From positions 8,742,001-8,806,000 of the forward strand of contig NC_090404.1 in NCBI RefSeq assembly GCF_036365525.1: a DNA stretch of 64,000 nt, written 5' to 3'. Numbering within the stretch: the stretch's first letter is position 1; every line of letters starts with the position of its first letter. The stretch is from Heterodontus francisci. Taxonomy: Eukaryota. The position numbers and the translations under genes were made by a program. Shown here one piece after another: positions 1 to 64,000 of the stretch. The notes under the pieces are model-generated. The model did not search any database. It worked only from the letters and a program-made list of their open reading frames with translations, and was not told the DNA's origin.

Positions 1-299
1 GGCCCAGGATGGCTGCACATACACCCTGCTGCACATTGCCTCCTAAAAAGATGGCGGCTGTTAACCCAGGCCTGTCACCGGGAGAAACCCTATAGCTGCT
101 GCCCCGCTCGGTGCAAACACGCCGGTAGATTCTTAGTCAGGGTTTGAGGCCTACACTGGGTGTTTGTAAATTGAATCATATTCCCTGTTTTATCATGGGC
201 ACCTGGGGCTGCACTCAGTGTGTGTGAAACCCGCATTGCCCCAGGGTTCATTAACCCGCTCCCTCCAGCCTGCTCCTTCCTGTTACATTCCATTTCCTG

Positions 300-947
300 C
301 ACTTTTGTTTTCAACCCATCCCCCATCTCCCAGAAGCATGTTAGGGGTCCCCTCATTCTCACCTTCCATCCCACCAGCCTCCACATTTAATACATCACCC
401 CCCCCCTCCCCCATCATTTCCCCCACCTCCAGCATGATGCCACCACCAAACATATCTTCCCCTCCCCTTTCAGCATTTTCTGGTGGGACCATTCCCTCTG
501 CAGCACCCTGGCCCAAACCTCTATCACATCCAACACCCATTTCCCTTCCCGTGTCAGAACAGGAGATAGGAATACCTGCCCTTTTATCTCCTCCCTTCTC
601 CTTGTCCAAGGCCACAATCACTCCTTCCAGGTGAAACAGCAATTTTCTTGTATTTATTTGAATTTAGTACACACTATATTCACTGCTCATGATGTTCTCT
701 CCTCTACATGGGGAAACAAACGCAGATTAGGTGACTGCTTGTTGGAACACCTCCATTCAGTTCATGAGCATGACCCTGAGCTTCTGGTCGCCTGTCATCA
801 TAATTCTCTGTTCCACTCCCACACTGCCCTCAGCCTCCTGCACTCCTCCTAATGAAGCTCAACAGAAGCGCAACGAACATCAGCTTATCTTTCAATTTGG
901 CATTTCGGTCTTCTGGACTCAACACAGAGTTCAATAATTTCAGATCA
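300..947 (+). mobile_element. Penelope-like retroelement fragment (RT C-terminus/GIY-YIG endonuclease), degenerate
   Basis: Broken frames give KQQFSC...NLV, GNKRRLGDCLLEHLHSV, NEAQQKRNEHQLIFQ and GLNTEFNNFR, matching the Penelope copy at 61.6-62.0 kb. Confidence 0.75.
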
Positions 948-1049
948 TTTCTGTTACAATTTATTGGGATGTTAACAGTAACCCTGGCACTTACCAGCAC
1001 CTTCAAGATAGATGGTGGGAACGCCGCTGTGTGCAGAGTGAGAATAAAA

Positions 1050-1720
1050 TCAATGTTTGTAAATCCTCCCTTCTGGTACCCGATAAAATGCGTTTATAAG
1101 TCATCACTGCAAGTACAGGACAGAAATCCAGGACAATTCTAGTTTCAATGAAATATTTTTTCCTCTCTTGTTCCCCCAAAGCTGTAAATCCCTGTCCCAC
1201 ACACTCTCCCTCCTCTTTGTGCTGAAATCCAAACCCATCGCACCATCTCTTTCCTCCACTGCCAGTTTTCTCCCTCCCTCTACTCTGACTGGGTTCAGTT
1301 CTCCAGCCCCTGTGTTGCAGAGTCAGAATCAAATGAATGAGTCAATGATTTTCTCTCCTGGTCACTGGGACCCTGAAGCCCCGCCTACTCTCTGTGTCAT
1401 CACAAGGATAGCCACGCCTGCGCAATGCCCGCCGCTCAGCCAAGATGGCGGCCGTTGACCTGGCCCTTTACCCGGGAAAAAGCCCCGGAGCTGCAAACGC
1501 GGAACCTGGAGGTTCTTATTCGGGGCTTGCTGCCTACACAAGGTATTTCGGAAGTCTCCCCACCCACCCACCGGCTCCATGCATCCCCTCCAACTCAGTC
1601 TGTCCGACTCTCACCTGCTGCAAAAGCGTCTCCAGCACTCGCAGAGCTCAGATCAAAATGACACTGCGCATGCCCCAGATACAGTCCAGCCCCCCCCCCC
1701 CCCGCGCCTGCGCACTGGAC
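1050..1720 (-). promoter_or_regulatory. Orphan ZNF upstream module (acceptor remnant plus YY1/NRF1/GC-box segment); coding exon missing
   Basis: Homologous to 14520-14995, 60870-61225 and 10200-10470; CAAGATGGCGGC 1441-1452, TGCGCATGC 1665-1673. Confidence 0.7.
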
Positions 1721-2095
1721 TCCTCTAGTGTGACGAGAATCAGCAGTAAATGCACTGTCTCTGTCCATCACCTATTGGAAACTCCAGCTAAAATGAATTT
1801 GTCCAATAATACCTTGAGCCTTAATTTGATCAACAGGTCTCCTGTCCGGCACCTTGTCAAACCCCTGTTGACAATCCATCTGCATTTCCTTTCTCACTAC
1901 ACTGTTATTCCCTCAATAAATCGCTGTTATCTGTCCTGAATGAACCTAATTCACGAACAAGTGTTCAAATGTTTGCTCCACACGCACGGAACTTCATCTC
2001 TTACAACAGGAAGGGCCAATTTTCTCCTTTGCCCCGCCCATCATTGACTCTGATTGGTTGGAGGACCAACCGCCCGCTCGGTCCTCCACCCCCAC

Positions 2096-3420
2096 CTTCT
2101 TCTTCGGCCTCCTTGTCTCGAGAGACAATGGGTAAGCGCCTGGAGGTGGTCAGTGGTTTGTGAAGCGGCGCCTGGAGTGGCTATAAAGGCCAATTCGAGA
2201 GTGGCAGACTCTTCCACATGTGCTGCAGATAAAATTGGTTGTTGGGGCTGTTACACAGTTGGCTCTCCCCTTGCGCTTCTGTCTTTTTTCCTGCCAACTG
2301 CTAAGTCTCTTCGACTCGCCACACTTAAGCCCCGCCTTTATGGCTGCCTGCCAGCTCTGGCGATCACTGGCAACTGACTCCCATGACTTGTGATCAATGT
2401 CACAGGACTTCAAGTCGCGTATGCAGACATCTTTAAAGCGGAGACATGGACAGCCGGTGGGTCTGATACCAGTGACGAGCTCACTGTACAGTGTGTCCTT
2501 GGGCATCCTGCCATCTTCCATGCGGCTCACATGGCCAAGCCATCTCAAGCGCCGCTGGCTCAGTAGGGTGTATAGGCTGGGGATGTTGGCCACCTCGAGG
2601 ACTTCTGAAATAAAAACAAGAAATGCTGGAACCACTCAGCAGGTCTGGCAGCATCTGTGGAAAGAGAAGCAGAGTTAACGTTTTGGGTCAGTGACCCGAA
2701 ACATTAACTCTGCTTCTCTTTCCACAGATGCTGCCAGACCTGCTGAGTGGTTCTAACATTTCTTGTTCTTATTTCAGATTTCCAGCATCCGCAGTATTTT
2801 GCTTTTATTTCAAGGACTTCTGTGTTGGAGATATGGTCCTGCCACCTGATGCCAAGTATTCTCCAGAGGCAGCGAAGATGGAATGAATTGAGACATCGCT
2901 CTTGGCTGACATACATTGTCCAGGCCTCGCTGCCGTAGAGCAAGGTACTGAGGACACAGTCTTGATACACTCGGACTTTTGTTTTCTGTGTCAGTGTGCC
3001 ATTTTCCCACATTCTGTTGGCCAGTCTGGACATAGCAGTGGAAGTCTTTCCCATGCACTTGTTGATTTCTGCATCGAGAGACAAGTTATTGGTGATAGTT
3101 GAGCCTTGGTAGGTGAACTCTTGAACCAGTTCCAGAGCATGGTCGCCGATATTGATGGGTAGAGCATTTCTGACGTCCTGTCCCATGATGTTCGTTTTCT
3201 TGAGGTGGATGGTTAGGCCAAATTCATTGCAGGCAGCCGCAATTCTGTCGATGAGTCTCTGCAGACACTCTTCTGTGTGGGATGTTAATGCAGCATCGTC
3301 AGCAAAGAGGAGTTCCCTGATGAGGAGTTTCAGTACTTTGGTCTTCGCTCTTAGACGGGCAAGGTTGAACAGCCTGCCACCTGATCGTGAGTGGAGGAAA
3401 ATTCCTTCTTTTGAAGACCA
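2096..3420 (-). mobile_element. RTE-clade LINE, 5'-truncated (RT and C-terminal C2H2 motif), interrupted by a Penelope-end insertion
   Basis: ORFs 2704-3462 and 2150-2635: GRLFNLARLRAKTKV, LLFADD, RLRWLGHVSRM, CSTCGRVCHSRIGLYSH; short GAA-repeat tail. Confidence 0.9.
2606..2809. mobile_element. Short Penelope terminal-repeat insertion forming an ~86-bp-arm palindrome
   Basis: Arms 2605-2690 and 2692-2777; flanking duplication tcgaggacttctg (2595-2607) / tcaaggacttctg (2810-2822); same sequence as the Penelope end at 61225-61320. Confidence 0.85.
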
Positions 3421-3499
3421 CCCCCACCTACTCTTCCCATTGGCCTGGAATACGTCAATCATCCTGACATTGTGAGGTGTCCATGGCTCGGCTAATAAC

Positions 3500-3715
3500 T
3501 ACTTGTATTTAACATAATAAAATATCCCAAGGCCCTTCACAGGAGAATGTTAAAACAAAATATGACATCGAGCCACATAAGTAATTATTAGCTCAGATGA
3601 ACAAATACTTGATTTTAAAGTGAAAAGAAAGCTAGAAAGATGGAGAGGTTTAGGGAGATAATTACAGAGCTTGGGGCCCAGACAGCTGAAAGCACGACCA
3701 CCAGTGATGGGAAGC
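3500..3715 (-). mobile_element. L2-like LINE 3' end fragment
   Basis: GGRAFSCLGPKLCNYLP, the typical L2 ORF2 C-terminus. Confidence 0.6.
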
Positions 3716-3739
3716 CCCTTGGGTTGTATACACCAAATA

Positions 3740-3932
3740 TGGGTTTGCTGTAAAATATACATGGCATGTAAAATTGAATGGGAGAGTTGTGAGGCAACTC
3801 ACTCCAGTATCGAAGAAAACTGATTTCCTTTGCAATTTTTGGAATGTCAACTTGGTGCTGTTTTGAACTGTTTTGGAATGGATTTTTTTTTAACAGATTT
3901 TTATGAATAAAGTATATTTTTGAAAAAAAAAA
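3740..3932 (+). mobile_element. Poly(A)-ended retroposon 3' end (L1/Tx1-like)
   Basis: AATAAA followed by gtatattttt and an A-run at about 3906-3932; family assignment is inference. Confidence 0.4.
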
Positions 3933-5049
3933 GTGATGGAACAGGGGAGGTGGAGGTAGAAGCAGAGACCTCTACTGAATTGGAGGTCTCTGAGACTGAG
4001 CGCCCCTCTGGAATAAGATGAGTTGAGGGGTCCATCTCCTGGCGTGGGTCCACAGGTACCCTCACCAGCACCATCTGGGCCTCGAGCCCTAAGCGGCAGC
4101 CCTCTGCCCCTCAGGGTAGAGTGGGGGAATGTAGCCCCTGTTAATTTAGCAACTTCCGTTGAGGGGGGAAAGGGTCTGCCTGTGGTGGGGGAGCCTATGG
4201 ACCCCACAGGAGAAATCTCTCCTTCAGCTGATGGGTCGAGTGTCCTGGGTGGGGGCGAGACCTGTGAGGGTCAACACTCCCAGCAGCCTGATGCTGCCGC
4301 CCAGGATCTATCATACCGAGGGCCAATTTACAGAGTGCCCCGTCTGCGAAGACACTGGGTGTGGTGGGGAAGGAGATGGCCTCCTCTCTCTGCCTCCGGT
4401 CCTGGCTCCGGCTGGATTTACGGAGTCGGGAATAACCGTCTCCCCTGGGCTGCTCACTAGCCCGGGGATGGAGGTGGAGGGGGTTTCTGAACTGCTGGCA
4501 CCCATAGACACCAGTTCCCTAGAAGAACCCAGAGAAGACTCCTCCGCCATCGAGGCTGGGGGTGAGATCGGGACAGAGGTGGGACCAGTTGGCGTGGCCA
4601 GGACGTCTGGGGAATAAAGGCCCCCTCGACAAAATAAAAGGGATCTGGGTATAAAGGTCACCTTAAAAAAGGAAAGAAAACAAAGGTTAGATACAGAGTA
4701 AAGCTCCCTCTACACAGTCCCCATCAAAAAGAAAAAAAAAGAAAAAAAAAAAAACAGGTTAGACACAGAGAACATAAAAAGTAGGAGCAGCAGTTGGCCA
4801 CTTCAACAGAGGAGTAAAGGCCCAAAAATCAAACCGTCAACAGTAGTATTTCGATCAGTCTTTTCTTTTCCTCAAAAAACAAATACTCCACACACTGTGT
4901 ATTGGAAATAAAGCTGATTTATTTGACATTTATCCAGAATATGAACCTCCAGCCCAGTTATAAGGATTATCAGCAGAAATAAACTCTGGGAGTGTTCAAT
5001 CCTGGATGTGATCAACAGCAGCAATAACATCAGAATCCAATCCCTGCAG

Positions 5050-5560
5050 TCACTTGTGAACTCGCTGCTGTCTCAGCAGGGTGGATGAATTACTGAATCT
5101 GTTTCCACACTCAGTGCAGGTGAACGGCCACTCCCCAGGGTGAACTTGTTGGTGTGTCAGCAGGTGGAAAGAACTGTTGAATCTGTTTCCACACAGGGAG
5201 CAGGTGAACGGCCTGTCCCCAGTGTGAAATCGCTGGTGTTCCATCAAGCAGTTTCTGCTTTTAAAGCTCTCCTCAGTCAGAACATTTAAAAGGTCTCTGA
5301 TCAGTATGAACAAGTTGGTGTCTCAGCAGAGAGGATGAATGAGCGACTCCCTTCCCACACACGGAGCAGGTGAACGGCCTCTCCCCAATGTGAATTCGTC
5401 GGTGTGTCAGCAGGTGGGATGACTGAGTGAATCCCTTCCCACACACAGTGCAGGTGAACGGCCTCTCCCCAGTGTGAACTCGCTGGTGTGTCAGCAGGAT
5501 GAATGATCGATTAAATCTCTGCTCACAAATGGAGCAGGTGAACTGCCTCTCCCCGCGTGA
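5050..5560 (-). pseudogene. C2H2 ZNF pseudogene (about 6 fingers, frameshifted, 5' part lost)
   Basis: TGERPFTC repeats ending RVHK-stop; frameshift near 5275; abuts the truncated 3' end of a CR1 ORF2. Confidence 0.85.
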
Positions 5561-7655
5561 CTGCTACTCCACCAATCTTAATGTCGTCTGCAAACTTGCT
5601 AATCAGACCACCTATACTTTCCTCCAAATCATTTATGTATATCACAAACAACAGTGGTCCCAGCACGGATCCCTGTGGAACACCACTGGTCACACATCTC
5701 CATTTTGAGAAACTCCCTTCCACTGCTACTCTCTGTCTCCTGTTGCCCAGCCAGTTCTTTATCCATCTAGCTAGTACACCCTGGACCCCATGCGACTTCA
5801 CTTTCTCCATCAGCCTACCATGGGGAACCTTATCAAACGCCTTACTGAAGTATATGACATCTACAGCCCTTCCCTCATCAATCAACTTTGTCACTTCCTC
5901 AAAGAATTCTATTAAGTTGGTAAGACATGACCTTCCCTGCACAAAACCATGTTGCCTATCACTGATAAGCCCATTTTCTTCCAAATGGGAATAGATCCTA
6001 TCCCTCAGTATCTTCTCCAGCAGCTTCCCTACCACTGACGTCAGGCTCACCAGTCTATAATTACCTGGATTATCCCTGCTACTCTTCTTAAACAAGGGGA
6101 CAACATTAGCAATTTTCCAGTCCTCCGGGACCTCACCCATGTTTAAGGATGTTGCAAAGATATCTGTTAAGGCCCCAGCTATTTCCTCTCTCGCTTCCCT
6201 CAGTAACCTGGGATAGATCCCATCCGGACCTGGGGACTTGTCCACCTTAATGCCTTTTAGAATACCCAACACTTCCTCCCTCCTTATGCCGACTTGACCG
6301 AGAGTAATCAAACATCTGTCCCTAACCTCAACATCCGTCATGTCCCTCTCCTCGGTGAATACCGATGCAAAGTACTCATTTAGAATCTCACCCATTTTCT
6401 CTGACTTCACGCATAACTTTCCTCCTTTGTCCTTGAGTGGGCCAATCCTTTCTCCAGTTACCCTCTTGCTCCTTATATATGAATAAAAGGCTTTGGGATT
6501 TTCCTTCACCCTGTTTGCTAAAGATATTTCATGACCCCTTTTAGCCCTCTTAATTCCTCGTTTCAGATTGGTCCTACATTCCCGATATTCTTTCAAAGCT
6601 TCGTCTTTCTTCAGCCTCCTGGACCTTATGTATGCTTTCTTTTTCGTCTTAGCTAGTCTCACAATTTCACCTGTCATCCATGGTTCCCTAATCTTGCCAT
6701 TTCTATCCCTCATTTTCACAGGAACATGTCTCTCCTGCACGCTAATCAACCTCTCTTTAAAAGCCTCCCACATATCAAATGTGGATTTACCTTCAAACAG
6801 CTGCTCCCAATCTACATTCCCCAGCTCCTGCCGAATTTTGGTATAGTTGGCCTTCCCCCAATTTCGCACTCTTCCTTTGGGACCACTCTCGTCTTTGTCC
6901 ATGAGTATTCTAAAACTTACGGAATTGTGATCACTATTCCCAAAGTAGTCCCCTACAGAAACTTGAAACACCTGGCCGGGCTCATTCCCCAACACCAGGT
7001 CCAGTATGGCCCCTTCCCGATTTGGACTATTTACATACTGCTCTAGAAAACCCTCCTGGATGCTCCTTACAAATTCTGCTCCATCTGGACCTCTAACACT
7101 AAGTGAATCCCAATCAATGTTGGGAACATTAAAATCTCCTATCACCACCACCCTGTTGCTCCTATATCTTTCCATAATCTGTTTACATATTTGTACCTCT
7201 ATCTCACGCTCGCTGTTGGGAGGCATGTAGTACAGCCCCAACATTGTTACCGCACCCTTCCTATTTCTGAGTTCTGCCCATATTGCCTCACTGCTCGAGT
7301 CCTCCATAGTGCCCTCCTTCAGCACAGCTGTGATATCCTCTTTGACCAGTAATACAACTCCTCCATCCCTTTTACCTCCCTCTCTATCCCGCCTGAAGCA
7401 TCGATATCCTGGGATATTTAGTTGCCAATCATGCCCTTCCCTCAACCAAGTCTCAGTAATAGCAATAACATCATACTCCCAGGTACTAATCCAAGCCATA
7501 AGTTCATCTGCCTTACCTACTCCACTTCTTGCATTAAAACAAATGCACCTCAGACCACCAGTCCCTTTGCGTTCATCATCTGCTCCCTGTCTATTCTTTC
7601 CCTTAGTCACACTGACTTCATTATCTAGTTCCTTACAGGCTTTAGTTACTACCTC
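5561..7655 (-). mobile_element. CR1 LINE ORF2 (APE endonuclease + RT), open frame, 3'-truncated just after FADD
   Basis: ORF 5523-7733: [53 protein letters not shown]. Confidence 0.95.
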
Positions 7656-7658
7656 CTC

Positions 7659-7971
7659 AGACAACACCTTCCAAACCTGTGACCTCGACCACCTAGAAGG
7701 ACAGCGGCAGCAGATGCATGGGAATATGCCCACCTACAAGTTCCCCTCCAAGCCACACACCATCCTGCCTTGAAACTATATTGCCGTTCCTGCACTGTCG
7801 CTGGGTCAAAATCCTGGAACTCCCTTCCTAATAGCACTGTTGATGTACCTACACCCCAAGGACTACCACAGTTCAAGCAGGCAGCTCACCACCACCTTCT
7901 CAAGGGCAATTAGGGATGGGCAATAAATGCTGGCCTAGCCAGCGAAGCCCACATCCACCAAACAAAAAAAA
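7659..7971 (+). mobile_element. RTE-X/CR1-group LINE 3' end
   Basis: Same 3' end as the element at 36440-39580; A-rich tail. Confidence 0.8.
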
Positions 7972-8589
7972 GTCACTGACACCAATCTCCTCCTCTCTGT
8001 TATAAACCAACCCCACAGTCACCGACATCAACCTCCTCATGTCTGATATAAATGCAACCTACAGATCCAGAAAAATTAAACTCTGCCTGTTATTCAGACT
8101 TGTCTCCATTCCCGTGCCGAGGGGGAATCACTGTACCTGACAAGAGGGACAATGTATGAGAACTCGATTCTACCCCATTCCCATTCTTTCTGGTGGATAA
8201 TGGAGGTGCCACTGTGTGTAATGTGCAAGTCATTCACAATTGTTAGCAAAGATTAATCCGCACTTTCTAATTGGAGATGTTAATCAGTGGAACCTTTCAG
8301 ATACTGAATTGTAGCTTATCTTCCAAGGATCAATTTAGGATTGAAGTAAAAGTTCATAATATTATTGTGGACTATTTTCTGATGTGAGTCCCTGAGTTAT
8401 GGGGCAAGATCACAGACAATGGGACAATGCAGCCCCGACAAGTCAATCAGATTTAGATGCAGAATATTAAACTTCAGCCCCAGATAGAGGGGGTTATTAA
8501 CATCAGCAAATCCCAACTGTTAGAATGATCATGGTTCAGTCCAGGAGGTGTTTAATAGCAGCAGTAACAGGTGAATCTAACCCCTGCAG

Positions 8590-9135
8590 TCACTTGTGAA
8601 CTTGCTGGTGTCACACCAGATGTTGTAACCGAGTGACTATTTTCTCAGTGCAGCTGAACGGCCTCTCCCCAGTGTGAGTCCTTCAGTGTATGAGCATATC
8701 CTTTGCAGTTCTAAAGCTCTTCTTACATTCAGCACATTTATAGGGACTAATATTGGTGTGAATTTGCTGATGTTTTTTCAGGTTTTCTGATCGATTAAAT
8801 CCCTTCCCACACTCAGAGCAGGGGAACGGCCTCACTCCAGTGTGAATACACTGGTGTTTCTGGAGGTTTGATGACTGAGTGAATTCCTTTCCACACACAC
8901 AACACATGTATGGTGTCTCCCAACTGTGAATGATGTGATGTGTTTTCAGGTTGTGTAACTGATTAAAGTTCTTTCCACAGTCAGTGCACTGGAACACTCT
9001 CACTCGGGTGTATCTATCTCAGTGCTTTTCCGGTCACACTGATGTTTGAAATCTTTTCCCGCAGACAGAACAAACAAACATTTCTTGTACTTTGAGTTTC
9101 TCATCTGTAAATTACCCTCTTCTAATCCCCCGTAA
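8590..9135 (-). pseudogene. C2H2 ZNF pseudogene with leader
   Basis: ORF 8683-9003 has 3-4 fingers, no ATG and a premature TGA; leader uORF 9034-9081; conserved 3' trailer at 8460-8590. Confidence 0.8.
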
Positions 9136-9204
9136 AAGGAGCTTATAAAAGCCATCACTGTAATTACAGAATACAAATGCCGACAGATAATTCTTACATT
9201 AAGT

Positions 9205-9775
9205 CGACAGCACAGCAACAGGCCATTTGGCCCAATTGCTCTATGCCAGCATTGATGCTCCACATGGGTCTCATTTCACCTGTCTTTATAGAACCCAATC
9301 AGCATATCCTTCTATTCCTTTCTGCCGCATGTGCGTATCTGGCTTTCCTGTAAATTCATCCATTCCATTCGCCTCAGGTATTCCTTGTGGTGGCGTGTTC
9401 CATATTCTCACCACTTCCTGGGGAAAGACGGTTCTCCTGAATTCTCTATTAGATTTATTAGTGACTGTCTTATATTCATGGACCCGTGGCCTCCCCCACA
9501 GTGGAAACGTTTTCTCTACATCGAACCCATCAAATCCTTTCAGAATCTTAAAGATCATGATCAGGTCACTCCTCAGCTCTCTCTTTTCTAGACAAATGAG
9601 TCAGTCTTTCTGGATAAGTATAGCTTCTCAGTTTTGGTATTATCCTTGTGAATCTTTTACACCTATATCCAGTGATTCTATATCTTTTTTTATAATATGG
9701 AGACCAGAACTGTGCACAATACTCCAAGTATGATCTAACCAAGATTTGATACAATCTTAACATAACTTCTTTGTT
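9205..9775 (-). mobile_element. CR1 LINE 3' fragment
   Basis: LEYCAQFWSPY, FKILKGFD, VVRIWN, CR1 tail. Confidence 0.85.
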
Positions 9776-10122
9776 TTTAGCTTAGTTTAGTTTAGAGATA
9801 CAGCACTGAAACAGGCCCTTCGGCCCACTGAGTCTGTGCCGACCATCAACCACCCATTTATACTAATCCTACACTAATTCCATATTCCTACCACATCCCC
9901 ACCTGTCCCTATATTTCCCTACCACCTACCTATACTAGGGGCAATTTATAATGGCCAATTTACCTATCAACCTGCAAGTCTTTGGCATGTGGGAGGAAAC
10001 CGGAGCACCAGGCGGAAACCCACGCAGACACAGGGAGAACTTGCAAACTCCACACAGGCAGTACCCAGAATTGAACCCGGGTCGCTGGAGCTGTGAGGCT
10101 GGGGTGCTAACCACTGCGCCGC
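9776..10122 (-). mobile_element. tRNA-derived V-SINE (HE1-like)
   Basis: tRNA-like head (cagtggttagcac...ggttcaattc), V-domain core, CR1-like tail with (TAAAC)n. Confidence 0.9.
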
Positions 10123-10199
10123 ACCTCAATTCTATTACTCTAGAAATGAACACCAGTGCTTGATTCGCTTCTTTTATCACCTAAAAAAGCAAACCATGT

Positions 10200-10470
10200 T
10201 CTGTAGTTCTAGTTTCTATACCAGATGTAAATCTGTGTGCACTCCTAGTTTTCTCCCTCCCTCTGTTCTGGCTGGGTTCAGTTCTCCAGTCCCCGGGAAA
10301 GTGAGTGAGAAAATGAGTCAATGACTTTCTCTCCTGGCCACTGGAACCCTGAAGCCCCACCCACTCTCCGTTTCATCACCAAGTTGACTGCACATGCGCT
10401 GTTACCTCACCCTACCCACGAAGGCGGCCTGTCACCGCGGGACAAACATGGGGCCTCTGGTCTCTTATTC
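10200..10470 (-). promoter_or_regulatory. ZNF upstream module (partial) of the 8.6-9.1 kb copy
   Basis: ctgggttcagttctccag, ctgaagccccacc and ggcctgtcaccgcggg are shared with the other modules. Confidence 0.65.
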
Positions 10471-11104
10471 AGGGTCTCAGAAACAGGAAAATCGGAATAG
10501 AAGTAGGCTCCCCAGCCCCTCCAGGCAGTGCCATTGTTCAATTAGATCATGATTGATCTGCATCTTAATTTCATCTACCGCTTTGGTTCCCTAATACTTA
10601 ATACACTTGCCCAACAAAAATCTATCAATCTCAATTTTGAAATTTTCAATTGACCCCCAGCTTTTTGGGAATGAGAGGTCCAGATATCTACTAGCCTTTG
10701 TGTGAAGTGCTTCCTGAGTTGGGGCAATTAGGGATTGGCAAAAGATGCTGGTCTTGCTAGCAACACCCATATCCCAACAAAAACTTTCATTAAGGGTATG
10801 TAAAATGGATTCAAATCCTCTGCAGAAATATTTGTTCATTAAATAATCCTCTTTGACATTGTTGGGACAGTGTCTACCTCCCTTGACAGTCCCACCCGCC
10901 GTTTTTTGCGCCCTACTGAACTCAAAAGTACTCATCTTTAAATCAGTAAGTTATCCTCCATCTCCACTCCAACTTAAACTGATGCAACAAAAAAAGACCT
11001 ACACAGGAAGTCAGCGACTGCATCCAACACCTACCCGGATTCAAACTGGATTTTAATTGGTCCGACTGTGTTTCTAGACTCGGTTCGGTGATTAGCGCCT
11101 CCAA

Positions 11105-11242
11105 TAAAACAAAATAAAAACACTATAGATGCTGGAAATATGAAATAAAAAGAGAAAATGCTGGAAATACTCAGCAGATCAGGCAGCATCTGTGGAAAGA
11201 GAAACCGTTCACGTTTCAGGTCGCTGGCCCTCCGTCAGTCTG
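11105..11242 (-). mobile_element. Penelope terminal-repeat fragment
   Basis: aaatgctggaaatactcagcagatcaggcagcatctgtgg...acgtttcaggtcg. Confidence 0.75.
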
Positions 11243-11249
11243 CAAAAAA

Positions 11250-11830
11250 AAACCGAAAGCCACTACCTAATGGCGGCTGGGGTTCCCACAATTCTCTGAA
11301 GCCTAGAAACCGCTCTATCCAGCGCGCTGATTTCCCCATGCGCTGCGTACGCATGCTCCCCAGGGTCTGGCGCGGGGCATTCTGGGCGGCCTTGATGCTG
11401 TTGTTTGTTGCGAGCCGGACTCGGTGAAAACGGGAGAAAAAACCGGGAAGCAGCGGGTAGGATTGGGGAGGCGCTGCACCATCGGTTTAATAATGCCCCG
11501 CCCGATCCCCGGGACTCTCTCCACATGTCTGCCGAAGCTGCGGCTCTGCTTTGGGGTCTGAGAGCTGCATAGGCTCTATGTTGCTAGGCCCCGCTCAGCT
11601 GCTTGTGGTAGCTCCCAGCAGGCAGTCTGTCTCCGGGGGGGGGGGGGGGGAAATCAGGTCTTTTTCACGCCTGCGTGTTACGGTCATTCTAATGGCGATA
11701 GGCCATATTCTACCGCGCGGGGCATTCTGGGTAATTTATGTTTTCATTGTTCCCTAATAGTCAGCAGAGAAGAAGGCCTGTTCCGGCACTTTGGTCGAGT
11801 TATCACATTCGTCACTTAGCAGTCCGCCAT
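11250..11830. promoter_or_regulatory. CpG-rich promoter with ZNF143/Staf, NRF1-like, YY1-like and CCAAT motifs
   Basis: GCATTCTGGG at ~11378 and GCATTCTGGGTAA at ~11722 (reverse SBS); tgcgtacgcatgc; gattgg; high CpG density. Confidence 0.65.
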
Positions 11831-11929
11831 TTACTTGTAGAATAGAGGTCTCTCTATTCGATCCATCGTGCCTGTGCCGTCTCTTTGTTAGAGCCACCGA
11901 GTAAGTCCGACTCCCCCACTCTTCTGCAT

Positions 11930-12292
11930 CTTTTGATTTTTTTCCCCCATTCAATTCTTTATACAATTCCCTCTTGAAACTGCTTCTAACACCCTTTCAA
12001 GCAGTGGGTTCCAAATCACAGCAAATCGCTGAGTTTAAAAAGAAATATCTCATCGGCCGAAGGATCCAGAACCAGTAGACACCGATTTAAAGTAATTGGC
12101 AAAAGAAGCAACACCGACATGAAAAACATTTTTCCGTAGCAAGTGGTTCGGATCTGGAATGCACTGCCTCCGTGTGGTGGAGGCAGATTCAAAAGAGGCC
12201 TTCAAAAGAAAATTGAATAATTATCTGAAGAGAAAAAAATTGCAGGGCTACTGGAAAAAGGGGAGTGGGACTAAAGTGAGTTGCTCTTGCAT
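11930..12292. mobile_element. CR1 3' fragments in both orientations
   Basis: gtggttcggatctggaatgcactgcc (VVRIWNALP) on +; inverted counterpart at 11940-12050. Confidence 0.55.
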
Positions 12293-12777
12293 CATAAGGG
12301 ATCAAGTTTTAAACAAGTAAAGAGGCAGAAAAAGGATAGTGGAGACTAAAGGAAAGGACAAAAAGGAAGGTCTGTGATGGCATGGAAGGGAAAAGAGATT
12401 AAATAACAAAGGGATGATGGTGCAAGGCAAAAAGGGGATGGTAATGGGACAAGAGAAGAAACAAAATATGGATCTAGATGAGGGGTAAATGGGAAAAGCA
12501 GAATACTCACCAACAGCTGCCATCCAAAAATAAAATGAGGTCAGAGATCATGATCTAAATTGTTGAACTCAGTGTTGAGTCTGGAAAGCTGTAAAGTGCC
12601 TCATCTAAAGTGAACTTCATTAGAACCATGTGTGAGGTCAAGGACAGAGAGGTCAGTGTGGGAGTGGTGTGGAGAATCAAAGTGGCAGGTAACCAGAAGC
12701 TTACTGACTGGAGGTGTTCTGCAAAGCGATTACCCAAGCTGTGCTCGGTCTCCCCAGTGGAGGAGAATGCATTGTGA

Positions 12778-13127
12778 GCACAGTGGTTAGCACCGCAGCC
12801 TCACAGCTCCAGCGACCCGGGTTCAATTCTGGGTACTGCCTGTGTGGAGTTTGCAAGTTCTCCCTGTGTTTGCGTGGGTTTCCTCCGGGTGCTCCGGTTT
12901 CCTCCCACATGCCAAAGACTTGCAGGTTGATAGGTAAATTGGCCATTAGCAATTGCCCCTAGTATAGGTCAGTGGTAGGGAAATATAGGGACAGATGGGG
13001 ATGTGGTAGGAATATGGGATTAGTATGGGATTAGTGTAGGATTAGTATAAATGGGTGGTTGATGGTCGGCACAGACTCGGTGGGCCGAAGGGCCTGTTTC
13101 AGTACTGTATCTCTAAACTAAACTAAA
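12778..13127 (+). mobile_element. tRNA-derived V-SINE (HE1-like)
   Basis: Near-identical to 9776-10122. Confidence 0.9.
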
Positions 13128-13614
13128 TACAGTATACTGAATTGATAGAAGCACAAGTAAAGTGTTGTTTCACGTGGAAAGAGTGTTTGAGGCCTTGGAC
13201 GGTAAGAAAGGAAGAGTGAAAAGGCACGTGTTGCATCTCCTGTGCTTTATTGGAAGGTGCCATGGGAACCGGGTGTTTGGAGTGATTGAAGAGGGCGTCA
13301 TTGTGCTTGGAAAGCACATTCCTTTGGAATGATGAAAGGGAAGAGGTGTTTCATCGTGGCATCATGCTGGATGTGGTGGAAAATGCAGAGGATGATCCGT
13401 TGAATGTGGAGGCTGGTGGGGTGGTAGGTGAGGACAAGCGGAATCCTGTTGTACTTCTAAGATGGAGGGAAGGGGTGAGAGCAGATGTGCAGGAAATGAA
13501 AAGCACATGGTCAGGTTCTGTCAACCACAAATTGGGGGGTGGGGTTAGGAGTCCTCTGTTAGGAAAAAGGAAGACGTACCAGAAGCGCTGGAATGGAAGG
13601 TACGACATTGCAAC

Positions 13615-14062
13615 CATAAGAATTAGGAGCATAGGTAGGCCATTCGGCCCATTGAGCCTGCTCCACCATTCAATAAGATCATGGCTGACCTGTTTGTCTC
13701 GAATTTCATACTCCCATCTACCCCGATAATCTTTGATTCCATTGCCTAACAAGAATCTATTTACTTCCGCCTTAAAAATATTCAATGATCCTGCCTCCAC
13801 CACCTTCTGAGGCAGAGAATTCCAAAATCTCACAACCCTCTGAGAGAAAAAATTTCTCCTCATCTCTGTCCTAAAAGGGCGACCCCTAATTTTAAAACAG
13901 TGACCCCTTGTTCTGGACTCACCCACAAAAGGAAACATCCTTTCCACAGCCGCCTTATCAAGACTGTTCAGGATCTTACATACTTGAATCAAGTCTCCCC
14001 TCACTCTTCTAAACTCCAGTGAAAACAAGCCCAGACTGTCCAACCTTTCCTCATAAGACAAG
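13615..14062 (-). mobile_element. CR1 LINE 3' fragment
   Basis: SYEERL...LFSLEFRRVRGDLI...TRGH...FFSQRVVRFWNSLP. Confidence 0.9.
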
Positions 14063-14519
14063 GTAGCATTGTCAGAACAGGGAGAATGGAGACGGAGAAA
14101 CTGGGAGAACGGAATAGTGTCCTGCAGGAAGCTGTGTATGAGGAAGTGTATTCTAGGTAATTGTGAGGAGCAGTGGGCTAAAAGTTGATATTGGTCGATA
14201 GACTATCCCCAGAAATGGAGACAGAGAAGTCGAGGATGGAAAGGAAAGAGTCGGAGATGGACCATGTGAAGGTGAGAGATGGTAGATATTGGAAACAAAG
14301 TTGATGAAATTTTCCAGTTCAGGATAAGAGCAGGAAATAGCACCAATAAAGTCATCAATATATCAGAAAAAAAGGTGAGGGAGCGGGTCTGAGTAGGACT
14401 AGAACAAAGAACGTTCCATATATCCCACAAAAGACAGGAATATCTCAGACCTATCCAGGTATCCACAGCAACATCTTTTATTTGGAGAAAGTGGAGTTAA
14501 AGGAGCAGTTGTTCAATGT

Positions 14520-14995
14520 ATTTACCCCGGATTCCTGGCGAGGCAGAATGTGGTCCATCGATGGCTGCAGGAGCTGTGTTCACAGGGAGGGTGGGCGGGG
14601 AGGCTTCAGAAACACTGGTGTAGGCCACAATCCCCAAATAAAAACCTCCAGGTCCCACGTTTGCAGCTTTTTCCGGCAACAGGCCCAGGATAATGGCCGC
14701 CATCTTGGTTGAGCGGGGAGCAGAGCGCATGCGCGGCCATTTTGGTGATGACGCACAGCGTGGGCGGGGCTTCAGGGTCCCAGTGACCCGGTGTGAAAAT
14801 CATTGACTCATTGATTTGGTTCTCACTCTGCACACGGGCTGGAGAACTGAACCCAGACAGAGTAGAGGGAGGGAGAAAACTGGCAGTGGAGGAAAGAAAT
14901 GGTGCAGATGGTGTGATGGGTTTGGATTTCAGCACAGGGAGGAGGGAGAGTGTGTGTGTCAGGGATTTACAGCTTTGGGGGAACATGAGAGAAAA
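14520..14995 (+). promoter_or_regulatory. ZNF upstream module with stacked YY1, NRF1, YY1, CRE, GC-box and AP-1 motifs
   Basis: GCCGCCATCTTG 14696-14707, GCGCATGCGC 14725-14734, GGCCATTTTG 14735-14744, TGACGCA 14749-14755, GGGCGGGGC 14762-14770, TGACTCA 14804-14810. Confidence 0.7.
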
Positions 14996-14999
14996 TGAT

Positions 15000-15960
15000 T
15001 TTTTTTTTGGAGAGTTGACTAAAGTAGCGCACAGGGAAATGTCTATGGATGTTATTTATATGGACTTTGATAAAGAACTTCATAAAAGACTGTTAGCTAA
15101 AATTGAAGCCAATGGAATTGAAGACACATTATTGACCAGGTTAAGAAATTGGCTGAGCAGCAGGAGACAGAGAGTAGGAATAATGAGCAGGTAATCTAAT
15201 TGGCAGGATGTGACTAGTGATGTCAAGCAAGGATCTGTGTTGAGGCTTCAACAAGTCACTGTATTTATTAATGACATAGATGATGGGATAGGAAGGCACT
15301 TTTTCAAATTTGCCAATGACACAAAGATGGGTGAAATTGTAAGAAGTGTGGATGGAAGCATACAATTACAAAGAGATATTAATTGATTAAGTCAATGTGC
15401 AAAACTGTAGCAAATGGATTTCAGTGTAGGTAAATGTGAGGTCATCCACCTTGAACCTAAAGAGGATAAAACAGAGTACTTTCTAAATGCTGAAAAGTGA
15501 GAAACAGTGGCTGTCTAAAGTCACCTTGGTGTCTAGGTACCTAAATCATTAAAATGCCATCAATAGGTACAGAAGATAATCAAAAAGTCTAATTCAACTC
15601 TGGTCGTTATATCCAGACTAGAATACAAGGGGGTAGATGTCATGCTTCAGCTATACAAAGCCCTGGTTAGAGCACACCTGGAATACTGAAAGTGATTCTG
15701 GGCATCACACCTTAGGAAGGATATATTGGCCTTGGAGGGGGTGCAGTGTAGATTTATCAAAACGATACCTAGAATACAAGGGTCAAATTTCAAGGATATT
15801 ACAGAGATTAAGGTATTCCCTGGAATTTAGAAGGTTAAGGGATGATTTGATATCAGTTTTCAAGATATTAAACGTAACAGAAACTATTTCTGCTATTTGA
15901 GGAGTCTTGGATTTGGGGCATAGACTAAACATCAAACCAGACCTTTCAGAAGTGAAATTA
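15000..15960 (+). mobile_element. CR1 RT fragment, old
   Basis: MDVIYMDF, NWLSSRRQRV, FANDTK, SLEFRRLRDDLI. Confidence 0.85.
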
Positions 15961-16049
15961 GGAATTAGAAAGAGAGGATTTACAGATGGGAAACTCAAAC
16001 TAAATATCACACTCGAGCTCTGACCTAGCCACTGGATTCTACACTATAC

Positions 16050-19000
16050 AGAAGCAGTGGGAGAGGAGTGGAGATTTAAAAAGCACGGCCAAAAGGTTCA
16101 GAAGCCGGAGGGAAGCAGCGGGAGAGGAGCAGAGGTTCAGAGGGAAGGAGTGGGAGAGAAGCGGAGGTTCAGAGGGAAGCAGAGGTTCGGAGGGAACCAG
16201 CGGGAGAGGAGCAGAGGTTCAGAGGGAAGCAGTGGGAGAGGAGCGGAGGTTCGGAGGGAAGCTGTGGGAGAGGAGCGGAGGAGCAGAGGTTCGGAGGGAA
16301 GCTGTGGGAGAGGAACGGAGGAGCAGAGGTTCAGAGGGAAGCAGCGGGAGAGGAGCAGTGGATTGGAGGGAAGCAATGGGAGAAGGGCGGAGGTTCAGAG
16401 GGAAGCAGCAGGAGAGGAGTGGAGGCTCAGAGGCCGGAGGGAAGCAACGGGAGAGGAGCGGGGGTTCGGAGGGAAGCTGTGGGAGAAGAGCGGAGGTTCG
16501 GAGGGAAGCTGTGGGAGACGAGCGGAGGTTCGGAGGGAAGCAGTGGGAGAGGAGTGGAGGTTCGGAGGGAAGCAGTGGGAGAGGAGCGGCGGTTCGGAGG
16601 GAAGGAGTGGGAGAGGAGCAGAGCTTCAGAGGGAAGCAGAGGTTCGGAGGGAAGCAGTGGGAGAGGAGCAGAGGTTCGGAGGGAAGCAGCGGGAGAGGAG
16701 CGAAGGTTCGGAGGGAAGGAGTGGGAGAGAAGCGGAGGTTCAGAGGGAAGCAGAGGTTCGGAGGGAACCAGCGGGAGAGGAGCAGAGGTTCAGAGGGAAG
16801 CAGCGGGAGAGGAGCGAAGGTTCGGAGGGAAGGAGTGGGAGAGAAGCGGAGGTTCAGAGGGAAGCAGAGGTTCGGAGGGAACCAGCGGGAGAGGAGCAGA
16901 GGTTCAGAGGGAAGCAGTGGGAGAGGAGCGGAGGTTCGGAGGGAAGCTGTGGGAGAGGAGCGGAGGAGCAGAGGTTCGGAGGGAAGCTGTGGGAGAGGAA
17001 CGGAGGAGCAGAGGTTCAGAGGGAAGCAGCGGGAGAGGAGCAGTGGATTGGAGGGAAGCAATGGGAGAAGGGCGGAGGTTCAGAGGGAAGCAGCAGGAGA
17101 GGGGCGGAGGTTCAGAGGGAAGCAGCAGGAGAGGAGTGGAGGCTCAGAGGCCGGAGGGAAGCAACGGGAGAGGAGCGGAGGTTCGGAGGGAAGCTGTGGG
17201 AGAAGAGCGGAGGTTCGGAGGGAAGCTGTGGGAGAAGAGCGGAGGTTCGGAGGGAAGCTGTGGGAGACGAGCGGAGGTTCGGAGGGAAGCAGTGGGAGAG
17301 GAGCGGAGGTTCGGAGGGAAGCAGTGGGAGAGGAGCGGAGGTTCGGAGGGAAGCTGTGCGAGAGGAGCGGAGGAGCAGAAGTTCAGAGGGAAGCAGCGGG
17401 AGAGGAGCGGAGGTTCGGAGGGAAGCTGTGCGAGAGGAGCGGAGGAGCAGAGGTTCAGAGGGAAGCAGCGGGAGAGGAGCAGTGGATTGGAGGGAAGCAA
17501 CGGGAGAAGGGCGGAGGTTCAGAGGGAAGCAGCAGGAGAGGAGCGGAGGCTCAGCGGCCGGAGGGAAGCAACGGGAGAGGAGCGGAGGTTCGGAGGGAAG
17601 CTGTGGGAGAAGAGCGGAGGTTCGGAGGGAAGCTGTGGGAGACAAGCGGAGGTTCGGAGGGAAGCAGTGGGAGAGGAGCGGAGGGAAGGAGTGGGAGAGG
17701 AGCAGAGGTTCAGAGGGAAGCTGTGGGAGAAGAGCGGAGGTTCGGAGGGAAGCAGTGGGAGAGGAGCGGCGGTTCGGAGGGAAGCAGCGGGAAAGGAGAG
17801 GAGGTTTGGAGTGAAGCAGCGGGAGAGGAGCGGAGGTTCGGAGGGAAGCAGTGGGAGAGGAGCGGAGGGAAGCAGTGGGAGAGGAGCGGAGGTTCGGAGG
17901 GAAGCAGCGGGAAAGGAGAGGAGGTTCGGAGAGAAGCAGCGGGAGAGGTGCGGAGGTTCGGAGGGAAGCAGCGAGAGAGGAGAGGAGGTTCGGAGAGAAG
18001 AAGCGGGAGAGGAGCGGAGGTTCGGAGGGAAGCTGTGGGAGAAGAGCGGAGGTTCGGAGGGAAGCTGTGGGAGAAGAGCGGAGGTTCGGAGGGAAGCTGT
18101 GGGAGACAAGCGGAGGTTCGGAGGGAAGCAGTGGGAGAGGAGCGGAGGGAAGGAGTGGGAGAGGTTCAGAGGGAAGCTGTGGGAGACGAGCGGCGGTTCA
18201 GAGGGAAGCAGTGGGAGAGGAGCGGCGGTTCGGAGGGAAGCAGCGGGAAAGGAGAGGAGGTTTGGAGTGAAGCAGCGGGAGAGGAGCGGAGGTTCGGAGG
18301 GAAGCAGTGGGAGAGGAGCGGAGGGAAGCAGTGGGAGAGGAGCGGAGGTTCGGAGGGAAGCAGCGGGAAAGGAGAGGAGGTTCGGAGAGAAGCAGCGGGA
18401 GAGGTGCGGAGGTTCGGAGGGAAGCAGCGAGAGAGGAGAGGAGGTTCGGAGAGAAGAAGCGGGAGAGGAGCGGAGGTTCGGAGGGAAGCAGCGGGAGAGG
18501 AGAGGAGGTTCGGAGAGAAGCAGCGGGAGAGGAGTGGAGGTTCGGAGGGAAGCAGTGGGAGAGGAGCGGAGGTTCAGAGGGAAGCTGTGGGAGAAGAGCG
18601 GAGGTTCGGAGGGAAGCAGTGGGAGAGGAGAGGAGGTTCGGAGAGAAGCAGCGGGAGAGGAGCGGAGTTTCGGAGGGAAGCAGTGGGACAGGAGCGGCGG
18701 TTCGGAGGGAAGCAGTGGGAGAGGAGCGGAGGTTCGGAGGGAAGCAGTGGGAGAGGAGAGGAGAGAAGCAGCGGGACAGGAGCGGAGTTTCGGAGGGAAG
18801 CAGTGGGAGAGGAGCGGAGGTTCGGAGGGAAGCAGTGGGAGAGGAGAGGAGTTTCGGAGGGAAGCAGTGGGAGAGGAGCGGAGGTTCGGAGGGAAGCAGT
18901 GGGAGAGGAGAGGAGTTTCGGAGGGAAGCAGTGGGAGAGGAGAGGAGTTTCGGAGGGAAGCAGTGGGAGAGGAGCGGAGGTTCGGAGGGAAGCAGTGGGA

Positions 19001-19785
19001 GAGGAGAGGAGTTTCGGAGGGAAGCAGTGGGAGAGGAGCGGAGGTTCGGAGGGAAGCAGTGGAAGAGGAGCAGAGGTTCGGAGGGAAGCAGTGGGAGAGG
19101 AGTGGAGGGAAGGAGTGGGAGAGGAGCGAAGGTTCAGAGGGAAGCTGTGGGAGAAGAGCGGAGGTTCGGAGGGAAGCTGTGGGAGACGAGCGGAGGTTCG
19201 GAGGGAAGCTGTGGGAGACGAGCGGAGGTTCGGAGGGAAGCTGTGGGAGACGAGCAGAGGTTCGGAGGGAAGCAGTGGGAGAGGAGCGGAGTTTCAGAGG
19301 GAAGCTGTGGGAGAGGAGCAGAGGTTTGGAGGGAAGCAGTGAGAGAGGAGCGGAGGTTCGGAGGGAAGCAGTGGGAGAGGAGCGGAGGTTCGGAGGGAAG
19401 CAGTGGGAGAGGTTCGGAGGGAAGCAGCGGGAGAGGAGCTGAGGTTCGGAGGGAAGCTGTGGGAGAGGAGCGGAGGTTCGGAGGGAAGCTGTGGGAGAGG
19501 AGCGGAGGTTCGGAGGGAAGCTGTGGGAGAGGAGCAGAGGTTCGGAGGGAAGCTGTGGGAGAGGAGCGGAGGTTCGGAGGGAAGCTGTGGGAGAGGAGCG
19601 GAGGTTCGGAGGGAAGCTGTGGGAGAGAAGCAGAGGTTCGGAGGGAAGCTGTGGGAGAGGAGCGGAAGTTCGGAGGGAAGCTGTGGGAGAGGAGCGGAGG
19701 TTTGGAGGGAAGCTGTGGGAGAGGAGCGGAGGTTCGGAGGGAAGCAGTGAGAGAGGAGCAGAGGTTCGGAGGGAAGCTGTGGGGA
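16050..19785 (+). repeat. G/A-rich minisatellite, 32-bp unit GGGAGAGGAGCGGAGGTTCGGAGGGAAGC(A/T)GT with higher-order blocks
   Basis: Direct tandem repetition over ~3.7 kb; produces long spurious ORFs in all three + frames. Confidence 0.97.
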
Positions 19786-19789
19786 AACA

Positions 19790-20530
19790 GAAAGCTAGCC
19801 GGAGTAAGTATACCAGTAAGCTTTTAATTTAAGCTAAATTAATCAAATATAAAATAAAACTTGATCGATTCATTCGTATAAAAATGAAAAACTAAGGCGA
19901 ATTTTATAATGTATCATCTAGAGAGACAGCGAAACCAGCAGGGAGGGTATTGCTTCTAATTAGGAGCTGGGGCATTAAAATTATTCAGTCAGGGTCCTGT
20001 AACAGTAAGTGTTGTAATAAGAGTATAAGCACAGAGCAGAACTAGAGATATTCATTAAAATTGATAGTTTAAACAGGGTATTAAATAGAGCGTGAAAAAA
20101 GGGAAGAGAGGATATTTTTTAGATCACGGATGGGCAGCTGAAACATGGTGCCTGCAATTCCTGTGCCATGTGGGAACTTCAGGACACGTCATGCAGTCAG
20201 GGGGACAGACAGCCATTTCTTTAACCGTTATCATGAGTCCTGCAGATTGTATTTCCTCCCTGCTAGGGTAAAGGACATCATGGAGAGGGTGCAGGATATT
20301 CTATAGGGGGAAAGGAGTGAGCCAGATGTTGTGGTACGCGTTGGTACCAATGACATAGCAAGGGCAGGTATTGAGGTCCTATGGACAAATTTTCAGGAGC
20401 TAGGGAGGAAGTTATAGAGTAGGACCTGGAGGTTAGTAATCTTTGGGTTACTTCCAGTGCCATGTCCGAGCGAGTGTAGAAATAGGAAGCTTGGGAGGAT
20501 CAATGCATGGCTTGAAGCATGGTGCAGCAG
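19790..20530 (+). mobile_element. CR1 5' region/ORF1 remnant (Cys motif and SGNH esterase)
   Basis: CNSCAMWEL at ~20153-20180; ARVKDI...EPDVVVRVGTNDI at ~20260-20360. Confidence 0.75.
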
Positions 20531-20599
20531 GTGGCATGAAGTGAATTGCTCACTCGGAAAGCCAGGGCAGACAGGATGGACTGAATGGCCTCCTCCTGT

Positions 20600-21028
20600 G
20601 CTGGACCAATTCTATTTAGGCATTTTTCTTTAGTAAAGGGAAGACTTGGAGGTGATCTGATCGAGGTCTTTAAAATTATCAATGGGTTGAACGTGGAGAG
20701 AATGTTTCCACTTGTGGGAGAATCCAAACTTAGGGGCAATAAATACAAGACAGTTCGTTGTAAATCCAGAGGAGAGATTTCTTTACTCAGAGAGTGGGTA
20801 GAATGTGGAACTCGATACCACAGGAAATGTTTGAGGTAAATGGCGTAGATGCTTTCAAAAGGAAACTAGACAAGTCCATGAGAGCAAAGGCAACAAAAAG
20901 ATCTGCTGAAAGGCTGAGATGAGGTAGACAGAATGGGAGGAGATTCATGAGCGATATAAACACCAGCACAGACTAGTTGGGCTGAATGGCCTGTTTGTGT
21001 ATTGTATATTTTAAGTAATCCTATGTAA
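20600..21028 (+). mobile_element. CR1 3' fragment directly upstream of the ZNF acceptor (shared with 52445-52890)
   Basis: GDLIEVFKIINGL, VERMFPLVGESK, CR1 tail. Confidence 0.85.
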
Positions 21029-21041
21029 TCTTCCGTTATAG

Positions 21042-21391
21042 GGTATTAGAAGGGGAGGATTTGCAGATGGGAAGCTCAAACCAAACATCACATCAAGATC
21101 TGGCAGTCACTCAATTCATCAGGACCAAAATATCATCGGCTTTTGAATGTGGAAGGAGAAATGTTTGTCTTTTCTGTCTCTGGGAGAAGATTTCAAACAT
21201 CAGTGTGACTGGAAAAGCACAGACACACACACCCGAGTGAGAGTGTACTGAATGTGGAAAGAACTTTCACCAGTTACACAGCCTGAAAAACATCGCAACA
21301 TTCACAGTGGAGAGATACTGTAGACACGTCTCGGTGTGGACGAGGCTTTAACTGATCATCCAACCTGGAAAGACACAAGGACACTCGTACC
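21042..21391 (+). other. 5' leader built from three degenerate zinc fingers; uORF 21161-21208
   Basis: Acceptor AG 21040-21041; ATG-FVFSVSGRRFQTSV-TGA; in-frame TGA 21353-21355. Confidence 0.75.
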
Positions 21392-22570
21392 ATGGCAAAA
21401 TCATGGAAGTGTGGGGACTGTGGGAAAGGATTCAGTTACCCGTCTGAGCTGGAAATTCATTGGCGCAGTCACACTGGGGAGAGGCCGTTTACCTGCTCTG
21501 TGTGTGGAAAGGGATTCACTCAGTCATCCGGTCTCTATGCACACCAGCGAGTTCATACTGGAGAGAGGCCGTTCATCTGCCTTGAATGTGGGAAGGAATT
21601 TAATGTTTTATCAACCCTCCAGCAACACAAGCGGGTTCACTCTGCTAAGAGACCGTTCAAATGTTCTGACTGTGAGAAGAGCTTTAAAAGCACAAAGGAT
21701 CTACTGGCACACCAACGCACTCACACTGGGGAGAGGCCGTTTATCTGCTCTGTGTGCGGGAAGGGATTCACACAGTCATCCCACCTCCTGAGACATCAAC
21801 TAGTTCACTCTGATAACAGACCTTTTCAATGTTCTAACTGTGGGAATAGCTTTAAAAGTAAAATTGATTTACTGAACCATCAACGCACTCACACTGGGGA
21901 GAGGCCGTTCACCTGCTGTGTGTGTGGGAAGGGATTCACTCAGTCATCCACCCTCTATACACACCGGCGAGTTCATACTGGAGAGAGGCCATTCACCTGT
22001 CTTGAATGTGGGAAGGGATTTACTGTTTTATCAAACCTCCGGACACACCAGCGACTTCACTCTGATAAGAGACCATTTATCTGTTCTGACTGTGGGAAGA
22101 GCTTTAAAAGCACAAAGAATTTACTGAACCACCAACGTACTCACACTGGGGAGAGACCGTTCACTTGCTCTGTTTGTGGAATGGGATTCACTCAGTCATC
22201 CCACCTCACTGAACATCAACTTGTTCACACTGATGAGAGACCTTTAAAATGTTACGACTGTGAAAAGAGATTTAAACACAAAAACGATCTGATAAAACAC
22301 CAACGTACTCACACTGGGGAGAGACCCTTCACCTGCTCTGTCTGTGGAAAGGGATTCAATCAGTCATCCCACCTCACTGAACACCAACTTGTTCACACTG
22401 ATAAGAGACCTTTTAAATGTTTCAGCTGTGAGAAAAGTTTTAAAAGTAAAAGGAATCTGCTGACACACCAGCAGGTTCACACCAGGGAGAGGTCGTTCAC
22501 CTGCTGTGCATGTGGGAAGGGATTCACTCAGTCATCGAACCTGCTGAGACACCAGCAAGTTCACAAGTGA
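21392..22570 (+). CDS. C2H2 zinc-finger protein, 14 tandem fingers, no effector domain
   Basis: 392 aa = 14 x 28; all C/H ligands intact; TGERPF and SDKRPF linkers; ACCATGG Kozak context. Confidence 0.92.
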   Translation: MAKSWKCGDCGKGFSYPSELEIHWRSHTGERPFTCSVCGKGFTQSSGLYAHQRVHTGERPFICLECGKEFNVLSTLQQHKRVHSAKRPFKCSDCEKSFKSTKDLLAHQRTHTGERPFICSVCGKGFTQSSHLLRHQLVHSDNRPFQCSNCGNSFKSKIDLLNHQRTHTGERPFTCCVCGKGFTQSSTLYTHRRVHTGERPFTCLECGKGFTVLSNLRTHQRLHSDKRPFICSDCGKSFKSTKNLLNHQRTHTGERPFTCSVCGMGFTQSSHLTEHQLVHTDERPLKCYDCEKRFKHKNDLIKHQRTHTGERPFTCSVCGKGFNQSSHLTEHQLVHTDKRPFKCFSCEKSFKSKRNLLTHQQVHTRERSFTCCACGKGFTQSSNLLRHQQVHK

Positions 22571-22779
22571 CTGCAGGGATTGGATTCTGATGTTGCTGCT
22601 GTTAATCACATCCTGAACTGAGTCTTGACTGAAAGCTTTTTTCCAGTTGGGTTTCCAAAGGGCTCAGCACTAGGCCGCTTTCTTTTTGTGGTTACATATC
22701 AATTATTTAGACTTCAATGTAGGGGGCATGATTAAGAAGTTTGCAGATGATACAAAAACTTGGTCATGGGGTTGATAAT

Positions 22780-23744
22780 TGTTACAATGGTGCAGGACAA
22801 AGCCCCCCAATTAAAATATATGATTCTGATCGCGGTGGAAGCAACGTACTGTTAATTCAGTCCCGTCGCTCCACAGGTCGCAGCATATTTCTTTAAGCTT
22901 TCCAAATCGAACAATCTAGTAACCCCCGAATGCAGTGGACCAAACCAGGTATCTTTAGATATCAACAAATTAACTATTTATTTTTTAAAAACTAAAATCT
23001 TAAACACTAAGATAAACCAATATCTAAAGTACTTATAACTTCTTATTTAAAAATCTAACTCCTGCATTCACATACATATACGCAAACTAACAGTAGTTTT
23101 GTTTTTAATTAGCTGACTGGAAAAAAAAAGTCTTTGCAAGTTACATTCCTGACGAATGGAGTCTTCCAATGTAGAAAGGTCACTTGAAGTCTTCACAGTG
23201 GCCCGATGGGAAAAATAATGTCCTTCAAAGATAGGAATTTAGCAGTTTGGCTGTTGTATCATCAACTGTCCCTCCAGTGGTGAACCCAGCAATACCGATA
23301 CTTTGTTGAGAAAGAAAAGCTTTTCTTATCTTCTGAGGGAATTAATTTGGCTTGTTGCTTTGTCGAATCTACTTGAGAGACAGAGAGAAATAAAATGGCT
23401 TCTTCCTTCAACTGCTGGAACAGTCTCTGCCTAAACCAGTCTGTGCCAGCTAGTTTGCAAAAGTCAAATAGCAAAATTGAACCATGTGACCTCTTTTTTT
23501 TATTTAGAGATACAGCACTGAAAAAGGCCCTTTGGCCCACCGGGTCTGTGCTGACCATCAAACACCCATTTATACTAGTCCTACATTAATCCCATATTCC
23601 TACCTCTTGCTGCTGTTGCTTGGCAACCAGGATGCACTCTGGCAGACTGAATCTCCAAAACATTGTCTTAAAGGTGCACTGACCTTTTTACAGTCTTAAA
23701 GGCATAGACAATATTTCTGAGGAGAAAAAAACAAGACCGTGACA
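22780..23744. mobile_element. Solo LTR (Gypsy/ERV type) containing a V-SINE tail fragment at ~23497-23604
   Basis: TGTTAC...GTGACA termini; 4-bp TSD TAAT at 22776-22779 and 23745-23748; CR1 sequence continues across it. Confidence 0.8.
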
Positions 23745-23779
23745 TAATGAAGAAGAAAGCTGTAGACTGGAGGAAGATT

Positions 23780-24380
23780 TTTTTAAATTCATTCATGGAA
23801 TGTGGGCGTCGCAGGCCAGGCCAGCATTTATTGCCCATCCCTAATTGCCCTTGAGAAGGTGGTGGTGAGCTGCCTTCTTGAACCGCTGCAGTCCATGTGG
23901 CGTAGGTATACCCACAGTGCTGTTAGGAAGGGAGTTCCAGGATTTTGACCCAGCGACAGTGAAGGAACGGTGATATAGTTCCAAGTCAGGATGGTGTGTG
24001 ACTTGGAGGGGAACTTGCAGGTGGTGGTGTTCCCATGCATTTTCTGCCTTTGTCCTTCTAGTTGGTAGAGATCGCGGGTTTGGAAGGTGCTGTCTAAGGA
24101 GCCTTGGTGCATTGCTGCAGTGCATCTTGTAGATTTTACTGCTGCCACTATGCGTCGGTGGTGGAGGGAGTGAATGTTTATAGATGGGGTGCCAATCAAG
24201 CGGGCTGCTTTGTCCTGGATGGGTGTCGAGCTTCTTGAGTGTTGTTGGAGTTGCACCCATCCAGGCAAGTGATCACACTCCTGACTTGTAGATAGTGGAC
24301 AGGCTTTGGGGAGTCAGGAGGTGAGTTAGTCGCCACAGGATTCCTAGCCTCTGACCCTGCTGTTGTAGCCACAGTATTTA
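23780..24380 (-). mobile_element. RTE-X/CR1-group LINE 3' fragment
   Basis: PTTLKKLDT, IHSLHHRR, SFTVAGSKSWNSLP. Confidence 0.85.
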
Positions 24381-24493
24381 TCAATGGACCATGAGCAGAA
24401 AAGAGGCAAATGGAGTTCAATTCGGAGAAGTGTGAGGTAATGCATTTATGGAAGGCTAAGAAGGCAAGGAAATACAATATTACTGGTAGAATA

Positions 24494-24615
24494 CCATATG
24501 CATTCTTAACCACCATATCTACCTGTCCTGCTACCTTCAGGGATCTAGGAGTGCCTGTCCCCAGATCTCTGAAGGTAGCAGGACAGGTAGATAAGGTGGT
24601 TAAGAATGCATATGG
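24494..24615. repeat. Fold-back inverted repeat (53-bp arms, 16-nt loop) inside CR1
   Basis: ccatatgcattcttaaccacc...agggatct / agatctct...ggtggttaagaatgcatatgg. Confidence 0.9.
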
Positions 24616-26779
24616 GATTTTTTTTTTTATTAGCTGAGGCACAGAATATAAGAGCAGGGAGTATTTGCAGCATTTTCTGTTGATGAAACATCACAGACCT
24701 GAAATGTTAACTTTGTTCCTGCCTCCACAGATGCTGTCAAATCTGCTGAGTATTTCCAGTCTTTTAAGAGTAGGGAGGCTATGCAAGACCTGAATAAAAC
24801 ACAGTTAGACCACAGCTAGAGTACTGCATACAGTTCTGGTCACCGCATTCCAGGATATGTGTGATCGCACCAGAGAGGGTGCAGAGGAGATTTATGAGGA
24901 TGTTGGCAGGACTGGAGAATTTTGACTATGATGAAAGATTGGATAGGTTGGGGTTGTTTTCTTGGGAACAGAGGAGGCTGAGGAGAGATTTAATTGAGGT
25001 GTATAAAATTATGCAGGGCCTAAACAGAGTTGATAGGAAGGACCCGTTTCCCTTAGCTGAGAGGTCAATAATCAGAGGGCATAGATTTAAAATAATTGAC
25101 AGAAGGATTAGAGGGGAGTGGAGAAATCATTTCACCCAGAGGGTGGTGGGGGTCTGGAACTCACTGTCTGAAAGGGTGGTAGAGGCAGAAACCCTCATCA
25201 CATTAAAAAAAAACACTTGGATATGCACGTGAAGTGCTGTAACCTACAGAACCACAACAGACCAAGAGCTGGAAAGTGGGAATAGGCTGGATAGCTTTTA
25301 CTTCAGCCATCACAGATATGATGAGCTGAATGGCCTCCTTCTAAGCTGTAAATTTTCTCTGTTCCTATTCTGACAGTTGGAGTTTGTTTCTACTGATATT
25401 AATAAACCCTCTACCTAGGCTGGAGGTTAATATACTGGATAGATTTGAAATAAATCAGCTTTGGTTTAAACACATTGTTGTAGATTTTTGTCTTTCCCCC
25501 CTGAGTGTTTAACATCACCTGGCTAGAGCTCAGAAAGGACAATCTGGGGGGGAGGATCATACAGCAGGATCAGAACTGCCTGGACACAGGCCTTCAGGGT
25601 AACGCTGAGAGGGACAAACGGCACTTTGGTCTTTCTCATCTCTCTTCACTGACAGCAAGGTCCCCGTGTGGGTTAATCTTGAGTTGTGTAAGAAATATGT
25701 CCCAGCTCCTGGGCACGGAACAGAAGGCTCCTTTACAACTGTGTTTAGAATCAGGAAGAACAACAGTGAATGCTGGAAATGTGCTGTCAAATCAGTGATT
25801 GGTGTAAAACTGTGATCTGTTCCTGACTGTAAGTGAAACGGCAGGTTTAGTTTCCAGAATGAAAATGGCTGGTAATTATTCTGCGAAGATTTAACATGAT
25901 GTGTGTCAGTCCTGAGTCCATCATTTTAAGACAGCTGTTAATGCATTTCAAACAAACCTGTTTAAAATAAATAGATTAAAGTCTGCATTGTAATAGCAGA
26001 TGGAGGAGTTTACAGGAGCCTGTTAACTGCTGGTACAATTATGCAACAGACATTTTTCACCAAATAAAGGAGGACCTGCAGTGTGTTTCCAGGAATTCCC
26101 AGTTTTATTGACGCATATGTGTTGGACACCAGGATAACTAAAATAAATGACTCCGAGCATTCACGAGGATGCGACAGCAACAGTTGCTCTGGGATCACTC
26201 TCCACCACTGTGAAACTCCACCACTGACCCTGCTGAAGGTTGTAGGCTCAGGGAGTTAGGCTTTAAGTCAACACCTGACTCACATCAGGATGAGTCTGAT
26301 TTCCTTCCATTCTGGTTAATGTTGTTCTTATCCATCATCAGATTCATGGACCCTGATTGGAAATGACTGGGAACATTGGTCCAGTTGTGTCTGTATGAGA
26401 CCAAGAGAGAAAGAGATGGACAGACAGAGAGAGTAAGAGATAAGCAGAGAGTGAGACAGGCAGGTGGAGTGAGAAAGACAAAGAAAGTGAAACACAGATC
26501 GAGAGAGGAAGCAACAAACTGACAGTGATAGAGTGAATTTCAAATCTTGAGATGGAAATATTTTTTGTTGGGTAGGTTTACGAAAGGATATGGAACCAAA
26601 CCGGGTAAATGTAGTTGAGATACAGAAGTCATGAGGTAACTGAATGGTGAACAGGCTGGAGGGGCTGAATGGCCTCCTCCTGCTCATGTGATCCTCTATT
26701 TTACAAGATCACTGAGACTGATTCCCTGAGGCTCCTCTTAATACCGGGGCCTTCTATTCCTGACAGTTGTGCAACACGA

Positions 26780-27510
26780 TGTTATGATCCCCGTGGAGAT
26801 CACCAAAAGAATCGAATTTACTGACTGACCCGAATAGAAAAACCAAATGGACCAGTTTTCACTTTTATAAACTTTACTTTAACACTCAAATCAAAAACAG
26901 GTAAATCACTGTCTAAAAATATGCTTAAAGATTACACACTAATCATCAGATGCAACAAAGATAGATCTCTCAGATTTACTCGGCAGTACACTCAGCAAAG
27001 ATGGCAACGAATAGTCATAAAGTTTCTCAAAACCATGAACTTCTGCAAGTGGATTTCCAACTCCTGTCCTTCAAGATGCAAACACAGATGTATTGTCTCC
27101 CCGTCGATAGCGAGCGTTGCAGTCTTCCCTGTAACATTTCAGTCTTGTTGCCGATCAATGTCCCCGGTCCTACTCACAACAGTTTTAACCACGTGGTTCC
27201 ACCTGTAACTCTAAGTCACTGAAAACTGCTGTAGCAACTCATGTTTGCCAAGGGCCAGCTCCCAGAAACAAACCTTCCCTGTTTGCAGCCTGTCTTTTGA
27301 AAAACCAACAGCTTGTCTGGAAGAACAACAGCCTGCAGCTTGCTTCCATACTGCAGACCTGGGAACTGACCATTGAATAGCTCTGGTCACATGACTCTTT
27401 CATTTAACCTGGTTCTGACTTCCCAGAATTCTGAAGCTTTGAGTTTCATTTTCCAGTAAATGACTGTCTCAAAAAAAAATCCTTTGATACCAGAGTCCTT
27501 GCACCTAACA
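26780..27510. mobile_element. LTR-like insertion
   Basis: TGTTA...TAACA termini; absent from the paralogous block; no clean TSD. Confidence 0.5.
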
Positions 27511-28491
27511 GTACATTCAACAACTCAACTGTCAGATAAAAGTCTGCACTCGAGGGTATTCAGGGTGGTCCAGACAGCACAACAACCTCCCCTTCATAGA
27601 TACACGATCCCGACTGCAAGACGATGGTGAGTCCGGGGAGAATGATGGGTAGATACAGTACGTGTTGTCATTTTAACGATAATCCTACCCTCAATAAACA
27701 AAACATTCCCTGGAGTGAAATATGAAACATGAAATTTAATTTGGAGCATATCAGATCCTGGATTGTCTTCCTCACACACGGATGTCAAGATGGCCCATGT
27801 TACCGGGACTGGTGGAGCTGGACAGGGCCTGACCCAGCATTGACAGGACAGGACTGGGAGGTGATATAAAGCTGATTCACTCACGTGTATCATTTTCATT
27901 ATTTAATTAATTTTACAATGAGGCTCAGTGGATATTTCCTGTTGGGTTATGTTTCAGCTGAAGGGAGAATAAAAGTTTTCACTTCACCAATCACATCAAT
28001 GTTCACTTTATCAGACAGCCCTGGCAAATGTCCCTGTAACAGGACACTGATGAAATTTACATTCAGAAATGTAAATGTACAAGGAGTAGAGAGTATAATT
28101 TAGATGGAGGAGGGTCTGTGATTACTAATCCATTTAAAAGGGATCCTTCAATCAAAAATCTTTTAGAACCACTGCTGTCGATTTGATGTAACTCTATGTA
28201 CTCACTGTTAATTCTCTGTAACTCTGTTACTGTGTTTCTGACTCCTAATGTAGCTGCCACAGCTTTTGCTATTATTACCATAATTGTGCTCCATAAATAT
28301 ATATACTGTGATTAGCTTCTCCAATGGCTGCTTTTTGTCTTCCTCAGTAGTAGGGGATATTTGTCCCTATTCTCCTGTAAACATTTTCCATCTTGATCCA
28401 AACTGGGTTCAATGTAAGACAGTTCGTGGAATCAGGAATCATTCACCCCTAGACCTGCACTTGCAGGTAAAACCCCAGACAGATCCTTAGT

Positions 28492-28822
28492 CTGGGCGGC
28501 GCAGTGGTTAGCACCGCAGCCTCACAGCTCCAGGGACCCGGGTTCGATTCTGGGTACTGCCTGTGTGGAGTTTGCAAGTTCTCCCTGTGTCTGCGTGGGT
28601 TTCCTCCGGGTGCTCCGGTTTCCTCCCACAAGCCAAAAGACTTGCAGGTTGGTAGGTAAATTGGCCATTATAAATTGTCACTAGTATAGGTAGGTGGTAG
28701 GGAAATATAGGGACAGGTGGGGATGTTTGGTAGGAATATGGGATTAGTATAAATGGGTGGTTGATGGTCGGCACAGACTCGGTGGGCCGAAGGGCCTGTT
28801 TCAGTGCTGTATCTCTAATCTA
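28492..28822 (+). mobile_element. tRNA-derived V-SINE (HE1-like), full length
   Basis: Empty site ccttag|taagg is visible in the paralog at ~49880. Confidence 0.92.
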
Positions 28823-29299
28823 GTAAGGATTCCTCTAGTTCCTCAACATCTATTTCGAAGGTGAGAGAGATGCTGTGGGATATACACTAAGTTCAATAGC
28901 TGAAAGTGATTAACAGACTGGGTTTTGTGTTTAATGATCCCAGGCGTGTTACCTTCCCTGGATCCCAAGGCACTCTGGAAGGTATGGGGAGCTGGGACTT
29001 GTCCAACAGAGTAACCGAAGGTAAGAGAACTGAAATAATCTAGAGTTAGAAAGGAGAAAAGGCCCAAAAATGGAGCACTTGGTCAATTAGTCTCCTCTAA
29101 GCTTGGAGATGATAAGGGCACAGCACAGTGTGCATTTGGAAAAACATTAATTAATTTGACAGATATCAGAATATTGAACTCCAGCCCAGTTATAAGGATT
29201 ATTAACATCAGCAGAAATAAACCCCAACCGTCAGAATGAACATGGTTCAGTCCTGGATGTGATTAACAGCAACAATAACAGCAGAATCCAATCCCTGCA

Positions 29300-30287
29300 G
29301 TCACTTGTGAACTCGCTGGTGTTTTGTCAGGTGGGATGAATCCCTTCCCACACACAGAGCAGGTGAATGGCCTCTCCGCAGTGTGAACTCACTGGTGCCT
29401 CAGTAGGTGAGATGACCGAGTGAACCTCTTCTCACACACTGTACAAATAAACGACCTCTCCCCATTGTGAGTGTGCTGGTGTGTCAGCAGACCATTACTG
29501 CTTTTAAAGTTCTTCCCACAGTCAGAACATTTAAATGGTCTCTGATCAGTCTGAACTTGTTGGTGCTGCTGCAGATTGAATGACCGAGTGAATCCTTTCT
29601 CACACACTAAGAAAGTGAATGGCCTCTCCCCAGTGTAACTTCGTCGACGAGTTTCCAGCTGGGATGCAGAACTGAATCCCTTCCCACAGTCCCCACATTT
29701 CCATAGTTTCTCCGTGCTGCAGGTGTCTCTGTGCTTCCCCAGTTGGATGATCAGTTGATTCCTCGTCCACACACAACACATGTACGGTTTCTCCCCATTG
29801 TGAATGGTGCAATGTTTTTTCAGGCTGTGTAACTGGTTAAAGCTCTTTTCACAGTCACCACACAGGAACAGTCGAACCCGGGTGTGTGCGTCTCGGTGCT
29901 TTTCCTATCACACTGATGTTTGAAATCATTTCCTACAGAGAGAACAGACAAACAAAGAACAAAGAAAATTACAGCACAGGAACAGGCCCTTCGGCCCTCC
30001 AAGCCTGCGCTGATCCAGATCCTCTATCTAAACCTGTCACCTATTTTCTAAGGGTCTGTATCTCTTTGCTTCCTGCCCATTCATGTATCTGTTTAGATAC
30101 ATCTTAAAAGACGCTATCGTGCCTGCGTCTACCACCTCCGCTGGCAACGCGTTCCAGGCACCCACCTTCACCTTCCACATTCAAAGGCCGATGATATTCA
30201 GGTCCTGAAGAATTGAGTGACTGTTAGATATTGACATGGTTTGGGGGGGGGGGGGGGGGGGTTTCCCATCTGCAAATCCTCCCTTTC
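29300..30287 (-). pseudogene. C2H2 ZNF pseudogene (~5 fingers) with leader
   Basis: ACG in place of the start ATG; ORF 29389-29781 ends in a premature stop; CR1 tail inserted at 29955-30166. Confidence 0.85.
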
Positions 30288-33200
30288 GAGAGTCATAGAG
30301 TTATACAGCACAGAAACAGGCCATTCAGCCCATCGTGTCCATGCTGGCCATCAAGCATCTATCTATTCTAAACCCATTTTCTAGCACTTGGCCCGTAGCC
30401 TTGTTTGCTATGGCATTTCAAGTGCTCAAATATACTTTTTAAATGTTGTGACGGTTCCTGCCTCTACCACCCTTCAGGTAGTACGTTCCAGATTCCAACC
30501 ACCCTCTGGGTGAAAAAGTTTCCTCAAATCTCCTCTAAACCTCCTGCCCCTTACCTTAAATCTATGCCCCCTGGTTATTGACACCTCTGCTAAGGGAAAA
30601 AAGTTTCTTCCTATCTACACTATCTATGCCCCTCATAATTTTGTATACCTCAATCAGGACCCCCTTAGCCTTCTCTGCTCTGAGGAAAACAACCCTGGCC
30701 TATCCAGTCTCTCTTCATAGCTGAAACGCTCCAGCCCAGGCAACATCCTGGTGAATCTCCTTTGCACCCTCTCTATTGCAATCACATCCTTCCTATAGTG
30801 TGGTGACCAGAACTGTACACAGTATTCCAGCTGTGGCCTAGCTAGCATTTTATACAGCTCCATCATAACCTCCCTGCTCTTATATTCTATGCCTCGGCTA
30901 ATAAAGGCAAGTATAATAAAGGCTAATAAAGGTGCAGTGGTTAGCACCGCAGCCTCACAGCTCCAGCGACCAGGGTTCAATTCTGGATACTGCCTGTGTG
31001 GAGTTTGCAAGTTCTCCCTGTGTCTGCGTGGGTTTCTGCTGGGTGCTCTAGTTTCCTCCCATAGCCAAAGACTTGCAGGTTGATAAATAAATTGGCCATT
31101 GTAAATTGCCCCTAGTATAGGTAGGTGGTACGAGAATGGTGGCGATGTGGTAGAGAATATGGGGTTAATGTAGGATTAGTATAAATGGGTGGTTGTTGGT
31201 CGGCACAGACTCGTTGGGCCGAAGGGCCTGTTTCAGTGCTGTATCTCTAAATAAATCCCATATGCCTTCCTAACCACCTTATCTACCTGTGCTGCTGCCT
31301 TCAGTGATCTAAGGACAAGTATACCAAGGTCCCTCTGTACTTCCTCGGGTCCTACCATCCATTGTATATTCGTTTGCCTTGTTAGTCCTCCCAAAATGCA
31401 TCATTTCACACTTCTCAGCATTAAATTCCATTTGCCACTGCTCTGTCCATCTTACCAGCCCATCTATATCGTCCTGTAATCTAAGGCTTTCCTCCTCACT
31501 ATTTACGACACCACCAATTTTCATGTCATCTGTCAACTTACTGATCATACCTCCTATATGCACATCTAAATCATTAATGTACACAACAAACAGCAAGGGT
31601 CCCAGCACCGATCTCTGCGGTACACCACTGCTCACAGGCTTCCAATCGCAAAAACAACCCTCTTCCTCCTTCCACTGAGCCAATTTTGAATCTAATTTGC
31701 CAAATTACCCGAGATCCCATGGGCTCTTACATTCTTAACTAATCTGCCATGTGGGACCTTATCAAAAGCCTTACTGCAGTCCATGTAGACTACATCAACT
31801 GCTTTACTCTCATCTGCAAACCTAGTCACCTCATTCAATCAAATTTGTTAGACATGATTTCCCCCTGACAAAGCCATGCTGACTATCCTTGATTAATCCC
31901 TACCTCTCCAAGTGGAGATTAATCCTGTCCCTCAGAATTTTTTCCAATAGTTTCCCTACCACTGATGTTAGACTCACTGGCCTGTAATTACCTGGTTTAT
32001 CCCTGCTACCCTTCTTGAATAATAGTACCACATTCGCTGTCCTCCAGTCCTCTGGTACCTCTCCTGTGGCCAGAGAGGATTTGAAAATTTGTGTCAGAGC
32101 CCCTGTAATCTCCTCCCTTTACTCATATAGCAGCCTGGGATACATCTCATCTGGGCCTGGGGATTTATCCACTTTTAAGCCCGCTAAAACCACTAAAACC
32201 TCCTCTCTTTCAATGCTAATTTGTTCAAGTATATCACAATCCCCCTCCCTGATCTTTACACCGACATTGTCCTTCTCCATAGTGAACACAGATGAAAAGT
32301 AATCATTTAAAACCTCACCTACGTCCTCCAGCTCCACACACTAATTGTCACTTTGGTCCCGAATGGGCCCTACTCTTTACTGGTTATCCTCTTGACCTTA
32401 ATATACTTATAAAACGCTTTGGGATTTTCCTTTAAGTTGCCCGTCCATGTTTTTTCATGCTGCTCTTCGCTCTCCTAATTACTTTTTTAAGTACCCCCCT
32501 ACACTTTCTATACTCCTGTAGGGCCTCTGCTGTTTGCAGCCCCCTGAATCTGCCATAAGCCTCCTTTCTTTTCCTATCGAATCCTCTCTATCCCTTGACA
32601 TCCAGTGTTCCCTGGACTTGTTGGTCCTACCCTTCACCTTTACGGGAACACGTTACATAGGAACATAGGAGTATGAGCAGGCCATTCAGCCCATCAAGCC
32701 TACTCCACCATTCAATATGATCATGGCTGATCATCCACTTCAATGCCTTTTTCCCACACTATCCCCATATCCCTCTATGTCATTGGTATTTAGAAATCTG
32801 TCAATCTCTGCTTTAAACATAATCAATGACTGAGTTTCCACAGCCCTCTGGGATAGAGAATTCCAAAGATTCACAACCCTCTGAATAAAGAAGTTCCTCC
32901 TCATCTCAGTCCGAAGTGGCTTCCCCTTATTTTGATATTGTGTCCCCTAGTTCTTGACTCCCCAACCATGGGAAACATCTTACCTGCATCTACCCTGTCT
33001 ATCCTTTTAAGTATTTTGTAGGTTTCAGGGAGATCACCTCTCATTCTTCAAAACTCTAGAGAATACAGGCCCAGTTTCCCCAATCTCTCTTCACAGGACA
33101 GTCCCATGTTGGCCCTGAACTCTCATTATTTCCTTTTTGAATGACTCCCACTGGTCTGGTGTAGACTTTCCTACAAGTAGCTGCTCCCAGTCCACTTTGG

Positions 33201-34678
33201 CCAGATCCTGTTTTATCATAGTGAAATTGGCCTTCCCCAAATTCAGTACCTCTATTTCTGGTCCATCTTTGTCCTTTTCCATAACTACCTTAAATCTGAC
33301 AGAGTTATGGTCACTATCCCCGAAATGCTCCCCCACTGACACTTCTACCACTTGTCTGGCTTCATTTCCTAGGATTGGGCCCAGTACCACCCCTTCTCTT
33401 GTCGGACTTTCTACATGCTGGCTCAAAAAGCTCTCCTGTATGCACTTTAAGAATTCCGCCCCTTTTAAGCCTTTTGCACTAAGACAATCCCAGTTGATAT
33501 TAGGGAAGTTGCAATCCCCTATTATTTTTACACCTCTCTGAGATTTGCCTACATATCTGCTCCTCTATCTCTCCCTGACTGTTTGGAGGCCTGTAGTACA
33601 CTCCCAGCCAAGTGATTTCTCCCATTTTGTTTTTAAGTTCTACCCATATGGCCTCATTTGAGGAGCCTTCTAAGATATCATCCCTCCTTACTGCAGTCAT
33701 TGAGTCCTTGATCGATAGTGCAATGCCACCTCCTCTTTTACCCCCTCCTCTGTCACGCCTGAAGATTCTATATCCTGGAATTTTGAGCTGCCAGTCCTGC
33801 CCTTCCCTCAACCATGTCTCTGTGACAGCAAAAATATCATATTCCCATGTGTTAATCAATGCCCTCATTTCATCTGTCTTACTTGTAAGACTCCTTGCAT
33901 TAAAATAGATGCACTCCAGCCTTGCATTATTGGCTTGTGCCTTAACAGGTCTATATTTGCTCTGCCTTCCAGACTAACTTAATTTCTCTTCTACATTTGG
34001 CTGTGCATCGCCCCCTAGTGTACCTCCACTCCGTATCCCATCCCCCTGCCAAATCAGCTTAACCCCCCACCCCCCCCAACAGCACTAGCAAAACCCCCAG
34101 CAAGGATGTTCATCCCATTCCGGTTCAGGTGCAACCCTTCCAACTTGTACAGGTCCCACCTTCGCCAAAAACAGACACAGTGACCCAGGAAACTAAAGCC
34201 CTCCCTCCTGCACCATCTCTTCAGCCACGCATTCATCTGCTCTATCTTCCTATTCCTATACTCACTAGCAAGTGGCACCGGGAGTAATCCAGAGATTACA
34301 ACCTTTGAGGCCCTGCTTTTTAATCTGCTACTAGCTCCCTAAATTCTTGTTGCAGGACCTCAGCCCTCTTTCTACCTATATCTTTGGTACCAATGGGAAC
34401 CATGACCTCTTGACTGTTCACCCTCCCCCTTCAGAAGGTCCTGCAGCCGCTCCATGACAACCTTGACCCTAGCACCAGGGAGGCAACATACTATTCTGGA
34501 ATCACATTTGTAGCCACAGAAATGCATATCTGTACCCCTTACAATAGAATCCCCTATCACTATAGCTCTCCCACTCTTTTCCTCCCCTCCTGTGCAGCTG
34601 AGCGACCCGTGGTGCCACAGACTTGGTTCATGCTGCATTCTTCTGAGAAGCTATCTCCCTCAACAGTATTCAAGGTGG
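30288..34678 (-). mobile_element. CR1 LINE, near full-length and degenerate (ORF1 esterase, EN, RT, tail), with nested SINE and CR1 3' piece (~32656-33105)
   Basis: VIGDSIVRG/CLPGARV, AVTETWL, SDHN, KSPGPD, GVPQ, LEYCVQFWSP; splits the ZNF exon from its acceptor at ~34680-34790. Confidence 0.92.
30931..31255 (+). mobile_element. tRNA-derived V-SINE (HE1-like)
   Basis: Same family as the other copies. Confidence 0.9.
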
Positions 34679-34802
34679 AATACCGTGTGAAAGGAGTTTA
34701 CAAAAGAGATCACTGTCAACACAGGATAGAAATTCAAAACAGATAATATTAGTTTTCGGAAATATTCTTTCCTCTCTCATTTCCCAAAGCTGTTCAGTTT
34801 GT

Positions 34803-34990
34803 CACTCACTGGTTCCTCTCTCTCTGTCCTCCCCTGAACGTGCTGACTCTGGTTAGGTTCAGTTCTACACTCACTGGTTCTCCTCTCTCTCCCTCTCTCC
34901 TCCTCTGAAGGTGCAGCCTCTGTCTGGGTTCAGTTCTGCACTCACTGGTTCCTCTCTCTCTTGCCTCCCCTGAAGGTGCTGACTCTGTCT
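34803..34990. repeat. Three ~70-bp tandem units derived from the ZNF upstream module
   Basis: ctcactggttc-ctctctctc...cctgaaggtgc(tgactc)tg...ggttcagttct repeated. Confidence 0.75.
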
Positions 34991-35129
34991 CGGTGTATGT
35001 GCTCTCTCCCCCTCCTCAAACACTCTGGCCCTCCCTATTCATTGTAATATCTGCCAGTTTTGATGATGGTCTCTCCCTGACCACTCATAATTTCTCCTTC
35101 GTATACAGACACTCCCTGATCTGTAATCA

Positions 35130-36135
35130 TACATCACAGAAGTAGGCCATTCAGTCCATCATGCCTGTGCTGGCTCTCTGAAACAGTAATCCATTTATTC
35201 CCATTTCTCTACGCTTTCCCCATAGCCTTGAAAAATTTCCACTTTGAAGTTTTTATCTAATTCTCTTTTGAAAGTTTTTTTTTTGAGCCTGCTTCCTCCA
35301 CCCTTTCAGGCAGTGCATTCCAGATCAGAAAAACTCACTGCCCAAAATCATTTCCCCCCCCAACCCCACCCCACCCCAACCCAACCCCACCCCCAGCATT
35401 TGTGGACAGTTATTTTAAAACTGTGTCCTCTGGTTACAAAGGGTTGTGAATCTTTGGAATTCTCTGCCTCAGAGAGTTGTGGATGCTCCATCATTGAATA
35501 CATTTAAGGCTGGGATAGATAGATTTTTGGTCTTGCAGGGAATCAAGGGATATTGGGAGCGGGTAGGAAAGTGGAATTGAAACCCAAGATCAGTCATGAT
35601 CGTATTGAATGGCGGAGCAGGCTTGATGGGCCATAGGGTCTACTTCTGTTCCTATTTATTGTGTGTTCTTGTGTTTTGACCGTCCAGTCAGTGGAAACAG
35701 TTTCTCCCTCTCTACTCTATTAAACCCCTCAGAATTTTGAACACCTCTATTAAACCTCCCATTAACCTTCTCTGCTCTCAGGAGAACAATCCCAGTTTCT
35801 CCAGAGAATTGAAACCCCTCATCCCTGTTATCATTCTAGTAAACCTCCTCTGCACCGTCTCTAAGGCCTTGATGTCCTTTCTAAAGCCTGGTGCCTGGAA
35901 CTAGACGCATGACTCGAGCTGAGATCTAATTTAGAAAGGTTCACTATAACCTCCTTGCCTTTGTTCTCTCTGCCTCTATTTATAAAGACAAGGATTGGGT
36001 CTGTTTTTAAACAGCCTGTAACCTTCAAAGATTTGTGGACAAACACCTCCAGGTCTCTCTGATCCCACTGTCCATTTAAAATTGTTCCATTTAGTTTATT
36101 TTTCCTCTCCTCAATCTTCCTTCCAAAGTACATAT
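35130..36135. mobile_element. Old CR1 3' fragment (-) with nested CR1 tail (+, ~35440-35670)
   Basis: MYFGRK...QRDLEVFVHKSLKV; tggaattctctgcctcagaga; CR1 tails. Confidence 0.7.
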
Positions 36136-36149
36136 TGGTTTTATTAACC

Positions 36150-36420
36150 CAGCTGCTCGAACCAGCGCTCTCTGTCTCAGCCCCCGCTGGCCGCGCATGC
36201 TCACCTTACACCGTTCGCCCGGGTGATTGACGGCAGCTCCAAACCAATAGAAAGGGACCCGGAGGGCGTTGAGTCCTCCAACCAGAGGGAGAGATGGTGG
36301 GGCTCGTGGCACCAAATGGGCGGGACCCTCACCGTTTCTCCAACCCCGCCCCTTTTCCTATTGGCCCGAAGCTGCTGTCAATCACGGGGGGCATGGTGAG
36401 CTGTCAGAGAGAAAGCAGCA
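36150..36420. promoter_or_regulatory. CpG/CCAAT/GC-box promoter-like segment
   Basis: gcgcatgc (NRF1-like), CCAAT at ~36244, ATTGG at ~36360, gggcggga, ccccgcccc. Confidence 0.55.
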
Positions 36421-36439
36421 ATGATTTTCAATAGCAGTT

Positions 36440-39400
36440 TTTTTTTAATTATTCATTCATGGGATGTGGGCGTCGCTGGCCAGGCCAGCATTTATTGCCC
36501 ATCCCCAATTGCCCTCGAGAACGTGGTGGTGAGCTGCCTTCTTGAACTGCTGCAGTCCATGTGGGGTAGGTACACCCACAGTACTGTTAGGAAGGGAGTT
36601 CCAGGATTTTGACCCAGCGACAGTGAAGGAACGGTGATATAGTTCCAAGTCAGCATGGTGTGTGACTTGGAGGGGAACTTGCAGGTGGTGGTGTTCCCAT
36701 GTATTTGCTGCCCTTGTCCTTCTAGGTGGTAGAGGTCGCAGGTTTGGAAGGTGCTGTCTAAGGAGCCTTGTTGCATTGCTGCAGTGCATCTTGTAGATGG
36801 TACACACTGCTGCGACAGTGCGTCGGTGGTGGAGGGAGTGAATGTTTGTAGATGGGGTTCCAATCAAGTGGGCTGCTTTGTCCTGGATGGTGTCAAGCTT
36901 CTTGAGTGTTGTTGGAGCTGCACCCATCCAGGCAAGTGGAGAGTATTCCATCACACTCCTGACTTGTAGATGGTGGACAGGCTTTGGGGAGTCAGGAGGT
37001 GAGTTACTCGCCTCAGGATTCCGAGCCTCTGACCTGCTCTTGTAGTCACGGTATTTATATGGCGACTCCAGTTCAGTTTCTGGTCAATGGTAGCCCTAGG
37101 ATGTTGATAGTGGGGGATTCAGCGATGGTAATGCCATTGAATGTCAAGGGGAGATGGTTAGATTCTCTCTTGTTGGAGATGGTCAATGCCTGGCACTTGT
37201 ATGGCGCGAATGTTACTTGCCACTTATCAGCCCAAGCCTGGATATTGTCCAGGGCTTGCTGCATTTCTACACGGACTGCTTCAGTATCTGAGGAGTCGCG
37301 AATGGTGCTGAACATTGTGCAATCATCAGCGAACATCCCCACGTCTGACCTTACGATTGAAGGAATGTCATCGAAGAAGCAGCTGAAGATGGGTGGGCCT
37401 AGGACACTACCCCTAGGAACTCCTGCAGTGATGTCCTGGAGCTCAGATGATTGACCTCCAACAACCACAACCATCTTCCTTTGTGCTAGGTATGACTCCA
37501 GCCAGCGGAGGGTTTTCCCCCTGATTCCCATTGAACTCAGTTTTGCATGGGCCCCTTGATGCCATACTCGGTCAAATGTTGCCTTGATGTCAAGGGCAGT
37601 CACTCTCACCTCACCTCTTGAGTTCAACTTTTTTGTCCATGTTTGAACCAAGGCTGTAATGAGGTCAGGAGCTGAGTGGCCCTGGTGGAATCCAAACTGA
37701 GTGTCACTGAGCAGGTTATTGCTAAGCAAGTGCCGCTTGATAGCACTGTCGATGACACCCTCCATCACTTTACTGATGATTGAGAGTAGACTGATGGGGC
37801 AGTAATTGGCCGGTTGGACTTGTCCTGTTTTTTGTGTACAGGACATACCTGGGCAATTTTCCACATTGCAGGGTAGATGCCTGTGTTGTAGCTGTACTGG
37901 AACAGCTTGGCTAGGGGCTTGGCAAGTTCTGGAGCACAGAATATGCTGGAATATTGTCAGGGCCCATAGCTTTTGCAGTATCCAGTGCGTTCAGTCGTTT
38001 CTTGATATCACGCGGAGTGAATTGAATTGGTTGAAGTCTGGCATCTGTGAGGCTGGGGACTTCAGGAGGAGGCCGAGATGGATCATCAACTCGGCACTTC
38101 TGGCTGAAGATTGTTGCAAATGCTTCAGCCTTATCTTTCGCACTGATGTGCTGGGCTCCCCCATCATTGAGGATGGGGATATTTGTGGAGCCACCTTCTC
38201 CAGTTAGTTGTTTAATTGTACACCACCATTCACGGCTGGATGTGGCAGGACTGCAGAGCTTAGATCTGATCCATTGGTTATGGGATCGCTTAGCTCTGTC
38301 TATCGCATGCTGCTTACGCAGTTTGGCACGCAGATAGTCCTGTGTTGTAGCTTCACCAGGTTGACACCTCATTTTGAGGTATGCCTGGTGCTGCTCCTGT
38401 CATGCCTTCCTGCACTCTTCATTGAACCAGGGTTGGTCTCCTGGCTTGATGGTAATGGTAGAGTGGGGGATATGCTGGGCCATGAGGTTACAGATTGTGG
38501 TTGAGTACAATTCTGCTGCTGATGGCCCACAGCGCCTCATTGATGCCCAGTTTTGCATTGCTAGATCTGTTCGAAATCTATCCCATTTAGCACGGTGATA
38601 GTGCCACACAACACGATGGATGGTATCCTCAATGTGAAGGCGGGACTTCGCCTCCACAAGGACTGTGCGGTGGTCACTCCTACCAATATAGTCATGGACA
38701 GAAGCATCTGCAGCAGGTCGATTGGTGAGGACGAGGTCAAGTATGTTTTTCCCTCGTGTTGGTTCTCCCACCACCTGCCGCAGACCCAGTCTAGCAGTTA
38801 TGTCCTTTAGGACTCGGCCAGCTCAGTCAGTAGTGGTGCTACCGAGCCACCTTTGGTGATGGACATTGAAGTCCCCACCCAGAGTACATTTTGTGCCCTT
38901 GCCACCCTCAGTGCTTCCTCCAAGTGCTGTTCAATATGGAGGAGTACTGAGTCATCAGCTGAGGTAGGGCAGTAGGTGGTAATCAGTAGGAGGTTACCTT
39001 GCCCATGTTTGACCTGATGCCATGAGACGTCATAGGGTCCAGGGTCGATGTTGAGGACTCCCAGGGCAACTCCCTCCCTACTGTAGACCACTGTGCCACC
39101 ACCTCTGGTAGGTCTGTCCTGCCGGTGGGACAGGACATACCCGGGGATGGTGATGGCAATGTCAGGGACATTGTAAGGTATGATTCCGTGAGTATGACTG
39201 TGTCAGGCTGTTGCTTGACTAGTCTGTGGGACAGCTTTCCCAACTTTGGCACAAGCCCCCAGATGTTAGTAAGGAGGACTTTGCAGGGTCGACAGGGCTG
39301 GGTTTGCTGTTAGCGTTTCCGGTGCCTAGGTCAATGCCGGGTGGTCTGTCTGGTTTCATTCTTTTTTATTGACTTCGTAGCGGTTAGGTACAACTGAGTG

Positions 39401-39580
39401 GCTTGCTAGGCCATTTCAGAGTGCATGTAAGAGTTAACCACATTGCTGTGGGTCTGGAGTCACATGTCGGCCAGAACAGGTCAGGACAGCAGATTTCCTT
39501 CCCTCAAGGACGTTAGTGAACCAGATGAGTTTTTACAACAATCGACAATGGTTTCATGGCCATCATTAGACTAGCTTTTA
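36440..39580 (-). mobile_element. RTE-X/CR1-group LINE, near full-length, frameshifted (EN + RT)
   Basis: QPDTVILTESYL, SDHRTV, AMGPDNIP, NYCPISLLS, QFGF, GVPRGSVLGP, FADD, SLHHRRTVAA; exact clade is inference. Confidence 0.9.
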
Positions 39581-39599
39581 ATTCCAGCTTCTTCCCATT

Positions 39600-40035
39600 C
39601 TGTCTCCTTCTCCCTGTGCACACAGAGCCCGGGAATGGCCTCTCCCTTCCCACACTCACTCCATGTTCCTACTCCACTCCGCCTTTTACAAACAGCCACC
39701 TTTTCCCCTGAACTTGGCCCGGACTCAATGCTGATCCGAGTCCATCTGCAGACCCGCTGCCAAAGCGATGTTGCTGCTGGAAGGAGGCTGCTGTTTGCTC
39801 CCTTACCCCGGGACCGGGATCTCTCCATTCGCGGCTGTTTTAAACCAACTTCTTCCACTCACAGGCAGTGCTGGGGGGAGGGGAGGACAGGCGGAGATTT
39901 CTGCAACAAGTCAGAAAACAGAAATCATTGGGAACTTTCCCCAATTGACTTTTATTAGATTCTGAGCAAAACCTCTGGGACTGATGAGAAAGTTCAGAGA
40001 ACGGTGAAAACTGGAGGCCTGTCCCTTTAAGAAAT
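39600..40035. promoter_or_regulatory. Candidate promoter/non-coding first exon between the divergent ZNF copies
   Basis: Raised CpG; minus-strand donor-like GTGAGT at ~39654-39659; CCCTTTAAG at ~40023. Confidence 0.35.
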
Positions 40036-40176
40036 TCAATTTGGGATCATTCTGTGCAGGGTGTTTGCTGTTGATGAGCCCGGTCTTCACAAAGCAACCC
40101 TTTTAGAAACATATGTAGAACGGGTCAGTCTGTTTGCTGGCACCATGCAGGAGTTAATATTTCACCAACAGTCCCA

Positions 40177-40600
40177 GGATAGGCTGGGGTTGTTTTCCTT
40201 GGAGCGGAGAAGGCTGAGGGGGGACATGATTGAGGTATACAAAATTATGAGGGGCATTGATAGGATAGATAGGAAGAAACTTTTTCCCTTAGCGGAGAGG
40301 TCAATATCCAGGGGGCATGGATTTCAGGTAAGGACAGGAGGTTTCGAGGGGAGTTGAGGAAAAATGTTTTCACCCAGAGGGTGGTTGGAATCTGGAACAC
40401 ACTACCTGAAGGGATGATAGAGGCAGGAACCCTCACAACATTTAACAAGTATTCAGATGAGCATCTGAAATGCCATAGCATGCAAGGCTACGGGCCAAGT
40501 ATTGGGAAGTGGGATTAGTTTTGGACGGGTGCTTGATAGTCTGCGCAGGCGCGTTGGGCCAAAGGGCCTGTTTCTGTGCTGTAAAACTCCATGACTCTAA
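40177..40600 (+). mobile_element. CR1 3' fragment
   Basis: DRLGLFSLERRRLRGDMIEVYKI. Confidence 0.9.
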
Positions 40601-40934
40601 TCAGAATGAAACACTGAGAGTAATATCTAACGGCCCTGAACTGCAGGACTGCAGACAGTACAACAGGGAAGAGTGGGTTAAACATGGGACATTGTCACCC
40701 ACTGGCACTTGCCCTGAGTGTGGGATTAATACTGCGTCTGTCTTTGCTACAATATCAGTCAGAGCTGAAACTGCATCTCCAGTATGATCTTACTAGATAA
40801 AACTAGAAATTTACAGACTTTCTGTAACTGATGCATTGTCTGATTGTCTGTGTCTCACCTTCCTAACTCCCTCTGTCTCTGTCTATCCCTCCGTCACTAC
40901 CTTCTCTCTCTTTTGTGTCATACATAGTACAAGT

Positions 40935-41158
40935 GACCATCGCTGGCAAGGCCAGCATTTATTCCCCACCCTTAATTACTCTGGAAAACATGGTGGTGAG
41001 CCACCTTCTTGAACTGTTCCCATCCATGTGGGGTAGGTACACCCACAGTGCTGTTTGGGAGGGAGTTCCAGGATTTTGATCCAGTGACAGTGAAGGAACT
41101 GTGCTGCAGTTCCAAGACAGGATGGAGTGTGGCTTGGAGAGGAACTTGCAGGTGGTGT
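40935..41158 (-). mobile_element. RTE-X/CR1-group LINE 3' fragment
   Basis: Homologous to 36470-36690. Confidence 0.75.
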
Positions 41159-41439
41159 CACAGTTCAGTGAGATCCAATCACTTACTGAGTGAGCGAGTA
41201 TGTAGAAATATAACTCAGATAGAGACAACTTGTTAGAATAGACCTGGGCAGAAGGAAGCTCTGAACTAACCACTGGACTTTCTGTTTCTACCATTGGGAA
41301 AAGGGGACTCTTTCCATACATTCAAAACTACTAATAAAATGATTAAAGATCATATACTGTTGTGTGAGCCGGATTTTTGGTAGAATTAGGGTTAACAAGT
41401 GGGACTGACCCACACCTTGAGTCACTGCTTTAAGGACGG

Positions 41440-43400
41440 GGAGAATCTGGAGAGGAGAAAAGAATTAGTAGGAGAAAGGGCTCTGAATCTGGAACAATGA
41501 TCAGAGAGAGGAAGGAGTGTGTGGGACAGGGATTTATAGATTTGGGAGAATGAAAGGAGAAAGAATGTTCTCTAGAAACTAGAGTTGTCTGTTCTGAATT
41601 TCTATCCTGTACTGACAGTGATGACATTTGTAAACTCCTTTTACAGGGTATCAGTAGTATTATGAGAGGATTTGCAGGCAGGAATGTCAAACCAGAGATC
41701 TTGGTGAGATCTTACAGAATCACTTAATTCATGTATGATCGGCCTCTGATTCTGGAAATGGAAATATCTGTTCTATCTGTGGCAAAAGATTTCAAACATC
41801 AGTGTCACTGGAAAAGCACCGAGACACACAGACCCGAGTGAGAGTGTTCCAGTGCACTGACTGTGGAAAGAACTTTAACCAGTTAACCTGAAAAAAAACT
41901 CCACGCATAGAAACATAGAAAATAGGAGGAGTAGGCCATTCGGCCCTTCGAGCCTGCTCCGCCATTCATTATGATCATGGTTGATCATCCAACTCAGTGA
42001 CCTGTTCCCGTTTTCCCCCCATATCCTTTGATCCCTTTCACCTCAAGAGCTATATCTAACTCCTTCTTGAAAACATACAATGTTTTGGCCTCAACTGCTT
42101 TCTGTGGTAGCGAATTCCACAGGCTCACCACTCTCTGGGTGAAGAAATTTCTCCTCATCTCAGTCCTGAAAGGTTTACCCCGTATCCTTAGATTATGACC
42201 CCTGGTTCTGGACTCTCCCACCATCGGGAACATCCTTCCTGCATCTACCCTGTCAAGTCCTGTTAGAATTTTACAGGTTTCTATGAGATTCCCCCCCTCA
42301 CTCTTCTGAACTGCAGCAAATATAATCCTAACCGACTCAATCTCTCCTCATACGTCAGTCCCGCCATCCTAGGAATCAGTCTGGTAAACCTTCACTGCAC
42401 TCCCTCTTGAGCAAGAACATCCTTCCTCAGATAAGGAGACCAAAACTGCACACAATATTCTAGGTATGGCCTCTCCAAGGCCCTGTATAATTGCAGCAAG
42501 ACATCCCTGCTCCTGTACTCGAATCCTCTCGCTATGAAGGCCAACATATCATTTGCCCTTTTTACCGCCTGTTGCACCTGCATGCTTACCTTCAGCAACT
42601 AGTGTACGAGAACAGCCAGGTCTCGTTGCAAATTCCCCTCTCTCAGTTTATAGCCATTCAGATGATAATCTGCCTTCCTGTTTTTGCTACTAAAGTGGAT
42701 ACCCTCATATTTATCCACATTATACTGCATCTGCCATGCATTTGCCCACTCACTCTACTTGTCCAAATCACCCTGAAGCCTCTCTGCATCCTCCTCACAA
42801 TTCAACCACCCACCCAGTTTTGTGTCATCTGCAAAGTTGGAGATATTACATTTAGTTCCCTCATCTAAATCATTAATATATATTGTAAATAGCTGGGGTC
42901 CTAGCACCGATCCCTGCGGTACCCCACTAGTCACTGCCTGCCATTCACAGCGGGGAGAAACCGTACACGTGTTGTGTGTGAGGATGAGTATTCAAGTGAT
43001 CGTCCAACCTGGAGAGACACAAGACAGCGCGTAGAAACTGGAAATGTGGGAACTGTGGGAAGGAACTACCCACCCCAGCTGAAAACTCATCGACACAGTC
43101 ACACTGGGGGGGGAGAGACCATTCACCTTCTCAGTGTGGTGCAAGGGATTCATGACCTCAGTCAGTCTCCAGAAACATCAGTCAATTCACACTGGAGAGG
43201 CTGTTCACCTGCTCCATATTTTGGAAGGAATTTACTCTATCAAACTTCTGACATCAGTGAGTTCACAAGTGACTGCTGGGGTTGGATTCTGCTGTTATTG
43301 CTGCTGTTAATCACATCCAATACTGACAGTTGGGGTTTATTTCTGCTGATGTTAGTAACTCCTATAACTGGGCTGGAGTTTAATATTCTGATATCCGTCA
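41440..43400 (+). pseudogene. C2H2 ZNF pseudogene (module, leader, decayed fingers, trailer) split by CR1
   Basis: Acceptor ttttacag ~41647; leader fingers; HSGEKPY at ~42945; many frameshifts; cacaagtga trailer ~43265. Confidence 0.8.
41907..42941 (-). mobile_element. CR1 RT-3' fragment
   Basis: LEYCVQFWSPYLRKD, TRGHNLRI, CR1 tail. Confidence 0.9.
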
Positions 43401-43664
43401 GATAAATGATTTTTTTTTCAAACGCACACTGTGTCAGTCTTTAATTTCTACAAGATAAAAGGAGATGTCCTATGATCTACTGATCCATTTTTGGGACTTT
43501 TCTCCTTTCTAACTCTAAATTATCTCAGCTCTCATTCATTTGGTTACTCGCATGGACCAGTCCCAGCTCCCCATACCTTCCAGAGTACCTCCCCTCGCCG
43601 TGGGAGCCAGGGAAGGTATTGGGAACATGCCCGGGATCACTAAACACCAAATCCAGTCTGTAAA

Positions 43665-45882
43665 TAGTTAGTTTTAGCATAATCATGGAAAAGGACAAGG
43701 ATAAAACAGGAGTAAAAGTTCTAAATTGGGGGAAGGCGAATTTTACGAAGTTGAGAGGTGACCTGGTGAAAGTGGACTGGATACAGCTACTTGAAGGAAA
43801 ATCAGTGGCAAACCAGTGGGAGGCTTCAAAAGCGAGATTCTACTGGCACAGTGTAGGCATGTCCCCACAAAGATAAAGGGTGGTACGGCCAAATCAAGAG
43901 CCCCCTGGTTATCTAGAAGCTTACAGGGTAGGCTAATGCAGAAAAAGAAAGCTTATGACGATCACAAATATCTTAATACTTTAGAAAGCTTCGGGGAGTA
44001 TAGAAAGTCAGGGGTGAAGTAAAAAAGGAAATTAGAAAAGCAAAGAGAGGACATGAAAAATTATTGGCAGGTAAAATCAAGGAAAACCCAAAGATCAGTA
44101 CATTAAGAGCAAGAGGAGAACTAAGGAATGGGTAGGGCCTATCAGAGATGTACAAGGGAACTTACACGTGGATGTAGAAGATGTGGGCAGGGTTCTTAAT
44201 GAGTTTTTTGTCTCTGTCTTCACAAAGGAGAGGATTGATGCAGACATTGTAGTTAAAGAGGAGGACTGTGAAATGTTAGATACGATAAAGATAATGAGAG
44301 GGGTAGTACTAGAGGGTCTGACATCCTTGAAAGTGGATAAATCACCAGGGCCGAATGGATTGCATCCCAGGTTGTTAAAGGAAGCTAGGGAGGAAATAGC
44401 GGATGCACTGAGGATCATCTTCAAATCCTCACTAGATACAGGTGAGGTGCCAGGGGATTGGAGGTCTGCAAACATTGTACCATTGTCTGAAAAGGACGTG
44501 AGGGACAGACCAAAATAGTATGGGCCGGTCAGTCTGACCTCAGTGGTGGGGAAATTATTAGAATCAATTCTGAGGGACAGGATAAACTGCCACTTAGTAA
44601 AGCACGGATTAATCAGGGATAGTCAGCATGGATTTGTTAAGGGTCTTACTAACACAATTGAATTCTTTGAGGATGTAACAAGGAGGATTCATGTGGGTAG
44701 CGCCATAGATGTGGTCAACTTGGATTTTAGTAAGATATTTGACAAGGTCCCACATGGCAGACTGGTCAGTAAAATAAAAGCCCATGGGATACAGGGGAAT
44801 GTAGTGAGTTGGATCCAAAATTGGCTCAGTAACAGGAAGCAAAGGGTAGTTTTTGTGACTGGAAAGTAGTTTCCAGTAGCTTTCCACAGGGTTCAGTGTT
44901 GGGTCCCTTGCTGTTTGTGGTATATATTAATGATTTGGACTTAAATGTGGGAGGCATGATTGGAAAATTTGCTGATGATGCAAAAATTGGCTGTCTAGTT
45001 GATAGTGAAGAGGATAGATGTAGACTCCAGAATGATATCAATGGTTTGGTTGAGTGGGTGGAAAAGTGGCAAATGGAATTCAATCCAGAGAAGTGTGAGG
45101 TAATGCACTTGGGGAGGGCAAGCAAAGCAAGGGAATGTACAATAAATGGAAGGATAATGAGAGGGGGAGAAGAAGTGAGAGACCTTGGAATGCATGTTCA
45201 CAGATCCCTGAAGGTGGCAAAATAGATAGGTAGAGCAGGTAAGAAGGCATATGGAATGCTTTCCTTTATTGACTGAGGTATAGAATACAAAAGCAGGAAT
45301 GCAATGCTGGAACTGTATGAAATGCTGGTTCGGCCACAGCTGGAGTACTGTGTACAGTTCTGGTCACCACATTACAGGAAGGACATAATTGCTCTGGAGA
45401 GAGTGCAGAGGAGATTGACAAGAATGTTGCCAGGGCTTGAAATTTGCAGCTGTGAGGAAAGACTGGATAGGGTTATTTTCCTTAGAAAAGAGGAGGCTGA
45501 GGGGTGACTCAATAGAGGTGTAAAAAATTATGAGGGGCCTAGATAGAGTAGACAGGAAGAACCTTCTCCCCCTAGCGGAGAGGTCAATTACCGGGGGTAC
45601 AGATTTAAGGTGATTGGTAGAAGGATTAGAGGGGACATGAGGAAAAACTTTTTCACCCAGAGGGTGGTGGGTGTCTGGAATTCACTGCCAGAAATGATGG
45701 TGGAGGCAGAAACCCTCAATTCTTTTAAAAGGTACCTGGACCTGCAACTGAAGTGCTGTAACTGGCAAGGCTATGGACCAGGTGCTGGAAGGTGGAATTA
45801 GATTGGGCGGCAAGTTTTTTCGGCCCCCGCAGACATGATGGACTGAATGGCCTCCTTCTGTGCTGTAATTTTTCTATGGTTC
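43665..45882 (+). mobile_element. CR1 LINE ORF2 fragment, degenerate
   Basis: KSPGPNG, QHGF, KFADD, LEYCVQFWSP, FFTQRVVGVWNSLP. Confidence 0.92.
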
Positions 45883-46186
45883 TAAATCACTTTTAGCTAC
45901 CGGACCTAGTGTGTGTCCCACAGCATCTCTCTCACCTTCGATGTGTGAATAGAGCATCATGCCTTCAAACCTGGTTTAAATTTAAATCCACTCAGGAAAT
46001 GTATTGAACAGAAGTCTTTAGGTTGATGAGACTCTCTGCAGTTACCAACGCAAATCTAAAACACTTCATTCATATGTTTAAAATGAAATTGGGATTTATA
46101 TTCTGGCAATTTTTACATATCTGGATAAATCAGCATTTTTGCTGCACAGTCGGCCTTTTCCTAACACTCTTAGGAAGATTTTTTTT

Positions 46187-48232
46187 AGAATTAGAATTAG
46201 AACATTACAGCGCAGTACAGGCCCTTCGGCCCTCGATGTTGCGCCGACCTGTGAAACCATCTGACCTACACTATTCCATTTTCATCCATATGTCTATCCA
46301 ATGACCACTTAAATGCCCTTAAAGTTGGCGAGTCTACTACTGTTGCAGGCAGGGCGTTCCACGCCCCTACTACTCTCCGAGTAAAGAAACTACCTCGAAC
46401 ATCTGTCCTATATCTATCACCCCTCAACTTAAAGCTATGTCCCCTCGTGTTTGCCAACACCATCCGAGGAAAAAGACTCTCACTATCCACCCTATCTAAC
46501 CCTCTGATTATCTTATATGTCTCCATTAAGTCACCTCTCCTCCTCCTTCTCTCCAACGAAAACAACCTCAAGTCCCTCAGCCTTTCCTCGTAAGACCTTC
46601 CCTCCATACCAGGCAACATCCTAGTAAATCACCTCTGCACCCTTTCCAAAGCTTCCACATCCTTCCTATAATGCGGTGACCAGAACTGCACGCAATACTC
46701 CAGGTGCGGTCTCACCAGAGTTTTGTACAGCTGCAGCATGACCTCGTGGCTCCGAAACTCGATCCCCCTACTAATAAAAGCTAACACACCATATGCCTTC
46801 TTAACAGCCCTATTAACCTGGGTGGCAACTTTCAGGGATTTATGTATCTCTCTGTTCATCTACACTACCAAGAATCTTCCCATTAGCCCAGTACTGTGCA
46901 TTCCTGTTACTCCTTCCAAAGTGAATCACCTCACACTTTTCCGCATTAAACTCCATTTGCCATCTCTCAGCCCAGCTCTGCAGCCTGTCTATGTCCCTCT
47001 GTACCCTACAACATCCTTCGGCACTATCCACAACTCCACCGACCTTAGTGTCATCCGCAAATTTACTAGCCCACCCTTCTACACCCTCTTCCAGGTCATT
47101 TATAAAAATGACAAACAGCAGTGGCCCCAAAACAGATCCTTGCGGTACACCACTAGTAACTAAACTCCAGGATGAACATTTGCCATCAACCACCACCCTC
47201 TGTCTTCTTTCAGCTAGCCAATTTCTGATCCAAAGCTCTAAATCACCTTCAACCCCATACTTCCGTATTTTCTGCAATAGCCTACCGTGGGGAACCTTAT
47301 CAAATGCCTTACTGAAATCCATATACACCACATCCACTGCTTTACCCTCATCCACCTGTTTGGTCACCTTCTCAAAAAACTCAATAAGGTTTGTGAGGCA
47401 CGACCTACCCTTCACAAAACTGTGCTGACTATCGCAAATGAACTTATTCTTTTCAAGATGATTATAAATCCTGTCTCTTCTAACCTTTTCCAACATTTTA
47501 CCCACAACCGAAGTAAGGCTCACAGGTCTATAATTACCAGGGCTGTCTCTACTCCCCTTCTTGAACAAGGGGACAACATTTGCTATCCTCCAGTCCTCCG
47601 GCACTATTCCTGTCGACAATGACGACATAAAGATCAAGGACAAAGGCTCTGCAATCTCCTCCCTAGCTTCCCAGAGAATCCTAGGATAAATCCCATCTGG
47701 CCCAGGGGACTTATCTATTTTCACACTTTCCAAAATTGCTAACACCTCCTCCTTGTGAACCTCAATCCCATCTAGCCTAGTAGTCTGAATCTCAGTATTC
47801 TCCTCGACAACATTTTCTTTCTCTAATGTAAATAATCACGAAAAATATTCATTTAACGCTTCCCCTATCTCCTCTGATTCCACACACAACTTCCCACTAC
47901 TATCCTTGATTGGCCCTAATCTAACTCTAGTCATTCTTTTATTCCTGATATACCTATAGAAAGCATTAGGGTTTTCCCTGATCCTATCCGCCAATGACTT
48001 CTCGTGTCCTCTCCTTGCTCTTCTTAGTTCTCCCTTTAGATCCTTCCTGGCTAGCTTGTAACTCTCAAGCGCCCTAACTGAGCCTTCACGTCTCATCCTA
48101 ACATAAGCCTTCTTCTTCCTCTTGACAAGCGCTTCAACTTCTTTAGTAAACCACGGCTCCCTCGCTCGACAACTTCCTCCCTGCCTGACAGGTACATACT
48201 TATCAAGGACACGCAGTAGCTGCTCCTTGAAT
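46187..48232 (-). mobile_element. CR1 LINE ORF2 3' half, relatively young
   Basis: 301-aa RT ORF 46840-47745 plus downstream ORFs; (TTCTAA)n tail. Confidence 0.95.
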
Positions 48233-48269
48233 AAGATGGTGTTATCACACAAAGGGAAGATCAGTGGGG

Positions 48270-49912
48270 CTTTAAGTCAGTACCTGACTCACACCAGGAT
48301 GAGTCGGATTTCCTTCCACTCTGGTTAATTTTGTTCTTATCCACCATCAGCTTCACAGACCCAGATTGGAAATGACTGGGAACATCGGTCTAATTGTGTT
48401 CTGTATCTGGTCACATCTTGGGTGTTGTGTTGATTCTGGAGTAGCAGCTACTTTGTCTGAAGGGGAGAATCATTGTCAGCGTTAATGAAAATGAGACAGA
48501 CAGAAACAAACAGAGAAAGGAAATGACAGACTGACAGTGAAAGACAGAGTGAATTTCAAAACTTGAGATGGATATATTTTTTGTTGTGTAAGGTTATTAA
48601 AGGATATGGAACCAACCAGGTAAATGTAGTTAAGATACAGAGCATTCATGAGGTAAGTGAATGGTGGAACAGGCTGGAGGGGCTGAATGGCCTCCTCCTG
48701 CTCACGTGATCCTCTATTTTACAAGATCACTGGGACTGATGCCCTGAGACTCTTCTCACAATACCGGGGCCTTCTATTCCTGACAGTTATGGAGCAAGGA
48801 TATTCAGGATTGTCTAGACAGGACAACAACCTCCCCTTCATAGATACATGGAGGCTTTGGAGAGGTTTACCAGGATGTTGCCTGGTCTGGAGGACAATGG
48901 TTATGAGGAGAGGCTGGATAAACTCGGATTGTTTTCATTGGAACGACGGAGGTGGAGGGGCGACATGATAGAGGTTTACAAAGTTATGAATGGCATGGAC
49001 AGAGTGGATAGTTAGAAGCTTTTTCCCAGGGTGGAAGAGTCAGTTACTAGGGGACATAGGTTTAAGGTGCAAGGGGTAAAGTTTAGAGGGAATGTACGAG
49101 GCAAGTTCTTTACACAGAGGGTGGTGAGTGCCTGGAACTTGCTGCCGGGGGAGGTGGTGGAAGCAGGTACGATAGCGACGTTTAAGAGTCATCTTGACAA
49201 ATACATGAATAGGATTTTGCAAGTTCTCCCTGTGTCTGCGTGGGTTTCCTCCGGGTGCTCCGGTTTCCTCCCACATGCCAAAGACTTGCAGGTTGGTAGG
49301 TTAATTGGCCATTATAAATTGCCCCTAGTATAGGTAGGTGGTCGGGAAATATATAGGGACCGGTGGGGATGTTATTGGAATATGGGATTCGTGTAGGATT
49401 AGTATAAATTGTTGGTTGATGGTCGGCACAGACTCGGTGGGCCGAAGGGCCTGTTTCAGTGCTGTATCTCTAAACTAGTATGGGAATAGAGGGATACGGT
49501 CCCCGGAAGTGCAGAAGGTTTTAGTTTAGGCAGGCATCAAGATCGGCGCAGGCTTGGAGGGCTGAATGGCCTGTTCCTGTGCTGTACTGTTTTTTGTTCT
49601 TTTGTTCATGACCCCGACTGTCAGGCGATGTCGAGTCCGCGGAGATCAACGGGAGGACACAGTGTGTGTTGTCATTGTAATGATAATCCTACCCTCAATA
49701 AATAAACTGCCCCCCGGCTGCTTTTTGCCTCCCTCAGTTGTGGGTGATATTTGTCCCTATTCTCCCGTAAACTGAATCCATCTTGTTCCAAACTGGGTTC
49801 AGTGTAAGACAGTCCGGGGAGTCAGGCATCATTCACCCCTAGACCTACACTGGCAGGTAAAACCCCAGACGTTTCCTTAGTAAGGATTCCTCTGGTTCCT
49901 CACCATATATTT
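48270..49912 (+). repeat. Duplicated block 'X', copy 2
   Basis: Paralog of 26260-28855; lacks ~27700-28325; carries its own CR1+SINE insertion. Confidence 0.8.
48849..49607 (+). mobile_element. CR1 3' fragment with nested 5'-truncated V-SINE (~49215-49477)
   Basis: TRGHRFKV...FFTQRVVSAWNLLP; SINE core and tail. Confidence 0.88.
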
Positions 49913-50809
49913 GTCAGGATACTGAAACCCAGCTTTCTCACAGTCCACTCCTGGAGGCCCCACTCTCTGAGTCTACAACCTTCAGCCGGGTCAGTGGTGG
50001 AGTTTCACAGCGAGAGTGATCCCAGAGTAACTGTCGGGATGTGAATGTTTTGACTCTTGTATTTTTAGTTATTCTGGTGTCCAACACGCACACATCAATG
50101 AAACAGGGAATTCCTGGAAACACATTGCAGGTCCTTCTTCATCTGGAGAAAAAAATGGCTGTTGCATAATTGTCCCAGCAGTTAACAGTCTCCTGTGAAC
50201 TCCTCTGCCTGTTATTTTAATGCAGACTTTATTTATTTTAAACAGGTTTATTTTAAATGAGCTGTATTAAAATGATGGACTCAGGACTGACACACAAACA
50301 TGTTAAATTTTTGTACCATAATTATCACAGTCATTTTCAGACTGGAAATTTAAACCTTCCGTTTCAGTCAGGAACAGATCACAGTTTGACACCAATCTCT
50401 CATTTGACAGCACGTTTCCAGCATTCACTGTTGTTCTTCCTGACTCGACACATAGTTGTAAAGGAGCCTTCTGTTCCATGTCTAGGAGCTCTGAACCATG
50501 GAAGAGAGCGGCGAGGACACAGTTTTTACCCATACAGGATCTTGGCTGTCAGTGGAGAGATGAGAAAGACAAAAGAGCTGTTTGCCCCTCTCAGTGTGAT
50601 CCTGAAGTTCTGTTCCTGCCGTACGATCCTCCCCCAAGATTGTCCTTTCTCAGCTCCAGCTGGGTGATGTTAAACACTCAGGTGGAAAAGACAAAATTCT
50701 GCAACAATGTGTTTAAAACAAAGCTGACTGATTTCAAATCTATCCAGAATATTAACCCCCCAGCCCAGTTAGAGATGTTATCAGTAGAGACAAACCTCAA
50801 CTATCAGAA

Positions 50810-51445
50810 TAGAAACATAGAATATTTATAGCACACAAGGCCATTCAGCCCATCGTATCTGTGTCAGCTGAAAGAACTATCCAGCCTAATCCCACTTTCC
50901 ACCTCTTGGTCTCTAGCCCAGTAGTTAACAGCACCTCAAGTGCATATGCAAGTGTTTTTTTTTTTAATGTGATGAGGGTTTCTGCCTCTACCACCCTTTC
51001 AGGTACAGAGTTCCAGACTCCCACCACCCTCTGGGTGAAATGATTTCTCCACTGCCCTCAAATCCTTCCATCAATTACTTTAAATCTATGCTCCATGGTT
51101 ATTGACCTCTCTGCTAAGGGAAATACGTCCTACCCATCCACTCTGTCCAGGCCCCTCATAATTTTTTACATCTCTGTTCCAAAGAAAACAAGCTCAGCCT
51201 ATCAAATCTTTCCCCACAGTTAAAATCCAATTTTTTTCCTACCTGACCAGTCCACTGATCTCTCCCCAGAGTCACAGCTTCCTTCTTCATTTTCAACCAC
51301 ACGACCAATTCTTGTATCATCTGCAGACTTCTTAATCATGACCCGACATTTAAGTTCAAATCATTGATATATATCACAAAAAGCAAGTGGCCTGGTACTG
51401 AGTTTTGTGGAAACCTGACTGGAAACAGGCTTCCAGTCACGATTC
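50810..51445 (-). mobile_element. CR1 fragment in the ZNF 3' trailer (same insertion as 22622-25368)
   Basis: Same breakpoint and the diagnostic VVEAETLITLKK segment. Confidence 0.85.
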
Positions 51446-51497
51446 TGTTCTGGATGTGATTAACAGCAGCAACAACAACAGAATACAATCCCTGCAG

Positions 51498-52088
51498 TCA
51501 CTGGTGAACTCGCTGGTGCCTCAGCAGGTTGTTTGAAACAGAAAATCTCTTCCCACACATAGAACAGCTGAACGGCCTCTCACCAGTGTGAACTCGCTGG
51601 TGTCTCAGCAGACTGCTTTTAATTTTAAATCTCTTCTCACAGTCAGAACATTTAAAAGGTCTTTGATCAGTGTGAACAAGTTGGTGTTCAGTGAGGTGGG
51701 ACAATCGAGTAAATTCCTTCCCACACTCAGTGCAAGTGAACGGCCTCTCCCCAGTGTGAAGCTGCCGGTGTCTCAGTAGGTGGTATGACCTAGTGAAACC
51801 CTTCCCACACTCGGAGCAGGTGAATGGCCTCTCTCCAGTGTGAGTACCTTGGTGTAGCAGTAGCTCGTTTTTACTTGTAAATCTGTTCTCACATTCAGAA
51901 CATTTAAAGGGTCTCTTATCAGTGTGAATAAGTTGGTGCATCAGGAGGTTGGATGACCGAGTGAATCCCTTTCCACACACAGAGCAGGTGAATGGTCTCT
52001 CCCCAGTGTGTACGTGTCGATGAGTTTCCAGCTCACATGGGTAATTGAATCCCTTCCCACATTCCTCACATTTCCACGGTTTCTCCAT
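51498..52088 (-). CDS. C2H2 zinc-finger protein, 7 tandem fingers, no effector domain
   Basis: From ATG 52086-52088 (ACCATGG): MEKPWKCEECGKGF..., 196 aa = 7 x 28, all ligands intact; the track's TTG start at 52124 is not preferred. Confidence 0.9.
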   Translation of the reverse strand: MEKPWKCEECGKGFNYPCELETHRHVHTGERPFTCSVCGKGFTRSSNLLMHQLIHTDKRPFKCSECENRFTSKNELLLHQGTHTGERPFTCSECGKGFTRSYHLLRHRQLHTGERPFTCTECGKEFTRLSHLTEHQLVHTDQRPFKCSDCEKRFKIKSSLLRHQRVHTGERPFSCSMCGKRFSVSNNLLRHQRVHQ

Positions 52089-52430
52089 GGTGTGAGTGTC
52101 CTTGTGTCTCTCCAGGTTGGACAATCAGTGGAAGGCTTGACCACACAGAGAACACGAATATGGTTTCTCTCCGCTGTGAAAATGGTTAAAGCTCTTTCCA
52201 CAGTCAGTTCACTGGAACACTCTCACTCGGGTGTGTGTATCTCGGTGCTTTTCCAGTCACACTGATGTTTGAAATATTTTCCCACAGACAGAACAGACAA
52301 ACATTTCTCCTTCCACATTCAAAGGCCGATGATGATATTCAAGTCCTGATGAATCGAGTGATTTTGTCAGAACATAATTTGGATGTTCGATTTGAGTTTC
52401 TCATCTGCAAATCGTCCCTTTCTAATCCCT
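52089..52430 (-). other. Dead-finger 5' leader; uORF 52257-52304
   Basis: MFVCSVCGKIFQTSV-TGA; in-frame TGA 52125-52127; acceptor ttttacag ~52430. Confidence 0.75.
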
Positions 52431-52444
52431 GTAAAAGATTACAT

Positions 52445-52890
52445 GGAATGACATAGAATACACAGTACACAAACAGGCCATTCAGTCCCACTAGTCTGTC
52501 CAGGTACTTATACACCTCATTTGCCTGCTCCCATTCCATCTACCTCATTTCAGCCGACCTTTTTATTTCCTTTTCTCTCATATTTTCATCCAGTTTCCTT
52601 TTGAAAGCATCTCAACTTACTTGCCTCAACCACTTCCACATTCTACCCACTCTGAGTAAAGAAATCTCTCCTTATTTCCCTATTGGATTTATCAGTAACT
52701 GTATTCATGGCCCCTGGATTTGGATTCACTCACAAGTGGAAACATTCTCTCCACATCTACTCTGTCCAACCCATTGATAATTTTAAAGAGCTCTATCATG
52801 TCACCGCTAACTCTTCTGTTTTCGGAATATAAAAGCTCCAGCCTGTTCAATCTTTCCCAATCGCTGTAATCTCTCAGTTTACTGAATCCA
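52445..52890 (-). mobile_element. CR1 3' fragment upstream of the ZNF acceptor
   Basis: GDMIELFKIINGLDRVDVERMFPLVSESKSRGH. Confidence 0.85.
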
Positions 52891-52914
52891 TCACTGTCCC
52901 TCACCAAGACTTGT

Positions 52915-53720
52915 ACAGGATGGCGGCCAGTGACTCCGCTCCCCCGGGCCTGTCACCGCGGGGTAAACCCGGGGCCTGTAGCCTGTATGCGGGGCCTCAG
53001 ACCTACCCCCAGTGTTCATGAAGCTTCCCAGCCCACTCACGGCTCCAGTTCCTCCCCTGCGACCACAATCTCCTCCCGCCTCCCGAGCCACCTCAATCTA
53101 TCGACACTGCGCCTGCGCTGGCTTCCTGTATTGTGAATAGGGCAGTTTCATTTCCGCGCGGAATGGTGGGTAATATCCCGTCATTGAAGACCCCAATCGC
53201 AGGCTCAGATATGTCGGTCATCTTTTGGGTACGAGTAAACCAACATTGAAACTAAAATAGACCTGCATAATATTTTCCCAAGAAAAACGGCAAACAAGGT
53301 GCACCCCAACTTGCAAAACATCAATACTTTTTTTTAAAGAAGCAAGCAATGTTTTGAAAAGTTCTTATAGGGAGTGGCGCTTCATTTCGCGTGGACGAAA
53401 GGCGTTGGAGCAGTTTTGCCCCTAACAAAGATGGCGTCTGACGTTTCAGCTCCGAACGCAGCTGGTGCGCGTGCGCAACTTGCGCCAGTGGCGGTTGTTG
53501 GAGGCGCGGGGAGGAATTAACGGTTTCCGGGCGCCGGCGTTGCCATGGCTGCGGGGGCGGGGTTTGGTAACGGCGCGCGCCGGCCTAGGTGGGCCATCGA
53601 GCTCTGTAGAAGCAGGTGAGCGGCCAGGAGCAAGGCCGCGGAGAAGCCTGGGGCTCGAGTGCGAGGCGGTAGCCTGGCTTCTCTCCTCGGGAGGACACCA
53701 CTCTGACTGGGGCCACCCAA
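52915..53720. promoter_or_regulatory. CpG-island, probably bidirectional promoter; candidate + strand first exon ending 53615
   Basis: YY1 (AAGATGGCG ~53428), NRF1-like (tgcgcctgcgc ~53108, tgcgcgtgcgca ~53466), SBS-like gaatggtgggtaa 53161, RFX-like GTTGCCATGG ~53539, donor CAG|GTGAG. Confidence 0.75.
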
Positions 53721-53889
53721 AACACTCAAACACGGGGATTTTAATGTCACAGCCTTTGAGGGGGAGGCAATGGGTGCGAGAAAACCTGGTTGATAATTAC
53801 TGAGCTTGGATGGGTTTTGGTGTCTCCAGTGGGTGGGCTTCAGATTTTCCACCAGTCCCTTTGAGGAAAGGACTGGCTGCAAGTTTTTA

Positions 53890-54765
53890 CTAATTCATTC
53901 TTGGGATGTGGGCATCGCTGGTAAAGCTGGTATTTATTACCCTGTCCCTAGTCACCCCTTGAGAAGGTGCTGGTGGTGGGCGGCCGCCTCCTTGAACCAG
54001 TTTCATACGACTGAGTGGCTCATTCGGCCATTTTCAGGGTAAAGGCCGACTCGGGTCTGCAAGTGAAACCCATCCCGGCCAGAGACTTTCCATTTTTTTC
54101 CTGCGCCTGACCCGACCATCAGTTAACCTCCCTTCCATTTTTCACTTTGTTGCTTATCTGCACAAGCTTAAAATAACTAACAAAACCACATTTCTAGTCC
54201 AAAAATTACATTAACAGTGGAGCCACTTACCTGAGGTTGTGATAGAGCATGGACTCGGGATGACCCCGAATGCCGGACCCGGAAGTGCGGCCGGACCCGA
54301 ACCTGACACATTGTCGGGTCCTGTCGGGTTCAAGTCGGGTAGCCGGCTTTTACTTCAGGGGCAGTTAATAGTCAACCATGTTAGTGTAAGAGTTCAGTCA
54401 CATTTAGAGTCCCAGACTGGGTAAAGTCGGCAGGTTTCCATCCCTCGACGGGTATTAATGAACCAATTTTACGCCAGTTCTGAAAAATGGACTATCCCTT
54501 TGTGGGATCTTGCTAAGTACAGCTTGGGCTGCCTGCATTATCCTACATTACAAGAGTGAGTGCCCATTTTAAAGATGCTTAATTGGCTGAAAAGTGCTTT
54601 GGAACACCCTGAGGTCGGGAAAGGTGCTGTATAAGTGAACGTTCTTAGACAATCCAGCAGCTTCATGGTCACTTCTACTGACAACCAGCTTTTTTATTTC
54701 CAGATTTTGATTTCCAATTCTCAAACTGCCAAGGCAGGATTCGAACTCACAGCCTCTGGATTAAT
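53890..54765 (-). mobile_element. tRNA-headed SINE with RTE-X-like tail, interrupted by a MITE and a Deu-domain SINE piece (+, ~54500-54645)
   Basis: B-box GTTCGAATCC ~54737-54746 (-); tail homologous to 36450-36545; tgtgggatcttgct...cctacattac...gaaaggtgctgtataa. Confidence 0.6.
54040..54352. mobile_element. hAT-type MITE
   Basis: TAAAG...TTTA termini, subterminal TCGGGT repeats, 8-bp TSD tttcaggg/cttcaggg. Confidence 0.75.
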
Positions 54766-55434
54766 GTAACAGAATCACGACTGAGTTCTGCGAGGCCGAG
54801 TGTTTAATTCAGGAATTTGGTGAGTGCAGGAATTTCAAGGGTTGATCTTTTAAAATCTAGTCACGTTTCCATTTTGCATTTAACTTGACTTTAACATAAA
54901 ATTGTAGTTCCTTTCAGCCTTAATCAATGGTAAACAAGCTGCCTGCTAGTGTTAGCTACACAGTTAGTTACTTAGGCAGCTAGTTAGAACTGGTTGCCTA
55001 GTCAGCAGGGCCTGACTCAGGTCTCTGGAATTCTAGTTAGTATAAATACAGGAGGTTTGCTCATGCACAAAGTAAGCAGCACAAAGATTCTCTCGACTTC
55101 GAGACAGAGAGCTGAACTTGGGAATTGGCTAAGTGTGGGAATTTGGTGCAGTGAGGGAGGAAGTGTTGTTCTGGTCTTTTACAGAACAAGCAGTGATCCA
55201 AGAGAAGGAGCCGGAGACAGTGAGAGCTGAAGCCCAGAGGCGTCAATTAGTTAGGGAGCAGGTAGGTGATTGGTTGGTGAGTCTTAAACTTCTAATCCTT
55301 TCCAAACTGGGGCAAATAATTTAAACTGGAACTGGGAAGATGTAAGTGTTGTATTAAATTTGTAGGTGAGCTAGTTAATTTGTAGTTATATTAAGTAGTT
55401 TATCAGTGATATTTCCAAACTTTGAAACCTAATT

Positions 55435-56142
55435 TTTTTTATTCATTCCTCCATGGGATGTGGGCGTCACTGGCCAGGCCAGCATTTATTGCCCATCCCT
55501 AATTGCCCTTCAGAAGGTGGTGGTGAGCCGCCTTCTTGAACTGCTGCAATCCATGTGGGGTAGGTACACACTCGTAGTGAGGTGGGAATTCTAGGATTTT
55601 GACCCAGCGACAGTGAAGGAACGGCGATATAGTTCCATGTCAGGATGGTATGTGGCTTGGAGGGGAACTTGCATATGATGGTGGTCCCATGTATTTGCTT
55701 CCCTTGTCCTTTTAGGTGGGTTTGGAAGGTGCTGTTGAAGGAGTTTTGGTGCGTTGCTGCTGTGCATCTTGTAGATGGTACACACTGCTGCCACTGTGTG
55801 TCAGTGGTGGAGGGAGTAAATGTTTTTGGATGGGGTGCCAATCAAGTGGGCTGCTTTATCCTGCATGGTATTAAGCTTCTTGAGTGTTGTTGGAGCTGCA
55901 CCAATCCAGGCAAGTGGAGAGTATTCCATCACACTCCTGACTTGTGCCTTGTAGACAGTGGACATGCTTTGGAGAGTAGGAGGTGAGTTACTCGCCACAG
56001 GATTCCCAGCCTCTGACCTGTTCTTGTAGCCATGGTATTTATATGGCTACTCCTGTTCAGTTTCTGGTCACTGGTAACCCCCAGGATGTTGCTAGTGGGG
56101 GATTCAGCGATCGTAATGTCATTGAATGTCAAGGGGAGATTG
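55435..56142 (-). mobile_element. RTE-X/CR1-group LINE 3' fragment
   Basis: VRSVMEYSPLAWIGAAPTTLKKL. Confidence 0.85.
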
Positions 56143-56333
56143 GAGGTTCCCCACAGTACCTGTAGTGCCTTTTCCATCCGGAGACGGGGAAGGAGCTGCT
56201 GCTGCTGAGCCGGAGCCACGGGAAAGGCAGTTGAAAGGTGGGGCCTGCTGAGGGGTATGGCCTGGGGAATGGAGTGTGGCCAGTATCTGCATCTGGGCCC
56301 ATGGTGTGGGGGAGGGGGGGTGTTGGTCTGAGG

Positions 56334-56479
56334 TAAAGCCTGGATCGGGTATAAAATTAAAACCCGACCCGACAGCAGCCAACCCGAACCTGTCCCGGGC
56401 CTGCGTCTTTTAATCTTTTCAAATGCCCGAACCAGACACCTGTAGTCGGGTTTGGTCGGGTTCGGGTAGCCAGGCTTTA
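56334..56479. mobile_element. Short MITE related to 54040-54352
   Basis: Perfect 10-bp TIR TAAAGCCTGG/CCAGGCTTTA; ACCCGA/TCGGGT repeats; no TSD seen. Confidence 0.7.
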
Positions 56480-56756
56480 GGACAAGGGCAGAAGATGCAT
56501 GGGAACACAACCACGTACAAGTTCCCCTCCAAGCCACGCGTCATCCTGACTTGGAACAATGTCACCGTTCCTTCAATGTCGCCGGGTCAAAATCCTGTAA
56601 CTCCCTTCTGTACAGCACTGTGGGTGAACCTACCCCACGTGGACTGCAGTGGTTCAAGAAAGCAGCTCACTAACACCTTCTCAAGGGCAATTAGGGATGG
56701 GCAATAAATGCTGTCCTGGCCAGCAACGCCGACATCCCATGAATGAATAAAAAAAA
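56480..56756 (+). mobile_element. RTE-X/CR1-group LINE 3' end
   Basis: Ends ...gacatcccatgaatgaataaaaaaaa. Confidence 0.8.
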
Positions 56757-57419
56757 TGTTAAACAGTTGGAAATATTACATTGTACTCAGTAATCTCCCC
56801 ACACCACCTGAAATAGTGACACTCCTTCCCCCTCCCTCCAATTTCATACTGACACTCCTTCCCCCGCCCTCCAGCTTATTTCCAGAGTGCAGTCTGAGAC
56901 TCGGGCCTGGAGTTTCCTCTCATCAGCACAATCTCACTTCCACTCAAGTCTACACAATGTTTTAAGCTTTGTAAATTGTTTGTGCCCAGACTGCACGTCT
57001 CTCTGTTTGAAAATCCCGAGGAATCTCCGGGTCTGGATGTGGTGTACAGGGAAGTTCAACTAGTGCTGGATACAACTGCAATATTATTGCCTTTAAAGCA
57101 ACCACATTCTGTACAACTGAGGCCATTGATCTGTGTCTAATTATTTCAGTCAAGTTCCAGTTACTATCCTCCAGTCCTCATGAAAGGTCACACTGTTATA
57201 CACCTAATGATATCCAGAATACTGAAACCAACATTGAGAAAAAAACACAAAGTTAAAATGACTGCAGGCTCAGTTGAGTATCAGTAAAATTTTCAGTATT
57301 AAATTTTGTTGATTTTCAGTGTTTATTTTGACCATTTTGGGGTTGATTCCAACACATCAGTTTTTATTTTCTTTGAAAAAATGCAGGAAAATTGGTGAAA
57401 AGCAGAAAACCCGAAGTAT

Positions 57420-59760
57420 CACCTCAAACTGGTCATTCTCTTAATCACAGGCAAGGCCATCGCTGTTCACTTCCTTGTATCCCTCACCACTCACAATCTC
57501 CTTCCTTCTGTGTCCATCCTGGAAAAAACTCTCTCCAAGTCACTTACAACTGCTCTTTCAAACTCTCAACTGTCTCACCATTGGCCGTCCATTTGTCACA
57601 ATATTTCTGTAACTGGCGATCTGCTCAATCACTCCCTCAACCTCTGATGTCTTTACCCTCAGTAAAACCCTGACTCTCTCCCACCCTTGTCACTCCCCCA
57701 TCTTCACTGCCTCAAGTCTCAGGAACTCAGATTTGAACATATCTAGCCCACGACTGGTTTAGCCATTCATTACCAGAGCCAGCTGCACCACACATTAAGC
57801 TCTATCTGGCCCTGCTCTCCTCTGTCAAAACTGCTCACTATTTCAGGATCATTCCTAAAAGCAAAGATAACCCCAGCTTCATTTCTCCACTACCGTCTCC
57901 TTAAACCTCTCTCACCTGATCAAACAAGTGTAAGGAGCTCATGGATTTCTTTGTCACTAACACTGAGACCATCCATTCAGCTGCATCCTCCTCTTCTCCA
58001 CCAAGTCAAACATCCCCCAAGGTTCCCTCTTCCCTCACCCTGAACCTGTGTCTTTCTCTAGTTTCTCTCCCATCATGTCCTCTCCAAGCTCATCCATTAG
58101 ACCCACCTCCTTCTCTCTCACCCCCATTCCCACTAAACTGATCAACCAACTTCCCTTCCAGGCCCTCGTGCTAACTGACATTGTAAACAGTTCCCTTTCC
58201 TCAGATATTTCCTGCTCCCTTTTAAAACTATCACCCACCTCCTCAAAACCCCCACCCTCAATCCTTCTGTCCTTGTAAACTACCATCTCATCTTCAACCT
58301 CTCACTCCTCTCCAAAGTCACTGAATGTCTTTATTCCTCCCAAATCTGTGCCCACCTTTCCTGTAACTCCATATTTGAACCTTTCCAATCAGGTTTCCAT
58401 CCCTACCACAGCACTGAAACAGCTTGAATCCATGCCACAAAGGGCATTGTCTGTGACTGTGGGACACTATGCCTCCTCATACTTCCTGACCACCCAGTTG
58501 ACCACACCATCCTCCAATGCCTCTCTCCACTGTCCAGCTGAGTGGGACTGACCTCACTTGGTTCAACTCTGACCTATCCAATCGGAGCCAAAGAATCTCG
58601 AGCAATGGCTTTTCTTCCCATCCCGTTACCTTTGGAGTCTCCCAAGGATCTATCGATGGCCCCTTCTATCCCTCATCTATCTGCTGTCCCTTGGTGCCAT
58701 CATCCAAAGACATGACATCAGTATCAGGCTAAGCTTGTATCCGCTGGAATTTAGAAGAGTAAGAGGTGACTTGATTGAAATATATAAGATCCTGAGGGGT
58801 CCTGACAGGGTGGATGTCGAAAGGATGTTTCCCCTTGTGGGAGAATCTAGAACTCGGGGTCACTGTTTAAAAATAAGGGGTCGCCCATTTAAGACAAAGA
58901 TGAGAAGAAGTTTTTTCTCTCAGGGGGCGTGAGTCTTTAGAATTCTCTTCCTCAAAAGGTGGTGGAAGCAGAGTCTTTGAATATTTTTAAGGCAGAGGTA
59001 GACAGATTATTGATAAGCAAGAGGGTGGAAGGTTATCGGGGGTAGATGGAAATGTGGAGTAATTAGTTCAGCCATGAACTTATTGAATGCAGAGCAGGCT
59101 CGAAGGGCCGAGTGGCCTACTCCTGCTCCTAATTTGTATGTTCCACATGTACGCTGATGCCACCCATCTCTACCTCACCACCACCTCTCTTGACCCTTCC
59201 AGTGATTCAGTGTTGTCAGCCTGCTTGTCTATTCTAATGCTCTTCTGACTGACCTCCACCCTGCTTAAACTGAGCTCATCCAAACTCTGCTGCTTTTTAC
59301 CCAAAACATCACAAAGTCCCACTCATCCATCACTACTGTGCTCACTGACCTACAATGGCTCCAGGTTCACCAATGCCCCCATTTTAAAATTCTCATCTCC
59401 GATTCAAATCCCTTCAAGGCCTCACCCCTACCGATATCAGTAACCTCCTCCAGCCATACAACCCTCAGAGAACTCAAAATTCCTCCAACTCTGGCCTCTA
59501 CACATCCCTCACTCTCTCTGTCCCATTGACTGCGCCTTCAGTCCTTGGCCCTGAGCTCTGGAATTCCCTCCCTATATCTCTCTGCCAGTCCACATCTCTC
59601 CTCCTTTAAGACCCTCCTAAAAACCTATGTCTCTGACCAAGCTTTTAGTCAGCCCTGCTAATATCCCCTTCTTTAGCTCAGTACCAATTTACGTCTAACT
59701 CGTCAGTTTAAGCTTCTGAGATGCACTTTGGGACACTTTCCTACCTTAAAGGTGTAAAGT
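57420..59760 (+). mobile_element. Old L2-like LINE with nested CR1 3' fragment (~58730-59142)
   Basis: WFNSDLSNRSQ, GVSQGS, LTDLQWL, ctctggaattccctccc; CR1 LEFRRVRGDLIEIYKIL. Confidence 0.7.
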
Positions 59761-60274
59761 AGATGACAGTTGTTCTTAAAATCACAATACAACAGACTGG
59801 GGAAGCTGGTATTAAAATAATATCTGGGTACACGGAGTTAGGTTGCAGATCAGCCATGATCTCCTTGAATGGCAGAACAGGCTCGAGGGGCGAAGTGGCC
59901 GACTCCTGTTCCAATGTCCCTAATAAACTTGGACTCAAACACAGCTGATTAATGGAAAGTCATGGGAGAACTGGAGAGAAAGCAGTGCAACAGGAAACCA
60001 GCACTTGAGCAGAGTTAGAGAGTGGGGGAAGTTTGGGGAGAAAGTACATTGGAACTAGAGTAGGCCATTCAGCCCAGCGTGCCTGCTGCACCATTCAATA
60101 AGATGCTGGCTGATCAACTAGTCTCCCCTTCCTTGAAGAAATCAAGATTTCTCTATTCAGAATATTGAACTCCAGTCCAGTTTTAGGGATTAGTAACATC
60201 AGCAGAAACAAACCCCAACTGACAGAATGGACATGGTTCAGTCTGGATAAAATTAAAAGCAGAATCCAACCCCT

Positions 60275-61224
60275 GTAGTCACTGTGAACTCGCTGGTGTC
60301 TCAGCAGATTGGATGACAAATTGAATCCCTTCCCACATATGGAGCAGGTGAACGGTCTCTCCCCGGTGTGAACACGCTGGTGTCTCACAAGGCCGGATGA
60401 TTTAGTGAACGCCTTCCCACACATGAAGCAGATGAATGGCCTCTCCCCAGTGTGACTGCGCCAATGAGTATCCAGCTGGGACGGGCAAGGGAATCGCTTC
60501 CCAATCTGCGCATTTTCACGGTTTCTCCGTGGTTCAGGTGTCCTCATGTCTTTCCAGGTTGGATGATCAGTTGAAGCTTCGTTCACACAGAGAACATGCA
60601 CAGGGATTCTTCCTGCTGCGACTGCTACAATGCTCTTTCAGGCTGGTTAAAGTTCATTCCACAGTCAGTGCACTGAACACTCTCACTCGGGTGTGTGTAT
60701 CTCGGTGCTTTTCCTGGCACACTGATGTTTGAAATCTGTTCCCATAAACAGAACAGACAAACATTTCTCCTTGAACATGCAAAGGCCTGATAAATTGAGT
60801 GACACACTCAGATCTTGATGAAAGGTTGGGTTTGAATTTCCCGTGTGCAAATCGTCCCCTTCTAATCCCCTGTAAAAGGAGTTTACAAAAGTCATCACTG
60901 TCAGCACAGGATAGAAATTCAGAAAAGACAATTCTAGTTTCTATGGAACATTTTTTCCTCTCTTGTTCCCCCAAAGCTGTAAATCCCCATCCCACACGTT
61001 CTCCCTCCTCCCTGCACTGAAATCCAAACCCATCTGCACCATTTCTTTCCTCCATCGCCAGTTTTCTCCCTCCCTCCACTCTGGCTGGGTTCAGTTCTCC
61101 AGCCCCTGTGTGCAGAGTGCAAATCAAATCAATGAGTAAATGATTTTCTCTCCGGCCCACTCTCTGTGTCGTCACCAAGATGGTCACGCATCTCTCTGTT
61201 CCCCGCTCAGCATGATGGCGGACG
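60275..61224 (-). pseudogene. C2H2 ZNF pseudogene (~3 fingers) with contiguous leader and upstream module
   Basis: ACG at the start position (60528-60530), TGA and frameshift in finger 1, acceptor 60870-60871, trailer 60160-60275. Confidence 0.85.
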
Positions 61225-61290
61225 TTGAAATAAAAACAGGAAATGCTGGAAATACTCAGCAGGTCTGGCAGCATCTGTGGAGAGAGAAGC

Positions 61291-61330
61291 AGAGTTAACG
61301 TTTCAGGTCAGCGACCCTTCATTAGAACTC
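61291..61330 (-). ncRNA. Minimal type-I hammerhead ribozyme-like motif (G5A variant) in the Penelope terminal repeat
   Basis: GAGTT-CTAATGA-AGGGTC/GACCT-GAA-ACGT-T-AACTC. Confidence 0.6.
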
Positions 61331-62027
61331 AAATATTAGAAATGTAATAGATTTTAAGCAAGTAAAGTGTGGGTGGGGAAACAGATAACAAAAGAGGTGT
61401 TGATAGGACAAGGTCACAGAGAATAACTGACCAGAAGGTCATGGAGCAAAGGCAAACGGTATGTTAATGATGTGCTGAAAGACAAAGCGTTAGCACAGAG
61501 AGGGTGTTACTTGACAGAAAAATGAACAGCCTGGCCCCAGGCACAAGCATGAAAAAAACAGTGGGTAGGCACAGTAGAAACAAACTAAAATAAAATGAAA
61601 AAATAACTAAAAATAAAACAGGGGGGCCCATCATGCTCTGAAATTATTGAACTCAGTGTTCAGTCTGGCAGGTTGTAGCGTGCCCAATCGGTCTATGAGG
61701 TTCTGTTCTTTGAGCTTGCGTTGATGTTCACTGGAACACTGCAGCAATCCCAGGACAGAGATGAGGGCAGGTGGGTGTGTTGAAATGGCCAGCAACCGGA
61801 AGCTCGGGGTCGTGCTTTCGGACTGAGCAGAGGTGTTCTGCAAAGTGGTCATCCAATCTGTGTTTGGTCTCCCCAATGTAGAGGAGACCACATTGTGAGC
61901 AGCGAATACAGTATACTACATTGAAAGAAGTACAAGTAAATCGCTGCTTCACCTGAAAGGAGTGTTTGGGGCCTGGGATAGTGAGGAGACAGGAGGTAAA
62001 TGGGCAGGTATTACACCTCCTGCGATT

Positions 62028-62371
62028 AGTTTAGTTTAGTTTAGAGTTACAGCACTGAAACAGGCCCTTCGACCCACCGAGTCTGTGCCGACCATCAACC
62101 ACCCATTTATACTAACCCTACACTAATTCCATATTCCTACCACATCCCCACCTGTCCCTATATTTCCCTATCACCTACCTATACTAGGGGCAATTTATAA
62201 TGGCCAATTAACCTATCAACCTGCAAGTCTTTGGCATGTGGGAGGAAACCGGAGCACCCGGAGGAAACCCAGGCAGACACAGAGAGAACTTGCAAACTCC
62301 ACACAGGCAGTACCCAGAATTGAACCAGGGTCGCTGGAGCTGTGAGGCTGCGGTGCTAACCACTGCGCCAC
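62028..62371 (-). mobile_element. tRNA-derived V-SINE (HE1-like)
   Basis: Near-identical to the other copies. Confidence 0.9.
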
Positions 62372-63165
62372 TGCAGGGGAAGGTGCCGTGGAAAGGGGAT
62401 GAGGTGGTGGGGGTAATGGAGGAGTGGACCAGGGTGTCATGGAGGGAACGATCCCTTCGGAATGCTGGGAGGGGAAGATGCATTTTGTAGTGGCATCACG
62501 CTGGAGGCGGCAGAAATGGCGGAGGATGATCCTATGGATGTGGAGGCTGGTGGGGTGGAAAGTGAGGACAAGTGGAACCCTGTTGCGGTTTTGGGAGAGC
62601 AGATGCGTCGGAGAAGGAGAATGGAATGGAATCCTTTCAGGAGTCTGGGTGTGAAGAATTGTAGTCGAGGTAGCTGTGGGAGTCAGTGGGTTTATAATGA
62701 ATATTAGTAGACAGCCTATCCCCAGAGATGGAGACAGAGAAGTCGGGGAAGGGAAGTGTTGGAGATGGACCATGTAAAGGTGAGAGAAGGGTGGAAATTA
62801 GAATCAAAGTTGATAGTTTTCTAGTTCCGGGTGGGAGCAGGAAACTGCACCGATACAGTCATCAATGTACCGGAAAAAGAGTTGTGGGAGGGGGCCTGAG
62901 TAGGACTGGAACAAGGAATGTTCGACATATCCCACAAAAAGACAAGCATAACTCGGATCCAAGCGGGTACCCATAGCAACACCTTTTACTTGAAGGAAGT
63001 GAGTGGAGTTGAAGGAGAAGTTGTTCAATGTGAGAACAAGTTCAGCCAGGTGGAGGAGGGCGGTGGTTGGGCCTCTGTTCAAGGAGGAAGCGGAGAGCCC
63101 TCAAACCATCCTGGTTGGGGATGGAGCTGTAGAGAGATTGGACATCCATAGTGAAGAGGAGGCGG

Positions 63166-63518
63166 TTAGTTTAGTTTAGAGATACAGCACTGAAACAGGC
63201 CCTTCGGCCCACCGAGTCTGTGCCGACCATCAACCACCCATTTATACTAATCCTACACTAATCCCATATTCTTACCAAACATCCCCAGCTGTCCCTATAT
63301 TTCCCTACCACCTACCTATACTAGTGACAATTTATAATGGCCAATTAACCTATCAACCTGCAAGTCTTTTGGCTTGTGGGAGGAAACCGGAGCACCCGGA
63401 GAAAACCCACGCAGACACAGGGAGAACTTGCAAACTCCACACAGGCAGTACCCAGAATCGAACCCGGGTCCCTGGAGCTGTGAGGCTGCAGTGCTAACCA
63501 CTGCGCCACTGTGCCGCC
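63166..63518 (-). mobile_element. tRNA-derived V-SINE (HE1-like), full length
   Basis: Near-identical to the other copies. Confidence 0.9.
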
Positions 63519-64000
63519 AGGAAACTGGAAATTGTCAAAATGACGCAGGATAGCAGAAGAGTCATGGATGTAGGTGGGAAGAGACTGGACTGGGGAGTAA
63601 AGATAGAGTCAAGATCGGAAGAAATAAGTTCAGTGGGGCAGGAATAGGCTGACACAATGGGTCTGCCGGGACAGTCCTGTTTGTGGATTTTGGGAAGGAG
63701 GTAGAAGCGGGCTGTCCGGGGTTGCGGAACTATGAGGTTGGAAGCTGTGGAGGGAAGATCTCCAGAGGAGATGAGGTCAGTGACAGTCCTGTGGACAGTC
63801 TCTTGATGTTCGGTGGTGGAGTCATGGTCCAGGGAGAAGTAGAAAGAAGTGTCTGAGAGTTGGTGCTGAGCCTCTGCAAGGTAGAGGTCGGTACGCCAGA
63901 CAACAACAGCACCACCCTTGTCTGCAGGTTTGACGACAATGTTGGGGTTAGACCCGAGAGAAAGGAGTGCAGCAAATTGAAAGGGTTACAGGTTACAGTG

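Follow-up and report, generated by a model that had tools for sequence, protein, structure and literature searches.

Clustered zinc-finger families and near-cognate start codons are each known separately. The KRAB-ZNF genes of tetrapods and the FiNZ-ZNF genes of cypriniform fish occur as hundreds of clustered paralogs that carry the finger array in a single last exon, with canonical linkers, a history of birth and death, and many pseudogenes (PMC10547256). The main text of this survey of metazoan zinc-finger ORFs does not name cartilaginous fish and does not contain the term 'start codon' (PMC10547256). Known vertebrate genes with a near-cognate main start number a few dozen, mostly single genes, and the clusters known among them hold three or four (PMC3105428). 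R3HCC1, UFSP1 and EIF4G2, which start only at CUG or another near-cognate codon, and the paralog clusters C1QL1-4 and YPEL share an upstream in-frame stop, a CUG in strong context, out-of-frame AUGs ahead of a variable first in-frame AUG, and an AUG in some homologs, and human CUG starts, e.g., those of R3HCC1 and UFSP1, were proposed by these same features (PMC3105428). Among near-cognate codons CUG is the most efficient, a purine at −3 and a G at +4 matter most, and a hairpin aids initiation at spacings of 14 and 18 nt, as with the AUU start of PTEN-beta and the downstream hairpin of Kozak, where the stem lies within 14–18 nt (PMC5666671). In zebrafish, ribosomes stall on tandem C2H2 fingers, which sets off Znf598-dependent decay, and the mRNAs concerned become more stable when initiation is blocked (PMC11620358). 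The literature that we searched, with most subscription papers outside it, gave no account of the shark family described here, of a dead-finger leader, of a non-AUG zinc-finger family or of a large CUG family, and described no effector-bearing shark counterpart of the KRAB-ZNFs.

We analysed a 64,000-nt stretch of the Heterodontus francisci genome (the window), which holds a tandem C2H2 (Kruppel-type) zinc-finger gene on its forward strand. The intact array of 14 fingers spans positions 21395–22570 (stop at 22568–22570), and the start of the 3′ untranslated region (22568–22610) is conserved among paralogs. By Pfam the 401-aa product has 14 zf-C2H2 stretches with canonical linkers in one frame, where at least five fingers in a single frame define the class. 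Neither this product nor one leader gave a KRAB, SCAN or BTB match in Pfam, and the gene does not appear to belong to the KRAB-, SCAN-, BTB- or FiNZ-ZNF groups, in which an N-terminal effector comes from an upstream coding exon. Among named proteins, those nearest to the start of the window array are from sharks. The gene belongs to a large family (type A), for which a first look at the 6.0-Gb genome gave 2072 candidates, with clusters located on contigs C34, C22, C32, C7, C9 and others; on C34, which holds the window, five leader matches were found in 20 evenly spaced 10-kb stretches. Unlike KRAB-ZNF and FiNZ-ZNF genes, type-A genes have no effector that we found, carry a leader of three dead fingers, and likely start at CUG. 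The peptide at the junction of leader and array is present in protein models of four other shark genera (Pristiophorus, Heptranchias, Scyliorhinus and Carcharodon), whose start site is occupied by Met, Thr or Val, and therefore the type-A design is, judging by these models, old in sharks.

Compact paralogs begin with a CpG-rich promoter, a first exon of ~60 nt, in which the donor is conserved but, in 20 matches, no ATG is, and an intron of ~0.7 kb, and end in a final exon made of the leader, the array and a conserved 3′ region. The window shows this 5′ layout for another copy on the reverse strand (1085–1737, running from the end of the promoter through a short exon 1 and its donor to a compact intron), and the upstream 5′ part of the copy at 21042 is found only as remnants (14584–14995). 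Exon 2 of that copy would follow an acceptor AG at 21040–21041 that is seen in paralogs, at an intron end that differs from the family's. There, as in three other places, a common repeat-like sequence has replaced the intron end and supplies the acceptor (window 20900–21041 and 52430–52600; loci L056 and L064). Promoter motifs in the paralogs resemble what we take to be NRF1 and ZNF143 sites, and a motif conserved in intron 1 (window 1443–1480 and 14700–14760) is presumably like that of YY1. The copies retain promoter and intron and cluster on few contigs, which fits gene duplication. Contigs from four runs of four studies, which we guess to be RNA, cover the leader and bridge it and the array, so that the refutation by leader-skipping transcripts is not borne out; no exon 1-exon 2 joint was among the joints listed for these contigs. 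Contig depth, which cannot rank gene parts, dropped 5- to 400-fold at the acceptor and went up again at exon 1 in two runs.

For quantitative comparisons 202 type-A copies were scored, comprising a discovery set of 122 (loci anchored either on the acceptor or on the first finger of the array, together with loci taken blind) and a replication set of 80 fetched later from genome-wide exact-match lists and stratified at the position of the window ATG (47 ACG/ACA and 33 ATG). These do not include 24 non-redundant best DNA matches, 30 copies of a sister subfamily (B), duplicates, and a window remnant at 43032. Copies counted as intact if six or more fingers made up 75% or more of the stop-free frame that follows the start site, and 112 of the 202 qualified. 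Because the replication set was stratified, start-codon proportions were taken only from the 84 copies that are unbiased at that codon.

The final exon opens with a non-coding segment shared with subfamily B (21042–21160, with upstream ATGs at 21067 and 21147), for which we obtained a pN/pS of 0.81 and 37 new stops. It is followed by what the original prediction described as three degenerate C2H2 fingers, and Pfam indeed matched zf-C2H2 to the leader when it was read with X at TGA. Dead finger 1 opens as a 15-codon upstream ORF (21161–21208) that ends at a first TGA (TGA1, 21206–21208); the rest of finger 1, finger 2 and the first half of finger 3 (21209–21352) are frameshifted in the window copy and neutral in the family; and a second TGA (TGA2, 21353–21355) lies 39 nt before, and in frame with, the ATG at 21392. 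The two stops fall at helix positions +3 and −1, as had been stated, and the TGAs named for other window copies, at 52125, 60567, 29751 and 42997, are all present. Three of these paralogs lie on the reverse strand: an intact one with seven fingers, CTG kept and ATG (51498–52429, TGA2 at 52125–52127), a broken one with CTG kept, ACG and stops nearby (60284–60869, TGA2 at 60567–60569), and a broken one with ACG in which the TGA is out of frame by one base (29383–29954, TGA at 29751–29753). In translations of the 29 best paralogs besides the window both stops were always found, once with TAA at the second site; TGA stood in 90 of the first 100 among 161 exact-pattern matches, the remaining 10 being one step away, and in the 202 pooled copies it was present at site 1 in 154 and at site 2 in 158, with TAA in its place in 10 and 6, respectively. 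Reading the commonest letter at each position gave a single frame that runs from the acceptor into the array and is interrupted by two stops and no others, and sawshark protein model P0001 terminates exactly at TGA1.

No special retention of the stops is apparent, as TGA retention (0.89, versus 0.82 for the median codon) ranks 11 and 13 among 68 non-CpG leader codons. In intact copies the leader fingers have a pN/pS of 0.79 (0.65–0.94) and 45 new stops, compared with a pN/pS of 0.75 in broken copies and of 0.48 in the first array finger of intact ones, and each 27-nt leader window is frameshifted in 10–53% of intact copies. These patterns support a single event in which the three fingers became non-coding, after which they evolved neutrally. 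The TGAs are founder stops carried along, neither readthrough sites nor demonstrably selected. Of the proposal that an ancestral gene turned its own fingers into a 5′ UTR and was then amplified, the once-only loss and the amplification are supported, and the ATG as the start of the family is not. The further suggestion that the stops serve to sever an upstream effector exon found no footing, as the short exon 1 has no conserved ATG and the 5′ segment is already non-coding in subfamily B (stop-free in just 6 of 30 copies). None of 275 proteins retrieved from 1.84 billion representatives had the three leader fingers open, in an output swamped by generic finger proteins that does not prove absence.

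The leader was also claimed for every copy that retains its 5′ part, which does not hold across the family. Subfamily B is interleaved in the same clusters and has the same acceptor, 5′ segment and first array finger, but it lacks fingers 1 and 2, its finger 3 is open, and it starts at an ordinary AUG ~100 nt past the acceptor, at a place that is GTG in type A (73 of 112 intact copies). Twenty-five of the 30 B copies, from many places on C34, C22, C32 and C7 (L095–L124), are intact, and relatives occur in other sharks (P0030, P0038 and P0081). CGA stands at the TGA2 site in 20 of the 30, in agreement with the remark that CGA is common at helix −1, and CpG decay as the origin of TGA2 is therefore supported and is probable for this second stop. 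The comparison suggests that the common ancestor of A and B may have started within the leader exon. One copy (L123) appears intermediate, with a B layout and an A-like helix.

The original prediction placed the start of the whole family at the ATG that replaces a glycine of the linker and reads T-M-E-K-P. This ATG is absent in 25 of 50 intact unbiased copies (18 ACG, 7 other) and in the window copies at 60567 and 29751 (both ACG and both broken), and the window gene itself reads M-A-K-S-W rather than M-E-K-P. Twelve nucleotides past TGA2 and 27 nt before the ATG/ACG site lies a CTG (21365–21367; with its context, 21362–21368). It is the leucine codon in the helix of dead finger 3 and is flanked by A at −3 and G at +4. 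We assign a probability of about 0.8 to the reading that this CUG is the ancestral start and that AUG was added later in many copies.

Every one of the 60 intact copies that lack the downstream ATG has an in-frame CTG (55) or ATG (5) at −27, the corresponding counts being 41 of 52 among broken non-ATG copies (p = 1e-4) and 44 of 52 among intact copies with the ATG (p = 0.002); with one copy per 90% cluster the count was 45 of 45. At 11 control CTGs of the same leaders, CTG or ATG was kept in 474 of 603 cases (79%, p = 2e-6), the best single control reaching 0.90 (p about 0.001). All five changes at the site were to ATG, versus 3 of 132 at the controls, and the five converted copies are only 77–84% alike mutually, so the conversions are independent. 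The context is also kept, with a purine at −3 in 60 of 60 and a G at +4, scored by fixed position, in 57 of 60. Between CTG and array no frameshift was found in the 60 copies, as opposed to 10–53% in the upstream windows, and no stop in 477 codons, as opposed to 76 in 3906 upstream (p = 9e-5). An in-frame Met is altogether absent from 14 of the 54 CTG frames, use of the first Met would cost at least one finger in 52 of 54, and the neutral survival of such arrays (median 280 codons) has a probability of 1e-4 or less; the non-ATG copies therefore need another start. TGA2 lies 12 nt upstream of the CTG in 95 of 112 intact copies, and an open in-frame upstream AUG was found in none of the 32 intact non-ATG copies scored. 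The replication set alone gave the same picture (23 of 23 intact non-ATG copies with CTG or ATG, versus 18 of 24 broken ones, p = 0.02). The upstream in-frame stop, the conserved codon in strong context, the AUG in homologs and the kept frame are the features by which near-cognate CUG genes have been proposed, and judged by them type A would be such a gene family. The start codon does derive from a finger, as had been predicted, but most likely as the CUG of a helix leucine.

Some of the data fit the CUG less closely. Intact ATG copies keep CTG or ATG at −27 in 16 of 16 cases of the replication set and in 28 of 36 of the discovery set, so that only the discovery set speaks for a relaxation of the site once AUG was gained. 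The nine added codons have a pN/pS of about 0.5 in broken non-ATG copies too, which counts against the CUG reading. In other species the support for CTG is a leucine in protein models, and no protein starting at a converted AUG was found among nine matches.

The site 27 nt downstream (21392–21394, ATG within ACCATGG in the window copy) is ACG in many paralogs, and its ATG likely derives from CpG deamination. ACG contains a CpG, the decay of which yields ATG or ACA. Twelve control CpGs decayed evenly (318 CG, 207 TG and 215 CA), and the start site of intact copies (28 ACG, 39 ATG and 4 ACA) shows an excess of TG over neutral decay (p = 0.004). On a FastTree tree built without CpG sites and without the start codon we counted 27 changes between ACG and ATG, versus 29 with shuffled labels, which is like control CpGs, and supported clades mix both codons; the tree is star-like and unrooted and gives no direction, and the direction from ACG to ATG is taken from the CpG mutation bias. 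By this evidence ATG appears to arise repeatedly by CpG decay of ACG, and copies with an ATG at the site, the window copy among them, very likely use it as their main start. Another ACG, at leader position −338, has decayed to ATG, giving an upstream start codon, in 21 of 66 intact copies and to ACA in 16; ATG is gained at least as often as ACA, and new upstream AUGs there are therefore not purged.

The ACG (ACC ACG G) might itself start translation in the non-ATG copies, with the CTG kept for some other reason, or might act as a second start beside CUG. ACG as the sole start was our earlier reading, and it gave way to CUG after the retention of CTG in non-ATG copies was seen. What still speaks for a role of the ACG is that the synonymous ACA is depleted in intact copies relative to the control CpGs (p = 0.001) and is not depleted in broken ones; in the pooled set 47 of 70 ACG copies and 7 of 25 ACA copies are intact (p = 0.001), and CUG alone does not explain this depletion. 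In the replication set alone, though, the depletion has p = 0.11, all ten intact copies in which the site is ACA, GCA, ACC or deleted keep CTG, and an ACG start leaves unexplained both the CTG to ATG conversions and the lack of stops and frameshifts upstream of ACG. ACA also breaks one pair of a predicted hairpin, a bulged stem of 12 bp that begins 16 nt after the CUG and spans the ACG/ATG site (21384–21415), and hairpin pairing could explain its depletion as well as ACG as a second start could. We consider an ACG start unlikely on balance. The hairpin has a mean of −14 kcal/mol and a z of about −2.5 in intact ACG and ATG copies, compared with −11 to −12 kcal/mol in broken ones, and is weak in the window ATG copy, which folds no better than shuffles (z −0.36). 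Positions +2 and +12 covary in intact copies, ACG going with CCG and ATG with CCA (22:10 versus 15:21, p = 0.03; absent in broken copies), which is weak evidence from a test in which many stem bases are fixed by the search-pattern anchors and one covarying pair stands against eight control CpGs. Compared with the hairpins of PTEN-beta and Kozak, the predicted spacing is alike, but the type-A stem is predicted only, is moderate in strength and contains a second start site.

Two further explanations seem to us very improbable. An upstream coding exon might be spliced into a cryptic acceptor past TGA2, which would make the CTG region a splice signal and internal coding sequence. The surroundings of TGA2 do fit the branch-point consensus and are followed by a short pyrimidine-rich stretch, and two public protein models (P0010 and P0028) splice in at such places. 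The models disagree on the place, however, and the contigs of the four runs pass from the leader into the array, with no landing there among the 15 joints listed from a set with 733 more; the available AG is preceded by G or A and not by a pyrimidine, a change from CTG to ATG would weaken the acceptor, and the exon 1 that is seen has no conserved ATG. Alternatively, the linker AUG would be the family start after all, with the TGA kept to sever an upstream effector exon and the non-AUG copies dying. ATG is the commonest codon at the site (299 exact matches genome-wide, versus 188 ACG/ACA) and exceeds neutral CpG decay, as noted above. Against this, intact genes are as frequent among ACG copies as among ATG copies (47 of 70 versus 52 of 90), ACG copies sit on long terminal branches, have a first-finger pN/pS of 0.40, and outnumber those with any other non-ATG codon, the retention of TGA is ordinary, and no effector exon was found. 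Readthrough of the TGAs, or their decoding as selenocysteine, which would fit two stops that are both TGA in a column-majority frame otherwise open from acceptor to array, has next to no probability, as coding selection across the TGAs is not apparent (leader pN/pS about 0.8, with 45 new stops), TAA replaces TGA at both sites, and the frameshifts of the leader largely refute it.

Under the CUG reading, ribosomes would leak past, or re-initiate after, two to four upstream AUGs, reach the CUG in its strong context, pause at the predicted hairpin and start there with Met, so that a zinc-finger protein without an effector, with M-E-R-H-K-D-T as its first residues, would be made in small amounts. 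Upstream AUGs were present in all 85 copies scored (mean 2.8–3.9), and the CUG of 10 in 32 intact copies lacking the ATG is overlapped by an out-of-frame upstream ORF, so low output is expected from the CUG. A gain of AUG, whether at the former ACG or at the CUG, would raise the amount of protein copy by copy; in copies with AUG most of the protein would be nine residues shorter, and the window gene would be an AUG copy that still keeps its CUG. Low output may even be the point, given the dosage of the protein and the stalling of ribosomes on finger arrays. The dosage of DNA-binding proteins is often kept low. If so, a weak start would limit both dosage and ribosome collisions, and how stringently start codons are selected would tune the whole family together. 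To the full picture, a pan-shark family of at least 100 effector-less genes per genome with a hairpin-helped CUG start and CpG decay as a one-way switch to AUG, we give about even odds.

Type A would differ from the known near-cognate genes in its number, on the order of a hundred putative CUG paralogs in one genome (188 exact ACG/ACA matches, about half of them intact), in that its codon comes from a dead domain, and in the repeated gain of AUG at two sites. If the CUG reading is true, this would be an unusually large gene set whose start codon is non-standard, about half of the sampled intact copies being CUG-only, and a natural experiment with many independent replicates of CUG to AUG and ACG to AUG changes in one fixed context. 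It would also outline a route for the birth of a start codon, in which a dead coding domain provides codon, context and hairpin and methyl-CpG decay provides the AUG. The expression of type-A genes may bear on how sharks control transposons. Gene finders that require an AUG would mis-model such genes, and this agrees with public models whose N-termini are invented or partial and whose joins are chimeric (P0001, P0005, P0010, P0123 and P0182). Two of them, the sawshark models P0001 and P0005, fuse histone H2A sequence to the leader exon, which suggests either histone genes beside the clusters or chimeric annotation.

Several minor observations concern amplification around these genes. On C34, at ~28–45 Mb (L002–L030), type-A pseudogenes have expanded recently, and 14 of the 24 non-redundant best matches there have a common stop 22 codons into the array; amplification in that region therefore needs no coding capacity. 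A tandem array on the same contig (L190, G000:C34:7700373-7743937) holds at least 17 units of ~2.75 kb that are 98–99% alike, each with acceptor, leader and a three-finger frame and with no match to promoter or exon 1. In the window, a purine-rich 32-nt satellite of ~112 copies (16106–19783), with long open frames on both strands, begins just past a truncated leader copy at 15961–16039.
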